From a bacterium (GTDB lineage Bacteria > Auribacterota > UBA3054 > JAAYZF01), in assembly GCA_012514975.1 (NCBI GenBank), contig JAAYZF010000159.1:1-55625 (forward strand): a stretch of DNA of 55,625 nt, written 5' to 3'. Both the position numbers and the translations under genes were made by a program. Positions 1 to 55,625 of the stretch are shown here, in pieces (within the stretch, counting starts at the first letter, position 1; each line of letters starts with the position of its first letter). The notes beneath the pieces are model-generated. The model searched no databases and was not told the DNA's origin. It saw only the letters and a program-made list of their open reading frames with translations.

Positions 1-10
1 GGCGGATGCG

Positions 11-3000
11 TCATGCATGTGATGGCTGCTGCCGCTGCGCATACAGGAGATAGTACACCGTGGGAATCACCAGGAGGGTGAACACGGTGCTTGCCAGCAG
101 GCCGAATATCAGGGACCACGCGAGGCCTGAGAAGATCGGATCGAGCGTGATGGGCCACACGCCAAGCAGCGTGGTGAGCGCGGTAAGCGCGATCGGGCGA
201 AAACGCACTGCGCCGCTGTCGAGCAGGGCGTCGCGCAGCGGCATGCCCTCGGCGAGCGCCTGATGGACGAACTCGATCAGGACGCTGCTGTTGCGTATGA
301 CGATGCCTCCCAGCGCGATCATGCCTATCATGGCCGTGGCGGTGAAGAACACGGGCGTGGGATAGCCGCCGATGGTCCGGCCGGCAAGGACATTGAGCAG
401 CCAGAACCCCGGCAGGATGCCGATCGCCGTCAGCGGGATCGCCAGCATCATGATGCCCGGCAGGGAGAAACTGCCGGTCTGGAACACGAGCAGCAGATAG
501 ATGCCGATCAGCGCCACGCCGAACGCGATGCCCAAGTCGCGGAACACATCCACGGTCACCTGCCATTCGCCCTCGCCTGCCCATGCAACGCGCACGCCGT
601 GGGGCAGCGGGTCCTTCCTGAGCAGGCGCTGCATCTGCAGAACGACCTCGCCCGGCGGGCGGCCGACAGACTCAGCCGTGACGAACACGACGCGTTCGAG
701 GTCCTTGCGGTAGATTGGCTGGTCGGCCGGCAGGTTGGTCATCACGGCAAGTTCGCCGAGCTGTACCTGCCCGCCGCTGCCGGTGCGCAGCCAGAGCTGC
801 TCGAGGCGTTCGGGCCTGACGCGGTCGGTGTACGGCAGGCGGACGCGCACGAGCAGCGGGTCGCGTTCATGCGCGGCGTGAAGCGCGCCCGGCACGGCGC
901 CCAGTGTCGCGGTCTGCAGGGCACGGGTGATGTCGGCGGGCGCCAGCCCGTGCCGCGCCGCCTTGTCCCGGTCGACCATGATGTCCAGTACCGGGCGCGG
1001 CGTTTCAGCCATGTCGTCGATCTGGGCGATATGCACGGGATCTGCCTTGGCCATGCGTTGTTCGAGCTCCTTTGCTCCCTCGATCAACCACTCGTACTCG
1101 GCCTCCGGGCCGCCATACACTTCAGCGGTGATCGTGCTCAACACGGGCGGCCCGGGCGGCACTTCGACGATGCTGAGTTTCGCGTCATGCCGCCCGGCGA
1201 TGCGCGTCAAGTCGTTGCGCAGGCGCAGGCCGATGTCATGGCTCTGTTGCGCGCGCCTGTTCCTGCCTTCGAAGTTGATGCGGATTTCAGCCTGGTTGGG
1301 CATGCGGCGGAAGGCGTAGTGGCGGACAAGGCCGTTGAAATCAATGGGCGAGTTGATGCCCGTGTACGTCTCGAAGTCCTTCACTTCATTGACCGTGGCG
1401 AGGTAGGCTTCGAGCTCCTGGCAGACGCGGTCGGTCTGTTCGAGCGGCGTGCCCTCGGGGAGATCGACCACGAGCTGCAGTTCGTCCTTGTTGTCGAAAG
1501 GCAGCATCTTGAGCGGCACCTTGCCGAAGAGCACAAGCAGGCCGCTGGCGAGGAACAGCGCGGCCACGCCGGCCAGCAGCAACCGGCCGCGGCGCCGTTC
1601 GAGAAACGGGCCGAGAACCGCGCGGTAGCCCCTGCGCACCCAGCCGGGCGTGACGTTCTCCGCCGTCGCCTCCGCCGCGCGATGCTTCAGCAGCCGATAG
1701 GCCAGCCATGGCACGAACGTCACCGCGCACACGGTGCTGAAACTCACCGCCAGCGGCACGTTGACCGCCATCGGCCGCATGTACGGCCCCATCATGCCGG
1801 TGATGAAGAACATGGGCAGGAACGAGGCGATGATCGTCAGGGTGGACATGATCACGGGGACGAGCAGCTCTTTCACAGCCCACTGCGCCGCCAGGAACGG
1901 CGTGCGCACGCCCATGCGGATGTGCCGCTGGATGTTGTCGACGTTGGTGATCGGGTCGTCGACCACGAGGCCGAGGCTGAGTATGAGGGCGAACAGCGTC
2001 ACACGGTTGATCGTGTAGCCCGCGATATAGTTCACGAACAGCGCGAGCGCGAAGCTGATTGGCACGGCGAGGCCGACCACGACGCTCTCGCGCCAGCCCA
2101 TTGTGACGGCCAGCAACGCCACGACGGTCAGGATCGCGAACGCCATGCTTGAGAGCAGGTTGTTCACTTTGTCCCGCGCCGTCACGCCATAGTTCCGGGT
2201 GACGCGCATCAGGAGGTCGTCGGGGACGACCGTGCCGCGCAGCGCCTCGGCGCGCTCGAGGACGCTCGCCGCGACATTGATGGCGTCCGTTCCCTTTTTC
2301 TTCGCAAAGGCGAGCGTCACCGCCGGCATGCGCACGCCGCGCGCCACGCCGGTCTGCGCGTCAGCCGGGCCGAAGGTGATGTGGTGGTAGTTCACCGGCT
2401 CCTGCGGGCTGTCGTGCACCGCGGCCACATCAGCCACGCGCACGGTGCGGCCCTGGGGGCTGCGGATCACCGTGTCGCGCACCTCGCCGGCCGTGCGCAG
2501 CGCGGTGCCGGGGCGCAACGTCAGCAGCCGCCCGTCCTGGACGACTTCGCCGGCATCGCCGCCGGGTTCGCCGCCCTGGAGCGCCCGCACGATGTCGGCC
2601 ATGCACACGCCGCGCGACGCCATGGCCTCGATGTCGGGCTCGACGGTGACTTCGCGCCGCTGGCCGCCGTAGAGCTCGCTGCGCGAGATGCCGCCCAGGC
2701 TGTCCAGCCGTGCCTTTGCCTCCTCGACAATGCGGCGCACGTCGTCAACGGGCCGCACGGGCGAGTAGAACGTGAGCAGCACGATCGGGACGTCGTCGAT
2801 CTGCACCGGTTTGACCACCCAGCCGCGCACGGCAGGCGGAACGATGTCGCGATGGCTCTCGATCTGGTCGCGCAGATTGACAAGCGCCTTCTCGCGGTCT
2901 TCGCCAACATGGAACCGCACGGTGACGACCGACGCGCCCCGCCGGCTGATCGAGTAGACGTGCTCGACGCCGCGCACCTGCCACAGAATCCGTTCGAGCG

Positions 3001-3229
3001 GACGCGTGACCTGCTCCTCGACTTCAGCGGGCGAAAGCCCCGGCGCATCGACGAAGACGTCGGCCATGGGCACGACGATCTGCGGCTCCTCCTCCTGCGG
3101 CGTTCCCAGCAGCGCCACCATGCCCATGATCGACGCTGCCACAAGGAAGATAACCGATGCAGGCCCGGAAAGGAAGTACCGGGTGATGCCGGCGATCACG
3201 CCGCGCGGTTGTTCGTCCTGGCGAACCAT
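11..3229 (-). CDS. RND-family efflux transporter permease (AcrB/CzcA-like)
   Basis: ORF 11..3235 (1074 aa). It has an N-terminal TM segment, large hydrophilic loops and repeated hydrophobic bundles, and the length is typical of RND pumps. The track start at 3235 is GTG. The first ATG is at 3229, preceded by GGGG. Confidence 0.9.
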   Translation of the reverse strand: MVRQDEQPRGVIAGITRYFLSGPASVIFLVAASIMGMVALLGTPQEEEPQIVVPMADVFVDAPGLSPAEVEEQVTRPLERILWQVRGVEHVYSISRRGASVVTVRFHVGEDREKALVNLRDQIESHRDIVPPAVRGWVVKPVQIDDVPIVLLTFYSPVRPVDDVRRIVEEAKARLDSLGGISRSELYGGQRREVTVEPDIEAMASRGVCMADIVRALQGGEPGGDAGEVVQDGRLLTLRPGTALRTAGEVRDTVIRSPQGRTVRVADVAAVHDSPQEPVNYHHITFGPADAQTGVARGVRMPAVTLAFAKKKGTDAINVAASVLERAEALRGTVVPDDLLMRVTRNYGVTARDKVNNLLSSMAFAILTVVALLAVTMGWRESVVVGLAVPISFALALFVNYIAGYTINRVTLFALILSLGLVVDDPITNVDNIQRHIRMGVRTPFLAAQWAVKELLVPVIMSTLTIIASFLPMFFITGMMGPYMRPMAVNVPLAVSFSTVCAVTFVPWLAYRLLKHRAAEATAENVTPGWVRRGYRAVLGPFLERRRGRLLLAGVAALFLASGLLVLFGKVPLKMLPFDNKDELQLVVDLPEGTPLEQTDRVCQELEAYLATVNEVKDFETYTGINSPIDFNGLVRHYAFRRMPNQAEIRINFEGRNRRAQQSHDIGLRLRNDLTRIAGRHDAKLSIVEVPPGPPVLSTITAEVYGGPEAEYEWLIEGAKELEQRMAKADPVHIAQIDDMAETPRPVLDIMVDRDKAARHGLAPADITRALQTATLGAVPGALHAAHERDPLLVRVRLPYTDRVRPERLEQLWLRTGSGGQVQLGELAVMTNLPADQPIYRKDLERVVFVTAESVGRPPGEVVLQMQRLLRKDPLPHGVRVAWAGEGEWQVTVDVFRDLGIAFGVALIGIYLLLVFQTGSFSLPGIMMLAIPLTAIGILPGFWLLNVLAGRTIGGYPTPVFFTATAMIGMIALGGIVIRNSSVLIEFVHQALAEGMPLRDALLDSGAVRFRPIALTALTTLLGVWPITLDPIFSGLAWSLIFGLLASTVFTLLVIPTVYYLLYAQRQQPSHA

Positions 3230-3270
3230 GCACACCCCATGGCTGAAACGGTTATGCCGAGTGCGTATCC

Positions 3271-3284
3271 GGTATCATGATACC
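3271..3284. promoter_or_regulatory. Perfect 14-bp palindrome GGTATCATGATACC in the divergent RND/sulfatase intergenic region; contains TGGTATCAT (extended -10-like) on the minus strand
   Basis: Read directly. It lies ~40 nt upstream of the RND ATG. Confidence 0.4.
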
Positions 3285-3343
3285 AGAATTGCCCGGGAAA
3301 GGAAAGCGGCCTGTCGCGCAAAGCCGGCTGAGTTGCTATACTG

Positions 3344-3352
3344 TCACGGTTA
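3344..3352 (+). promoter_or_regulatory. Extended -10-like box TGcTATACT upstream of the sulfatase gene
   Basis: 19 nt upstream of ATG 3372. An AT island in GC-rich DNA. Confidence 0.4.
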
Positions 3353-3371
3353 ACCATCAAGGAACCGCCTC

Positions 3372-4763
3372 ATGCACAGGCCGAACATCCTCTATCTCCA
3401 TTGCCACGATGCAGGCCGGTACATCCAGCCCTTTGGTCACGCGGTACACACGCCGCATCTGCAGAAGCTGGCAGGCCAGGGCACGTTGTTCCGGAAAGCG
3501 TTCTGCGCCGCGCCCACGTGCTCGGCAAGCCGGGCCGCCCTGCTCACCGGCCAGGCCCCCCATTCATGCGGCATGCTCGGCCTTGCACACAGGCCGCTCA
3601 ACTGGCGGCTGCACGACTACTCACATCACCTCGTCCACACGCTCAATGCAGCGGGCTACACGAGCGTCCTGTGCGGCGTGCAGCACGAGGTGGCGGGTCA
3701 GCCGGGCGATGCGCCAAAGACGGTCCTTGGATATCACGAGGTGCTTCCCATGCAGCCGGCCGAAGGCGACGGCACGGGCCATGCGCCGAATGATCGCGCA
3801 CGCGCCCGGTCAGCCGCGGCATGGCTCAGGAAAACGGCGCCGGGAGCCGCTCCCTTTTTCCTGAGCGTCGGATTCGTCCTGCCGCATCGCGATTTCATCC
3901 CGGCCGAGCCGCGCATGTTCCCGGCCGAGGACCCGCGGTACGTGCGCGTACCGCCCACCGTGCCCGACACGCCAGCCACGCGGGCCGATATGGCCGAGTT
4001 TCATGCCAGCGTGCGCGTCATGGACGAATGCTGCGGCACGGTGCTCGACGCGCTCGATGAAGCCGGCCTGGCCGACGGCACGCTTGTCATCGCCACGACG
4101 GACCACGGCATCGCGTTCCCCGGAATGAAATGCAATCTCACCGACCACGGCCTTGGCGTCTACCTCATCATGCGCGGCCCAGGGGGATTCTCCGGCGGCG
4201 CGGTGACCGACGCAATGGTGTCGCACATCGACCTCTTCCCGACCGTGTGCGAGACGGCGGGCATTGCGCGGCCGCCCTGGCTCCAGGGGAAGAGTATCAT
4301 GCCGCTCATCCGCGGTGAAACGGCGGAGATCAACGACGCCGTGTACGGCGACGTCACCTACCACGCAGCCTACGAGCCGCAACGCTGCATCCGTACGCGG
4401 CGCTGGAAGCTCATCAAGCGGTTTCACCAGGCATGGCAGAAGCCCGTGCTGCCCAACTGCGACAAAGGCGCAAGCAAGCAGGTGTGGATCGACCATGGCT
4501 GGGCTGACATGCCGGTCCCTCCTGTCCAGGTGTATGACCTGGTGTTCGACCCGAACGAGACGGACAACCGTGCCGGCGACCCGCGGTGCGCAGCCGTGCG
4601 TACGGATCTTGAAGAGCGGCTCGCCAAGTGGATGGCTGAGACTGATGATCCATTGCTTAAAGGGGACGTGCCCCTGGCCGAGGGCTGCCAGACATGGCCG
4701 ATTGACATCGCGTCGATCCAGGATGCGCCAGGGACGGGCCGCACACTGTTCCGCGCGGGATAG
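3372..4763 (+). CDS. Sulfatase (formylglycine-dependent family), apparently cytoplasmic
   Basis: Starts MHRPNILYLHCHD. Sulfatase signature CSASRAALLTGQ (Cys-x-Ala-x-Arg) and a later TTDHG motif. No N-terminal signal peptide. ATG preceded by AAGGAA. Confidence 0.9.
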   Translation: MHRPNILYLHCHDAGRYIQPFGHAVHTPHLQKLAGQGTLFRKAFCAAPTCSASRAALLTGQAPHSCGMLGLAHRPLNWRLHDYSHHLVHTLNAAGYTSVLCGVQHEVAGQPGDAPKTVLGYHEVLPMQPAEGDGTGHAPNDRARARSAAAWLRKTAPGAAPFFLSVGFVLPHRDFIPAEPRMFPAEDPRYVRVPPTVPDTPATRADMAEFHASVRVMDECCGTVLDALDEAGLADGTLVIATTDHGIAFPGMKCNLTDHGLGVYLIMRGPGGFSGGAVTDAMVSHIDLFPTVCETAGIARPPWLQGKSIMPLIRGETAEINDAVYGDVTYHAAYEPQRCIRTRRWKLIKRFHQAWQKPVLPNCDKGASKQVWIDHGWADMPVPPVQVYDLVFDPNETDNRAGDPRCAAVRTDLEERLAKWMAETDDPLLKGDVPLAEGCQTWPIDIASIQDAPGTGRTLFRAG

Positions 4764-4779
4764 GACCTTTGCCGCGGCC

Positions 4780-5724
4780 TTACACGCGCCGGGCAGCCGT
4801 GTGGCAGAGCTCCACTGCGTTGAGCACCTCGGCGGGAATGGGCGAGACCCGCGTCCCGGCGCGCACCGCCCCGATGAACGCAGCCGTCTCCGCGAGCGTG
4901 CCGTTGCGCACCCAGGCGGGAAGCGCCGGGTCGATGCGTTCCTCGTGCACGAGCGCATTTCCCTCGTACAACTGCACCACGCCTGTGTCGAACCAGCCTG
5001 AGCGGGCACTCACGCGATAGCCGGACCCAGTCAATTCGTACGCCTCGGCGTTGCACTGCGCCGTGGGCATGACCTCGATAACCGCGTATCCCCCCGCGGC
5101 GAACCGCAGGTGAAGGAAATACCAGGGCGCGCCGTGCCGCCGTTCAGTGACGATCTCCGCATGCGCCACGTCACCCAGCACGGACAGAACCGCATCGACC
5201 ACATGGATCGCCGTGTACTCGATGAAATCCGGCTCGTCACGCCGCTCGCGCGCAAAGGTGGCGCGCAGATACGTGACCGGACGGTCATCGGCCAACGCCA
5301 CGCCGGCGCGCAATGCAGGGTCGAACCGCCGGTTCATGCTTACCATCACCGGCGCCGTGCACGTCAGGGCGGCCGCGGCAACGGCGCGCGCTTCGCCGAT
5401 CGTTGCGCCAAGCGGCTTCTCCATCAGCAATGGCATGCCCATGCGCATGATCTCCTGCGCCACGTGCGCGGTGATGGACGATGGCGTAACGGCAATGACC
5501 GCCCCGGGCGCGCAGCGCTCGAGCATCTCACGCCAGTCGCCATGTGCGGCGGCAAAGCCGAACTTCGCCGCCGCGGCCTGCGCGCGCTCGATGTCCAGAT
5601 CACACAGGCCTGCCAGCGTGATCTCTCCCGGATGCTCCGCTGCATGGCGCTGCAGCGCGGGGAGGTGGTTTTCCGCGCTGTGAGCGCCGGCGCCGATGAC
5701 CGCGATCTTCAGGGGTTCATGCAT
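4780..5724 (-). CDS. Gfo/Idh/MocA family oxidoreductase
   Basis: N-terminal Rossmann motif KIAVIGAGAHS. The 314-aa length and layout fit the family. Its start overlaps the stop of the upstream lyase gene by 8 nt (ATGCATGA). Confidence 0.8.
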   Translation of the reverse strand: MHEPLKIAVIGAGAHSAENHLPALQRHAAEHPGEITLAGLCDLDIERAQAAAAKFGFAAAHGDWREMLERCAPGAVIAVTPSSITAHVAQEIMRMGMPLLMEKPLGATIGEARAVAAAALTCTAPVMVSMNRRFDPALRAGVALADDRPVTYLRATFARERRDEPDFIEYTAIHVVDAVLSVLGDVAHAEIVTERRHGAPWYFLHLRFAAGGYAVIEVMPTAQCNAEAYELTGSGYRVSARSGWFDTGVVQLYEGNALVHEERIDPALPAWVRNGTLAETAAFIGAVRAGTRVSPIPAEVLNAVELCHTAARRV

Positions 5725-7489
5725 CGCGTCTCCGCATCACGCACTCGGCAAGGTCGATCTCGTACGCCGCGCCGCGGATGCGCAGCGTCGCCGTGTCCCT
5801 CCCCCATTCATACGAGAACGGCTCGTCAGCCAGACTGAGCAGCATGGGATGGACGCTGTGCACATGGTCCCATTCCTCATACCACGAAAGCGTCGTGATC
5901 TGCGCGTTCCGCCATGTCCATTCATGCACGGTGATCTGGTCTGGAGGTTCGAGGATGCGGATGTTCAGCGCGGCATGCGCGCCGCGCAGGCACACGCCGC
6001 CGTCGGTCAGCTCGTGCGGCAGGCACGTCTGGAGATGAAACGATGCGCCGTTGCGCATGCCCGCCCGCCCCATGATGTCGTCGAGCACGAGCAGATGGGT
6101 CTCGTCGATCAGCAGAAGATGGCGGTAATAGTACGACGCGCGAAGGGGATAGGCGTCCGAAAGGTCGCAGGCGAGGTAGAAGCCGCCGGGGTGTTCATGC
6201 AGGCGGAAGATCGGGGCGCGCGCGCATTCCGTCTGGTCCTTGTTCCAGAGGGAGACGGCGTTGTGCTTGGCGACGTCGGACGCGCCGTAGCCGGGGTCTA
6301 TGAGGAAGCGGTCGGGGCCGGCGCCGAAGATGAAGCTGCCGAGGTCGCGATGGTTGTGATTGCCGCCGTTGAACCCGCCGCGGAATCCGAGCCATGCGCG
6401 CCCGCCGCGCCAGACGTACCAGTCGAGCCCCTGCATATGGAGGCCGCGCACGGGCGCGGGTTCCTGCGTTTCCGGGAACACCGGGCGGTACCAGAATGCC
6501 TCGACATCGTGGAACAGGCCGCCTGACTCGCGCCATGGCTTGACGTGCATGTCCTCGAACGATGTCCAGTCGGGGCGGCTGCACTTCCGGGCCCACCAGT
6601 ACGCATGGGGCAGCATCCATTCCGCGCTCTCCTCGCCGCAGTCGGAGAAGTTGATCGAGCGGCCGTCGCCGCCGAGCATGTACAGGCGCGAGGTGAAGAC
6701 GTCATGGAGGTTTCGATTGGCGGGCAGGCCGAGGTCGTCTCCGTCGATGCGATCGAGCGCGGCGATGAAGTCAGTCAGGTGGCCGAGCGTGGTCGCCAGG
6801 TACATCGGCCCCTCCGTCCATCCGCCGCCAGGCAGGAACGCGGCGACAACGTACCGGAGGCCGGAGCGTGCCTCATCGAGGACGCGGGCGGCGAGGTCGG
6901 GGATGCAGGGACGGATGGCGAGGGCGGCAAGGCCGGCGTTGCCGTGCACGGCGGTGTTCCAGTTGAAATCCGAGTGCCGCCACCATTCCTTTGCCTCGAT
7001 GCCTTCGAGATAGGAACGCAGCATGTGCTCGACCGCGGCGCGCAATGCTTCGATGCGGCCATCGCCCAGGAACGGTTCGAGCACATCGAGCGCGAACGAG
7101 GCGACATACATGTCCTCCCCGGTCTTCAAATCGGCTTTGCGCGCGCGCACGGCGCCATGCGACTTCCCGCCGCCATTCGCGATGAAGTGATCGATCGTGG
7201 CGAGCGCATGGTCGAGATGCCGCTGCTCGCGCGTCAGGTACCATGCAACCGTGGCGCGCAGGAGGCGGTTCTTGAGAATGCGCCAGTTTGGCCGCCGCGG
7301 CGGCCCGGAGCCTGCAAGCGTGCCGGGCGGGTGGAGCAGTGTCTCGCTGTGTTCCTCCTCGAAGTGGCGGACCGCTTCGAGGTTCGTGGCGGCAATCGTC
7401 TTGAAATACGGGTCGCGCAGCTTGTCGGAGAGCGCGTTCCATTCCTGTTCGGAAAGGAAGAGGCGGTAGGCGGTCTGTTCGGCACTCAT
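5717..7489 (-). CDS. Heparinase II/III-like polysaccharide lyase family protein
   Basis: 590 aa. The N-terminal alpha/alpha-toroid-like region (HGNAGLAALAI, GGGWTEGPMY) and the C-terminal GGNHNHRDLGSFIFG...FLIDPGY motif resemble the Hepar_II_III domain. No signal peptide. Confidence 0.75.
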   Translation of the reverse strand: MSAEQTAYRLFLSEQEWNALSDKLRDPYFKTIAATNLEAVRHFEEEHSETLLHPPGTLAGSGPPRRPNWRILKNRLLRATVAWYLTREQRHLDHALATIDHFIANGGGKSHGAVRARKADLKTGEDMYVASFALDVLEPFLGDGRIEALRAAVEHMLRSYLEGIEAKEWWRHSDFNWNTAVHGNAGLAALAIRPCIPDLAARVLDEARSGLRYVVAAFLPGGGWTEGPMYLATTLGHLTDFIAALDRIDGDDLGLPANRNLHDVFTSRLYMLGGDGRSINFSDCGEESAEWMLPHAYWWARKCSRPDWTSFEDMHVKPWRESGGLFHDVEAFWYRPVFPETQEPAPVRGLHMQGLDWYVWRGGRAWLGFRGGFNGGNHNHRDLGSFIFGAGPDRFLIDPGYGASDVAKHNAVSLWNKDQTECARAPIFRLHEHPGGFYLACDLSDAYPLRASYYYRHLLLIDETHLLVLDDIMGRAGMRNGASFHLQTCLPHELTDGGVCLRGAHAALNIRILEPPDQITVHEWTWRNAQITTLSWYEEWDHVHSVHPMLLSLADEPFSYEWGRDTATLRIRGAAYEIDLAECVMRRRDA

Positions 7490-7530
7490 TGGTCATGCAC
7501 CATTGGTTACCATGATGAAACCGGCGTCTT

Positions 7531-7536
7531 ATTATA
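7531..7536 (-). promoter_or_regulatory. TATAAT -10 box upstream of the lyase/oxidoreductase operon
   Basis: Perfect TATAAT on the minus strand, ~41 nt upstream of ATG 7489. The -35 is weak (TTTACG-like). Confidence 0.4.
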
Positions 7537-7538
7537 CA

Positions 7539-7573
7539 CAAAAAGCACGGCAGGCCGTAAAGGCCTGCCGTGC
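7539..7573 (-). terminator. Rho-independent terminator downstream of the PEP-CTERM gene
   Basis: Perfect 12-bp stem GCACGGCAGGCC / GGCCTGCCGTGC with a 5-nt loop, followed on the minus strand by TTTTTG. Confidence 0.75.
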
Positions 7574-7645
7574 AGATGACATCATTAAACGGCATGGGGA
7601 GCAGTGCGCAGACGCAACGGCGACTGAACGGCCGCGCAGGGCCTC

Positions 7646-8959
7646 TTACGCGCGCATGCGCCGGCAAAGCACCACGGCGCACAGCGCAACGCCAATAGCC
7701 GCCGGCTCAGGCACGACGATCGCGCCCACGCGGTCGTTGACGCCGTCAAACCCGTCTTCCTTGAAAATCGCGCCCGTGCGCCCGGGACCGTAGTCAACCG
7801 AGGCGAAGTCGCTTGCCGTGTCGATGCTGTTGCCGACGAGGAACCAGTTGGTCACATTGCCCGGCGCGGTGCCTGAGAACGCAACATTAAGATTCGCCAG
7901 GTTCAGCGCGGTGTCAAGGTTCTGTATCACGATCTGGTCGTGGTCAACACCCGCCTCGCCGCCCGCGCCGGTGATCTCGATGTTAAGATCGAGCGCATCG
8001 GCCGCGGTTCCAAGCTCGAGAACGCCTGCGTTCTCGTTAAAGCCGAGCACGCCGACACTTGCCCCGGGCGAGATGCTGCCCGTGAAACGCGCGATGCCGG
8101 TGCCCGCCGTGGAGCCCGTCATCGCGACCGTGCCCGTGCCGCTGACATCGGCCGAGAGCGTCAGCGTGCTGTCAGCTTCAATGGCCACGGCCCCTTCCGC
8201 TGTCAACGGCCCGTCGTGCGAGCCGGCGCCGTTTGACGTAAGATGGTATCGTGTGCCGTTCTCGAGCTTGAGCGGAAAGAACGTCGGCGCCTGCCGGTTC
8301 TCGATGTAGGCGCCCGTGCCACGAACCGTCTTGACAAGCCGCGCGTTCGTGATCGCAGCAGGCGTGGCGCGGAAATACGCGTCATACTGGTCCACGACCA
8401 GCGTGCCCGTGAAGTTCGGGCTGGGGCAGGCGATGCGGAGGTACTGTACGGTGCTGCTGCCCCGCCCCGTCACCACCGTGTCGCCCTGCCATGCCGAGGA
8501 ACTCTCGAAGAACACCAGAGAGGCAAGGTGTGCCTGGAGCAGGGCAGGATGCGTGAACTCGATCGTGCAGTTGCGGAACGCGAACAGCCCGCCACTGCTC
8601 GCCCGCGGCTGCGTTACCTGTATCCGCGCGACATCGCCGACATTGGTCAGGACGAGGAAGCTCGTATTGGCGGATGCGCCATTGAAGGCGAAGCTGTTGC
8701 TGACGTGCGAACAGGTGACCACACCGCAGGTCACCGCGCCCGCGGGCAGGGTGATCGTGAGGGTGGTCGTGGAGGGCAGACCGATATTGGTGAACGAGGC
8801 CACGTCGCCCGGCTGCTGCGGGTAACCGCCCGAGACGGACTGCCAGTTGGCCGGGTCGTCCCAGTTGCCATTGGCGGTGCTCGTCCAGGTGAAGACGTCC
8901 GCGGATGCGGTCAGGCAGACTGCCGCGCACAGTGTGATGACGGTAACAAAACGTTTCAT
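7646..8959 (-). CDS. PEP-CTERM-anchored secreted beta-strand-repeat protein
   Basis: C-terminus VPEPAAIGVALCAVVLCRRMRA is a PEP motif plus TM plus basic tail. Signal peptide MKRFVTVITLCAAVCLTASA begins at the ATG at 8959, preceded by GAGGAG. The body is Gly/Thr/Ala-rich beta-repeat-like. Confidence 0.85.
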   Translation of the reverse strand: MKRFVTVITLCAAVCLTASADVFTWTSTANGNWDDPANWQSVSGGYPQQPGDVASFTNIGLPSTTTLTITLPAGAVTCGVVTCSHVSNSFAFNGASANTSFLVLTNVGDVARIQVTQPRASSGGLFAFRNCTIEFTHPALLQAHLASLVFFESSSAWQGDTVVTGRGSSTVQYLRIACPSPNFTGTLVVDQYDAYFRATPAAITNARLVKTVRGTGAYIENRQAPTFFPLKLENGTRYHLTSNGAGSHDGPLTAEGAVAIEADSTLTLSADVSGTGTVAMTGSTAGTGIARFTGSISPGASVGVLGFNENAGVLELGTAADALDLNIEITGAGGEAGVDHDQIVIQNLDTALNLANLNVAFSGTAPGNVTNWFLVGNSIDTASDFASVDYGPGRTGAIFKEDGFDGVNDRVGAIVVPEPAAIGVALCAVVLCRRMRA

Positions 8960-9009
8960 GGCCGGCTCCTCGACGTTGGTTGAAAGAAGGCATGGAATCG
9001 TCAACTAGT

Positions 9010-9038
9010 AGTATACCCTGTCCACAGGCCATTGTCTA
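9010..9038 (-). promoter_or_regulatory. Sigma-70-like promoter TAGACA-N17-TATACT for the PEP-CTERM gene
   Basis: Read on the minus strand, ~45 nt upstream of ATG 8959. Confidence 0.5.
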
Positions 9039-9049
9039 TGGATGAATTG

Positions 9050-9078
9050 TTGACATTTATGGATGTTTTTGTCATATT
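9050..9078 (+). promoter_or_regulatory. Sigma-70-like promoter TTGACA-N17-CATATT for the AraC gene
   Basis: Consensus -35. The -10 ends 6 nt before ATG 9085, which implies a leaderless or near-leaderless mRNA. Confidence 0.55.
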
Positions 9079-9084
9079 ATTCAT

Positions 9085-10026
9085 ATGAAACAGCGCCAGA
9101 CCGCGACGCACGCAGCGCGCACCGCCGCGTCCAGCCCCAGGCTCCGCTCTCCTGTCGCGGGCGACATCGAGCAGTATCTCATCGGCGCCATCCCTGATGC
9201 GCGTCTGCCGGTCGATGCCGGCCATGCCGGGTACTCGGAATGGGGGCCAAAGGACGCGTATGAGCGCAACTGCAGGGCGTCGTTCTCGCTCGAACTCACG
9301 CTTTCCGGCGAAGGCGTCATGGACATCAACGGCGGACGCCACGTCGTCGCCGCGGGTGATCTTGTCATCATGCATCCCTGGGACTACTGCGCCTACCGTG
9401 CCGGCCCCGGCGGGTTCTGGCGCAAGGTGTACGTCTCATGCCATCCGAGCGGCATCGAGCAGATCGTGCGGTACCTGCGGCTTGACGGCGTGTCGCGCCT
9501 TCATCTGCCGCCGGCGCGGCTTCGCGAGGCGCGCCGCGTGTTCGGGCAGATCCTCCGTTGTGCGCGGACGCGTCCACGCGGGCATCGCGAGGCGATCTCG
9601 GCGCTGGTGTACCGTGTGCTGGTCATCGCCGCCCGGGAGACGGCGCGCCCCGCCGACACGCACTCCTATCCCGGGCAGGTGCGCCGCGCCATGGCCTGGG
9701 CCGAGGCGCACCGCCACGAGCCGGTCCGCGTCACTGCCCTTGCGCGCGCCGCGGGATGCAGTCTGCCGTATTTCAGCCGCCTGTTCAGCTCCGCCGTAGG
9801 AATCACTGCGCACGAATGGGTTTTGCGGATGAAGATGGAAGCCGCGCGCATGTTGCTGACAACCACCGCCATGAGAATTCATGAGGTCGCCGCGGCCACC
9901 GGCTTTGACGACCAGATGCATTTCAGCCGCGTGTTCCGCCGGAGTACCGGCGTGCCGCCCCGCGCATTCCGCGCACGCAGACGCAAAGGCGGCAGCGCGG
10001 CGCACGGGCAGCAGCACATGCGATGA
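9085..10026 (+). CDS. AraC/XylS family transcriptional regulator (cupin-like N-domain)
   Basis: C-terminal double HTH (HEWVLRMKMEAARMLLTTTAMRIHEVAAATGFDDQMHFSRVFRRSTGVPPRAFR). Divergent from the PEP-CTERM gene. Confidence 0.9.
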   Translation: MKQRQTATHAARTAASSPRLRSPVAGDIEQYLIGAIPDARLPVDAGHAGYSEWGPKDAYERNCRASFSLELTLSGEGVMDINGGRHVVAAGDLVIMHPWDYCAYRAGPGGFWRKVYVSCHPSGIEQIVRYLRLDGVSRLHLPPARLREARRVFGQILRCARTRPRGHREAISALVYRVLVIAARETARPADTHSYPGQVRRAMAWAEAHRHEPVRVTALARAAGCSLPYFSRLFSSAVGITAHEWVLRMKMEAARMLLTTTAMRIHEVAAATGFDDQMHFSRVFRRSTGVPPRAFRARRRKGGSAAHGQQHMR

Positions 10027-10098
10027 TCCTGCGGCCCGCGTCTGCTTCCTGACGTGTTTTGTCCCTCCTGCCGTGTATACTTGAGCCGGGCCGGCTGC

Positions 10099-10117
10099 GG
10101 AAAGGCCTTCCTTTTTT
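10099..10117 (+). terminator. Weak hairpin (GGAA-AGGCC-TTCC) plus T6 run downstream of the AraC gene
   Basis: Only a 4-bp stem, but it is followed by TTTTTT. A TATAAC box follows at 10131..10136. Confidence 0.25.
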
Positions 10118-10215
10118 CCCGTGTTTTTAGTATAACTGATGATGGCGTTTGCAGTTCAGCGAACCTTCGGAAGCACAGCCCCGCTGTACTCTCCGTCAGA
10201 ACCCAGGCGGCACTC

Positions 10216-13200
10216 GTGAAGGCAATCATCGATATCGACTCAGGATCAGCTGTTCAAACCCTTAACCTCCAGCTCGGCGACGCAGGCGAGGTCATCCGCA
10301 TCACCCGCCTGTGCATCGATTCGAGCGGCGTGATCGAGCTGCACATCGAGTCCGCCGACGCCGAGGCGATCGCGCACGTGCCCGCACTGCGCAAGGCAGT
10401 CTCGGCCTGGGCGGGCGAGCATGCCACACAGGTGGTCGTCCGCGCGCGCTATGCGTCGGAACAATCGGTTGAGGACTACCTGAGGACGCACTGGCAGGAC
10501 ATCTGCTACGAGCTTCGTTCGTGCGGCGAGAAAGTGCTCGGGTTCCTCGAACCCTCGGCGTGGAGCGTTTCAAACGGCCATCTTACCATCAGCGTCTGCA
10601 GCGATCTCGCCGCCAAGGCCCTCGATGAGCGCGGCTGCGGCGCGATACTCCAGCAGTGCATCAAGCGGGATATCGGCAGCGAGTGCATCGTGTCGTTCGC
10701 CGCCGGCGATTTCACCGCGCAGATCGAGCAGAACCTCCAGCAACGCATGGAAGCGGCGCAGGAGGAAGCCCGCGCGCAGGCCGAGCAACAGAGCGCCGAA
10801 CGGGGCAGGGTGGTCTACGACACCGGCAAGTGCAAGGCCGGTGAACCGCAGGGCATACGCGACATCATCACCACCGGCGCCGGGCGCAAGCCCGTCACCA
10901 TCGACGGAAAGATCATCTCGTTCGACCCGCCCAGAGCGGGCAACGATTTCAGCCCCGCGCGCTTCAGCATCACCGACTACACCTCGTCGATCGAGTGCGT
11001 CATCTTCTCCGGCAGCCGCGGCGGGCCGAACAGCGGGCCGAAACAGGGGCCGCCCATCCCGGCGCTCGCGCCCGGCGAATGGGTGCGCGCCACCGGGTCG
11101 CTTGAGCTGCGGATGCGCGACCGCAACGCCCTGCCCGACCAGGCGCCCGAGTTCAACGTGCGCATCGAGCGCATCGAGCGTATTGACGACCCGGCCCGGC
11201 AGGACGCGGCGGCTGACAAGCGCGTCGAGCTCCACGCGCATACGAAGATGAGCCAGATGGACGGCGTGACCGATCTTTCCGAGCTCGTGGCCCGCGCGGC
11301 CAGGTGGGGCCATCCGGCCATCGGTATCACGGACCACGGCAATGTCCATTGCTTCCCCGACCTCCATTCGCTCGCGCGGAAACACAAGATCAAGGCGCTC
11401 TTCGGCATGGAAGCCTATCTCGCCAACCACCCGGCCGAGATCGTCGCCGCCGTCGCAGGAAGGAAAGGCTCGGGCGACAAGGGGCTGACGCGCGACGACA
11501 AGGCGGATTTCATGCAGAAGGTGTTCCACATCATCCTCTACGTGAAAAACGCGAAGGGCCTGCGCAACCTGTATGACCTGGTCACCCTGTCCCATTGCGA
11601 GTATTTCTACGGCAAGCCGCTCATACCGCGCGAAGTGCTCGAGGCGAAGCGCGAGGGCCTTGTCGTCGGCTCCGCGTGCGAACGCGGCGAAATCTACCGC
11701 CTGGCCCTCGAGCTGCATACGAAACGCATCACGCAGGCTGAATTCGAGGAACGCATCAGCCATGCAGCCCCGTTGTACGACTACTTCGAGATTCAGCCGC
11801 TCGCGAACAACCTGTTCTATGTAGCCAAGGGCATCCTGCAGTCGGAAGACGATCTCAAGGCGATCAACAGGAGAATCTGCGACGAGGGCGCGCGCCTTGG
11901 CAAGCCGGTCGCCGCCACCGGCGACGTCCATGTGCTCGATGAGCACGAAACGCTCTACCGCCGCATCCTCCACGTTGGCCAGGACTACGAAGCGGGCGGC
12001 GACGAGAGCGACACGCCCCTGTTCTTCCGCACGACGGGCGAGATGCTCGCCGAGTTCGCCTACCTGGGCGACGAGACGGCCCGCGCGGTCGTCATCGACA
12101 ACCCGCGCAGGATCATCGACGCGGTCGAGAGCGTCAGCCCGATCCCCTCCGGCTTCCATCCGCCCACAATCGACGGGTCGGAAGACGAGCTCACACGCCT
12201 GTGCGCCTCACGCTGCGCCGAGCTGTACGGAGAGCACCCGCATCCACTGGTGCTCAAACGGATGCACCGCGAGCTGGACGACATCATCCGCAACCATTTC
12301 GCCGACCTGTACATGCTCGCGCAGAAGCTCGTCAGGAAATCGCTCGATGACGGCTACATCGTCGGCTCGCGCGGCAGCGTCGGCTCGAGTTTCGTCGCGT
12401 TTCTCAGCGGCATCACCGAGGTGAACAGCCTGCCCGCGCATTACACCTGCCCGCGGTGCTTCCGCACCGAGTTCATCCACTTCGACGACAAGGGCGAGCC
12501 GCGCGCCGAGCCGCTCGACGGCATCGCCGTGGAAGTCGGCGTCGACCTCCCGCCCCGCGCGTGCCCTGCGTGCAAAACGGAGATGAACCGCGACGGATTC
12601 GACATTCCCTTCGAGACCTTCGTCGGCTTCGAGGGCAACAAGACGCCCGACATCGATCTGAACTTTGCCAGCGAGTATCAGTCGCGCGCCCATCAGTACG
12701 TCGAGCAGCTTTTCGGCAGGGAGTTTGTCTTCCGCGCAGGCACGATTGCCACGCTGCAGGACCGCACAACGTTCGGGTTCGTCAAGAAGTACCTCGAGCA
12801 GACGGGCGAGCAGTGGCCCGCCGCGGAGATCAACCGCATTGCGCTCGGGCTCACCGGCATCAAACGGACCACCGGGCAGCATCCGGGCGGCATGATCATC
12901 CTGCCCAAGAACAAAGCCATCACCGAGTTCACGCCCGTACACTTCCCTGCCAACGATGCGCGGAAGGGCCAGCAGACCACGCATTTCGACTATCACTCGA
13001 TGGAAGAGCAACTGCTCAAGCTCGACATCCTCGGCCATGACGACCCGACCAAGATTCGCCTGCTCACCGAGTACCTCGGCACGGATGTCACCGCGGTCCC
13101 GCTGAATGACAAGGCGACGCTGAGCATCTTCGCGGGCCTGTCGGCGCTCAACGTGCGCGAGCAGGACATCGGCACGCCGGTCGGCACGTTCGGCATCCCC

Positions 13201-14322
13201 GAGTTCGGCACCGAGTTCGTCCGCGGCATGCTCATCGACACGCGGCCAAAAACGTTTGCCGACCTGATCCGGATATCGGGTCTCAGCCACGGCACCGACG
13301 TGTGGCTGAACAACGCGCGCGACATCATCAAGGAGGGCCGTGCCACGCTCGCCCAGGTGATCTGCACACGCGACGACATCATGAACGGCCTCATTGCCAA
13401 GGGCATGGAACCACGCCGCGCGTTCAAAATCATGGAACAGGTGCGCAAGGGAAAAGGCCTGTCGCCCGATGACGTCAAACACATGCGGCAGCACGGCGTG
13501 CCCGAGTGGTACGTCGACTCGTGCCAGAAAATCAAGTACATGTTCCCCAAGGCCCATGCGGTGGCCTATGTGCTGAACGCAATGCGCGTCGCCTACTGCA
13601 AAGTACATCACCCGGTCGCCTACTATGCCACCATGTTCACCATCATGCGCGAAGCGGCGGACGCGGTGACGATTGCCAGGGGACGCGATGCGATCAAGGC
13701 GCGGCTGCAGGAACTGCTGCGCGCCGGCCGCCGCAATCTCAACGCCAATGAGCAGGATACCCTCAACGCACTCGAACTTGCGATGGAGATGACGTGCCGC
13801 GGCATCAGGATGCGCGCGGTGGACATCGACAAGTCCGAGGCGACGAAGTGCGTGATCGAGAACAATGAGATCATCCCGCCGTTCACCACATTCCCAGGCC
13901 TCGGCGCCTCCGCCGCCGAATCGGTCATCGAGGCGCGCGGCCGCGGCCCGTTCTCGAGCCGCGAGGATTTCCTCCGCCGCACGAAATGCAACCGCACGAT
14001 CGTCGAGCAGATGGCCGCCGCAGGCATCCTGTCTCACCTGGCCGAGAGCGACCAGATGGATTTGATGGACATGCTTGGCGGCGGGCAGCCAGCCCACGCG
14101 CCGGCAGGCACGCCGGCAGACGCCGCACACGAGAGCGCGCCCGTCAAGGCCGCGTCGGCTTCGGTCGATGACATCGCCGCGGCCGCGGTTGCCGATGCGG
14201 CGCCCGTTCATCCCGCGGAACCGGCGCCCGGGAAGAAGTCGCGCGCGAAAAAGGCCGCCGGCAGGAAACCCGAGCCGCCGCCAGCACCCCCTCCTGCTGC
14301 GCCGGAAGCATCACTGTTCTGA
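10216..14322 (+). CDS. polC: DNA polymerase III alpha subunit, PolC type, lacking the 3'-5' exonuclease insertion
   Basis: PolC hallmarks: an OB-like segment, PHP motifs ELHAHTKMSQMDG and ITDHG, YIVGSRGSVGSSFVAF, the Zn-finger HYTCPRC...CPACK, GFDIPFETFVGFEGNKTPDIDLNF, and TGQHPGGMIILP. The maximal ORF starts at GTG 10054. I prefer GTG 10216 because a T-run hairpin and a TATAAC box lie between them. The start is uncertain. Confidence 0.9.
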   Translation: MKAIIDIDSGSAVQTLNLQLGDAGEVIRITRLCIDSSGVIELHIESADAEAIAHVPALRKAVSAWAGEHATQVVVRARYASEQSVEDYLRTHWQDICYELRSCGEKVLGFLEPSAWSVSNGHLTISVCSDLAAKALDERGCGAILQQCIKRDIGSECIVSFAAGDFTAQIEQNLQQRMEAAQEEARAQAEQQSAERGRVVYDTGKCKAGEPQGIRDIITTGAGRKPVTIDGKIISFDPPRAGNDFSPARFSITDYTSSIECVIFSGSRGGPNSGPKQGPPIPALAPGEWVRATGSLELRMRDRNALPDQAPEFNVRIERIERIDDPARQDAAADKRVELHAHTKMSQMDGVTDLSELVARAARWGHPAIGITDHGNVHCFPDLHSLARKHKIKALFGMEAYLANHPAEIVAAVAGRKGSGDKGLTRDDKADFMQKVFHIILYVKNAKGLRNLYDLVTLSHCEYFYGKPLIPREVLEAKREGLVVGSACERGEIYRLALELHTKRITQAEFEERISHAAPLYDYFEIQPLANNLFYVAKGILQSEDDLKAINRRICDEGARLGKPVAATGDVHVLDEHETLYRRILHVGQDYEAGGDESDTPLFFRTTGEMLAEFAYLGDETARAVVIDNPRRIIDAVESVSPIPSGFHPPTIDGSEDELTRLCASRCAELYGEHPHPLVLKRMHRELDDIIRNHFADLYMLAQKLVRKSLDDGYIVGSRGSVGSSFVAFLSGITEVNSLPAHYTCPRCFRTEFIHFDDKGEPRAEPLDGIAVEVGVDLPPRACPACKTEMNRDGFDIPFETFVGFEGNKTPDIDLNFASEYQSRAHQYVEQLFGREFVFRAGTIATLQDRTTFGFVKKYLEQTGEQWPAAEINRIALGLTGIKRTTGQHPGGMIILPKNKAITEFTPVHFPANDARKGQQTTHFDYHSMEEQLLKLDILGHDDPTKIRLLTEYLGTDVTAVPLNDKATLSIFAGLSALNVREQDIGTPVGTFGIPEFGTEFVRGMLIDTRPKTFADLIRISGLSHGTDVWLNNARDIIKEGRATLAQVICTRDDIMNGLIAKGMEPRRAFKIMEQVRKGKGLSPDDVKHMRQHGVPEWYVDSCQKIKYMFPKAHAVAYVLNAMRVAYCKVHHPVAYYATMFTIMREAADAVTIARGRDAIKARLQELLRAGRRNLNANEQDTLNALELAMEMTCRGIRMRAVDIDKSEATKCVIENNEIIPPFTTFPGLGASAAESVIEARGRGPFSSREDFLRRTKCNRTIVEQMAAAGILSHLAESDQMDLMDMLGGGQPAHAPAGTPADAAHESAPVKAASASVDDIAAAAVADAAPVHPAEPAPGKKSRAKKAAGRKPEPPPAPPPAAPEASLF

Positions 14323-14332
14323 GCAGGGCAGC

Positions 14333-14380
14333 CGGGACAGGGATGTCCCTCGCAGGAAAATCGGGACAGGGATGTCCCTC
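14333..14380. repeat. Two copies of a 19-nt hairpin-forming unit CGGGACAGGGATGTCCCTC between convergent polC and sulfatase genes
   Basis: Copies at 14333..14351 and 14362..14380. Each contains GGGACA/TGTCCC arms. Likely a bidirectional terminator-like structure. Confidence 0.55.
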
Positions 14381-15721
14381 CTACTTTGAGCGCGTATCGA
14401 GATATTCCTTCATCGCGCGGTCGTAATAGGGCGTGCGTTCGGGGCCATGGAGAATGTAATCGTCGATTCGCTCCATCCATGCCCAGAGCCGCTGCTTCAT
14501 TCCCGCCTCGATCTCCAGCGCGGCGCGTTCGGCGCCTGTGCGATGGTGCGCGAGCTCGTCGCTGCTCGACCCCGCGTGGGTAAAGGGGCGGACAGATGAC
14601 AGATTGGCGCTCTCAAGCGGGTCCTGCTGGAGATCGTAGAGTTCCCATGGCGCCCACGCAGGCATGCGTTGCGGGCGTTCCATCAGCACGGGCACGGCCA
14701 GCGCCGCATGGGGAGAGATGTTCCAGATCAGCTTGTGCGTGCGCGTGCGGATCGCGCGATGGCTGCTGAGGAACGTGGCGTGGATTTCGTCGCGGGCAGG
14801 CGTGCGGGGGAATCGTGGAAAGACGCCGGAGAAGCTCTGGCCATGCAGATTGGCCGGCTTGGGCAGATCGACAAGATCGAGCAGCGTGGGCAGGTAATCC
14901 ACATTGCTTAGCAGCGCATCGCACACCGTGCCGCCCGCGATACCCCGTTTGGGCCAGCGGATGATGAGCGGAATCTCGATGCCGGGGTCGTAGAGCGTCG
15001 CCTTTGCACGCGGAAACTCGACGCCGTGGTCGCTGGTAAAGATGACGATCGTGTTGTCGTCGAGCGCAAGCTCGCGCAGCGCTGTGAAGATGACGCCGGC
15101 ACACTCGTCTGCCTTGCGGATCATGCCCTGCTGCTGGGCGAGCTCGGCGCGCGCGCGGGGCGAGTCCGCCAGGAAAGGCGGCTGGTACACGCCGCGCTCC
15201 GCGTCCGGTTTCACGCCGCCGAACGTGTGCGGGCGATGCACTTCGAAGAAGCCGGCCTGCAGATAGAACGGCTTGTCCTGCCGCTGCGCATGGGCGCGCA
15301 GCCATTCGACCACGCGGGTGGCCACGACATCGCATGGCGGCAGCGGATCGTTCAGGTGGATTTCCTGGAAACCAAGGGAATCGCGCACCTTGTCATGCGT
15401 CGTTTCATGCTGCCAGCCGACAAGGCAGGTGTGCCAGCCGGCATCGCGCAGGATGTGCGAGAGGTGCCGCTCTCCGGCGTTGAGCGAGTAGTTCTCCGGC
15501 GCGTGGCACAGGCCGATGACGCCGATCGCCTGGGGGTAGCGGCCGGTAAGCGCGCACGCGCGGCTCGGGCTGCACACGGCTGATGTCGCCCAGTAGTTGG
15601 TGAACCGCATGCCGTCGGCGGCGAGCTGGTCGATGTGGGGCGTGACGAGTTCCTTTCTGCCATAGCAGTTGAGGAACCGGCCAACGTCGTGCCACGTCAG
15701 ATGCAGGATGTTTGGTTTCAT
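14381..15721 (-). CDS. Sulfatase (canonical Cys-x-Pro-x-Arg type), apparently cytoplasmic
   Basis: MKPNILHLTWHD..., signature CSPSRACALTGR, later TSDHG. The ATG at 15721 overlaps the upstream gene stop (ATGA). The track ORF extends to 15793, but that extension overlaps the upstream gene. Confidence 0.9.
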   Translation of the reverse strand: MKPNILHLTWHDVGRFLNCYGRKELVTPHIDQLAADGMRFTNYWATSAVCSPSRACALTGRYPQAIGVIGLCHAPENYSLNAGERHLSHILRDAGWHTCLVGWQHETTHDKVRDSLGFQEIHLNDPLPPCDVVATRVVEWLRAHAQRQDKPFYLQAGFFEVHRPHTFGGVKPDAERGVYQPPFLADSPRARAELAQQQGMIRKADECAGVIFTALRELALDDNTIVIFTSDHGVEFPRAKATLYDPGIEIPLIIRWPKRGIAGGTVCDALLSNVDYLPTLLDLVDLPKPANLHGQSFSGVFPRFPRTPARDEIHATFLSSHRAIRTRTHKLIWNISPHAALAVPVLMERPQRMPAWAPWELYDLQQDPLESANLSSVRPFTHAGSSSDELAHHRTGAERAALEIEAGMKQRLWAWMERIDDYILHGPERTPYYDRAMKEYLDTRSK

Positions 15722-16968
15722 TGCCGGGCCTCTGAGATGAGCTGGGTGATCCGTTGCCTGTCCTCCTCGCCTGCTGCCGCGCCACGCCAGCATTCATCAA
15801 GGACCGCGCGCATCGGCCGCGGGTCGTCCGCCTGCACGGCGCGCACGGCGGCGGCGGCGGCGCGCGCATAGCGCCGTGGCTCGATCCCCTGGCCGAGCGC
15901 GAGGCGCATCGTGCCGACAAGCCGGTCGTTCCACCCGAGCTTCCGCTTGGGGTCCCGGATGACGCGCGCAACGGCGTCACGCAGGTACGGATTCACCATG
16001 CGGATCAGCAGGTCGTCCGCATAGGCTTGATAGCCCTCCGGGGTGAACAGCGGATCAACGCCCGCGTGCTTTCTGCACAGCGCGGCGCCTGATTCCTCGA
16101 TGAACGCGTCGCGCGCGAACCGCATCAGCCCGCCTTCGTGCGCCGCATCGGCGATGTACTGGCAGCCGCGCTCATGTGCCAGGTAGCCAATGAGGGCATG
16201 TGTGGCGTTGTGCCCGTACAGCTTCGCCTCCTCGAACGGCAGCAGGTCCTCTCTTTCCTCAAAGACCAGTATGTGTCTTCTGAACCCTTCGCCGCTGGTT
16301 TTCGTGATGAGAATCCGGTTGAATTCCTCGACAAGGAAGCAGCGCAACAGCCCCGGACACATGGGCGCAAGCCACTGCTCGGTCATCTGCGCGGCATCGG
16401 TGACGACGCCGCTCATCTTCCCGATGACCGTGTTGAGGCACTGGGCTGCGCGATGAAGGTTCCGCGGCGTGACGCCGAGCGTGTCGCAGAGGAGCGCATC
16501 AAGGATTTCCGCCGCGTGATTGTCGTTCTCCGCCGTGTAGATCAGCGCGGGGACGGGCTGCGCGGCAGCGAGCTTCTGCCTGATGCCGTCCGCGAGAAGC
16601 GCGGCGGCAGACGCGCTGCCCCCCGTGTCATAGAACGCCACGCTTGGCAGCGCCGTGGCGATCTCGGTCGCGCAGGCGATGGCCTCGACCAGTTTCGCCC
16701 GGTCGGCAGGCACGGCGGGATTGTACATCTCGATCCCGGAGACCTCGTGGCGCTCGATGCCGCCCGGCGTGGCAATGTTGAGCATGTAGCGCCCGCCCGC
16801 GTTGCGCACGGCATCGACCACCTCGGGCAGCACCTCGGCAACGACAAGGCGCGTGAACGCGCGCGTCTGCTGCGCCTCGAAGAGAAACAGGCCGGCCTGG
16901 ATCGCGCCGAAACCGACGCCGACGAAGCTGGGTGCTGTCTGAGAAATGTCATTCGTGCCTTTCCGCAT
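15718..16968 (-). CDS. Mannitol-1-phosphate 5-dehydrogenase family (polyol/polyol-phosphate dehydrogenase)
   Basis: By eye, collinear with my recollection of MtlD: FVGVGFGAIQAGLF (dinucleotide fold), EAKLYGHNATHALIGYL, NPYLRDAVARVIRDPKRKLGWNDRL. The ATG at 16968 is chosen. The track start at 17022 is TTG. Confidence 0.75.
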   Translation of the reverse strand: MRKGTNDISQTAPSFVGVGFGAIQAGLFLFEAQQTRAFTRLVVAEVLPEVVDAVRNAGGRYMLNIATPGGIERHEVSGIEMYNPAVPADRAKLVEAIACATEIATALPSVAFYDTGGSASAAALLADGIRQKLAAAQPVPALIYTAENDNHAAEILDALLCDTLGVTPRNLHRAAQCLNTVIGKMSGVVTDAAQMTEQWLAPMCPGLLRCFLVEEFNRILITKTSGEGFRRHILVFEEREDLLPFEEAKLYGHNATHALIGYLAHERGCQYIADAAHEGGLMRFARDAFIEESGAALCRKHAGVDPLFTPEGYQAYADDLLIRMVNPYLRDAVARVIRDPKRKLGWNDRLVGTMRLALGQGIEPRRYARAAAAAVRAVQADDPRPMRAVLDECWRGAAAGEEDRQRITQLISEARQ

Positions 16969-17048
16969 CGTACTCGTTCTCGTCGTCGTTTTCGTCCTCG
17001 GTTGTGCGCGCCGTTCGCGCAATCGGTTATTCGCGGCGTCTGTGTTGT

Positions 17049-18713
17049 TCAGACATTCACGATCTCGTATGAATAGCCCTGCTCGGTGAGGAACAACTGG
17101 CGTTTCATCGCGAACTCCTGCTCGCTGGTGTCATGGGAGACGAGGGTGTAGAAATGCGCCTGGTTGGCCCCGGGCTTCGGCCTGAGGATGCGGCCGAGGC
17201 GCTGCGCCTCCTCCTGGCGCGAGCCGAACGTGCCGCTGATCTGGATGGCGACATTCGCATCAGGCAGGTCGACGGCAAAGTTGCCGACGCGGGAGACGAT
17301 GAGCGTGGTGATCTCGCCCCGCCTGAACCTGCCGTAGAGTTCCTCGCGCGCGCCCTGCGGCGTCTGGCCGGTGATGAGCGGCGCGCCGAGCTCCTTTGCC
17401 AGGGCACGGAGCTGGGTGAGGTACTGGCCGATGATGAGGATGCGGTCGCCCTTGTGCGTGTCGAGCAGCGAGCGGATGACGGCATGCTTCGCCTGGTTTT
17501 CCGAGGCAATGCGGAAGCGGACGCGGTCGCCTGCGACGGCATAGTCGAGCCGGTCGTTTTCGCTGAGCGGGATGCGAATTTCCGTGCATGACGCCTGGGC
17601 GAGCCATTGCTGCGCTTCGAGCTCCTTCCACGGCATGTCATAGCGTTTCGGGCCGATGAGGCTGAAGACATCGGATTCCTTGCCATCCTCGCGGATGAGG
17701 GTGGCGGTAAGGCCAAGGCGCCGTCGCGCCTGCAGGTCTGACGTGATGCGGAAGACGGGCGCGGGAAGCAGGTGCACCTCGTCGTAGACGATCAACCCCC
17801 AGTCGCGCTTGCCGAACAGGTCGAAATGCGGGAAGACTTCCTCGTTCTTGTCGGGGCGGTACGTGAGAATCTGGTAGGTGGCGAGCGTGATGGGCGCAAT
17901 GCCTTTCGTTTCGCCCGAGTACTCGGCGATGTCCCCGGGTGCGAGAGTGGTCTTGTCAAGGAGCTCGTCGCGCCACTGGCGGAGCGCGGTGATGTTGGCG
18001 CTGAGGATGAGCGTGTGGGTCTTCACGCGCGCCATGACGGCCATGCCGACGATTGTCTTGCCCGCGCCGCACGGGAGGACGACAACGCCGCACCCGCCCT
18101 CGACGCCGCCGCCCTGGTAGAAATTGTCCGCGGCGTCCCGCTGGTAGGTGCGCAATGAAAAGGGCGCGCCTCCGGCCGTGGTCGCGCGCAGGGAAATCGC
18201 GAACGGCGTGCCCGCGACGTATCCCGCGATGTCCTTGACGGGAAAGCCGAGCTGGGTGAGCACACGCTTGATCTCGCCGCGGTATTTCTCCGCCACACGG
18301 AACGTCAAGGCATCCGTGTGCGCTTCGACCAGCGGAAGCACCTTGGGATGGCGCGCAAGCTGGCGGGCGAGCAGCGCGTCTGTCGCGCGCAGGTTCAGCG
18401 CGCCGGCCGTGCGTTCGAGCACGAGCCTGCCATACCGCCCCGCGTACTCGGCGATTTCCTGCGAGAGGTTGGCGGGAACGGCGAACTTGCTGAACCGGTC
18501 GAGCGCGGCGATGATCTGCCCGGCCGTCATGCCCGCGGCGGTGGCATTCCAGATCGAGAGAGGCGAGATGCGGTAGGTATGGATATGCTCGGGGCTCTTT
18601 TCGAGCTCGGCGAACTGGGCGAGCTGGTCGCGCGCCTGTTCGTAGAGTGGATTGTCCACCTCGACGAGGACCGAGCGGTCGCTTTGAACGATGAGCGGGT
18701 TGCCGGGGTTCAT
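17049..18713 (-). CDS. xpb: XPB/Ssl2 (ERCC3)-type SF2 DNA helicase
   Basis: 554 aa. XPB-type N-terminal domain (LIVQSDRSVLVEV...YRISPLSIWNA), Walker A LPCGAGKT, DEVH box (YDEVHLL), and a C-terminal helicase lobe. Confidence 0.88.
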   Translation of the reverse strand: MNPGNPLIVQSDRSVLVEVDNPLYEQARDQLAQFAELEKSPEHIHTYRISPLSIWNATAAGMTAGQIIAALDRFSKFAVPANLSQEIAEYAGRYGRLVLERTAGALNLRATDALLARQLARHPKVLPLVEAHTDALTFRVAEKYRGEIKRVLTQLGFPVKDIAGYVAGTPFAISLRATTAGGAPFSLRTYQRDAADNFYQGGGVEGGCGVVVLPCGAGKTIVGMAVMARVKTHTLILSANITALRQWRDELLDKTTLAPGDIAEYSGETKGIAPITLATYQILTYRPDKNEEVFPHFDLFGKRDWGLIVYDEVHLLPAPVFRITSDLQARRRLGLTATLIREDGKESDVFSLIGPKRYDMPWKELEAQQWLAQASCTEIRIPLSENDRLDYAVAGDRVRFRIASENQAKHAVIRSLLDTHKGDRILIIGQYLTQLRALAKELGAPLITGQTPQGAREELYGRFRRGEITTLIVSRVGNFAVDLPDANVAIQISGTFGSRQEEAQRLGRILRPKPGANQAHFYTLVSHDTSEQEFAMKRQLFLTEQGYSYEIVNV

Positions 18714-20899
18714 GTCGTTGATGCGCCTCCTTGCGCCGGTGATGCTGCGCCTCCGGGCGCGCCATGCGCGCCAAGGGGGGTGAAACGGACACGTTGAAGC
18801 CGGCTGGCGAACCCGGCATCGGCGAGCATGGCGACCGCGTCGGGCACCGCGTCGGGCTTGATCACCGCCGTCTCGCTGTCAAGCCTTGCCGCGACAAACC
18901 GGCGCCACGCGCCACGCGAACCGAGCAGCCTGCGTTCGGCAGGGCCGATGCCCGTGGCAAGGGTGACCTCGTTGTCCCGCGGCAACGGCATGAGGCCGAA
19001 GCCAACGAGCAGGTTCAACCGGACATTGAGCGAGAGCGGGCGCCCGGGCAGGCGGCTGAGCCGGTCGAGCGCCTGCTCGGGCTCGTTGCACCGCTTCATG
19101 GCCGCCCAGGAGAGCATCCGGCGCGCACGCTCCGGCGGAGTGACGGCGGCAGCGGGTTCACTGATGGCCTCGGCGACTGCCATCACGCGGAAGTCGCCGT
19201 TCGCAGGAAGGGCCAGTTCGCCCTGCTCGCCGATCTCGATGCCGGCAACGGGCGGCTGGGTGTAATCGACCGGCGTGGCGCCGCTCAGACTCATGAGGTC
19301 CAGCACCGCCTGGTCAGACGCATGCACGAGCGCATGGGATGCGCCGATGCGTGTGACGTCGTGCCCGTGGCACTTGCCGATGAACGCATCGCGCCGGTCT
19401 TCCGTGTCGAACGTGAAGAGGTTTGCATCGCGGTAGAACACCGCGGCGGCGCCGGCGGCGCCCCATTCTTCGAGATGGCGCCGCACGTTCCCCGGCACCG
19501 GATAGGCGGCAGCCTGGTCCATCGCGTCGATCAGTTCAGAGATTGTGTGGCCATGCTGGACGGCGTTCTGGACGGACTGCCTGGAGAAGCGGAAGACGCT
19601 CGCGTTGTCGTCACCGGTGCGCGCGGCGAACACGGTGAGCGCCTGTGACAGCGGGTCCCACGGGCCTGAATGCGTAAGGAGCGCGGTGTAATCGGACTGG
19701 ACGACGAGGCGGCGCGTGTGTTCCACGGCAGGCGTCCGCGCCTGGTCGTGCACGCAAAACGAGCCGAACGCGGTGGGCCGGAATGCGTCCGCGCCCGAGG
19801 CGGTGACGCCCGTCTCGACCACACCCGCGGCCGTGAGCCACGTCCCGACATGCGCGCCCACGATGGCGGCCCATTCGTCATCCTCCGGCAGCGGCTGGTC
19901 GATCCGCGTCCACGTCCAGTCGCGCGGGGCGCCGGCGGCGGAGAAGACGTGCCGGACTCGCCGGGCGATTGCCGCGGCAAGGGCGCGCGTGGGTATCCAT
20001 GCATTCTGCTGCGCGCGCGAGAGCGCGGCCATGATCAACCGGTGCGCCAGGCGCAGGGGTGAGAAGCCGTAGCGGGCGAGGCGCTCGTCGTCGTTGATCG
20101 CCGCGGCAGCATGGAGCAGTGCGACGCGGGCCTGCTCCGCGCGGGTGGCGCGGCGGAACGCTGCGCAGCGGGCCGCGGGGATCACCGTGCCCGTGCTGTC
20201 AACGCGCACGAGGCCCGCGGCGCGCGCGAAGGCAAGAATGGCAGCAGGATGAAGCGGGCTCGCCGCGCCGGGAAGCGGCACGGCAAAACGCTCCTCGAAA
20301 CACCGCAGGGCGCGCACGGTAAGCCGTCCCTCCTGCGTCGTTTTTATTTTCTTCGCCGTGACGCACTGGAAGAACGCCTCGATGAGATCGACAAGGGCCG
20401 GCTGGCGCGCGTGCGGACGCGGCGTCGCCGCCTCCGCGGCAACCGGCGGCGTCATGGGCGCGCCGGGAACGTGCCCGGCGCATTCGGCGAGGGCCGAGGG
20501 CACAAGCGCCAGTTGGTCGTTGTGCGCACGCGTCCAGACGGCGGCGCGGCCGGGCCAGAACCGCGGGTTCTCGATGAAGAGGAGCCCTGCGCGGTGCGCT
20601 TCGCCGACCGCGGCGAGCGTGACATCGTGCCCGGCCGCCGCGGCATCCTCGATCAGCTCTCCGAGCGGGCGCTCGCCGCCGCGGCATGATGCAATGGCAA
20701 GCAGCGCGCGCGCCGCGGGTGTGCACGAGGCGAGCACGGCGGCGCGGCGGCCCGCATCGTGCAGTTGCTCGAAGTACCGGCGCACCTGCGCTTCGCGCCG
20801 CAATCCGCGCGCGGCCGGCGGCAGCCACGCCGCCATCATCGCGCCCAGCGAGCGCGGCACGGTGTCCAGCACGCCTTGAATGACCATGTCACTCGCCAT
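18710..20899 (-). CDS. XPB-associated large protein carrying an internal XPB-N-terminal-like domain
   Basis: 729 aa. ATGA overlap with xpb. Residues ~397-488 (LVVQSDYTALL...FRFSRQSVQNAVQHGHTISELIDAMD...VPGNVRRHLEEWG) visibly parallel the XPB N-terminus. No helicase motor motifs seen. Confidence 0.7.
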   Translation of the reverse strand: MASDMVIQGVLDTVPRSLGAMMAAWLPPAARGLRREAQVRRYFEQLHDAGRRAAVLASCTPAARALLAIASCRGGERPLGELIEDAAAAGHDVTLAAVGEAHRAGLLFIENPRFWPGRAAVWTRAHNDQLALVPSALAECAGHVPGAPMTPPVAAEAATPRPHARQPALVDLIEAFFQCVTAKKIKTTQEGRLTVRALRCFEERFAVPLPGAASPLHPAAILAFARAAGLVRVDSTGTVIPAARCAAFRRATRAEQARVALLHAAAAINDDERLARYGFSPLRLAHRLIMAALSRAQQNAWIPTRALAAAIARRVRHVFSAAGAPRDWTWTRIDQPLPEDDEWAAIVGAHVGTWLTAAGVVETGVTASGADAFRPTAFGSFCVHDQARTPAVEHTRRLVVQSDYTALLTHSGPWDPLSQALTVFAARTGDDNASVFRFSRQSVQNAVQHGHTISELIDAMDQAAAYPVPGNVRRHLEEWGAAGAAAVFYRDANLFTFDTEDRRDAFIGKCHGHDVTRIGASHALVHASDQAVLDLMSLSGATPVDYTQPPVAGIEIGEQGELALPANGDFRVMAVAEAISEPAAAVTPPERARRMLSWAAMKRCNEPEQALDRLSRLPGRPLSLNVRLNLLVGFGLMPLPRDNEVTLATGIGPAERRLLGSRGAWRRFVAARLDSETAVIKPDAVPDAVAMLADAGFASRLQRVRFTPLGAHGAPGGAASPAQGGASTT

Positions 20900-21098
20900 G
20901 GCTCACCACCGACAGGCGTATGCCCGCCTTGCCCATGAGTTTCTCGACCGCGGTGAGAAACCGGTCCTCGATCACCCAGTGAGTCTCATCAAGCCGCACG
21001 AGCACCGCACGGCGGAACGCAGCAGTGGCAAGCAACTGCCGCCGGACGCGTTCATCGCCGACCTGGAGCACGTGGATGCGATGATGAAGCACGGTCAT
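20889..21098 (-). CDS. Small hypothetical protein (69 aa)
   Basis: It exactly fills the gap between two coupled genes: ATGA overlap upstream and an 11-nt overlap downstream. Third-codon positions are mostly G/C, like the neighbours. No recognisable motif. Confidence 0.5.
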   Translation of the reverse strand: MTVLHHRIHVLQVGDERVRRQLLATAAFRRAVLVRLDETHWVIEDRFLTAVEKLMGKAGIRLSVVSHGE

Positions 21099-21889
21099 GG
21101 GTGCGATGGCGCGGATGGCGCGCCCCAGAGTTCGTACAGCGCGATGGCAGCCGCGGCGGTGACGTTGAGCGACCCGACGCCGGCCGCCATGGGAATCGCC
21201 GCGTGCTGAAACGTGTCATCGAGCATCGCGGGCAGGCCGCGCGGCTCGTTGCCGACGACGATGAGATCGATCGCGCCGCCCCGCATGGCAGGCAGCGGCA
21301 CGGCCGCCTCAGCCGACAGGAGCGCCGCGCGCGCCGCATGACACCGCAGCCACGCCAGCGCCGCACCTTCGTCCACTGTGTGCACCACCGTCTCGAACAA
21401 CGCCCCCGCGGTCGCGCGCACCGCCTGTGGATGGCAGAGATCAACGCACGGCCCGACCGCAACGACCGACCTGCAGCCGAATGCGACGGCCGACCTGACG
21501 ATCGTGCCCGCGTTGCCCGGGTCCTGAAGCTGCCAGAGCACAAGCGTTCTGCGCGGCGCGCCCGGCAGCGGAACACCGCCTGGGCGCCGCAGCACGGCCG
21601 CAATGCCCTCGGCGTGTTTCACGCCGCTGATCCTGGCGAAACAGTCGTCGTGCACGCGGACAACCTGTGCGCCGCGCGCAGCCGCACGGGCGGCCAGCCC
21701 GTCCACGTCCGTCGCGCCGGTTGCTAGGACGAGCATCTCGGCCGGCCAGGCGCCGCGGAGGGCCGCATCCGCGACACGCCGTCCCTCGGCCCAGACGAGG
21801 CCGAGGGCGTCGCGGTGCTTGCGCTCCTGAAGCGACGCGAGGGTCTTCACAAGCCGGTTGGCGGGGCTGGTTATTGTGGCAGAGTTCAT
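21095..21889 (-). CDS. TrmH/SpoU-family RNA 2'-O-methyltransferase
   Basis: SPOUT motifs DPGNAGTIVRSA, VVGNEPRGL and SLNVTAAAAIALYEL. The ATG at 21889 overlaps the upstream stop (ATGA). The track ORF extension to 22063 is rejected. Confidence 0.85.
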   Translation of the reverse strand: MNSATITSPANRLVKTLASLQERKHRDALGLVWAEGRRVADAALRGAWPAEMLVLATGATDVDGLAARAAARGAQVVRVHDDCFARISGVKHAEGIAAVLRRPGGVPLPGAPRRTLVLWQLQDPGNAGTIVRSAVAFGCRSVVAVGPCVDLCHPQAVRATAGALFETVVHTVDEGAALAWLRCHAARAALLSAEAAVPLPAMRGGAIDLIVVGNEPRGLPAMLDDTFQHAAIPMAAGVGSLNVTAAAAIALYELWGAPSAPSHP

Positions 21890-23070
21890 TCTATCGCCTC
21901 GCCTGCATACGGGCGCGCGCCGAACGCGCGGGCGAACTGCCGCAGGCGTTCCGACCGGTATTCCGGCCCGCACGCGGCCGCATAGCACTGCCGCGCCGCC
22001 TCGCGCCGGCCGAGCACGTCGTGCATCATGCCCTGACGGAGCAGGGCCCAGCCCTGAATCCACGGTTTGTTTCTGCCGACGGTGGCGGCGATGCCGAAGT
22101 GCGTGAGCGCGGCCTGGTAGTTCGTCTGCGCGATGCGGATGAGGCCGAGCATGTACTGCTGGTCGGCGATCATGCCGTACGCGGCCGGCCGGTCATCGCG
22201 TTGGATGACGGCGAGCGTGTGTGTTGCGGCGGCGAGGGCGTCGCCGGTGCGGCGTGCTCCAAGCATGACGTGCTGTGCGAGGAGGGCGAAGTGGTAGTTT
22301 GCGGGGAAGGCGTTGGTGAGCGCCGCGGCGGCGCCGAGTGCGTGTTCGGCGTCGCTGTCCCACCACGCGGCTGTCGTAAGCGCCGCGCGTGCCTCCGCGG
22401 CGCAATAGCGCGCGTTCGCCGCCGCCTGTTCAAGCCGCTCGCGCCCCTGCTCCCTGTCGGGCGGCAGAACAAGGAACGCGGCAAGCGTCCGCACATACCA
22501 CGGGAGATGCGAGGCGAAATACTGATACGCGCCGAGGACGGCCAGGGCGTCCGTGACGCGCGGCGCATCCGCATGGGCGCGTTCGATGTGCAGCAGCCCG
22601 CGCTTGACAAGCTGGAGCGCTTCGAGCGTGCGGCCTTGGTCGCTGCAGGTGCGCGCCTGGAGAAGGAGGGCCATGCCGAGGAAGAAGCGGACCCACGGGT
22701 CGTCCGCCCTGCGCAGCGAGTCCATGCCGGTGCGCACCGCATCCGCGGCAGCCTGGGCACAGAGCCGTTCGTCATCGGGCGTTGTACCCACGCTCATCAC
22801 GCGGACGAGGGCGGTAAGGGCGAGGCAGACGTACCCGGCGGGATGGTTGCTCGAGAGGCTGATGACGCTGCGAAACGTCGCCTCGGCGGCCGTGAGGTCA
22901 AGGTTGCGCAACTGGCGGAACCCGCTCTCGACGGGTGCCACCACGGCGGGCGGCACGGGCGGTTGCACGGCCACCGCGTCCGCGGCGCCGTACGCCCCGG
23001 CCGCCGGCGCCAGCAGTGCGGCCAGCGCGGCGGCTATGCCCAGATGCGTGTACCGCGCGTGCCGGTGCAT
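21886..23070 (-). CDS. Secreted TPR-like repeat protein (hypothetical)
   Basis: Signal-peptide-like N-terminus (LGIAAALAALLAPAAGAYGA). The helical repeat composition is rich in A/L/R/Y. Its ATG directly abuts the rpoN stop (TGAATG). Confidence 0.6.
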   Translation of the reverse strand: MHRHARYTHLGIAAALAALLAPAAGAYGAADAVAVQPPVPPAVVAPVESGFRQLRNLDLTAAEATFRSVISLSSNHPAGYVCLALTALVRVMSVGTTPDDERLCAQAAADAVRTGMDSLRRADDPWVRFFLGMALLLQARTCSDQGRTLEALQLVKRGLLHIERAHADAPRVTDALAVLGAYQYFASHLPWYVRTLAAFLVLPPDREQGRERLEQAAANARYCAAEARAALTTAAWWDSDAEHALGAAAALTNAFPANYHFALLAQHVMLGARRTGDALAAATHTLAVIQRDDRPAAYGMIADQQYMLGLIRIAQTNYQAALTHFGIAATVGRNKPWIQGWALLRQGMMHDVLGRREAARQCYAAACGPEYRSERLRQFARAFGARPYAGEAIE

Positions 23071-24618
23071 TCAACCGAATACTTTTCGTTGGCGGGCGTT
23101 GGGAATGCCGAGCGCCTGCCGGTATTTTACCACGGTGCGCCGCGCGACGGGAAAGCCTTCCTGCCGCAGGGCTGCCGCAAGCTTGTCGTCGCTGATCGGC
23201 TGCCGCGTGTTCTCCTGTGCAATCATCTCCTGGAGTTTGGCCTTCACGGCATTGGTCGACACGTCGCCGTGGTCGCCGCCCACAATGGGCGAGCTGAAGA
23301 AATGCCTCATTTCATACAGCCCCTGCGGCGTATCCATGTACTTCTCGTTCACCGTGCGGCTGATTGTGGCCTCGTGGACGCCGACGACATCGGCGATCTC
23401 CTTCATTGTCAGCGGCCTGAGATGCGTGGGTCCTTCATCAAGGAATTCCTTCTGGCGCTCGACGATCGCCTCGCCGACTGCCAGCACGGTGCGTTTGCGG
23501 AACTGCAGGTTGTTGATCAGCAGCTCGCCTTCCTTGATCTGCTGGCGCATGGATGACAGCTCGCGCGGCGGGGCGAGCTTCTGCCTGACCTGCTGGCGCA
23601 CCTTCGGGTTGATCCGCACATACGGGAGCAGGTTGTCGTTCATCTCGACCGCGTAGGATCCGTCGTCGCGCCGCGTCACCACGAGATCAGCCCTGATCGG
23701 CACGGGCGTGTTCGTGCTCAGATCGCGCCCGGGGCGCGGATCGAGCCTTCCGATTTCGCGGACGGCGTCGTTGAGCGCGTCCATCGTCACGCCGAGCCCG
23801 TGCGTGATGCGCTCGCGCCGGTTGTGGAGCAGGTCCTGATAGTGTTCCTTGATGACCCGGTAGGGAAGCGTGTCTTCCCGGCCGCGGGCGGCCAGTTGGA
23901 TCAGGAGACATTCCTGCAGGTCGCGCGCGCCGATGCCGCGCGGTTCGAACGTTTTGAGGCGGTCGATGCACTGCTGTACGAGCGCGGGGTCTTTCTGGTT
24001 CGCCGCGGCAATCTCCTCGGCTGATTCCTTGAGAAACCCGCTGCTGTCGAGGCTGCCGATCAGATAGTCGAATATCTCGTTCTCGGCGGCGGACAATTCG
24101 AGGCTCATGTACTGCTCGCGCAGGTCGTCAGCGAGCGTCTCGACGGACGGGATTGACTGCAGGCGGTAGGCATATTCCTCGTCTGCCTCCGGCCGGCGTT
24201 CCTGGGAGAGAAGGTCGCGCGCATCGCGCCTCGATCCGGTGTAGTCATTGGACGCGTCGTAATGCTCTTCCCATGACTCGTCGTTCGCCGTCACTTCATC
24301 GAGCTCGCGCTCGCACACCTGCTCGGCGGCGGGCGCCGCTTCGGCGATTCCCCGCGCGTCCTCGGCTACGGACTGGGTGCGCGCCTCCGCCCTGGCCTGC
24401 TGGTCCTGTGTGTCAGGGTCGAACGCCTCGACGTCCCGATTCTCCGTTTCATTCGCCGGATCGTAGACTTCGAGCGCGGGATTGGTCGCGACCTGCTGGC
24501 TGAGCAGGCCCTGCAGCTCCATGGTAGGCAACTGCAGAATCTTCAGCGATTGCTGGAGCTGCGGCGCAAGCACCTGCACCTGCTGCAGGCGCATATCTGT
24601 CGACAACTGGGCGGCCAT
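23071..24618 (-). CDS. rpoN: RNA polymerase sigma-54 factor
   Basis: N-terminal region I (LQQVQVLAPQLQQSLKILQLPTMEL), an acidic region II, an HTH (EIADVVGVHEATISRTV) and the RpoN box ARRTVVKYRQALGIP. Confidence 0.95.
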   Translation of the reverse strand: MAAQLSTDMRLQQVQVLAPQLQQSLKILQLPTMELQGLLSQQVATNPALEVYDPANETENRDVEAFDPDTQDQQARAEARTQSVAEDARGIAEAAPAAEQVCERELDEVTANDESWEEHYDASNDYTGSRRDARDLLSQERRPEADEEYAYRLQSIPSVETLADDLREQYMSLELSAAENEIFDYLIGSLDSSGFLKESAEEIAAANQKDPALVQQCIDRLKTFEPRGIGARDLQECLLIQLAARGREDTLPYRVIKEHYQDLLHNRRERITHGLGVTMDALNDAVREIGRLDPRPGRDLSTNTPVPIRADLVVTRRDDGSYAVEMNDNLLPYVRINPKVRQQVRQKLAPPRELSSMRQQIKEGELLINNLQFRKRTVLAVGEAIVERQKEFLDEGPTHLRPLTMKEIADVVGVHEATISRTVNEKYMDTPQGLYEMRHFFSSPIVGGDHGDVSTNAVKAKLQEMIAQENTRQPISDDKLAAALRQEGFPVARRTVVKYRQALGIPNARQRKVFG

Positions 24619-24657
24619 GTCTCGCGATTCACTCTTGTAGCTGCTATGTTCGCCGCG

Positions 24658-24666
24658 ATTATAGCA
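24658..24666 (-). promoter_or_regulatory. Extended -10 box TGCTATAAT upstream of rpoN
   Basis: Perfect TGnTATAAT on the minus strand, 39 nt upstream of ATG 24618. Confidence 0.5.
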
Positions 24667-24737
24667 AAAATCGCGCCATAGCGCCAGCCTCTGAGCAATT
24701 CAGCGGTTCCGGCGACCGGGCGCTGCGCCATCGTGCG

Positions 24738-24771
24738 CGCGGGAAGCGGCGGGAACCGCGCGATTCCCGCG
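24738..24771 (-). terminator. GC-rich imperfect hairpin immediately downstream of rsmB (no U-tract)
   Basis: CGCGGGAA ... TTCCCGCG outer arms with an inner GCGG/CCGC pairing. Confidence 0.3.
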
Positions 24772-26127
24772 TCATCCCCGCGTGCGCAACAACGCGCAGA
24801 AACCTCCATCGGTGCCCTCCGCGCCCGGCAGCGTCAGCCACTGCTCCACACACACGGCGGCGCCCGTCGCAACGCACGCGTCGACAACGCCCGTGCTCTC
24901 CTCGGGCATGATTGAGCAGACTGCATACACGACATGCCCGCCGGCGCGTGCACACGCGACGGCGGACGAAAGCAGCTTCTTCTGCGCCGCCGCGTGCCGG
25001 CGAATGTCGTCGGGACGCAGGCGCCACCGCACCTCCGGCTTGCGGCGGATGACGCCGGTGTTCGCGCACGGGGCGTCAAGGAGCACCGCGTCGAACGCTC
25101 CCTGGCCGAACTCCCGGGATGCGTCGCGGCCGTCAACGGCGCGCACCTCGACGTTCCGCGCGTGGCACCGGGCAATGTTGCCCCGCAGCGTTTCGAGCCT
25201 CGCGGCTGCGTGGTCGCACGCGGTGATCGAGACCTCGGCACGGTCAGCCATGACAATCGTCTTGCCGCCCGGCGCGGCGCACATGTCGAGCACACGGCAT
25301 CCAGGCCCGACCGGCACGCGCTGCGCCACGGCCACGGACCACGGGTCCATCACGTAGAGCCGCCCCTGCGCGAAGCAGGAGGAGTGAAGGAATTCCTTTG
25401 GTTCGAGCACCTGGAGAATCTTGGCGCCAAACGCGCTCTCGCCGGCAACGCCCGCGGCGGTGAGCGCATAGATCGCGCTGTCCCGCGGCCCGGTGACATA
25501 GGCGTAGAGGCCGGGCCTGGTGTTGTTCCAGGCGAGGATGGCTGCGGCACGCTCAGCGCCGAACTGCCTGACGAGGCGCGCGACGAGCCACGCGGGGTGG
25601 GAATAGACATCCTCGAGCCTGCCGTCGCCCGGCCGCGGCTGTTCAAGCAGGGCCTCGCGCACCAGGCCGCGCAGGACGGCGTTGGCGAAGCCCGTCCATT
25701 TCCGCCCGCCGCGGGCCGCGGCGAGCGCGACGGCCTCGTTGACCGCGGCGAAGACAGGCACGCGTTCGAGGAACGTCATCTGGAACACGGCCGTGGCAAG
25801 AATCCAGCGCAGGCCGGGGTCCATGTCCTTGATGAGCACGGCGCTCTTGCGCGCGATGAGTTTCTCGAGCCAGGTCTTGTGGCGCAGGCAGCCGAAGACG
25901 ATCTCGTGGGCAAAGCCGCGCTCGCGCTCGGGCAGGGCGCACTGGTCGCAGTACGCGAAGAGCGTCTCATCGGCATGGAGTTCGAAGCGATGCTCTTCGA
26001 GCGTGCAGAGCGTGGCCACGGCGGCTGAACGGCCGGTGGGGTGCGCGGGGGAATCTGGCAGTGCGGTGGTCACGCCGGGCGGCACGACTGGTGCGGTGCG
26101 TCGGGGATTTGTGCGGCTTGACGCCAC
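24772..26127 (-). CDS. rsmB: 16S rRNA (cytosine-C5)-methyltransferase RsmB/Sun family
   Basis: NusB-like N-domain followed by the SAM motif DMCAAPGGKT and catalytic DAPCANTGVIRRKPE. Only the C-terminal ~451 codons of track ORF 24772..27156 are used. The start is a tentative GTG at 26127, with GTG 26020 as an alternative. Confidence 0.8.
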   Translation of the reverse strand: MASSRTNPRRTAPVVPPGVTTALPDSPAHPTGRSAAVATLCTLEEHRFELHADETLFAYCDQCALPERERGFAHEIVFGCLRHKTWLEKLIARKSAVLIKDMDPGLRWILATAVFQMTFLERVPVFAAVNEAVALAAARGGRKWTGFANAVLRGLVREALLEQPRPGDGRLEDVYSHPAWLVARLVRQFGAERAAAILAWNNTRPGLYAYVTGPRDSAIYALTAAGVAGESAFGAKILQVLEPKEFLHSSCFAQGRLYVMDPWSVAVAQRVPVGPGCRVLDMCAAPGGKTIVMADRAEVSITACDHAAARLETLRGNIARCHARNVEVRAVDGRDASREFGQGAFDAVLLDAPCANTGVIRRKPEVRWRLRPDDIRRHAAAQKKLLSSAVACARAGGHVVYAVCSIMPEESTGVVDACVATGAAVCVEQWLTLPGAEGTDGGFCALLRTRG

Positions 26128-26146
26128 ATAATGATGGCTCGACGGG

Positions 26147-27514
26147 CTATTTGACCGGGATGCCGAGCTTCTCCATTTTCCGGTAGAGTGTGGCGAGGTC
26201 GATGTCCAGGATGCGCGCGGCGAGCTTCTTGTTGCCACTGGTCTCGGCAAGCACGCGCTCGATGTGCGCTTTCTCCGTCTCCTCGACGACGGCGCGGAGT
26301 TCGCGGCGGGAGGTGATGCTTTCGTCGGGGCGGAAGTTGATGATGTTGTCGGGCAGGTCCTCTGCATGCAGGGCGTTGCCGTCAGCCAGAGCGACGCAAC
26401 GTTCAACGACATTCTCGAGCTCGCGTATATTGCCGGGCCAGCTATAGGAGGAGAATGCGTCGAGGAATTTCCTGTCCGGACGGTATTTTTTGCCGGCGCG
26501 CTCGCCGGCGCGGGCGAGGAAATGCTGGACGAGGAGCTGGATGTCATCGCCGCGTTCACGGAGCGGCGGCAGGTGGATGGGGATGACGCTGAGGCGGTAG
26601 AACAGGTCTTCCCTGAACGAGCCTTCCTTGACTTTCTGCGCGAGGTCCTCGTTGGTGGCGACGATGACGCGGACGTCCACCTTGAAGTCCTGCGTATCGC
26701 CGACGCGCCGCACTTCGCGCTCCTGGATGACGCGCAGGAGGCGCATCTGCAGCGCGGGCGACGTGAGGCCGATCTCGTCGAGGAAGATCGTGCCGCCGTC
26801 GGCGGCCTGGAAGAGCCCCTTCTTGTCCGTGGTCGCGCCGGTGAACGCGCCTTTGACGTAGCCGAACAGCTCGGATTCCAGCAGTGTCTCGGGCAGGGCG
26901 CCGCAGTTGACGGAGACGAAGGGGCGGTTGTGGCGTCGGCTGTTGAGATAGATGGCCTTGGCGACGAGCTCCTTGCCCGTGCCGCTCTCGCCGGTGATGA
27001 GCACGGTGGCGTCCGAGTCGGCAACCTTGCGGATGAGTTCGAACACGCGCTGCATGGCGGAGCTGTTGCCGACGATGTTGCTGAGGTCGAATTTCTGTTT
27101 GAGGAGGACTTTGAGCTGGTCGTTCTCGATGATGGTGGCGCGGTATTCGAGGGCACGGCGGACGACGAGTTTGAGCTCCGAGAGCTTGAAGGGCTTGATG
27201 ATGTAGTCGTACGCGCCGGTCTTCATGGCCTCGACCGCGGTTTCGACCGTGGCAAAGGCGGTGATCATCAGCACCTGCAGATTCGGGTCCGTCTCCTTGC
27301 AGCGGCGCAGGACGTCCATGCCGCCGATCGGTTCCATCTTCAGGTCGGTAAGGACCAGATCGAACGTACGCGCGGCGAGGAGCCCCTCGACGTCGGTCGG
27401 CTTGTCGGTGGCGGTGACGTCATATCCCTCGCTCAGCAGGGCGCTGCGCATTACTTCGACGATGTTGAGCTCGTCATCAACGACGAGGATGGCTGGTTTT
27501 TTCTGAGTGTCCAT
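26147..27514 (-). CDS. pilR: Sigma-54-dependent response regulator (NtrC/PilR family)
   Basis: Receiver domain (ILVVDDE...DLVLTDLKMEP), AAA+ domain with GESGTGKE and GAFTGA, and a C-terminal Fis-type HTH. Sits next to a PilS-like kinase and pilBC. Confidence 0.85.
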   Translation of the reverse strand: MDTQKKPAILVVDDELNIVEVMRSALLSEGYDVTATDKPTDVEGLLAARTFDLVLTDLKMEPIGGMDVLRRCKETDPNLQVLMITAFATVETAVEAMKTGAYDYIIKPFKLSELKLVVRRALEYRATIIENDQLKVLLKQKFDLSNIVGNSSAMQRVFELIRKVADSDATVLITGESGTGKELVAKAIYLNSRRHNRPFVSVNCGALPETLLESELFGYVKGAFTGATTDKKGLFQAADGGTIFLDEIGLTSPALQMRLLRVIQEREVRRVGDTQDFKVDVRVIVATNEDLAQKVKEGSFREDLFYRLSVIPIHLPPLRERGDDIQLLVQHFLARAGERAGKKYRPDRKFLDAFSSYSWPGNIRELENVVERCVALADGNALHAEDLPDNIINFRPDESITSRRELRAVVEETEKAHIERVLAETSGNKKLAARILDIDLATLYRKMEKLGIPVK

Positions 27515-27524
27515 AGCGGTCTTG

Positions 27525-29126
27525 TCACGTCACGGGAAGAAGGATGTGAAACGTCGTGCCGGCGCCGTCCGCGGTTTCAAAGGAAATCTCGCCGCGGTGG
27601 CCCTGGATGACGTTCTGCGCCACAAAGAGCCCGATGCCGGAGCCGTGGTCCTTGGTCGAGAAGAACGGCTGGAAGACGCGGGATTGGATCGCGGCGGGCA
27701 TGCCGCGCCCGGTGTCGCGGATGAACACCTCGACCATGCCGTCCCGCGTGGCGCGCGTGGCGGCCACTTCGAGTTCGCCGCCGTCGGGCATCGCATCGAG
27801 CGCGTTCATCCCGATGTTCAGCAGCGCCTGCCTGAGCTGCTTGCCGTCGCCCTTGATGACCAGCGGCTCCGGGAGCTCCCGGCAGACCAGTTTGATGTTC
27901 GGGTTGAACTTCCCGCTGCGGTAGAGCATGACGACCACGTCCATCATCAGCTCGTTCACGTCAACGCTGCCAATCTCCATCGTGCGCAGGCGGGTAAAGG
28001 AGAGGAAGTCCTCGACGATGGCGTCGAGCCGCTCGACTTCGCGGACGATGATGCCCGCGAGATGCTTCGAGTCCTCGTCGACGACCTTGTCCTGAAGCAG
28101 CTCGGCCGAGCCGCTCATCGAGGCCAGCGGGTTGCGGATTTCGTGGGCAATGGTGGAGGAGAGATCGACGATGGCATGCAGCCGTTCCGCGTCCCGCATG
28201 GTGCGCTCGCCGGCGCGCTGGTCGCGCAGGTCGCGGAACAGGACGATGTTGAACCGGGCCCGGCCGTGCGGCTGCTCGATGGGCGCGAACGTCACGGCGA
28301 GGGGGCATTCCTCGCCGTTGCGGTTGACGGCGACGAGCTCGGCTTCCTGCCCCTTGAGCAGCGCGTCGCGCCGCTCGGCGCTCTCGATCCGGTCGACGCC
28401 GAGCGCCTGCCGCCAGTCAAGCCCGGCAAGCCCGCCGGCCGCGCAGGCAAGGATGCGCTCCGCCGCCGGATTGGCGTAGGTGATCCTCCCCTCATCCGTC
28501 GTCATCAGCATGCCGGTGGCGATGCGGCTGAAGACGTAGCTGCTCTGCAGCTCGAGGTGCCGCAGCTCCTCGGTCTTCTCGCGCAGGAGCTTGCCAAGAT
28601 AGTTCGAGAGATAGCCCACGCCGCAGAACACGGTCACATACATGTACGTGACGTAGAACGCATAGTCCGGCGCGAGCCCGCCGAAGGACGCGGGCTCGCG
28701 GCGGAAGAAGTAGAGCACGGAACCGACGTAGAGCACCGATGCAACGACTGCGGTGATCCACCCGCCGTGCCGCGGGAAGACGAACGTCGAGAGAATGATC
28801 GCCAGGACGTAGAGATTGCTGTACACATCGCGCACGGGATCATTCTCGAGCACGATCGACGTGATCGCCAGCAGGTCGATCGCGATCTGGAACACGCCGA
28901 AGAAGACATAGTGCCGCGTGCGCTGGATGAAGACGATGTACAGCAGCGAGATGGTGTAGTAGAAGTAGATGTAGTAGTAGAACGTGCCGAACGTGATGTT
29001 CAGCAGGCCGACGCCGGCCATGAGGCTGATCGTGATGACGGCCAGCCTGATGGTCATCAGCCACTGCAGCCTGGTGCGGAGGAAGAGCTGTTCGGCGCCG
29101 GAGACCACGCAATCCTCACGAGACAA
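27525..29126 (-). CDS. pilS: Membrane sensor histidine kinase (PilS-like)
   Basis: N-terminal polytopic membrane region, a PAS-like segment, the H-box HEIRNPLASM, and an HATPase region (DTGRGMP, GSGIGL). The track start is TTG 29126, with GTG 29108 as an alternative. Confidence 0.8.
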   Translation of the reverse strand: MSREDCVVSGAEQLFLRTRLQWLMTIRLAVITISLMAGVGLLNITFGTFYYYIYFYYTISLLYIVFIQRTRHYVFFGVFQIAIDLLAITSIVLENDPVRDVYSNLYVLAIILSTFVFPRHGGWITAVVASVLYVGSVLYFFRREPASFGGLAPDYAFYVTYMYVTVFCGVGYLSNYLGKLLREKTEELRHLELQSSYVFSRIATGMLMTTDEGRITYANPAAERILACAAGGLAGLDWRQALGVDRIESAERRDALLKGQEAELVAVNRNGEECPLAVTFAPIEQPHGRARFNIVLFRDLRDQRAGERTMRDAERLHAIVDLSSTIAHEIRNPLASMSGSAELLQDKVVDEDSKHLAGIIVREVERLDAIVEDFLSFTRLRTMEIGSVDVNELMMDVVVMLYRSGKFNPNIKLVCRELPEPLVIKGDGKQLRQALLNIGMNALDAMPDGGELEVAATRATRDGMVEVFIRDTGRGMPAAIQSRVFQPFFSTKDHGSGIGLFVAQNVIQGHRGEISFETADGAGTTFHILLPVT

Positions 29127-30318
29127 TGTTGGACAACTGGAAGATCGGCAGGAACATCGACAGGACGATGCCGCCCACGACGACGCCGAGGAAGACGATG
29201 AGCATCGGCTCGATCAGCGCCGTGAGCCCCGCGACCGCCGTGTTCACCTGGTCGGTGTAGAAGGCGGCGACGCGCTTGAGCATCACATCCAGCCGGCCGG
29301 TCGTCTCGCCCACCTCGATCATCTTCGTGACCATGCGGGGCATGTACTTGGAGGCGCGCATGGCATCGGCTATCGGCTCGCCCTTTTCCGTGCGCCGCAT
29401 GGCGTCGCGGAGGACGTTGTTGATCAGCTCGTTGCCGGACGAGTCGGAGACGATCTCGAGCGAACGGATGATCGGCACGCCGCTCTCCACCAGGGCGGCC
29501 AGCGTTGACGTGAAGCGCGCGACGGCGATCTTCTGCATCAGCACACCGAGGATGGGGAGGCGGAACTTGAGCTGGTCGAACAGCAGGCGGCCGGCCGGCG
29601 TCTTGGCATACCACCGCAGCAGGAAGAACAGCCCGATCACCACTCCCAGCATGACGAACCCCCAGGTGCGCATCAGCCGGCTCAGCGCGATGAGCATCTG
29701 CGTCGGCAGCGGCAGCGGCGCGCCAAAATCCGCGAACATCTTCTCGAACACGGGGATGATCTTCACAATGAGGAACACCGTGATGCCAATGGCGATGAAC
29801 ACGATGACCGTCGGATACGTCATTGCCGATTTGACTTTGCGGCGGAGGGCGGCGGCGTTCTCCATGTACGTCGACAGCCGGTCCAGGATCTCGGAAAGGA
29901 ACCCGCCCGCCTCGCCCGCGCGGACCATGCTGATGAACAGCTTGTCGAACACGAGCGGATGATTGGCGAGCGATTCCGAGAAGCTCTGCCCGCGCGTCAC
30001 GTCCTCGACGAGCGCGTGCATGACTTCGCGGAATCTGCCGGGCTCGGCCTGGTCCTCAAGCGTCTGCAGGCACTGGAGCAGCGGCAGCCCGGCGTCGATC
30101 ATCGTCGCGAGCTGGCGCACGGCGAGCACCAGGTCCTCGTTCTTCACCTTCCTGCCGCGCCGCCACCGGTGGGCGGCCGCGGGCGGCTCCTCGATGATCG
30201 AAAGGATAAGGAAGCCCTTGGCCGAGAGCAGATCGATGAGCTGCGCCTGCGACTCGGCCTCGATGCGCTCGGCTTTGACATTGGCGCCGGCGCGGTATGT
30301 GCAACGGAATATCTTCAT
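29116..30318 (-). CDS. pilC: Type IV pilus assembly / T2SS platform protein (PilC/GspF family)
   Basis: 400 aa with two T2SSF repeats and three hydrophobic segments. Adjacent to the PilB-type ATPase. Confidence 0.88.
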   Translation of the reverse strand: MKIFRCTYRAGANVKAERIEAESQAQLIDLLSAKGFLILSIIEEPPAAAHRWRRGRKVKNEDLVLAVRQLATMIDAGLPLLQCLQTLEDQAEPGRFREVMHALVEDVTRGQSFSESLANHPLVFDKLFISMVRAGEAGGFLSEILDRLSTYMENAAALRRKVKSAMTYPTVIVFIAIGITVFLIVKIIPVFEKMFADFGAPLPLPTQMLIALSRLMRTWGFVMLGVVIGLFFLLRWYAKTPAGRLLFDQLKFRLPILGVLMQKIAVARFTSTLAALVESGVPIIRSLEIVSDSSGNELINNVLRDAMRRTEKGEPIADAMRASKYMPRMVTKMIEVGETTGRLDVMLKRVAAFYTDQVNTAVAGLTALIEPMLIVFLGVVVGGIVLSMFLPIFQLSNIVS

Positions 30319-30333
30319 GAACTGTCCAGCAGG

Positions 30334-32052
30334 TTAGTCGGATGCCGTCACGCGGAGCACTTCCTCGAGGGAGGTCAGGCCCTGCGCGGCGCGCATGAGG
30401 CCGACCCGGCGAAGCGTGTACATGCCCTGCTCGATGGCGAACCGTTTGATTTTCGAGGCATCCGTGTTCGTCAGGATCATGCGGCGCAGGTCTTCGTTGA
30501 CGATGAGCGCCTCGTTGATGGCCGTGCGGCCCGAGTAGCCGGTCTGGCGGCAGTAGGGGCAGCCCACGGGCTTGAAGAAGGTGGGCGTTTCGCCGGGCAT
30601 GGCCTTGAACTGCGCGCGTTCGAGCACCACGGGGTCGACGGTCGCCGGCTTCTTGCAGCGGGTGCACAGCCGGCGTGCAAGGCGCTGCGCGGCGATGAGA
30701 TTCACGGCCGAGGCGACAAGGTAGGGCTCGACGCCCATGTCGGTGATGCGGGCGAACGCGCTTGCCGCGTCGTTCGTGTGGATCGTGGTGAGCACGAGGT
30801 GCCCGGTGAGCGCGGCCTTGATCGCGATGTCCGCCGTCTCGAAGTCGCGCACCTCGCCCACCATGACGATATCAGGGTCCTGCCGCAGGATGGAGCGAAG
30901 GCCCGCGGCGAACGTGAGCTCGATGTCCGGGTTCACCTGCACCTGGTTGATGCCGGGGAACTGGTACTCGACGGGGTCTTCGACCGTCACGATGTTGACG
31001 CCGGGCTGGTTGAGGCGCTGGAGGCAGGCGTAGAGCGTGGTGGTCTTGCCGCTGCCCGTCGGGCCGGTGACGAAGATCATGCCGTGCGGCGCATCGAGCG
31101 CCTCCTTGAACCGCGCGAGGCTGTGCTCGTCCATCCCGATCTTGTCGATGTCCATGTTCTGGTAGGACTTGTCGAGGATGCGCATCACGATCTTCTCGCC
31201 ATGGACGGTCGGCAGGGAAGAGACGCGGAAGTCGACTTCGCGGCCCTTGGTGCGGATGCGGAACCGCCCGTCCTGCGGCAGCCGGCGCTCAGAGATGTCG
31301 AGCTGGGACATGACCTTGATGCGCGAGATGATCGCGCGGAGCATGGCGAACGGCGGGCTCGGGCGCTCGTAGAGCACGCCGTCAATGCGGTACCGGACGC
31401 CCATGCGCTTCTCGAACGGCTCGATGTGGATGTCGCTGGCGCGTTCATCGATGGCCTGCGTGAGGATCACGTTGACGAGCTTGACGACGGGCGCCGCGTT
31501 CGTCTCCTCGCGCATCCGGTCGATGTTGATCTCCTGCGTCGCGACGACGGCCTCGGTGACGTCCTCTTCGCCGAGATCGGCGATGATCTCCTCGAACCGC
31601 TCGGCCTGGTGGTAGTGCTTGTCGAGCGTGGCCTGGATGTCGGACGGCAGCGCGACGACGGGAATGACTTTCAGGTTCGTCATCAGGGCGATGTCGTCCA
31701 CGGCGAAGACGTTGAGCGGGTCGGCCATGGCGACCGTCAGGTAGCCGCCGACGCGACCGACCGGCACGGCCTTGTAGTAGAGCGCCACCTTCTCGGGCAC
31801 GAGCTCAAGCGTCTCCTGGTCGCAGGTGATCGTATCGAGCGACACGGGGGGCACATGGCACTGGCGCGCATAGCAGCCCAGCAACTGCTTCTCGGTGACG
31901 AGGCCGCGCGAGACGAGAAGCTCGCACTGTGATCCCCCGCGCAACTGCTGCTCGCGGAGCACGTCGAGCCGCTGGTCAATCGTGATCAACCCGCTTTCGA
32001 CGAGGACGTCGGCGAGTGAATCGGGAAAACTGGTGCTCGGTGCAGCGCTCAT
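30334..32052 (-). CDS. pilB: Type IV pilus assembly ATPase (PilB/GspE family)
   Basis: N-terminal T2SSE_N-like region, Walker A GPTGSGKTTT, and a tetracysteine cluster (CTRCKK...GCPYC). The ATG at 32052 gives an ATGA overlap with the upstream gene. An alternative ATG at 32091 would overlap by 43 nt. Confidence 0.9.
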   Translation of the reverse strand: MSAAPSTSFPDSLADVLVESGLITIDQRLDVLREQQLRGGSQCELLVSRGLVTEKQLLGCYARQCHVPPVSLDTITCDQETLELVPEKVALYYKAVPVGRVGGYLTVAMADPLNVFAVDDIALMTNLKVIPVVALPSDIQATLDKHYHQAERFEEIIADLGEEDVTEAVVATQEINIDRMREETNAAPVVKLVNVILTQAIDERASDIHIEPFEKRMGVRYRIDGVLYERPSPPFAMLRAIISRIKVMSQLDISERRLPQDGRFRIRTKGREVDFRVSSLPTVHGEKIVMRILDKSYQNMDIDKIGMDEHSLARFKEALDAPHGMIFVTGPTGSGKTTTLYACLQRLNQPGVNIVTVEDPVEYQFPGINQVQVNPDIELTFAAGLRSILRQDPDIVMVGEVRDFETADIAIKAALTGHLVLTTIHTNDAASAFARITDMGVEPYLVASAVNLIAAQRLARRLCTRCKKPATVDPVVLERAQFKAMPGETPTFFKPVGCPYCRQTGYSGRTAINEALIVNEDLRRMILTNTDASKIKRFAIEQGMYTLRRVGLMRAAQGLTSLEEVLRVTASD

Positions 32053-32507
32053 GTCGTACGCGTCTTCTCCTCCGCCAGCCGCCGCATGCATTCACGCCAT
32101 TCGCTGACGCGGCAGACGAACAGGAGGACTTCCTGGTATTTCGAGTTCCGGCTTCTCAGCAGTTCCGGCTGGAACGGGTTGGGCGTCGCGAGTGTCAGCA
32201 CGGGCCCAAGGCGGTCGACCGGGAAGCACTCGAAGGAGGTCATGAAATCCGCGGTGAACTCGTGCAGCAGCTCCTCGTTCGGCGCAACCTGGAGCAGCGG
32301 CAGATAGGGCAGCCCCGTCTCGGCGAGGACAAGCTGGAGAAGCTCGTTCTCCGTGAGACAGCCCGCGTCGACAAAATGCCCCGCCCAGCCGCCACCCTCG
32401 GCCGCGCGCACACGCTGGATTTCCGCAAGCTGCTCATCCTGGATCTTGCCGCGCTCGCGCAGGATCGTGTCGAGCGGCTTCCTCACCCATTGCGGTGCCG
32501 TTGCCAT
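32049..32507 (-). CDS. Stand-alone T2SSE_N (GspE/PilB N-terminal) domain protein
   Basis: 152 aa. LDTILRERGKIQDEQLAEI...LTENELLQLVLAETGLPYLPL...CFPVDRLGPVLTLATPNPF follows the GspE/MshE N-domain pattern. No ATPase domain. Confidence 0.7.
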   Translation of the reverse strand: MATAPQWVRKPLDTILRERGKIQDEQLAEIQRVRAAEGGGWAGHFVDAGCLTENELLQLVLAETGLPYLPLLQVAPNEELLHEFTADFMTSFECFPVDRLGPVLTLATPNPFQPELLRSRNSKYQEVLLFVCRVSEWRECMRRLAEEKTRTT

Positions 32508-33325
32508 CAGCGCACCCCCCTGTGCTCAAATGAATCCAGGAGCTGCCGCACGGTGACCGCATCCGTCGGATGGCTCCACGCGCCGATGAGCACCTGGCTG
32601 TTATGCGGGGGAGGGAGCGCCTGCTGCATCGCTTCGGCGATTGTCTTCACCTGCTGCGGATTGCGCCGTGTCACCCAGCCGACCCAGTAGCCGGCATCGG
32701 CGCGGCAGATCGCGTCGGGCACGCAGTTGACGCGCTTGAGCATCTCATAGAGCCACTGGGGAACACGCGTGTCGTCCGCTGCCTCTTCAGGCGTCACCAG
32801 GCTGTTCCGCCAGGAGAAGAAGCCGACGGGGTAATGGTTGCGTTCAGCCTCGCGCGTGACGTCCTCGACCCGCTGACGCAGCAGCGACGCCGGCACCAGC
32901 GGCGGCAGGCGAAAGCGCAGCGACTGCTGGCGCATCATCGCCCGGTACTGGTCGAGTTTGCGCCGCGCGGTGCGCACCTGGTCGTCCATATAGAGCACGA
33001 GGCGCTCGACGCGGTCAAGTTCGCGCGCGTTGATGTTCCGGCTGGCCGACTGCTCTGAGCCCAGCAGTTCATCCATTGTCCGCGCAATGTCAACGACGCC
33101 CCAGACGGTCGAGCGCATCACCACGAAGCCGACGCAGGCAAGAAAGATGCAGACAAGCAGCAGGATGCACAGCACGGCGTAGATGTCATGGGAGCGCGTG
33201 ACATGCGAGGTCACCACATAGACGCCCGCAAGCAGGGGGATCACGGCCATAAGCGCAAATGCCGTCACCATCCGCAGGCGAACACCGCGCGGCAGCATGA
33301 ACAAATGGCGGATTACATGTTTCAT
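32507..33325 (-). CDS. Two-TM membrane protein with a coiled-coil and a possible degenerate GGDEF-like C-terminal domain
   Basis: Two hydrophobic helices near the N-terminus. The C-terminal segment (VGFFSWRN...ICRADAGYWVGWV...VLIGAWS...) loosely follows GGDEF-domain topology with GGDEF replaced by DAGYW. True ATG at 33325 (track start 33328 is TTG). Confidence 0.55.
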   Translation of the reverse strand: MKHVIRHLFMLPRGVRLRMVTAFALMAVIPLLAGVYVVTSHVTRSHDIYAVLCILLLVCIFLACVGFVVMRSTVWGVVDIARTMDELLGSEQSASRNINARELDRVERLVLYMDDQVRTARRKLDQYRAMMRQQSLRFRLPPLVPASLLRQRVEDVTREAERNHYPVGFFSWRNSLVTPEEAADDTRVPQWLYEMLKRVNCVPDAICRADAGYWVGWVTRRNPQQVKTIAEAMQQALPPPHNSQVLIGAWSHPTDAVTVRQLLDSFEHRGVR

Positions 33326-33400
33326 CAACGCCCCCGGGTGCAGGCAGGGCCAGGGTTATGGCAGGAATGCCGGTTCACGGTCCACAGTCCGTATTGGAGC

Positions 33401-33429
33401 ATGCTACCAAAATCTCCTCTGTTTGTCAA
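33401..33429 (-). promoter_or_regulatory. Sigma-70-like promoter TTGACA-N17-TAGCAT (with TGg extended -10) upstream of the membrane protein/T2SSE_N/pilBC/pilSR block
   Basis: Read on the minus strand, ~70 nt upstream of ATG 33325. Confidence 0.55.
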
Positions 33430-33535
33430 GTCGCAATGATGCAAAAATACGCCGCATGGTTCATTGCAGAGTCATTATGAATAAAGGATTCACAGCGGGC
33501 GTCACCGCATGGCCTCTGTCTCAATTGCGCAAAAA

Positions 33536-33772
33536 TCACACGCCGTCGCCCTTCTGGCGCACCAGGCTGCCACAACGCGGACAGCGCACAAGCCGCTCGT
33601 CCTTGTCGCAGAAGAATTGGTGCAGGCATATGTCGCATGTCGCCAGCACCGCCGACGTGGGGACGAACCTCTTCCGCCGGGCGCGCCATTCGTCGAACAG
33701 CCACAGGCCGAGCAGGCCGGCGAGCGGCAGCATCACATAGAATCCGATCAGTGTTCCAATGGATACCGTCAT
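33536..33772 (-). CDS. Small membrane-anchored zinc-ribbon protein
   Basis: 78 aa. An N-terminal TM helix, then CDIC...CPRC (two CxxC pairs). Its ATG abuts the upstream stop. Confidence 0.6.
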   Translation of the reverse strand: MTVSIGTLIGFYVMLPLAGLLGLWLFDEWRARRKRFVPTSAVLATCDICLHQFFCDKDERLVRCPRCGSLVRQKGDGV

Positions 33773-34432
33773 TCAACGCGTCTTCTCGAACGTGATGGAA
33801 AGCCATGCGGCGGCGGTGCGCCCTGAAGCCGCGCCGTCATCGGGAAGCACTGCGCCGGCCGCCGCGAGCATGCGTTCGGCCATGGCGCGGGCCGCGCGGT
33901 CGAACCGGGGGTCGCCAGACGAGCGCGCAACGGCGATGGCCCGCGCGATACCGCCCGCATCGAGCTGGACACAAAGCAGCGCAGGCCGGAGCGGCACGCC
34001 GTCCGGCGCGGGCGATGACAGGGGCGCCATGGTGTGCGCATGGCGCGCAAGCGCCGGGTCAAGCCGCACTGCCCAGCGTCCGCCCTGGGCTGGAACCGTT
34101 GCCGTCAGCGAGCCCCGTGCGCCGGTTGCAGTGCGGACACCCGTGCCTTCTCCGCCGGGCCACGGTGCCAGGCGCACAGGTTCGGTGGATGGCGGCGTCA
34201 TGGGCGGTTCCTCCAGCCAAAGACGGTGGTTGCCCATGGTGTCGGGCGCGGCGGGGCGCGGCGCGGCACGGGCAAGGACGCGCGCTTCATGCGGCAGCGT
34301 CATGAGGACCAGGGCGGGGCGCACCGCCCATGAGCCCTGCGGCGACGGCGCAACACGCACAAGCAGCAGGAACAGCGCATGGACGCCCACCGCCGCCGCC
34401 AGGCACCACAGTCCTATGTGCCGCGCATTCAT
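33773..34432 (-). CDS. TonB-like protein (TM anchor, Pro-rich spacer, TonB_C-like domain)
   Basis: N-terminal TM (IGLWCLAAAVGVHALFLLLV), a Pro-rich middle, and a C-terminal VARSSGDPRFDRAARAMAER...ITF resembling the TonB C-terminal fold signature. Confidence 0.55.
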   Translation of the reverse strand: MNARHIGLWCLAAAVGVHALFLLLVRVAPSPQGSWAVRPALVLMTLPHEARVLARAAPRPAAPDTMGNHRLWLEEPPMTPPSTEPVRLAPWPGGEGTGVRTATGARGSLTATVPAQGGRWAVRLDPALARHAHTMAPLSSPAPDGVPLRPALLCVQLDAGGIARAIAVARSSGDPRFDRAARAMAERMLAAAGAVLPDDGAASGRTAAAWLSITFEKTR

Positions 34433-34944
34433 TCGGTCATTTCCTGCGGCTTCGCGTAGACCACGTTGGAGAACACCACACCGAGCATCCGCTCAGCCGC
34501 AACCATGTTGCTGAACGTCATGTCCGCGTAGCCTGCGTGGATGTAGCGCGGATATGTCTTGCGTTCAGTAAGATCGATGAGGATTTCCTTGCTGTACAGG
34601 TCGTCGTTCAGGTCGCGGGCGATGGCGCAGCGAACGCCGTCAAGCACGACCAGTTCGCACGCCGCGTTGGTCAGTCGCAAGGGAAATGCCGGAGCGTCGC
34701 CCGCGTGGACACCCAGGATCTGCATGTCATCGTGGAAGAACTGGTACACCGTCTCACCCGGCGGCGTGTTGCTCGCAAGCTCCATGCGCACACCGGCCGG
34801 CAGCGATGCAGCGGCAACCAGCGCGTTCGTCGTCACAGGCTCTTCGCCAAAGGGCACGGCAAGCCGGTCCACCCGGCAGGACACGGCGAACAGCGCGCAG
34901 GTCGCCAGCACCGCGGTCAGAATGCTGTCCTTCTTCGCTGCCAC
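34429..34944 (-). CDS. Hypothetical lipoprotein
   Basis: Track ORF 34429..35028 (GTG start). I prefer the in-frame GTG at 34944, which gives the signal peptide VAAKKDSILTAVLATCALFAVSC with a lipobox. ATGA-type overlap with the downstream gene. No recognisable domain. Confidence 0.5.
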   Translation of the reverse strand: MAAKKDSILTAVLATCALFAVSCRVDRLAVPFGEEPVTTNALVAAASLPAGVRMELASNTPPGETVYQFFHDDMQILGVHAGDAPAFPLRLTNAACELVVLDGVRCAIARDLNDDLYSKEILIDLTERKTYPRYIHAGYADMTFSNMVAAERMLGVVFSNVVYAKPQEMTE

Positions 34945-35005
34945 GTCGCTCGTACAAAGGATCACGCCGCCCGGCCAGGAGCGCCTGCTGGCGGCACTCC
35001 CGCAT

Positions 35006-35854
35006 TCACTCGTCGCGCAGGCGCGCACGCTCGATCACGCCATGCTCCATCGGCTTGTTCTTCAGCACCTCGCCGGGGCCGTACACGCCGCTGTTGATGC
35101 GCGTGAGCGGATAGACAATCGTCCGCGGCCTGAGGAAAGTCCCTGGATCGGACACCGCGTTGCACCCGACCTGCGCGTAGTCGCCGAGGATGATGCCGAC
35201 CTTACGCCTGCCCAGGTCAATCCGCCGGCCGTTGACCGTGATTTTTATGGTGCCGTGTCCGCCGAAGACGTTGACGTTGGCCGCCGTGGCCTGGTTGCCG
35301 AAGTGGCTGCCATAGCCGCATATGCTGTCGCCAAGGTAGGAAGGGTGCGGAAACTGGGCATTGTCCATGACCACGGCATTCTTCAACTCGCCGCGGATCA
35401 CATCGTTGCGGCCGATGATCACTCCGCCGCGCAGGTACGCACCCGGGCGGATTTCCGTGCCGCAGCCAATGAGTGCCGGGCCCGCGATCCACGCGCCCCA
35501 GACGCTCGCCCCGGCGCCGATGTGCACGTCGCCGGCCGCCACATCGTACTCGCCGCCGCGCACCACCGCGCCCGCGCCGACGATGATCCGCCCCGGGCGC
35601 CCGCCGCCAAACACTCTGCCGGGCTGGAACACCGCGCCGGCCTCCACATGCACCGCAACACCGTCGATCCGCTCCACGCGGCACGCAGGCCCGTGCTGCG
35701 CGGCAAGCCACTCGGCGCAGTAGGGCGCGATCTGTCCCAGAGCGTCAACAACCGTCTCGACACCCGCGCGGTGGAACAAGGCCTCGTGCTCGAAGGGATG
35801 GGCCGCAAAGTCGAAGTACGCGGCGACACGGAGTTCATCTGGAGCGTCGGGCAT
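35006..35854 (-). CDS. Left-handed beta-helix (hexapeptide-repeat) transferase, GlmU C-terminal-like
   Basis: Repeated [LIV]G-type hexapeptides. The segment PHPSYLGDSICGYGSHFGNQATAANV...LGDYAQVGCNAV resembles the GlmU acetyltransferase domain. No nucleotidyltransferase domain. Confidence 0.7.
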   Translation of the reverse strand: MPDAPDELRVAAYFDFAAHPFEHEALFHRAGVETVVDALGQIAPYCAEWLAAQHGPACRVERIDGVAVHVEAGAVFQPGRVFGGGRPGRIIVGAGAVVRGGEYDVAAGDVHIGAGASVWGAWIAGPALIGCGTEIRPGAYLRGGVIIGRNDVIRGELKNAVVMDNAQFPHPSYLGDSICGYGSHFGNQATAANVNVFGGHGTIKITVNGRRIDLGRRKVGIILGDYAQVGCNAVSDPGTFLRPRTIVYPLTRINSGVYGPGEVLKNKPMEHGVIERARLRDE

Positions 35855-36944
35855 GCGTGCGTGACCGTTTGACGTTCTTGAGAGGCATTCTCCCGCCGTC
35901 GTGATAGAGGAACCGGAACTGCGGCGTGCGCTTCTCGACTGCCTGGAGATAGCGGAAGAATTGCTCGCCCGTGTCGAAGACGTGGCCTTTCTCGATGTAG
36001 CTGTCGGTGACGAACGGGCTGAGCGCGCGGGGGAAGATCATGTAGCGGCCCTTGTGGTAGTCGCGCGCGTGGCCCAGCTCATCCATCATGCCCGTGCTGA
36101 GCGGGGGGCGTTCGAGGTAGGGATGGATGGCGACGACGGCGTCGCACTTGCCGACATACCAGTGAAGGTCGCGGTGCACGGTGAACGAATACGTCGCCTC
36201 CTTGTCCTTGAGATCGAGCCCGAGGTCCCCCGTCGCGATCTCGATCTTCTGCGGGTCGATGACCACGCCATACTCGCGGAGGCGCTCGATGAACGCGGTG
36301 ATCTGGCCGCGCACCAGCGGTTCCGAGTGCGTCATGCTGTAGCTCGCGTAGTACACCGGCGCATCCCTGTCCGCGAAGAAGGAAATGAGATTCTGCGGGG
36401 GCTCGCCGACTGCCATCACGATATGGCGGACGCCCATGACCTTGGCCCAGTCCTCGCTCAGGCTCACTTCCTCGTTCATCCAGGCGAGCACTTCGTAGAT
36501 GGTGTGGTTGCGTTCCTTGATCACCTGGAGGAACTTGTCCGCCTCGGGCGGATGTTCGAGGCGTTTCTTGATAAGCCACTCGGCGTCGATGAGGGTGACG
36601 ATCAGGTCCGGCGCGATGAACTCCCGGATGTACTTGCTGTCCTTGAACTTGCGGTTGATGCGGTTCCACTCGACGGTGGCGGGCGCACGGACGATGACGT
36701 GTTCGTGGCCGTGTTTCTCGATCTCGAAGCCGATGCGCTCGTACTCGCGCTCGCGGATGAGTTCGAGGATGTAGTCGGTCGTGCCGAGCAGGCGCTCCAT
36801 GGGCTTCTCGCCGCCGCGGGTAAGGCGGTCGACGACATCGAAGTACGCGATGTCGATGCCGTGCTGGCCGGCGCTGTCGCACACGCGGCGCAGCCATGCC
36901 CGGTCTTCCAGGCCGGCAATGATGCCGGTAACGAGAATGCGCAT
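35835..36944 (-). CDS. Two-domain hypothetical protein B: degenerate P-loop kinase-like N-domain plus nucleoside 2-deoxyribosyltransferase-like C-domain
   Basis: Starts MRILVTGIIAGLED at ATG 36944 (the track ORF extension to 37268 is rejected). C-terminal VYYASYSM...CDAVVAIHPYLERPPLSTGMMDELGHARDYHKGRYMIFP fits the NDT/SLOG-like pattern. Distant paralog of 37519..38589. Confidence 0.7.
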   Translation of the reverse strand: MRILVTGIIAGLEDRAWLRRVCDSAGQHGIDIAYFDVVDRLTRGGEKPMERLLGTTDYILELIREREYERIGFEIEKHGHEHVIVRAPATVEWNRINRKFKDSKYIREFIAPDLIVTLIDAEWLIKKRLEHPPEADKFLQVIKERNHTIYEVLAWMNEEVSLSEDWAKVMGVRHIVMAVGEPPQNLISFFADRDAPVYYASYSMTHSEPLVRGQITAFIERLREYGVVIDPQKIEIATGDLGLDLKDKEATYSFTVHRDLHWYVGKCDAVVAIHPYLERPPLSTGMMDELGHARDYHKGRYMIFPRALSPFVTDSYIEKGHVFDTGEQFFRYLQAVEKRTPQFRFLYHDGGRMPLKNVKRSRTHARRSR

Positions 36945-36966
36945 ACCTGTCCGTGGTCGGCGGCTG

Positions 36967-37464
36967 TTACAGCTCGTAGTTTCTCTGGTATTCGGCGATG
37001 ACGTCGCCCGCCATGCGGATGTCCCCGTTGGGGCATCCCCATATGTTGCAGAAGCAGACGGCGTTCTGGTTCGTCGGGTTCTCGTCAAGGGAGAACATGA
37101 CGAATTCGCCGTTCCACTGGCAGTCGCACGGCGCAAGAACGGGCATCTCGATTCCGCAGGCGGGGCAGCAGATGTGCAGGCGGTCGCCCACCTGGAACTG
37201 CTCGCCGCCGATCCGGTCGCGCCGTTTGAGAAAGGGGGTGATGGTAACCAGCTCGTCGCCGCGCTCACCGACCACGTGGACCTTGATGCCGGGCAGGCCG
37301 TTGAACTGCTTGTTGTCGTCCGACACGAGCATGTGGCCGCGCGGGCAGAACGCCTGGTGAATGTGGATCGAGCCCTCGAGGTGCACGCCGCGCTTTTTCA
37401 GCTCGTCCACCAGGTGTGTGCGTTCGGGCACAATCAGCCGTCCGTCATCGTCAAACCGTTGCAT
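36967..37464 (-). CDS. Cysteine-rich hypothetical protein (165 aa, 9 Cys)
   Basis: Cys clusters FCPRGH, ICCPACG, CDC and CFCNIWGCPNG. ATG preceded by AAGGTG. Sits between the two paralogs. Confidence 0.65.
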   Translation of the reverse strand: MQRFDDDGRLIVPERTHLVDELKKRGVHLEGSIHIHQAFCPRGHMLVSDDNKQFNGLPGIKVHVVGERGDELVTITPFLKRRDRIGGEQFQVGDRLHICCPACGIEMPVLAPCDCQWNGEFVMFSLDENPTNQNAVCFCNIWGCPNGDIRMAGDVIAEYQRNYEL

Positions 37465-37517
37465 AGATGCACCTTAAGTGTCTGGGAATCTGTTGAATCA
37501 TGTCATCCAGCAGGGCT

Positions 37518-37523
37518 ATTATA
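37518..37523 (-). promoter_or_regulatory. TATAAT box overlapping the stop of protein A, upstream of the Cys-rich gene
   Basis: Perfect TATAAT on the minus strand, 53 nt upstream of ATG 37464. Confidence 0.35.
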
Positions 37524-38589
37524 CTCCTTTGCCCCCTTTTTCGCCAGTGGCGCACGGCGTGAGCGCCGCGTCGGCAAACTCCGTGAACGCCGCGATGTCC
37601 GGGAAAATCCGCGTGCAGTACCGCTCGAAAAACGGGCTCCGCTGCCCGTCGAAGATGGCGTACACCGACTTGTTCCTCGTGTGCGCGTAGATCATTTCGC
37701 TGATCACGCCGGGCGAAAGCTTGTCCGTCGGGTAATAGACGACGATGAAATCGCTCTGGTCGATGAACCGGTAGTCGCGCGTGACGGTGCGGTGTTTGAC
37801 CTGCTGGACGACGGTCTCGTTCAGCTCCATGATGTCCAGCGCGCCGGTCTCGAGAGAGTCATGACGCTTCTCCGTTGCGTGCGCAAGCTCCATGTCCTTG
37901 ATATGAAGCGGGTCGAAGACGACGAACCGCGCGGTGAGGTCGCGGCCGAATTGCTGGATGGTCGCAAGGAGCTGGGGCCGCTCCCGGCGGATCGTCGTGA
38001 TCGGGTAGCTCAGGTACATCCGCGGCATCGCGCTGTCGAACAGCAGCTTCGCCAGGTTGTCCACGTAGTGATCGCGCGCGATCACCCAGCAGGGCTTCTG
38101 CTGGAAGTCGGCAAGCGTGCGCGTGACGAAATCCTCCTCGTCAAGCCAGGTGTTCAGGTCGTCAAGCGTCGGCGTGCGCTCCCACTCCTTGCTGTGCCTG
38201 ATCCGCTCGTGGATTTCCTTGAGATTGTCGACCACGTTGATGTAGACGTCCGGCTTCAGCTTCATGATGTCGCTGAAGTTGAACCCCGGGAGCAACTGGT
38301 TCCGCCACCGGAACGTCAGGTGAATGCTGATGAACGCGTCCTTGACCGACTCGATTCCGCGCAGGATGCGCTCGCACGCCGCAACGCGCAGCGCCTTGAG
38401 CAGGTTCGTGTCCACGTCAAGAATCCTCCCGTCCGAGATCGACAGCTTCTGTTCGTCTATGATCTCGAAGATCGTCTTGCCGATGTCGAAGACGCCCACG
38501 TTGTGCCCGTGCGTGTTGCAGTGCGCCGCCAGTTCCCCGGCCAGATCGCCTTTCTCGCTCCCGCTGATTCCCGTGAAGAGTACGCGCAT
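37519..38589 (-). CDS. Two-domain hypothetical protein A: archaeal-AdkA-like kinase fold (degenerate P-loop) plus nucleoside 2-deoxyribosyltransferase-like C-domain
   Basis: Starts MRVLFTGISGSEKGD at ATG 38589. By eye the N-domain is collinear with archaeal adenylate kinases. C-terminal MYLSYPIT...SDFIVVYYPTDKLSPGVISEMIYAHTRNKSVYAIF fits the NDT-like pattern. Confidence 0.7.
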   Translation of the reverse strand: MRVLFTGISGSEKGDLAGELAAHCNTHGHNVGVFDIGKTIFEIIDEQKLSISDGRILDVDTNLLKALRVAACERILRGIESVKDAFISIHLTFRWRNQLLPGFNFSDIMKLKPDVYINVVDNLKEIHERIRHSKEWERTPTLDDLNTWLDEEDFVTRTLADFQQKPCWVIARDHYVDNLAKLLFDSAMPRMYLSYPITTIRRERPQLLATIQQFGRDLTARFVVFDPLHIKDMELAHATEKRHDSLETGALDIMELNETVVQQVKHRTVTRDYRFIDQSDFIVVYYPTDKLSPGVISEMIYAHTRNKSVYAIFDGQRSPFFERYCTRIFPDIAAFTEFADAALTPCATGEKGGKGV

Positions 38590-38611
38590 AATGCCTGCTG
38601 AATGTCCGTGG

Positions 38612-39706
38612 TTAGCCGCTGGTCGCTGCAGCGCCACGCAGCCTGCGCAGCTGGCCGCACGCGGCGTTGATATCCACGCCCTTTCTCCGGCGGACGAGTG
38701 CATGGACCTGGTTGTGTTCGAGCTGGCGGAGGAACTGCGCCGTCTGGTCCTCCGTGGGCGCCTGGAACTCGTTGCTGAACACGGGATTGTACGGAATGAC
38801 GTTCACCTTGGAAGGCACCCGGTGGGCCAGCGCGGCAAGCTGCTGCGCATCGCGCTGCGAATCGTTGACATACGCGAGAAGCACATACTCGAACGTGATG
38901 TCCCGCCCCGTCGCGCGATGATAGGCTTCGAGCGCGCGCATCAGATCGAAGATCGTCGACGGGCAATGCGCGATCAGCCTGCGGCGCAGCGCGTCATGCG
39001 TTGCATGCAGCGAGATCGCCAGATTCATCTGCGGCGCGTCATGCGCAAGCTGCCTGATGCCGGGGATGACGCCCGTGGTGGAGACGGTCATCCTGCGCGC
39101 GCCGATGTGCATGCCATGCTCGTCGTTAAGGATGGCCACTGCCCTGATGAACTGGTCGTAGTTCAGCAGCGGCTCGCCCATGCCCATGAAGACGACATTG
39201 TTCACCGCCGCGCGCGCGTGGGCGTGCTGCGCGTGAAGCACCTGCTCGACGATCTCCCCCGCCGCAAGGTTCCGCGTGTACCCCTCGCTGCCGCTCGCGC
39301 AGAATGCACAGCGGATCGGGCAGCCCACCTGCGTCGAGACGCATACCGTCGCATGCGCGCCCATGGGAATCCAGACGGACTCGACCGCCTCGCCGTCGGG
39401 CAGGCCGATGAGCCGCTTCTCGCTGCGGTCGCTGCTCGTGTGCGTGGTGATGACATGCGTGCGCATTAACACGAGGCGCCGGGAGAGCTCCGCGCGCATC
39501 TCGCGGGACAGGTTGGACATCCGCGCGCCGTCGGCGGCGTTTTTCCTGTACACCCAGTCCCACAACTGCGCGGCGCGGAAACCGGGCCATCCCTGCGCGG
39601 CGCACCATGCGGCCGTTTCAGCGAAGGTCCATCCGGTGAACACCGGAAGCTCCTGTGCGCCCGTGCGCTGCGGCGTGCGACCGCCTGTGTGCAGTGTGCC
39701 GGTCAT
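38612..39706 (-). CDS. rlmN: 23S rRNA/tRNA (adenine-C2)-methyltransferase, radical SAM
   Basis: Radical-SAM CxxxCxxC motif (GCPIRCAFCASG), FMGMGEPLLN, and a C-terminal CGQL. 364 aa. Confidence 0.92.
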   Translation of the reverse strand: MTGTLHTGGRTPQRTGAQELPVFTGWTFAETAAWCAAQGWPGFRAAQLWDWVYRKNAADGARMSNLSREMRAELSRRLVLMRTHVITTHTSSDRSEKRLIGLPDGEAVESVWIPMGAHATVCVSTQVGCPIRCAFCASGSEGYTRNLAAGEIVEQVLHAQHAHARAAVNNVVFMGMGEPLLNYDQFIRAVAILNDEHGMHIGARRMTVSTTGVIPGIRQLAHDAPQMNLAISLHATHDALRRRLIAHCPSTIFDLMRALEAYHRATGRDITFEYVLLAYVNDSQRDAQQLAALAHRVPSKVNVIPYNPVFSNEFQAPTEDQTAQFLRQLEHNQVHALVRRRKGVDINAACGQLRRLRGAAATSG

Positions 39707-40461
39707 AGATCGTCTATGTCCGCCTGTGTGCCGCGAAGATCAACCACCTCATACCCGTCAAGCGCCGGCGTGAACGCGGCGGCGGCGACGGCAACGTTGG
39801 TCGTGACGCGCGAGATGGTCACAAGGATCACGTTGCCGTTCACATCCTCGATCGAAATGTTGTCCGGCAGCACCGCGTCCTTCGCGAACGAGACCGTGCG
39901 CCGGCGGCTTCGGCTGCGTTCCTCGATCCGGTACATCCCGTCGGCCTCCTTCACGGTCGCGCCGGACAGTGTGGAAGGCCACCAGCCGCCGGGCAGGCGC
40001 TGCAGCTCGGCAAAGAAGTACGCCGGGATGCGCACCGAGCGCAGGTGGTCGACGCGGTCGCAGACGTATGCCTGGCCCTTCATTTCGTCGATCAGGTACC
40101 ACGTGCCGCCGGTATGGAGCACGTCAAAGACCGGGAGGCCGAGCCGCGAGATGCGCATGCGCAGCGCCGCGCCGGGCTGCCAGAGGCAGACGGCCTTTGC
40201 ACGCACGCTCTGCGCGGCGTCGCTGCGTTCGATGCCGGTCCCCACGTCAATGTCGTGGATGCCCGGCATGTCGGCCGCGATGTTCATGGCGAATTTCGTC
40301 ACGCCGACGCCGTTGGTGCCGCGGGGGATGCCGGCGAGCACCGCGTCCGCCCGCGGCGCGTCAAGCGTGGTGAACGCGGGCGCGGCGCCGCGCCAGAACG
40401 CACAGCCGCCCAGCGCGAGCGCGCAGGCGGTCATTGCGACTGCAGAACGCCATTGATCCAT
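39703..40461 (-). CDS. Lipoprotein, possibly LolB/DUF4292-like
   Basis: Signal peptide with a lipobox (AVAMTACALALGGC). The size and beta-rich sequence fit lipoprotein-sorting folds. An alternative ATG at 40434 gives an ATGA overlap. The functional call is tentative. Confidence 0.5.
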   Translation of the reverse strand: MDQWRSAVAMTACALALGGCAFWRGAAPAFTTLDAPRADAVLAGIPRGTNGVGVTKFAMNIAADMPGIHDIDVGTGIERSDAAQSVRAKAVCLWQPGAALRMRISRLGLPVFDVLHTGGTWYLIDEMKGQAYVCDRVDHLRSVRIPAYFFAELQRLPGGWWPSTLSGATVKEADGMYRIEERSRSRRRTVSFAKDAVLPDNISIEDVNGNVILVTISRVTTNVAVAAAAFTPALDGYEVVDLRGTQADIDDL

Positions 40462-41093
40462 AGTTCACGGAAGGAAAGGGTTGTGTCATCGCCGCCAAGC
40501 GTGCGCACGCGCGTCTGGCGGATGCGGCCAGTCACCGTGTTCAGCCACACCACGTGCAGCATCGCCGACCGGCCATACTCGGCGAACGCCTGCTCGCGCT
40601 TCTCCCGCTGGTCCGGCCTCAGATACGCCGTGATGACCGTCTCGTCGCCCTCGACGCGCAGTTGGAAATCGAACGCGCGCCCGTCGGCAAAGGTGGCGAT
40701 TCCCAGCACGTCGTCGAGCACGCGCTCATGGCCGGCAAGAGGGCGGACATCCTGCCAGTCGTGCCCGGCGGACGCCGTCGTCGCCACGCCGTTGCTGACG
40801 AGAAGAAGGTAGCCGCACGGGCCCGCGACGTCCATGCGGAGCACGTCTGGCGCGGCGTATGCGATCGCGCAGTCGGCGTTCACCGGCTCGCGCAGCCCCG
40901 CTGTCCGACGCACCATGTGTGCCCTGGCAACAAGCGTGGTGATGCCGGCGACCGTGGCGCGCAACTGGCGCACGGTTCCCTCGAGGAATGCAGGCACCTC
41001 GCGCGCACCCGGCTGCTCGGGCGGGGCGCTCACCGCCGCGGGCGCCGCCGCGCAGCACAGGAGACAGATGCTCAGCCAGGGCTTCATCGCCAT
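40431..41093 (-). CDS. LolA-like / outer-membrane lipoprotein-sorting family protein
   Basis: Cleavable signal peptide (MAMKPWLSICLLCCAAAPAAVSA). About 200-aa beta-rich body resembling the LolA-like fold family. Tentative. Confidence 0.5.
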   Translation of the reverse strand: MAMKPWLSICLLCCAAAPAAVSAPPEQPGAREVPAFLEGTVRQLRATVAGITTLVARAHMVRRTAGLREPVNADCAIAYAAPDVLRMDVAGPCGYLLLVSNGVATTASAGHDWQDVRPLAGHERVLDDVLGIATFADGRAFDFQLRVEGDETVITAYLRPDQREKREQAFAEYGRSAMLHVVWLNTVTGRIRQTRVRTLGGDDTTLSFRELWINGVLQSQ

Positions 41094-41107
41094 CGTGTCC
41101 GTTCACG

Positions 41108-41671
41108 TCAGGCGCGCAGGTCGGGCATGCCGATCAGGTGCAGGAACTCCTGCCGCGTACGCGCGTCGCTTTTGAACCGGCCCTCCATGGCGCTGGTCGT
41201 CGTGTGCGAGCTCACCTTCTGCACGCCGCGCATCGCCATGCAGAGATGGGTGGCCTCGCAGACCACGCCGACGCCCATCGGCTTGAGATAGTCGTGCAGG
41301 CATCGTGCGATCTGCATGGTCATCCTCTCCTGCAGTTGCAGCCGCCGGGAGAATACATCCACAATCCGCGGAATCTTGCTCAGGCCGATGACGCGCCCCT
41401 TGGGCAGGTAGGCCACGTGGATCTTGCCGAAGAAGGGCAGGAGATGATGTTCACAGAGGCTGTAGAAATCGATGTTCTTCACGACCACCATCTCGTCGTA
41501 GTCCTCCTTGAAGATGGCGCCGTTCATCTCCTGCTCGATGTCCGCGGCGTACCCCGAGGAGAGGAACGCGTAGGCGTCAACCATGCGCGCGGGCGTGTCC
41601 CGCAGGCCCACGCGGTCAGGATCGTCTCCCAGCCTCTTGATGAACTCCCGGTAGAATTCCAGATCAGTCAT
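41108..41671 (-). CDS. folE: GTP cyclohydrolase I
   Basis: DTPARMV, FYSLCEHHLLPFFGK, GLSKIPRIV and QLQERMT motifs. 187 aa. Confidence 0.95.
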   Translation of the reverse strand: MTDLEFYREFIKRLGDDPDRVGLRDTPARMVDAYAFLSSGYAADIEQEMNGAIFKEDYDEMVVVKNIDFYSLCEHHLLPFFGKIHVAYLPKGRVIGLSKIPRIVDVFSRRLQLQERMTMQIARCLHDYLKPMGVGVVCEATHLCMAMRGVQKVSSHTTTSAMEGRFKSDARTRQEFLHLIGMPDLRA

Positions 41672-42081
41672 GCATGTTCCAGTGTCACCTTGTTGCGTTC
41701 CGATTCGGCGAGATCGAGCCGCACGAGCCGCACGCCTATGGCAGCGAGGGGCTCTTCGAGCCGGTGCGCGAGGACAAGGGCGACGTTCTCCATCGTGGTC
41801 ACCACGCCGCGCAGAAAGGGAACGTCAGTGTTAAGATCGCGGTGATCGAGCTCGTTGACCACCTCGCGCAGCAGCACCTCGTGCAGCAGCGTCACGTTCA
41901 CGATCATCCCCGTCTTCAGATCGTGCGGCCCGGTCACGCTCACCGTCAGGGCGTAATTGTGCCCGTGCCCGCCCGGCGTGGCGCATTTGCCGAACACGGC
42001 GCAGTTCTGCTCGTCGGTGAGCTCCGGGCTGTGCAGGCGGTGCGCGGCGCTGAAACAGACTGTGCGGCTGACGGTAAGCAT
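41668..42081 (-). CDS. 6-pyruvoyl-tetrahydropterin synthase / 6-carboxy-tetrahydropterin synthase (PTPS/QueD family)
   Basis: 137 aa from ATG 42081. FSAAHRL, FGKCATPGGHGHNY and LDHRDLN motifs. ATGA overlap with folE. The track extension to 42534 is rejected. Confidence 0.88.
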   Translation of the reverse strand: MLTVSRTVCFSAAHRLHSPELTDEQNCAVFGKCATPGGHGHNYALTVSVTGPHDLKTGMIVNVTLLHEVLLREVVNELDHRDLNTDVPFLRGVVTTMENVALVLAHRLEEPLAAIGVRLVRLDLAESERNKVTLEHA

Positions 42082-42083
42082 GG

Positions 42084-43268
42084 TCACTTCAGTATCGAGC
42101 TCGCCATGAGCGAGAAATTGGAGAACACGAAGTTGTGCACCTGCTCGCCGTTGAAGAAGTACCTGCGCTCGACGCGCGCGGAGATCGAAGTGTACACCTC
42201 GTAGGGGATCGTGTCCATCTCGCGGGCAAGCTCGTGCACGGTGATCTCGTCGCCAAGCTGCCTGCCGAGGAGGACGACTTCGTCTCCCACCATCACGTCG
42301 TTCACAAGGCCCAGGTCCACCGTCGTCTGGTCCATGCTGATGCGGCCGACCACCGGGTAGCGCATGCCGCGGATGAGCACATGGGCCCTGCCGCTGAGGA
42401 TGCGGTGGAACCCGTCGCCGTAGCCCACCTCGATGGTCGCGATCTTCGTGTGCTTCTTCGCCTTGTGCGCGGCGCCGTAGCCGATGCACTGCCCCGTGTA
42501 GACTTCCTTGATGAACGTCACGTTCGTCTTCCACGCAAGCAGCGGCCTGCCCGGGGCGTCCGTCCGCACTTTCCCGCCCGCCTGGGGGCAGCCGCCGTAC
42601 AGCAGTATCCCGGGGCGCACCATGTCGTAGTCGCAGTGCGCGATGTTCATGAACCCGCCGCTGTTCGCGATATGCTTGATCGGTATGTCGACGTTGCGTT
42701 CCTTCAGGTACTTGAGCACCCGCTTGAACCGGTCGTGCTGGCCGATCGCGTAGTGGATGTCATCCTCGTCGGCGGTGGCGAAGTGGCTCATGATGCCTTC
42801 CACCTGCAGGTTGCTGAGCTGCGTCGCCTTCCAGATGTCCTCGAGCGTGTGCTCGGCGTCGAACCCGATGCGCCCCATGCCCGTGTCGATCTTCAGGTGG
42901 ACGGGCAGCCGCGTGTGCAGCCGGCGCGACGCCTCGTTCATCGCATGCGCGTTCTCGAGGTCGACGATGATTGGCGTGATGCGGTGGACGAAGAGCGCCT
43001 TGGCGTCGTCCGGCTCGCACGGGCCGAGCACGAGGATGCGCGCCTCGGGCACGTAGGCCTTGATCTCGAGCGCTTCGCGCAGCGTCGCCAGCCCCAGCCA
43101 TTCCACCCCGAACTCGTGCGCCGCCTTGGCCATCGCTTCGAGCCCGTGGCCGTAGGCATTGGCCTTCAGCGGCACCATCAGCTTGCACCCCTGCGGCAAA
43201 GCGGCGCGCACAAGCCGGATGTTGTCCCGGAAGGCATTAAGGTCGATTTCCGTCCACGAGTAGTACAT
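42084..43268 (-). CDS. alr: Alanine racemase
   Basis: MYYSWTEIDL..., PLP-lysine motif VPLKANAYGHG, and a C-terminal beta domain. ATG at 43268. The track extension to 43703 is rejected. Confidence 0.92.
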   Translation of the reverse strand: MYYSWTEIDLNAFRDNIRLVRAALPQGCKLMVPLKANAYGHGLEAMAKAAHEFGVEWLGLATLREALEIKAYVPEARILVLGPCEPDDAKALFVHRITPIIVDLENAHAMNEASRRLHTRLPVHLKIDTGMGRIGFDAEHTLEDIWKATQLSNLQVEGIMSHFATADEDDIHYAIGQHDRFKRVLKYLKERNVDIPIKHIANSGGFMNIAHCDYDMVRPGILLYGGCPQAGGKVRTDAPGRPLLAWKTNVTFIKEVYTGQCIGYGAAHKAKKHTKIATIEVGYGDGFHRILSGRAHVLIRGMRYPVVGRISMDQTTVDLGLVNDVMVGDEVVLLGRQLGDEITVHELAREMDTIPYEVYTSISARVERRYFFNGEQVHNFVFSNFSLMASSILK

Positions 43269-43277
43269 ATCCGTCCT

Positions 43278-43306
43278 ATTATACCCGCAATCTCCCGCGC
43301 GGTCAA
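43278..43306 (-). promoter_or_regulatory. Near-consensus sigma-70 promoter TTGACC-N17-TATAAT upstream of alr
   Basis: The -10 ends 9 nt before ATG 43268, which implies a leaderless or very short leader. Confidence 0.6.
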
Positions 43307-43435
43307 TGTCTGCCGCCGAAGCGCGCGGGAAAGAGCGGCAGCCGGCGCGCTCCGCGCTTCTGTGTCTCTGTGGTGAAATCGCCGGAGGGGGATTCCGTTC
43401 CTTTGGAGGATGCGCGCCGGCGCGCGCGAACGACG

Positions 43436-44587
43436 CTATCCGTTCCGCCGCTGCTTCTCCTCGTATGCCTTGACGAGGACGGCCTCGGTCTCCCTCGCGC
43501 AGCGGTCGATCGTGTACGAGGTGACGATCTCCGGCGCACGGCGGGAGAACCCGGCCGCCATGTCCCTGCTGGCGAACAGCGCCGCGCGGGCGGCCATCTC
43601 GCCGACGGCGGTGTAGTCGCGCACGACAAACCCGTTCGTCCCGTCGATCACCATTTCCGCCCCGCCGGCCTGCCTGGTGGTGATCACGGGAAGGCCGCAG
43701 CACAGCGATTCGCCGATCACGTTGGCGAACGAATCGTACTGCGTGGGGAAGAGAAACACGTCGGACCCGCGGTAGTAGTCCGCCGGATTATGCACACGGT
43801 CGAGCCAGACGGCGTTGAACGCCGTGCCGATCCGCGCCTTGAGGCGGCGCGCAACATGCCTGTTCGACTTGCCGATGACCACGAGGGAAAAGCGGCGCGG
43901 GTCGGGCGTGCGCAGCAACGCCTCGACCGCCTGCGGCAGCCCCTTGCGCACGTGGTTGTTCGCCGCGAACAGCACGACCGTCGTGCGCGGATCAATGCGC
44001 AGCGTGTCGCACAGGATGCTCCGCGCGCTCGCCCGGTCGCCCGGGAAAAAATCCTTGTGGTCGAACCCGTTGTACACCGTCTGCACGCGTTCGGGCGGCA
44101 CGTCGTACGCGCGCAGGAGGAGCTCCCTGTCAAGGTTGGAGATGGTGATGACCTGGCGGACGCCGCCGGGAGCGTACATCCGGCGCTCGAAGCGCAGCGC
44201 GCCGCCAACGCGCGGCAAAAGAGTGTGAAGCGGGAACCAGCGGCCGTACTTCCGGCGGTACCAGTAGTCGTACACGCCGCCGCCAAGCCGGTGCACGTCC
44301 TGCGGGCACAGTTGCGTCAGGCCGAAGACGATGTCGTACGATTCGTTCTGCGCGCGGATGGCCGCCCAGACATTGCGCGAGAACTGGCTCCACGGATGGC
44401 GCATCCCGCGCGGCCTGGGCACGGCGACGAAGCGGGGATCGAGTTTCTCCGCCTCGTCATCCCATTCGTGGCAGAAGACGGTGATGCGGTGTCCGCGCGC
44501 GTTGAGCCCGCGGATCAGGTTGCAGGCAAACCGCTCGGCACCGCCGGCAGAAAGGACGAGCCCTTTGATGACCAAGGCAATGCGCAT
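43436..44587 (-). CDS. Glycosyltransferase family 4 (GT-B fold)
   Basis: MRIALVIKGL..GGAERF N-domain and a C-terminal FLFPTQYDSFANVIGESLCCGLPVITT (E-x7-E-like region). Confidence 0.85.
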   Translation of the reverse strand: MRIALVIKGLVLSAGGAERFACNLIRGLNARGHRITVFCHEWDDEAEKLDPRFVAVPRPRGMRHPWSQFSRNVWAAIRAQNESYDIVFGLTQLCPQDVHRLGGGVYDYWYRRKYGRWFPLHTLLPRVGGALRFERRMYAPGGVRQVITISNLDRELLLRAYDVPPERVQTVYNGFDHKDFFPGDRASARSILCDTLRIDPRTTVVLFAANNHVRKGLPQAVEALLRTPDPRRFSLVVIGKSNRHVARRLKARIGTAFNAVWLDRVHNPADYYRGSDVFLFPTQYDSFANVIGESLCCGLPVITTRQAGGAEMVIDGTNGFVVRDYTAVGEMAARAALFASRDMAAGFSRRAPEIVTSYTIDRCARETEAVLVKAYEEKQRRNG

Positions 44588-44604
44588 GGCGCGGGCGGAA
44601 AGGC

Positions 44605-45405
44605 CTATTTCTTCCGGTACGGGACGAACAGCTTCTGGCCGGGACGGAGGGCGGTGGTGTCGGAGATGTTGGGATTCGTGTTGAGCAGGTCGGTCACCGA
44701 CACTTCATAGTCCCGCGCGATTTTCCAGAGCGTTTCGCCGACCTCGACCGTGTGCTCGTAGCCCTGGTTGTAGTCAATCTCAGGGCTCGAGGGCGTGCCG
44801 GTGCGCTTGTACGCGCTGGCGACGGGCGCGGCGCGTTTGGGCGCCGGGGGCGTGGCGGCGGCCGGCGCGGGCGCGGTTGCAGCGGCGTGGACGCGCGATT
44901 CGAGCCGGTCAACGCGGTCCATATAGGCATTAAGCTGCGCCTGCATGGCCTTCATGTCCCGCTGGAGCGCGGTGATGTCTGCCACGACGCTTTTCTGCAG
45001 CCTCTCGGAATCAGCCTTGCTGGCGCCGACGATCTCAGCCATCTTCTTGTTCAGGCCTTCGATTTCACGCGCCTGTGTGGCGAAGGCGGCGCGGACGCGC
45101 TCATCGATTTTCGCCTGCTGCTGCTGGCCGAGCTGGGCGAGCGTGCCGCGCATTTCCTGCTGGCTCTGCTGGGCGGCGCCTTGGGCGCTGCTGCTCTGCC
45201 GTTCGACCAGGGTGAACTGCTCCTGCAGCGCATCGACGTTCTGGCCCAGAGAGCTCACCCTGTCGTTGATCTGGCGCACGTCGCTGCGGAGCTGGGCGAT
45301 CGAAGCGGTCGCCGGGTCGTACTGAAGTTCGTTCTCAGTGGCACAGCCGGCGAACAGGAAGGGCAGGCTTGAGAGGGCGGCGGACAGGAAGGCGATACGT
45401 TTCAT
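44605..45405 (-). CDS. LysM-domain lipoprotein with a long coiled-coil
   Basis: Lipoprotein signal (LPFLFAGC), a Q/A/E-rich coiled-coil, and a C-terminal LysM (HTVEVGETLWKIARDYEVSVTDLLNTNPNI...PGQKLFVP). Confidence 0.8.
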   Translation of the reverse strand: MKRIAFLSAALSSLPFLFAGCATENELQYDPATASIAQLRSDVRQINDRVSSLGQNVDALQEQFTLVERQSSSAQGAAQQSQQEMRGTLAQLGQQQQAKIDERVRAAFATQAREIEGLNKKMAEIVGASKADSERLQKSVVADITALQRDMKAMQAQLNAYMDRVDRLESRVHAAATAPAPAAATPPAPKRAAPVASAYKRTGTPSSPEIDYNQGYEHTVEVGETLWKIARDYEVSVTDLLNTNPNISDTTALRPGQKLFVPYRKK

Positions 45406-45467
45406 GGCATGGCGTCCCTGCCCGGGAGGAGATGAAGTGATGAACGGTTGGACGATTCAGCGCTTCG

Positions 45468-45487
45468 CCCCCCTCCCGGGAGGGAGG
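45468..45487 (-). terminator. GC hairpin around the palindrome CCTCCCGGGAGG downstream of pal (no U-tract)
   Basis: 8-bp stem (one G-U on the minus strand) with a CCGG loop. Confidence 0.3.
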
Positions 45488-45492
45488 AATCA

Positions 45493-46095
45493 CTACTGTC
45501 TGCTTGCGCCGGCGACGCCGATCAGGAAGTGGTCGCGGCGGTTCTTGGCCCAGGCGGTCTCGTTGTTGCCCGGGTCAACCGGTTGTTCTTCGCCGTAGCT
45601 GATCGTGAAAATCCGGTTCGGATCAACGCCAAGGTCGGCAAGGAACTGGCGGGCGGCATTGGCGCGGCGCGAGCCGAGGGCCATGTTGTACTCGTCGGTG
45701 CCGCGCTCGTCGCAGTGGCCGCCGATCTGGATGACGACCGTCGGGAAGCGTTTCATGAACGCGCCGATCTGCTGGAGGATGGCGGCGTCAGCCGGCATGA
45801 TCTGCGAGCTGTTATACGGGAAATGGATGTCGCGCAGGACCATCTGTGCCTCGGCGGCGATGGCCGGGTCGAGCAGCGGCGAATTGGGCTCGACGAACTG
45901 GGCTCCCGTGGCGCCGAGGGGCAGATCGCCCGCGTAGGGGCCCGTAAGGTCCTGGCCGCCCCCGAGCGCGCTGCTGTCCACCGCGCCGAGGTCAAAGCCT
46001 TCGCCCATCTCGCCGGAAAGATCGCCCTGTGTCTTCTTTTTGCCGCAGCCGACGATGAGCAGGGCGAAGAGAGCCAGCAACAGTAACTTGCGCAT
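45493..46095 (-). CDS. pal: Peptidoglycan-associated lipoprotein (OmpA-family C-domain)
   Basis: Lipobox LLIVGC from the ATG at 46095, preceded by GGAGGA. OmpA-like GHCDERGTDEYNMALGSRRANA. Confidence 0.88.
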   Translation of the reverse strand: MRKLLLLALFALLIVGCGKKKTQGDLSGEMGEGFDLGAVDSSALGGGQDLTGPYAGDLPLGATGAQFVEPNSPLLDPAIAAEAQMVLRDIHFPYNSSQIMPADAAILQQIGAFMKRFPTVVIQIGGHCDERGTDEYNMALGSRRANAARQFLADLGVDPNRIFTISYGEEQPVDPGNNETAWAKNRRDHFLIGVAGASRQ

Positions 46096-46191
46096 TGCAT
46101 CCTCCACAATCACTTGATGTTTAGACGTACGTTCCGTGTATTCCCCAGACACGGTTCATGCATTGTGTAAACCGATACCACAAGCGCACTT

Positions 46192-46200
46192 ATTATAGCA
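46192..46200 (-). promoter_or_regulatory. Extended -10 box TGCTATAAT upstream of pal
   Basis: Perfect TGnTATAAT on the minus strand, ~97 nt upstream of ATG 46095. Confidence 0.5.
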
Positions 46201-46246
46201 TAAGGCCGTGCAAATGTAAAGCATTGCAAAATCCGGCGGAAAACGC

Positions 46247-46252
46247 TATAAT
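46247..46252 (+). promoter_or_regulatory. TATAAT -10 box upstream of uvrD/pcrA
   Basis: Perfect TATAAT, 56 nt upstream of ATG 46309. No good -35. Confidence 0.4.
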
Positions 46253-46308
46253 TCAAACTAGTGATACTGTGCTGCGTGCGCGGCACACCGGATGGAGGGG
46301 GAATAACC

Positions 46309-48486
46309 ATGCCCCGGCGGGTTGTGATAGACTTCAAGGCAGAACTCAATCCCGTGCAGTACGAGGCGGTGACGCACGTCAACGGCCCGCTGCTCATCGT
46401 TGCCGGCGCCGGCAGCGGCAAGACGCGCATTCTCACCTACCGCGTCGCCCATCTCGCCGCGCGGGGCTGCCAGCCGCAGCGCATCCTCGCGGTGACGTTC
46501 ACCAACAAGGCCGCCGATGAGATGGCGCGCCGCGTGGACACGCTCGTGCGCGCCCGCGTGCCCGTCTCCACCTTCCATTCGTTCTGCCTGCGCGTGCTGC
46601 GCGCCGAGGTCGCGCACATCCCCTACCAGCCGCAGTTCGCCGTCTATGACAAGGGCGACCAGCTCACGCTCGTCAAGGACTGCATGCACCGGCTGAGCAT
46701 CAGCGAAAAGCATGCCAAGCCCAAGCTCTACGCGAACGCGATCAGCAAGGCAAAGGACCGGCTCATCACCGCGGCCCGGTTCTCCGAGTCGGTCGACAAT
46801 TACCTCGACGAGACGATCGCCTCCGTGTACGAGGAGTACCAGCGCGCGCTGCTCAAGGCGAACGCGATGGACTTCGACGACCTGATCATGCAGTGCGTCC
46901 TGCTGTTCGAGCAGCATCCTGACGTGCTCGAAAAGTACCAGCGGCGTTTCGAGCACATGCTCGTCGACGAGTTCCAGGACACGAATCACGCGCAGTACCG
47001 GATGACGCGGCTGCTCGTGGCGGCGCACAGGAACATCTGCGTCGTGGGCGACCCGGACCAGTCGATCTACAAGTTCCGCGGGGCGGAGATCAAGAACATC
47101 AACGATTTCGAGCGCGATTTCCCCGACGCGCGCGTCATCCTTCTCGAACAGAACTATCGCTCGACCAAGACCATTCTCCACGCGGCCAATGCCGTCATCG
47201 ACAAGAACACCGGCCGCAAGGAGAAGAAGCTCTGGACGACGAACGACGACGGTACGCCGCTGCTTCTCTACCGCGCCTCGGACGAGGAGGACGAGGCGCA
47301 GTTCATCTCCCGCAACATCGAGCGCATCCTCGAATCGGGCAACGGCGTCTCGCTCAACGAGATCGTCGTGTTCTACCGCGTGCACGCCCTGTCACGCGTC
47401 GTCGAGGAGCAGCTCCGCCGCGCGCGCATACCGTACGTCATCGTGGGCGACGTGAGTTTCTACAACCGCCGCGAGATCAAGGACATCATCGCCTACCTGC
47501 GCGTCACCGTCAACCCGGCCGACGAAGTCAACCTGCGCAGGATCATGAACGTCCCCGTGCGCGGGATCGGCTCGACGTCGCAGGAGGCCATAGCGCAGCA
47601 TGCGCGGCAGCAGAACGCCACGCTCTTCGAGGCGCTGGAACACTGCGGCGAGATCACCCGCCTCTCCCATTCGGTGCGCCGCGCGGCCGCCTCGTTCGTC
47701 AAACTCCTCAAGAAGCTCCAGCGGGCCAGCGAGGAGATGCTGCCCACCGAGCTCATCCAGCTCGTGCTCGCGGAGACACGGTACCTCGAAGACCTCCGCG
47801 GCTCCCAGGACGTCCAGGACCGGTCGCGGATCGAGAACATCAAGGAGCTCATCTCCGCCGCGGCTGCCTACGAGAACACCTCGCCCGAGGAGCGGCCCAC
47901 GGCGGCCGGCTTCCTCAACGAGGTCGCCCTCAGTTCCGACCTGGACAACTGGAACTGCGAGAGCGAGGCCGTCTCCCTGATGACGATCCATAATGCCAAG
48001 GGGCTCGAATTCCCCTATGTGCACATCGTGGGCCTCGAAGAGGACTTGTTCCCGCATTTCAACTCGCTCGAAGATCCGACGGACATCGAGGAGGAACGCC
48101 GGCTGTGCTATGTCGGCATGACGCGGGCGCAACGCCGGCTCGCGCTGACACACGCGTACCACCGCACGATCTTCGGGCAGCGGAAAGTGCGCGAGCCTTC
48201 CCGCTTTCTCCGGGAAATCCCCGCCGGCGCAGTCGATGTGATCGTCAGTGCCCAGCACGATTCCCTCGCCACAGAGCCGCCCGCGCAACGCAGGCCGGGC
48301 GCGGAACCGGCGGACGAATGCGCGTTCAACAAGGGCATGCGCGTCCGCCATACCCACTTCGGCCCCGGTGTCATCTCGAGCGTGCAGGGCAGCGGGCCTG
48401 ATGCGCGGCTTACCATCACGTTCGACAGCCTGCCCAATCCAAAGGTTCTCGTGGCGAAGTACGCGAAGCTTCGCGCGGTATCATGA
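46309..48486 (+). CDS. uvrD: ATP-dependent DNA helicase UvrD/PcrA family
   Basis: AGAGSGKT (motif I), VDEFQDTN (motif II), QNYRS, and a C-terminal Tudor-like FNKGMRVRHTHFGPGVI. ATG 46309 preceded by GGAGGGGG (track start 46261 is GTG). Confidence 0.92.
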   Translation: MPRRVVIDFKAELNPVQYEAVTHVNGPLLIVAGAGSGKTRILTYRVAHLAARGCQPQRILAVTFTNKAADEMARRVDTLVRARVPVSTFHSFCLRVLRAEVAHIPYQPQFAVYDKGDQLTLVKDCMHRLSISEKHAKPKLYANAISKAKDRLITAARFSESVDNYLDETIASVYEEYQRALLKANAMDFDDLIMQCVLLFEQHPDVLEKYQRRFEHMLVDEFQDTNHAQYRMTRLLVAAHRNICVVGDPDQSIYKFRGAEIKNINDFERDFPDARVILLEQNYRSTKTILHAANAVIDKNTGRKEKKLWTTNDDGTPLLLYRASDEEDEAQFISRNIERILESGNGVSLNEIVVFYRVHALSRVVEEQLRRARIPYVIVGDVSFYNRREIKDIIAYLRVTVNPADEVNLRRIMNVPVRGIGSTSQEAIAQHARQQNATLFEALEHCGEITRLSHSVRRAAASFVKLLKKLQRASEEMLPTELIQLVLAETRYLEDLRGSQDVQDRSRIENIKELISAAAAYENTSPEERPTAAGFLNEVALSSDLDNWNCESEAVSLMTIHNAKGLEFPYVHIVGLEEDLFPHFNSLEDPTDIEEERRLCYVGMTRAQRRLALTHAYHRTIFGQRKVREPSRFLREIPAGAVDVIVSAQHDSLATEPPAQRRPGAEPADECAFNKGMRVRHTHFGPGVISSVQGSGPDARLTITFDSLPNPKVLVAKYAKLRAVS

Positions 48487-49670
48487 AAGCCACCGTCTCC
48501 CTTGCGCGCGCCGGATCGTACGACGGGCACGAACTCCTCGAGCGGATGCGCGCGTGCCTCGCGCCGCTCGGCGGCATGGCCGCCTTCGTCAGGCCGGGCC
48601 AGCGCGTGCTGCTGAAACCGAACCTCCTTGGCGCGTTCCATCCTGACAGGGCGGTCACCACGCATCCCTCGGTGCTCGCCGCGGCCATCACGCTCGCGCA
48701 GGAATGCGGCGGTGTGGTCACCGTCATCGACAGCCCGGGCACCGGCAGCCTCGCGTCCGTCGCCCGCGCCACGGGCATCGATGCGGTCGTCCGCGCCGCC
48801 GGCGCAACACTGGGCGACGAGACGGCTGTGGAGACGTTCGAGACTCCCGGCAACATCATCGGCAGGAAGCTCACGCTCCTCAAGGCCGTTGCCGACGCAG
48901 ACGTGCTCATCACCCTCCCAAAACTCAAGACGCACGTCCAGATGACCTTCACCGGTGCCGTGAAGAACCAGCTCGGCCTCGTTCCCGGCGTGCAGAAAGG
49001 CCAGTATCACTTCCGCCTGCAGAACCGGCTGCGCCTGGCTGAGCTGCTGCTTGACATCAACCGCACGGCAAAGCCGGCTCTCGCCATCATGGATGCCGTG
49101 TACGGCATGGAAGGCAACGGGCCAAGCGGCGGCGAACCGCGTTTCATCGGCGCGCTGATCGCCAGCGCCGACCTGATGGCCCTCGATGTCGCCGCGTGCG
49201 ATCTCGTCGGCATCGATTCCTCCGTCGTGCCAACGGTTCAGGCAGGCATCCAGCACCGCTTCGGCACGACGGCGCTCGACCATATCTCCATCGCCGGCGA
49301 ACCGCTGGACGCGCTGCGCGTGCAGGGCTTCCGCACGGTCGCCCACCTCAAACACGTCATGCGCATCCTGCCGTTCCCCCAGTTCATGCTCGACTGGTTC
49401 GGCAGGCACTGGGCTCCAAGACCGCGCATCGACGCGGCGTGCTGCGTGCACTGCGGCGCGTGCCACCGCGGCTGCCCGGTCGACCCGCCGGCAATCGACC
49501 CGGAGATGCCGCCCGCGCGCCAGGTCAACGACCACACTTGCATCCGCTGCTACTGCTGCCACGAGTTCTGCCCCGCAAAGGCCATTCTCCTCAGGCGCTC
49601 ACTGGCCGACCGCATCGGGCGGTTCACCGCATCGCTTGACTGGCTCACCACGCGCATCCCCGGCATATGA
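48483..49670 (+). CDS. DUF362-domain protein with a C-terminal 2x[4Fe-4S] ferredoxin domain
   Basis: N-terminal ...GQRVLLKPNLL typical of DUF362. C-terminal CVHCGACHRGCP and CIRCYCCHEFCP. ATGA overlap with uvrD. Confidence 0.8.
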   Translation: MKATVSLARAGSYDGHELLERMRACLAPLGGMAAFVRPGQRVLLKPNLLGAFHPDRAVTTHPSVLAAAITLAQECGGVVTVIDSPGTGSLASVARATGIDAVVRAAGATLGDETAVETFETPGNIIGRKLTLLKAVADADVLITLPKLKTHVQMTFTGAVKNQLGLVPGVQKGQYHFRLQNRLRLAELLLDINRTAKPALAIMDAVYGMEGNGPSGGEPRFIGALIASADLMALDVAACDLVGIDSSVVPTVQAGIQHRFGTTALDHISIAGEPLDALRVQGFRTVAHLKHVMRILPFPQFMLDWFGRHWAPRPRIDAACCVHCGACHRGCPVDPPAIDPEMPPARQVNDHTCIRCYCCHEFCPAKAILLRRSLADRIGRFTASLDWLTTRIPGI

Positions 49671-49731
49671 GCCCCTGCGCGCCACACAGACAACCGTTCA
49701 TCTGCATTGATCACCAGCAAAGGACCGCTCA

Positions 49732-52700
49732 ATGGCTTCCAACGCCGAATGGCGCCACCGAATAGACCGGTGGATCGAGCATCTGAGGGAATTGTTCTAC
49801 ATACCGCTCGGCCCGGTCGGGTTCAAAGGCTTCACAACCCATGATCAGCTCACGCCGCAGCAGGCGCTGCGCGGGCCGTTCAAGCCCATGCCCGCCGGCA
49901 CGAGGTACGGCGCCAAGTGGGAGTACGCATGGTTCAAAGCCACGCTCACACTGCCGAAGGAAGCACGCGGTGAACGCATCGTCCTGCGCGCCGACACGGG
50001 CGGCGAGAGCGCGATCTGGGTGAACGGCACGGCCGCGGGCGCGAAGGACTCCGCACACCAGGAGATCACCCTCGCCATGAATGGCACGCCCGGTAGGACC
50101 TGCGACATCCTCATCGAAACCTACTGCGGCCATGGCCCCACACCCTCTGGCGACGGCCCCGTCCCCCATGGACAATCGAGCGTGCCCGAGCCGCCTGCCG
50201 CACAGCGCGAGGTCAAACAGAGCTCCTTCGGCATCTGGGATGAGGCGGTGTACCAGACATGGCTCGACGTCCAGACCCTGATCGAGCTGCGGGACAACAT
50301 TGACCGGGATTCGCTCCGCGCCGCCGAGATCGACGAGGCGCTTCGCGCGTTCACTCTCATCGCCGACCTCGAACTCCCGCGCCACGAATTGCATGCCTCG
50401 CTCGCCAGGGCGCGCGCACGGCTCAAGCCCCTCCTCCACTGCACCAACGGCTCGACGTCCCCGCTCATGTACTGCTTCGGCCACTCGCACATCGACATCG
50501 CCTGGCTCTGGCCACTGGCCGAAACGGAGCGCAAATGCCGCCGCACCTTCGCCACCCAGCTCGCTCTCATGGACGAATACCCCGAGTACAGGTTCCTTCA
50601 GAGCCAGGCGTATTTGTACTGGGTGACGAGAAAACGCTATCCCGACGTGTATCGCCGCATCAAGCAGGCCGCCGCACGAGGCCAGTGGATCGCCGACGGC
50701 GGCATGTGGGTCGAGCCCGATACCAATCTCGCCTCGGGCGAATCCCTCATCCGCCAGTTCATCCACGGCAAGCGGTTCTTCAAGGAGGAATTCGGCGTTG
50801 ACAACGAGCTGATGTGGCTGCCCGACGTCTTCGGCTACTCGGGCGCGCTGCCGCAGATCATGCAGGGCTGCGGCATCAAGTACTTCTCCACCCAGAAGAT
50901 CTTCTGGACATATCACGGCGGCGACCAGTTCCCCTACCACACGTTCTGGTGGGAGGGCATCGACGGCTCGAGAATCCTCTCGCACATCCACAACGACTAC
51001 AGCTCGAAGGCCTCACCGCGGTTCGTCATCACGCGCTGGAACGACCGCGTGCAGAAGCACGGCATCGTCAGCCGCCTCTTCCCCTTCGGCTATGGCGACG
51101 GCGGCGGCGGGCCGCTGCGCGACCATCTTGAGTTCTTCCGTCGCCAGGAGAACCTCGAAGGCGCGCCGCGCTGCCAGATCACCCACCCCGTCCAGTTCTT
51201 CAAGGACGAGGAGAAGCGCAACGCGCCGCTGCCTACCTACGTCGGCGAGCTCTACCTTCAGGCGCACCGCGGCACCTACACCTCGCAGGCCCGCACCAAG
51301 CTGGGCAACCGCAGGAACGAGTTCAACCTCCGCGACACCGAGCTCTGGGGCGCCGCCGCAGCCGCCCTGGCCGGACAGCCGTACCCGGCGAAAAAGATGG
51401 ACGCCCTGTGGAAGCTCCTCCTGCTCAACCAGTTCCACGACATCATTCCCGGCTCGTCCATCGCGCGCGTCTACCAGGAGGCCGAGGCTGACTACGCGCG
51501 GATCGCCGCTGAGTCGTCGTCCCTCTCTGCAAAGGCGAAGGCGGCGCTGGTGAAAAAGGACGACAAGGCGCTCACCGTGTTCAACGCGCTGTCATGGAAC
51601 CGCGGCGCGCTCGTTCCGCTGCCCAGGGCGTTCAAGGGCGCCGTAAATACCGCGGGCGCACCGCTGCCCGTCCAGACCATCCGCGGCACTGTGTTCGCTC
51701 GAATCGACAACATCCCCGCCTGTGGCTGGACGACCGTGCGCAACGGCGCGCCGGCGAAGATCGCCAAAGAGATCTCCGCCACGCCCTCGCTGCTCGAGAA
51801 CGCGTGGCTGCGCGTCAGGCTCGATGCCAAAGGCACCATCACCAGCGTGGTGGACAAGGTGACCGGCCGCGAGTTCGCCGCGGGACACTGCAACGCACTG
51901 CGTTTGTACAAAGACGTGCCTTCGCGCGCTGACGCCTGGGACATCGACAGCATGTACAAGCAGCAGTCCGTGCCGCTCGATGCCGCCGCGGATATCTCCG
52001 TCGTCGCCGCAGGCCCGCTCGAAGGCGTCATCCGCGTCACGCGCTCAATCGCCCGCTCGACCTTGACACAGGAGATCGCGCTGCGCGCCGACAGCCGCCG
52101 CATCGATTTCCGCACCGTCGTCGACTGGCGTGAGAGCCACCGCTTGCTCAAAGTCAACTTCCCGGTCAATGTCCACGCCAACGATGCCATCCACGAAATC
52201 CAGTTCGGCCATCTGCGCCGCCCGACGCACGCATCCCGCCAGTTCGACGCCGACCGGTTCGAGGTGAGCAATCACAAGTGGACGGCGCTGGCCGAGGAGG
52301 GCTGCGGCGCCGCCGTGCTCAACGACTGCAAGTACGGCGTGAACGTCGAGGGCAACACCATCAATCTCACGCTGCTCCGCTCGCCGCTGATGCCCGACAT
52401 GACGGCCGACAAGGGCGTGCAGGAGTTCACCTACGCGCTGTATGTCTGGAGCGGCGCGCTTGCCGACAGCGGCATCGTCAGGCAGGCGTACGACCTCAAT
52501 GTGCCTGTCACCGCGGCGCGCGGCAACGGCGGCACGCGGTCGCTCTTCTCGCTCGACGCGCCCAACGTGGTGATCGAGACCGTCAAACCGGCCGAGGACG
52601 GTTCTCGAGATGTTGTCGTCCGCGTGTACGAGGCGATGCGCACAAGGACGACGTGCACGCTCGCCACGGCGCTGCCGGTGAAGACGGCGGAGGAAACGAA

Positions 52701-52857
52701 CATGCTCGAAGCGGACGGAAAGCGCATCGGCTGCCGCGGCGGCAGGATTGCCCTGGCGTTCAGACCGTTCGAGATCAAGACGCTGCGGCTGAAACTCTGG
52801 GAATCTGGCACCGGGCACGCGCACCGCGTACCCAACAACCTGTTCACCTCATCATGA
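49732..52857 (+). CDS. GH38 alpha-mannosidase (copy 1), apparently cytoplasmic
   Basis: 1041 aa. GH38 N-domain metal motif CFGHSHIDIAWLW, WLPDVFGYS, and QFHDIIPGSSI. No signal peptide. Confidence 0.9.
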   Translation: MASNAEWRHRIDRWIEHLRELFYIPLGPVGFKGFTTHDQLTPQQALRGPFKPMPAGTRYGAKWEYAWFKATLTLPKEARGERIVLRADTGGESAIWVNGTAAGAKDSAHQEITLAMNGTPGRTCDILIETYCGHGPTPSGDGPVPHGQSSVPEPPAAQREVKQSSFGIWDEAVYQTWLDVQTLIELRDNIDRDSLRAAEIDEALRAFTLIADLELPRHELHASLARARARLKPLLHCTNGSTSPLMYCFGHSHIDIAWLWPLAETERKCRRTFATQLALMDEYPEYRFLQSQAYLYWVTRKRYPDVYRRIKQAAARGQWIADGGMWVEPDTNLASGESLIRQFIHGKRFFKEEFGVDNELMWLPDVFGYSGALPQIMQGCGIKYFSTQKIFWTYHGGDQFPYHTFWWEGIDGSRILSHIHNDYSSKASPRFVITRWNDRVQKHGIVSRLFPFGYGDGGGGPLRDHLEFFRRQENLEGAPRCQITHPVQFFKDEEKRNAPLPTYVGELYLQAHRGTYTSQARTKLGNRRNEFNLRDTELWGAAAAALAGQPYPAKKMDALWKLLLLNQFHDIIPGSSIARVYQEAEADYARIAAESSSLSAKAKAALVKKDDKALTVFNALSWNRGALVPLPRAFKGAVNTAGAPLPVQTIRGTVFARIDNIPACGWTTVRNGAPAKIAKEISATPSLLENAWLRVRLDAKGTITSVVDKVTGREFAAGHCNALRLYKDVPSRADAWDIDSMYKQQSVPLDAAADISVVAAGPLEGVIRVTRSIARSTLTQEIALRADSRRIDFRTVVDWRESHRLLKVNFPVNVHANDAIHEIQFGHLRRPTHASRQFDADRFEVSNHKWTALAEEGCGAAVLNDCKYGVNVEGNTINLTLLRSPLMPDMTADKGVQEFTYALYVWSGALADSGIVRQAYDLNVPVTAARGNGGTRSLFSLDAPNVVIETVKPAEDGSRDVVVRVYEAMRTRTTCTLATALPVKTAEETNMLEADGKRIGCRGGRIALAFRPFEIKTLRLKLWESGTGHAHRVPNNLFTSS

Positions 52858-52872
52858 ACCAAGGACTGCATC

Positions 52873-55625
52873 ATGGCTCCCAACGCTGAATGGCGCCACC
52901 GGATAGACCGGTGGGTCGAACATCTCAAGGAATTGTTCTACGTCCCGCTGGGCTCGGTCGGGTTCAAAGGCTTCACAACCCATGATCAGCTCACGCCGCA
53001 GCAGGCGCTGCGCGGGCCGTTCAAGCCCATGCCTCCCGGCACGAGGTACGGCGCCAAGTGGGAGTACGCATGGTTGAAAGCCACGCTCACGCTGACAAAG
53101 GAAGCACGCGGCGAACGTATCGTCCTGCGCGCTGACACGGGCGGCGAGAGCGCTGTCTGGGTGAATGGCACGGCAGCAGGCGCACAGGACTGGATGCATC
53201 GTGAAATCACTCTCGCCGTGAAGGGCGTGCCCGGCAAGACGTACGACATCCTCTTCGAGACCTATGCCGGCCACGGCCCCACACCCTGTGGCGACGGCCC
53301 CGTCCCCCATGGACAATCGAGCGTGCCCGAGCCGCCTGCCGCCCAGCGCGAAGTCAAACAGAGCTCCTTCGGCATCTGGAACGAGGACGTCTACCAGGCA
53401 TGGCTTGATGTCCAGACATTGCTGGAACTGCGGGACAACATCGAGCAGGACTCGCTGCGCGTCGCCGAGATAGACGAGGCGCTTCGCGCGTTCACCCTCA
53501 TTGCCGACCTCGAGCTTCCCCGCGCCGAACTCCTCGCCTCGATCGCCAGGGCGCGCGCGCGGCTCAAGCCCCTCCTCCACTGCACCAACGGCTCGACGTC
53601 CCCGCTCATGTACTGCTTCGGCCACTCGCACATCGACGTTGCCTGGCTCTGGCCACTGGCCGAGACGGAGCGCAAGTGCCGCCGCACTTTCGCCACCCAG
53701 CTCGCCCTCATGGACGAATACCCCGAGTACAAGTTCCTTCAGAGCCAGACGCATCTGTACTGGATGACGATGAAACGGTATCCGGACCTCTACCGCCGCA
53801 TCAAGCAGGCCGCCGCACGAGGCCAGTGGATCGCCGACGGCGGCATGTGGGTCGAGCCCGATACCAATCTCGCCTCGGGCGAGTCCCTCATCCGCCAGTT
53901 CATCCACGGCAAGCGGTTCTTCAGCGAGGAATTCGGCGTCGAAAGCGAATTCATGTGGCTGCCCGACGTCTTCGGCTACTCGGGCGCGCTGCCGCAGATC
54001 ATGCAGGGCTGCGGCATCAAGTACTTCTCGACCCAGAAAATCTTCTGGAACTACCACGGGGGCGACACGTTCCCCTACCATACCTTCTGGTGGGAAGGCA
54101 TCGACGGGTCAACGATCCTCGCGCACATCCACAATGACTACAACTCACAGGCCTCGCCCGTGCACGTCATCACGCGCTGGAACGACCGCGTGCAGAAGCA
54201 TGGCATCGTCTCCCGCCTCTTCCCCTTCGGCTGGGGCGACGGCGGCGGCGGGCCGACACGCGACCATCTCGAATTCCTCCGCCGGATGAAAAATCTCGAA
54301 GGCGCGCCGCGCTGCCAGATCACCCACCCCGTCCAGTTCTTCAAGGACGAGGAGAAGCGCAACGCCGCCCTGCCGACCTACGTCGGCGAGCTCTACTTCC
54401 AGGCGCACCGCGGCACCTACACCTCGCAGGCCCGCACCAAGCTGGGCAACCGCAGGAACGAGTTCAACCTCCGCGACACCGAGCTCTGGGGCGCCGCCGC
54501 GGCCGCCCTGGCCGGACAGCCGTACCCGGCGAAGAAGATGGACGGCCTGTGGAAGCTTCTGCTCCTGAACCAGTTCCACGACATCATCCCCGGCTCGTCC
54601 ATCGCGCGCGTCTACCAGGAGGCCGAAGCGCACCACGCGCAGATAGCCGCTGAATCAGCCGCGCTGTCAGCAAAGGCGAAGGCGGCGCTGGTGAACAAGG
54701 ATGACAAGGCGCTCACCGTGTTCAACGCGCTGTCATGGAACCGCGGCGCGCTCGTCCCGCTGCCCAAGGCGTTCAAGGGCGCCGTGGATGCCGCGGGCGC
54801 GCCCCTGCCCGTCCAGAACATCCACGGCACTGTGTTCGCTCGAATCGACAACATCCCCGCCTGCGGCTGGACGACCGTGCGCAACGGCGCGCCGGTGAAG
54901 ATCGCCAACGAGATCACCGCCACGCCCTCGCTGCTCGAGAACGCGTGGCTGCGCGTCAGGCTCGATGCCAAAGGCGCCATCACCAGCGTGGTGGACAAGG
55001 TGACCGGCCGCGAGTTCGCCGCGGGACACTGCAACGCATTGTGCATGTACAAGGACGTGCCTTCAGCCTTTGATGCATGGGATGTCGACAGCATGTACAA
55101 GCAGCAACCCGTGCCGCTCGATGCCGCCGCGGATATCTCCGTCGTCGCCGCAGGCCCGCTCGAAGGCGTCATCCGCGTCACGCGCTCCATCGCTCATTCC
55201 ACGCTCACGCAGGACATCGTGCTGCGCGCCGACAGCCGCCGCATTGACTTCCGCACCGTCGTCGACTGGCGCGAGAGCCACCGCTTGCTCAAAGTCAACT
55301 TCCCGGTCAATATCCACGCCAACGATGCCATCCACGAAATCCAGTTCGGCCATCTGCGCCGCCCGACCCACGCATCCCGCCAGTTCGACGCCGACCGGTT
55401 CGAGGTGAGCAATCACAAGTGGACGGCGCTGGCCGAGGAAGGCTGCGGCGCCGCCGTGCTCAACGACTGCAAGTACGGCGTGAACGTCGAAGGCAGCAGC
55501 ATCAACCTCACCCTCCTGCGCTCGCCGCTGATGCCCGACATGACGGCCGACAAGGGCGTGCAGGAGTTCACCTACGCGCTGTATGTCTGGAGCGGCGCGC
55601 TTGCCGACAGCGGCATCGTCAGGCA
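52873..55625 (+). CDS. GH38 alpha-mannosidase (copy 2), 3'-truncated by the window end
   Basis: ATG 52873 preceded by AAGGA. Collinear with copy 1 at a constant +3141 nt offset. Not in the ORF track because no stop is reached. Confidence 0.9.
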   Translation, partial: MAPNAEWRHRIDRWVEHLKELFYVPLGSVGFKGFTTHDQLTPQQALRGPFKPMPPGTRYGAKWEYAWLKATLTLTKEARGERIVLRADTGGESAVWVNGTAAGAQDWMHREITLAVKGVPGKTYDILFETYAGHGPTPCGDGPVPHGQSSVPEPPAAQREVKQSSFGIWNEDVYQAWLDVQTLLELRDNIEQDSLRVAEIDEALRAFTLIADLELPRAELLASIARARARLKPLLHCTNGSTSPLMYCFGHSHIDVAWLWPLAETERKCRRTFATQLALMDEYPEYKFLQSQTHLYWMTMKRYPDLYRRIKQAAARGQWIADGGMWVEPDTNLASGESLIRQFIHGKRFFSEEFGVESEFMWLPDVFGYSGALPQIMQGCGIKYFSTQKIFWNYHGGDTFPYHTFWWEGIDGSTILAHIHNDYNSQASPVHVITRWNDRVQKHGIVSRLFPFGWGDGGGGPTRDHLEFLRRMKNLEGAPRCQITHPVQFFKDEEKRNAALPTYVGELYFQAHRGTYTSQARTKLGNRRNEFNLRDTELWGAAAAALAGQPYPAKKMDGLWKLLLLNQFHDIIPGSSIARVYQEAEAHHAQIAAESAALSAKAKAALVNKDDKALTVFNALSWNRGALVPLPKAFKGAVDAAGAPLPVQNIHGTVFARIDNIPACGWTTVRNGAPVKIANEITATPSLLENAWLRVRLDAKGAITSVVDKVTGREFAAGHCNALCMYKDVPSAFDAWDVDSMYKQQPVPLDAAADISVVAAGPLEGVIRVTRSIAHSTLTQDIVLRADSRRIDFRTVVDWRESHRLLKVNFPVNIHANDAIHEIQFGHLRRPTHASRQFDADRFEVSNHKWTALAEEGCGAAVLNDCKYGVNVEGSSINLTLLRSPLMPDMTADKGVQEFTYALYVWSGALADSGIVR

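Follow-up and report, generated by a model that had tools for sequence, protein, structure and literature searches.

Two genes of the window (the whole 55,625-nt stretch of DNA that was analysed), termed A and B, appear to encode two diverged members of one uncharacterised two-domain enzyme family. In the reading that we favour, at about even odds, the C-terminal domain would be a DNPH1/MilB-type (deoxy)nucleoside-5'-monophosphate N-glycosidase, the N-terminal domain probably no kinase, and B would work together with the deoxyribose-phosphate aldolase DeoC.

Organisation of the locus

The genes and domains considered are the following:

38612..39706, minus strand: RlmN, context gene (TIGR00048, 343 bits against a cut-off of 290)
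37519..38589, minus strand: protein A, 356 aa (AAA_17 and PF05014 matches, family profile)
roughly 38035-38589, minus strand: adenylate-kinase-like N-domain of A, about aa 1-185, with the degenerate P-loop GISGSEKGD
about aa 188-340 of A, minus strand: C-domain of A (Y192, D272, S292, G294, E298, S318, F320)
36967..37464, minus strand: Cys-rich protein, 165 aa (Cys motifs, homolog profile, AF2 model)
35835..36944, minus strand: protein B, 369 aa (AF2, Foldseek, hhalign, strongly conserved family)
36372-36944, minus strand: adenylate-kinase-like pseudo-kinase N-domain of B, aa 1-191, with TGIIAGLED in the place of the P-loop
aa 192-345 of B, minus strand: C-domain of B (Y199, D259, S283, G285, E289, S309, F311)
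35006..35854, minus strand: stand-alone LbH acyltransferase-like protein, 282 aa (ST0452 C-terminal match)

The coordinates and spacing of the original prediction were reproduced: the open reading frames of A, the Cys-rich protein (Cys), B and LbH all lie on the minus strand, with 54 nt between A and Cys, 22 nt between Cys and B and an overlap of 20 nt between B and LbH. A further 22 nt separate the end of rlmN from A, which lies downstream on the same strand. Since the in-frame GC3 of the four (0.86-0.88) is like that of neighbouring genes and each has many homologs, they were taken to be real genes. No terminator-like site was found between them, the sole minus-strand match falling within the coding sequence of A, and the four genes are probably co-transcribed. 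Their surroundings consist of housekeeping genes.

A and B are diverged paralogs

A and B were aligned by BLASTP with an E-value of 2e-13 at 24% identity over 337 collinear residues, and both folds were found in each. They are true paralogs that have diverged while sharing one two-domain layout, as had been proposed by eye. The A family is broadly bacterial and spans several phyla, with at least 221 homolog clusters at 35-44% identity (Poribacteria, Sphingobacteriales and others), members also on archaeal-looking contigs, and varied gene neighbourhoods. Members of the B family occur in Verrucomicrobiota and Lentisphaeria, in at least 130 genomes at species level, among them those of the methanotrophs Methylacidiphilum and Methylacidimicrobium; they are annotated as 'hypothetical protein' and are about 60% identical across these groups. 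For an enzyme with a plain role in salvage or catabolism, such identity across classes is higher than expected, a point that counts against the activity proposed here. The possibility, raised beforehand, that A and B belong to a well-characterised single-function family was checked by searches of curated libraries and the literature, which returned no such family, and no published characterisation of proteins of this type was found in the literature searches.

The N-terminal domain has an archaeal adenylate kinase fold with a degenerate P-loop

The N-domain of A matched Pfam AAA_17 with 38.2 bits, above the gathering score of 27, and the A-family profile matched archaeal adenylate kinases (AKs) in the PDB with an E-value of 1.8e-8. 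When the AlphaFold (AF2) model of B (pLDDT 90.8, pTM 0.89) was searched with Foldseek, the archaeal AK 6ln3 was matched with a target-normalised TM of 0.78, an rmsd of 3.2 Å and an E-value of 3e-7. These results bear out the original suggestion that the N-terminal halves resemble archaeal-type AKs, and its remark that they are without a canonical P-loop also held. The corresponding region reads GISGSEKGD in A (family consensus GISCSGRKE) and TGIIAGLED(R) in B (family consensus TGMIAGMDD); the Walker-A motif G-x-P-G-x-G-[KG]-[ST]-T is absent from both, and its first Gly is the only invariant P-loop column. The arginines of the AK LID were unmatched in the profile alignment of the A family with PDB archaeal AKs. 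With the AdkA model NF003122 (NCBIfam), A scored 24 bits, below the cut-off of 155, and B gave no match. A and B thus share the fold and collinearity of AdkA, but they carry a second, fused domain and no longer have its Walker-A Lys/Thr and LID arginines. Because of these losses the N-domain is probably no kinase, and its part may instead be to bind nucleotides, to regulate or to mediate oligomerisation; archaeal AKs are trimers.

The C-terminal domain resembles NDT and DNPH1 and keeps the catalytic Glu

The original prediction had assigned the C-terminal halves to a nucleoside 2-deoxyribosyltransferase (NDT)-like fold retaining the catalytic acid, and both points were confirmed. PF05014 matched A with 19.8 bits (E 9e-4) and B with 13.9 bits, both below the gathering score of 28.8, and reached 39 of the 91 family members at E <= 0.01 (best 9e-7). 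The B model matched viral NDT models with a target-normalised TM of 0.55-0.63 and a probability of 1.00, the matches to its C-domain having values of 0.61-0.63, and the beta-alpha-beta order in the model agrees with the flavodoxin-like NDT fold; the SLOG model LDcluster4 gave weak matches in 9/91 members. The catalytic Glu (E289 in B, E298 in A) is invariant in the 91 sequences and aligns with Glu98 of L. leichmannii NDT, whose Asp72 equivalent is also kept. Asp92 of that enzyme, the ligand of the 5'-OH of nucleoside substrates, aligns with an invariant Ser (S283 of B and S292 of A), so that at this position the A/B family has the Ser of the nucleotide-type enzymes in place of the Asp of the nucleoside type.

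The comparison with DNPH1 points the same way. The C-domain profile was aligned by hhalign with human DNPH1 at an E-value of 5e-4, collinear over 127 columns, with low probabilities (21-31%, single-sequence templates). In rat numbering, Y199, D259, S283, G285 and E289 of B fall on Tyr13, Asp69, Ser87, Gly89 and Glu93 of DNPH1, and S309 and F311 on Ser117' and Met119'. Roles have been described for Ser87, Gly89, Glu93 and Met119', and Ser87-x-Gly89...Glu93 constitutes the phosphate/ribose-binding and catalytic motif, with Ser87 binding phosphate (PMC3834327). This motif has its counterpart in S283-x-G285...E289 of B. The DNPH1 phosphate loop GSIRGG, which follows strand 1, is not kept: A and B have Y-[AL]-S-Y-[SP]-[MI]-T, and within this region only the Tyr (plus a Ser in B) aligns. 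Among PDB sequences the sole match of the C-domain profile, a weak one (E 0.47), was the CMP N-glycosidase MilB (4JEN), with which it has the motif SPG...E.G.A in common.

Among known enzymes, DNPH1/Rcl (2'-deoxynucleoside 5'-phosphate N-hydrolase; 5-hydroxymethyl-dUMP N-hydrolase) thus has a domain of the same fold class, on whose functional positions the invariant Tyr, Asp, Ser-x-Gly, Glu, Ser and Phe of A and B lie. It differs in standing alone, with a length of about 150-170 aa, whereas in A and B an AK-like domain of 190 aa precedes the C-domain and the GSIRGG loop is lacking, and the sequence similarity is marginal. DNPH1, an animal protein, forms a dimer. MilB and BlsM, single-domain proteins of antibiotic gene clusters, share the motif given above and the NMP substrates predicted for A and B, but the match to 4JEN was weak. 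L. leichmannii NDT (1F8X; PF05014) has the Glu98 and Asp72 counterparts in common with A and B, which depart from it by the Ser at Asp92, the sub-threshold scores, the kinase-like fusion and a substrate that is likely a nucleotide and not a nucleoside. The nucleotide nucleosidases of the PpnN/LOG type and Amn follow a similar general logic, an NMP N-glycosidase combined with nucleotide-responsive domains, but their catalytic families and accessory domains differ; beyond the nine weak SLOG matches, no sequence match was found.

B is linked to deoC and may act with it

Outside the clade in which B accompanies Cys and LbH, the commonest neighbour of B was deoC. Among the 80 B loci with enough downstream sequence, 31 carried deoC directly downstream on the same strand, at 0-190 nt, its identity being given by TIGR00126 (227-249 bits, cut-off 117). 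The B proteins so linked belong to two B clades, with pairwise identities down to 57%. No deoC was present beside B in the window's clade or anywhere in the 55-kb window; the link is also missing at the Lentisphaeria B loci and at about half of the verrucomicrobial ones. A ThiF-family gene takes the place of deoC at 17 loci, and A-family genes never adjoined deoC.

We propose that the C-domain would bind a nucleoside 5'-monophosphate, whose 5'-phosphate would be held by the invariant Ser-x-Gly and the second Ser, and that the Glu would cut the base-sugar bond with the assistance of the conserved Tyr and Asp, giving free base and (deoxy)ribose 5-phosphate. The position of deoC after B suggests that a dNMP would be converted to base and deoxyribose 5-phosphate, a product that suits this neighbour, and from there to glyceraldehyde-3-phosphate and acetaldehyde. 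The purpose may be catabolism, or the sanitising of non-canonical dNMPs as by DNPH1 with hmdUMP. In the clade of the window, the neighbours of B are the probable Zn protein on one side and the LbH acyltransferase-like protein on the other, and the second paralog A has been added. The proposal makes the testable prediction that these proteins have dNMP/NMP N-glycosidase activity and that this activity is coupled to DeoC. If true, several hundred protein clusters would gain a functional assignment, and the catabolism or pool sanitation of deoxynucleotides in bacteria would gain a DNPH1-type step independent of phosphorylases, of which the literature searches returned no description; the N-domain would be one more kinase fold put to non-catalytic use.

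A bolder version, which we put forward tentatively and think improbable, is that A and B form an unrecognised enzyme class, in which a dead AK domain would gate or allosterically control a DNPH1-like glycosidase, with B-DeoC as a new route and recruitment to a clade-specific pathway. The B-DeoC route, through which bacteria would break down or sanitise dNMPs, would be undescribed and would bypass nucleoside phosphorylases and phosphopentomutase, and in the window's clade A and B would have been recruited, with the Zn protein and LbH, for a nucleotide- or amino-sugar-derived product.

Conservation of the neighbourhood and alternative explanations

The gene order varied among related contigs. 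RlmN-Cys-LbH without A or B was found by tblastn synteny in L091 and L092, Cys-LbH in L093, RlmN-Cys-B-LbH in L011 and L012, and A-Cys-B-LbH in L006, L007, L094, L095 and L096; RlmN also lies upstream of A in L097. Cys and LbH are the only constant pair, and A and B come and go. The three-gene module (A, Cys, B) of the original prediction was not upheld in this form, as the partner of Cys is LbH and the composition differs among related contigs; of the synteny on which it relied, the part within one clade stood, for the quartet, and the part beyond that clade did not. Since Cys-LbH, Cys-B-LbH and A-Cys-B-LbH all occur, the trio is an operon-like cluster specific to a lineage rather than a fixed unit. 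Cys and LbH form a pair of their own, and their tie to A and B is not established.

It is unlikely, given these arrangements, that the four proteins belong together as subunits or steps in a dedicated pathway that makes or remodels a nucleotide-derived or amino-sugar metabolite, in which A and B would act as N-glycosidase or transferase, LbH in acylation and the Zn protein as scaffold or carrier. The 20-nt overlap of B and LbH and the recurrence of the four genes in the same order, tightly spaced and with 58-82% protein identity, on at least six contigs and in at least three flanking contexts (the window; L006/L007; L094) agree with a common pathway. Nevertheless, sister lineages have Cys-LbH with both A and B missing, or Cys-B-LbH with A missing, neither Cys nor LbH occurs within ~6 kb at any of the 73 other B loci, which lie outside the Cys/LbH clade, and distant Cys-family members have unrelated neighbours.

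The remaining alternatives concern the activity of A and B. We hold it distinctly unlikely that they are classical NDTs exchanging bases in salvage, with the kinase-like domain phosphorylating the product: PF05014 is the best Pfam match of the C-domain, the catalytic Glu and the Asp72 equivalent are retained and the structural matches are viral NDT models, but the invariant Ser at the Asp92 position is that of nucleotide hydrolases, the P-loop is without the Lys/Thr required for phosphotransfer, and the DeoC link needs a 5-phosphorylated sugar product. The odds are equally slim that both domains merely bind ligands, A and B being non-catalytic or regulatory nucleotide sensors. The degenerate kinase site and the sub-threshold enzyme-family scores would fit; an invariant Glu, Tyr, Asp and Ser-x-Gly across two families at ~24% identity are, on the other hand, typical of a working active site. 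Some NDT-like effectors of retrons act as NAD+ or signal-nucleotide N-glycosidases, NDT-like and SLOG folds recur in defence systems, and LDcluster4 was weakly matched in the family. That A and B serve a conflict or defence system in this manner is nonetheless very improbable, as PADLOC returned no families at E <= 1 for A, Cys, B or LbH, the chromosomal gene for B is conserved across a phylum and has housekeeping genes around it, and no mobile-element or defence-island context was seen.

The Cys-rich and LbH proteins

The Cys-rich protein, which constitutes a separate small puzzle, has nine Cys (40, 99, 100, 103, 113, 115, 137, 139 and 144) in the motifs CPxGH, CPxC, CDC and CxCxxWGC. Eight Cys and His44 are invariant in close homologs, and the wider family, of 133 clusters by profile search, keeps C40, H44, C100, C103, C115, C139 and C144. 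A Zn or Fe-S site had been suggested for it, a reasonable guess of which the Zn half is favoured, the conserved ligands looking more like two Zn sites; it is probably a two-zinc, mostly beta protein. Its AF2 model is confident (pLDDT 85.9) and matched no PDB fold (best E 0.42, TM < 0.22).

GlmU-type enzymes combine an N-terminal nucleotidyltransferase with a C-terminal LbH domain. The window's protein matches the LbH part only: a nucleotidyltransferase domain is absent, so that the bifunctional GlmU layout does not apply, and the NCBIfam model Arch_glmU was matched over positions 246-390 only (104 bits, cut-off 292). Residues 119-265 align with residues 255-400 of the C-terminal acetyltransferase domain of S. 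tokodaii ST0452 (5z09/2ggo) with an E-value of 2.4e-21.

Five co-directional genes encode A, B and their neighbours

A and B are paralogous two-domain proteins in which an archaeal adenylate kinase (AK)-like N-domain is followed by a C-domain resembling nucleoside 2-deoxyribosyltransferase (NDT) and 2'-deoxynucleoside 5'-phosphate N-hydrolase (DNPH1). Their genes belong to a group of five co-directional genes (35006-39706) that also encodes a Cys-rich protein (Cys protein) and a left-handed beta-helix acyltransferase-like protein (LbH).

Genes of the cluster, in order of reading
38612-39706, minus strand: RlmN
37519-38589, minus strand: A, 356 aa
36967-37464, minus strand: Cys protein, 165 aa
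35835-36944, minus strand: B, 369 aa
35006-35854, minus strand: LbH protein, 282 aa

The spacers from RlmN to B are 22, 54 and 22 nt, and B and LbH overlap by 20 nt; rechecking gave the same coordinates, gap lengths, overlap and nine-cysteine count as initially reported. No terminator-like site was found between the five genes on the minus strand, the sole match on that strand in the cluster being a weak one within the A coding sequence. In-frame GC3 is 0.84-0.88 in all five genes and each has many homologs; all five are genuine genes, and the chromosomal region is an ordinary one, with genes for alanine racemase, a GT4 glycosyltransferase, PTPS and FolE upstream and for type II secretion E/F downstream. 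A, Cys and B show no signal of horizontal transfer, their GC3 being equal to that of their neighbours. Between 32000 and 43000, no riboswitch or RNA leader naming a ligand was detected at E <= 1, and the RNA search of 11 related loci returned only tRNAs and pieces of group II introns. Downstream of LbH (33536-35028, minus strand) are genes for a 199-aa protein that matches no family and lacks homologs in the related loci, a TonB-C-like protein of 219 aa, and a short ORF (78 aa) with a CxxC...CxxC pattern. None of the three is kept beside the cluster elsewhere.

A and B combine a degenerate kinase-like domain with an NDT/DNPH1-like domain

A and B align by BLASTP over 337 collinear residues (24% identity, E 2e-13). 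For the N-domain, A passed the cut-off of Pfam AAA_17 (38.2 bits for a cut-off of 27) and weakly matched the archaeal AK model NF003122, and a profile of the A family (24 sequences) retrieved archaeal adenylate kinases from the PDB (E 1.8e-8). The B-family profile matched no PDB sequence. An AlphaFold2 model of B, built from a 91-sequence A+B alignment (pLDDT 90.8, pTM 0.89), had archaeal AKs as its best PDB fold matches among the matches listed (6ln3: target-normalised TM-score 0.78, rmsd 3.2 A, E 3e-7). The P-loop reads TGIIAGLED in B (family consensus TGMIAGMDD), with no Lys and two acidic residues, and GISGSEKGD in A (family consensus GISCSGRKE). The Thr/Ser that follows the P-loop Lys is absent throughout both families, the first Gly is the only P-loop column that they have in common, and the LID arginines of AdkA have no counterpart in the profile alignment. 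As the P-loop and LID-arginine machinery of the kinase is gone, the N-domain is read as a pseudo-kinase that may bind nucleotides, regulate the protein or drive oligomerisation. Archaeal AKs are trimers. The B model aligned over its whole length with a viral protein of 294 aa (BFVD A0A8S5VIY1; 337 columns, E 4.9e-6), which is possibly a phage-encoded two-domain relative.

For the C-domain, PF05014 matched A (E 9e-4) as well as 39 of the 91 A/B-family members at E <= 0.01 (best 9e-7); the scores of A and B are below the Pfam threshold. The B model matched viral NDT models with a probability of 1.00 and target-normalised TM-scores of 0.55-0.63. The sequences of human DNPH1 and Lactobacillus leichmannii NDT used for comparison agree with PDB entries (~100% identity). 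By hhalign, the C-domain profile matched DNPH1 at E 5e-4, with low probabilities for the C-domain (21-31%), and greedier settings extended the alignment to 127 collinear columns in which family-invariant residues of B face the following positions.

Residues of B and the aligned DNPH1 positions (rat numbering)
Y199: Tyr13
D259: Asp69
S283: Ser87
G285: Gly89
E289: Glu93
S309: Ser117'
F311: Met119'

DNPH1 binds the 5'-phosphate through Ser87 and Gly89 and contacts the ribose through Glu93 and Met119' (PMC3834327). The GSIRGG loop of DNPH1 is, however, not kept in A/B. In the L. leichmannii NDT, the nucleophile Glu98 aligns with B E289 and Asp92 with B S283, so that the Asp of nucleoside-specific NDTs is replaced by Ser in the family. 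The C-domain profile had a single sequence match in the PDB (E 0.47), MilB, a CMP N-glycosidase that has an SPG...E motif in common with the A/B C-domain. Combined, these results show that the C-domain has an NDT/DNPH1-like fold and, from the aligned residues, that it retains a putative catalytic constellation; it looks like a nucleotide N-glycosidase.

At the level of folds, the original prediction was thus right. The two-domain layout common to A and B is borne out by BLASTP paralogy and by profile and fold matches, the lack of a canonical P-loop by the P-loop residues and family consensuses, and the NDT-like C-domain with its catalytic Glu by PF05014, the viral NDT models and the pairing of E289 with Glu98.

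B is frequently followed by deoC

The B family comprises at least 385 clusters, all members being annotated as hypothetical. Identity is ~60% from Methylacidiphilum and Methylacidimicrobium to Verrucomicrobium, 'subdivision 6' and Opitutales, and 56-58% in Lentisphaeria. For 80 B loci the downstream sequence extends to 900 nt or more; in 31 of these, deoC is the next gene on the same strand, with a gap of 0-190 nt as measured from tblastn ends. The adjacent gene was identified by NCBIfam TIGR00126 (227-249 bits, cut-off 117), and the deoC-linked B proteins, with pairwise identities down to 57%, fall in two of five sequence clusters. Deoxyribose 5-phosphate is both the product of a DNPH1-type reaction and the substrate of DeoC. 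The adjacency of B and deoC is the main functional lead. The second commonest neighbour, a ThiF-family (ThiF/MoeB) gene, replaces deoC after B in 17 loci that are probably of one lineage (L025, L028, L030-L035, L040-L043, L045, L048, L050, L057 and L083, from freshwater 'subdivision 6'/Methylacidiphilales MAGs). Apart from deoC and ThiF, no recurrent neighbour was found among the B loci.

We give a probability of about one half to the reading of A and B as DNPH1/MilB-type (deoxy)nucleoside-5'-monophosphate N-glycosidases carrying a degenerate AK-like domain, B acting with DeoC in most lineages. No published characterisation of A/B was found, literature searches on kinase-NDT fusions, bacterial DNPH1 with DeoC and PF05014 returned nothing relevant, and the full length of A/B is not covered by any curated family. 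This reading would give a large 'conserved hypothetical' family a specific function that can be tested.

Other functional links were considered from the surroundings of the genes. FolE (GTP cyclohydrolase I) and a PTPS/QueD-like gene (41108-42117, minus strand) overlap by 4 nt and lie on the strand of A, three to five genes upstream of it. This arrangement suggests a pair for pterin or 7-deazaguanine precursors; a queuosine or pterin link of A and B was set aside, the two genes lying several genes away and not being kept beside A or B elsewhere. In the window, L011, L012, L091, L092 and L097, RlmN precedes either the Cys gene or A, and RsmE is divergent from B in six loci (L008, L009, L010, L065, L077, L079). 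A link to rRNA modification lacks mechanistic support and RlmN tracks the Cys gene, not B; the recurrence of rRNA methyltransferase neighbours is probably inherited synteny. A role in defence was discarded given zero PADLOC matches and housekeeping surroundings.

The gene block is kept within one clade

The original prediction had treated A, Cys and B as a three-gene module. Gene orders were compared across the window's clade, in contigs whose B proteins are 74-77% identical.

Gene orders in the window's clade
RlmN-A-Cys-B-LbH: window
A-Cys-B-LbH: L006, L007, L094, L095, L096
RlmN-Cys-B-LbH: L011, L012
RlmN-Cys-LbH: L091, L092
Cys-LbH: L093

The window, L006 and L094 have different flanks around the block, and its persistence amid changing surroundings indicates that its genes are to some extent under selective coupling in this clade. 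The module stood in part: its order is kept in L006, L007 and L094-L096, but A is absent from L011 and L012 and both A and B from L091-L093, leaving Cys and LbH as the only invariant pair. Neither Cys nor LbH was found within ~6 kb of any of the other 73 B loci. For both reasons the trio is not a fixed functional unit, and the data fit two pairs or elements, one being Cys-LbH and the other B, alone or accompanied by A, that share one operon in one lineage.

Close homologs of the Cys protein keep C40, H44, C100, C103, C113, C115, C137, C139 and C144. When 1.84 billion representative proteins were searched in full with an HMM, 133 clusters were obtained (81 at E <= 1e-10), mostly stand-alone proteins of ~160 aa, with C40/H44/C100/C103 and C115/C139/C144 as core ligands and, for distant members, unrelated neighbours. 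From this pattern, the protein looks like one with two zinc sites rather than an Fe-S cluster. Its AlphaFold2 model is confident (pLDDT 85.9), and a fold search of the PDB with it gave no match (best E 0.42). Two histidine kinases (P0368 and P0385) carry, between HisKA and HATPase_c, a segment like aa 30-107 of the Cys protein (37144-37377; E 1.6e-5 and 7e-4), so that its N-terminal half may be a Zn-binding or sensor module in its own right. The match of LbH to the archaeal bifunctional ST0452 (E 2.4e-21) is confined to the acetyltransferase beta-helix at the C-terminus of that enzyme, and LbH lacks the nucleotidyltransferase domain of such enzymes.

The A family, with at least 221 clusters from the protein search plus 224 loci from metagenomes, occurs in Poribacteria and Sphingobacteriales and on archaeal-looking contigs, and would thus span bacteria and archaea. 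The genes beside A differ from locus to locus (a RimK-type ligase in 7, DUF711 in 9, an enoyl reductase in 7), and deoC was never found beside A among the loci surveyed. The RimK ATP-grasp was rejected as a general partner, with only 7 of ~82 loci, probably of one lineage. A 177-aa gene beside a Poribacteria A homolog has no homology to the Cys protein. In L143, L163, L167, L171 and L173, the A-family gene is directly upstream of DUF711 (UPF0210) and near a PcrB/GGGP-synthase gene.

Among B loci, that of Verrucomicrobium sp. 3C (L070) is flanked by group II intron D1-D4 fragments (5802-5944 and 12621-12761). A tRNA gene is found about 80 nt upstream of B in L020 (5851-5923); one is also present in L022 (5257-5329), and the distance to B is 0.7-3 kb upstream in B loci other than L020.
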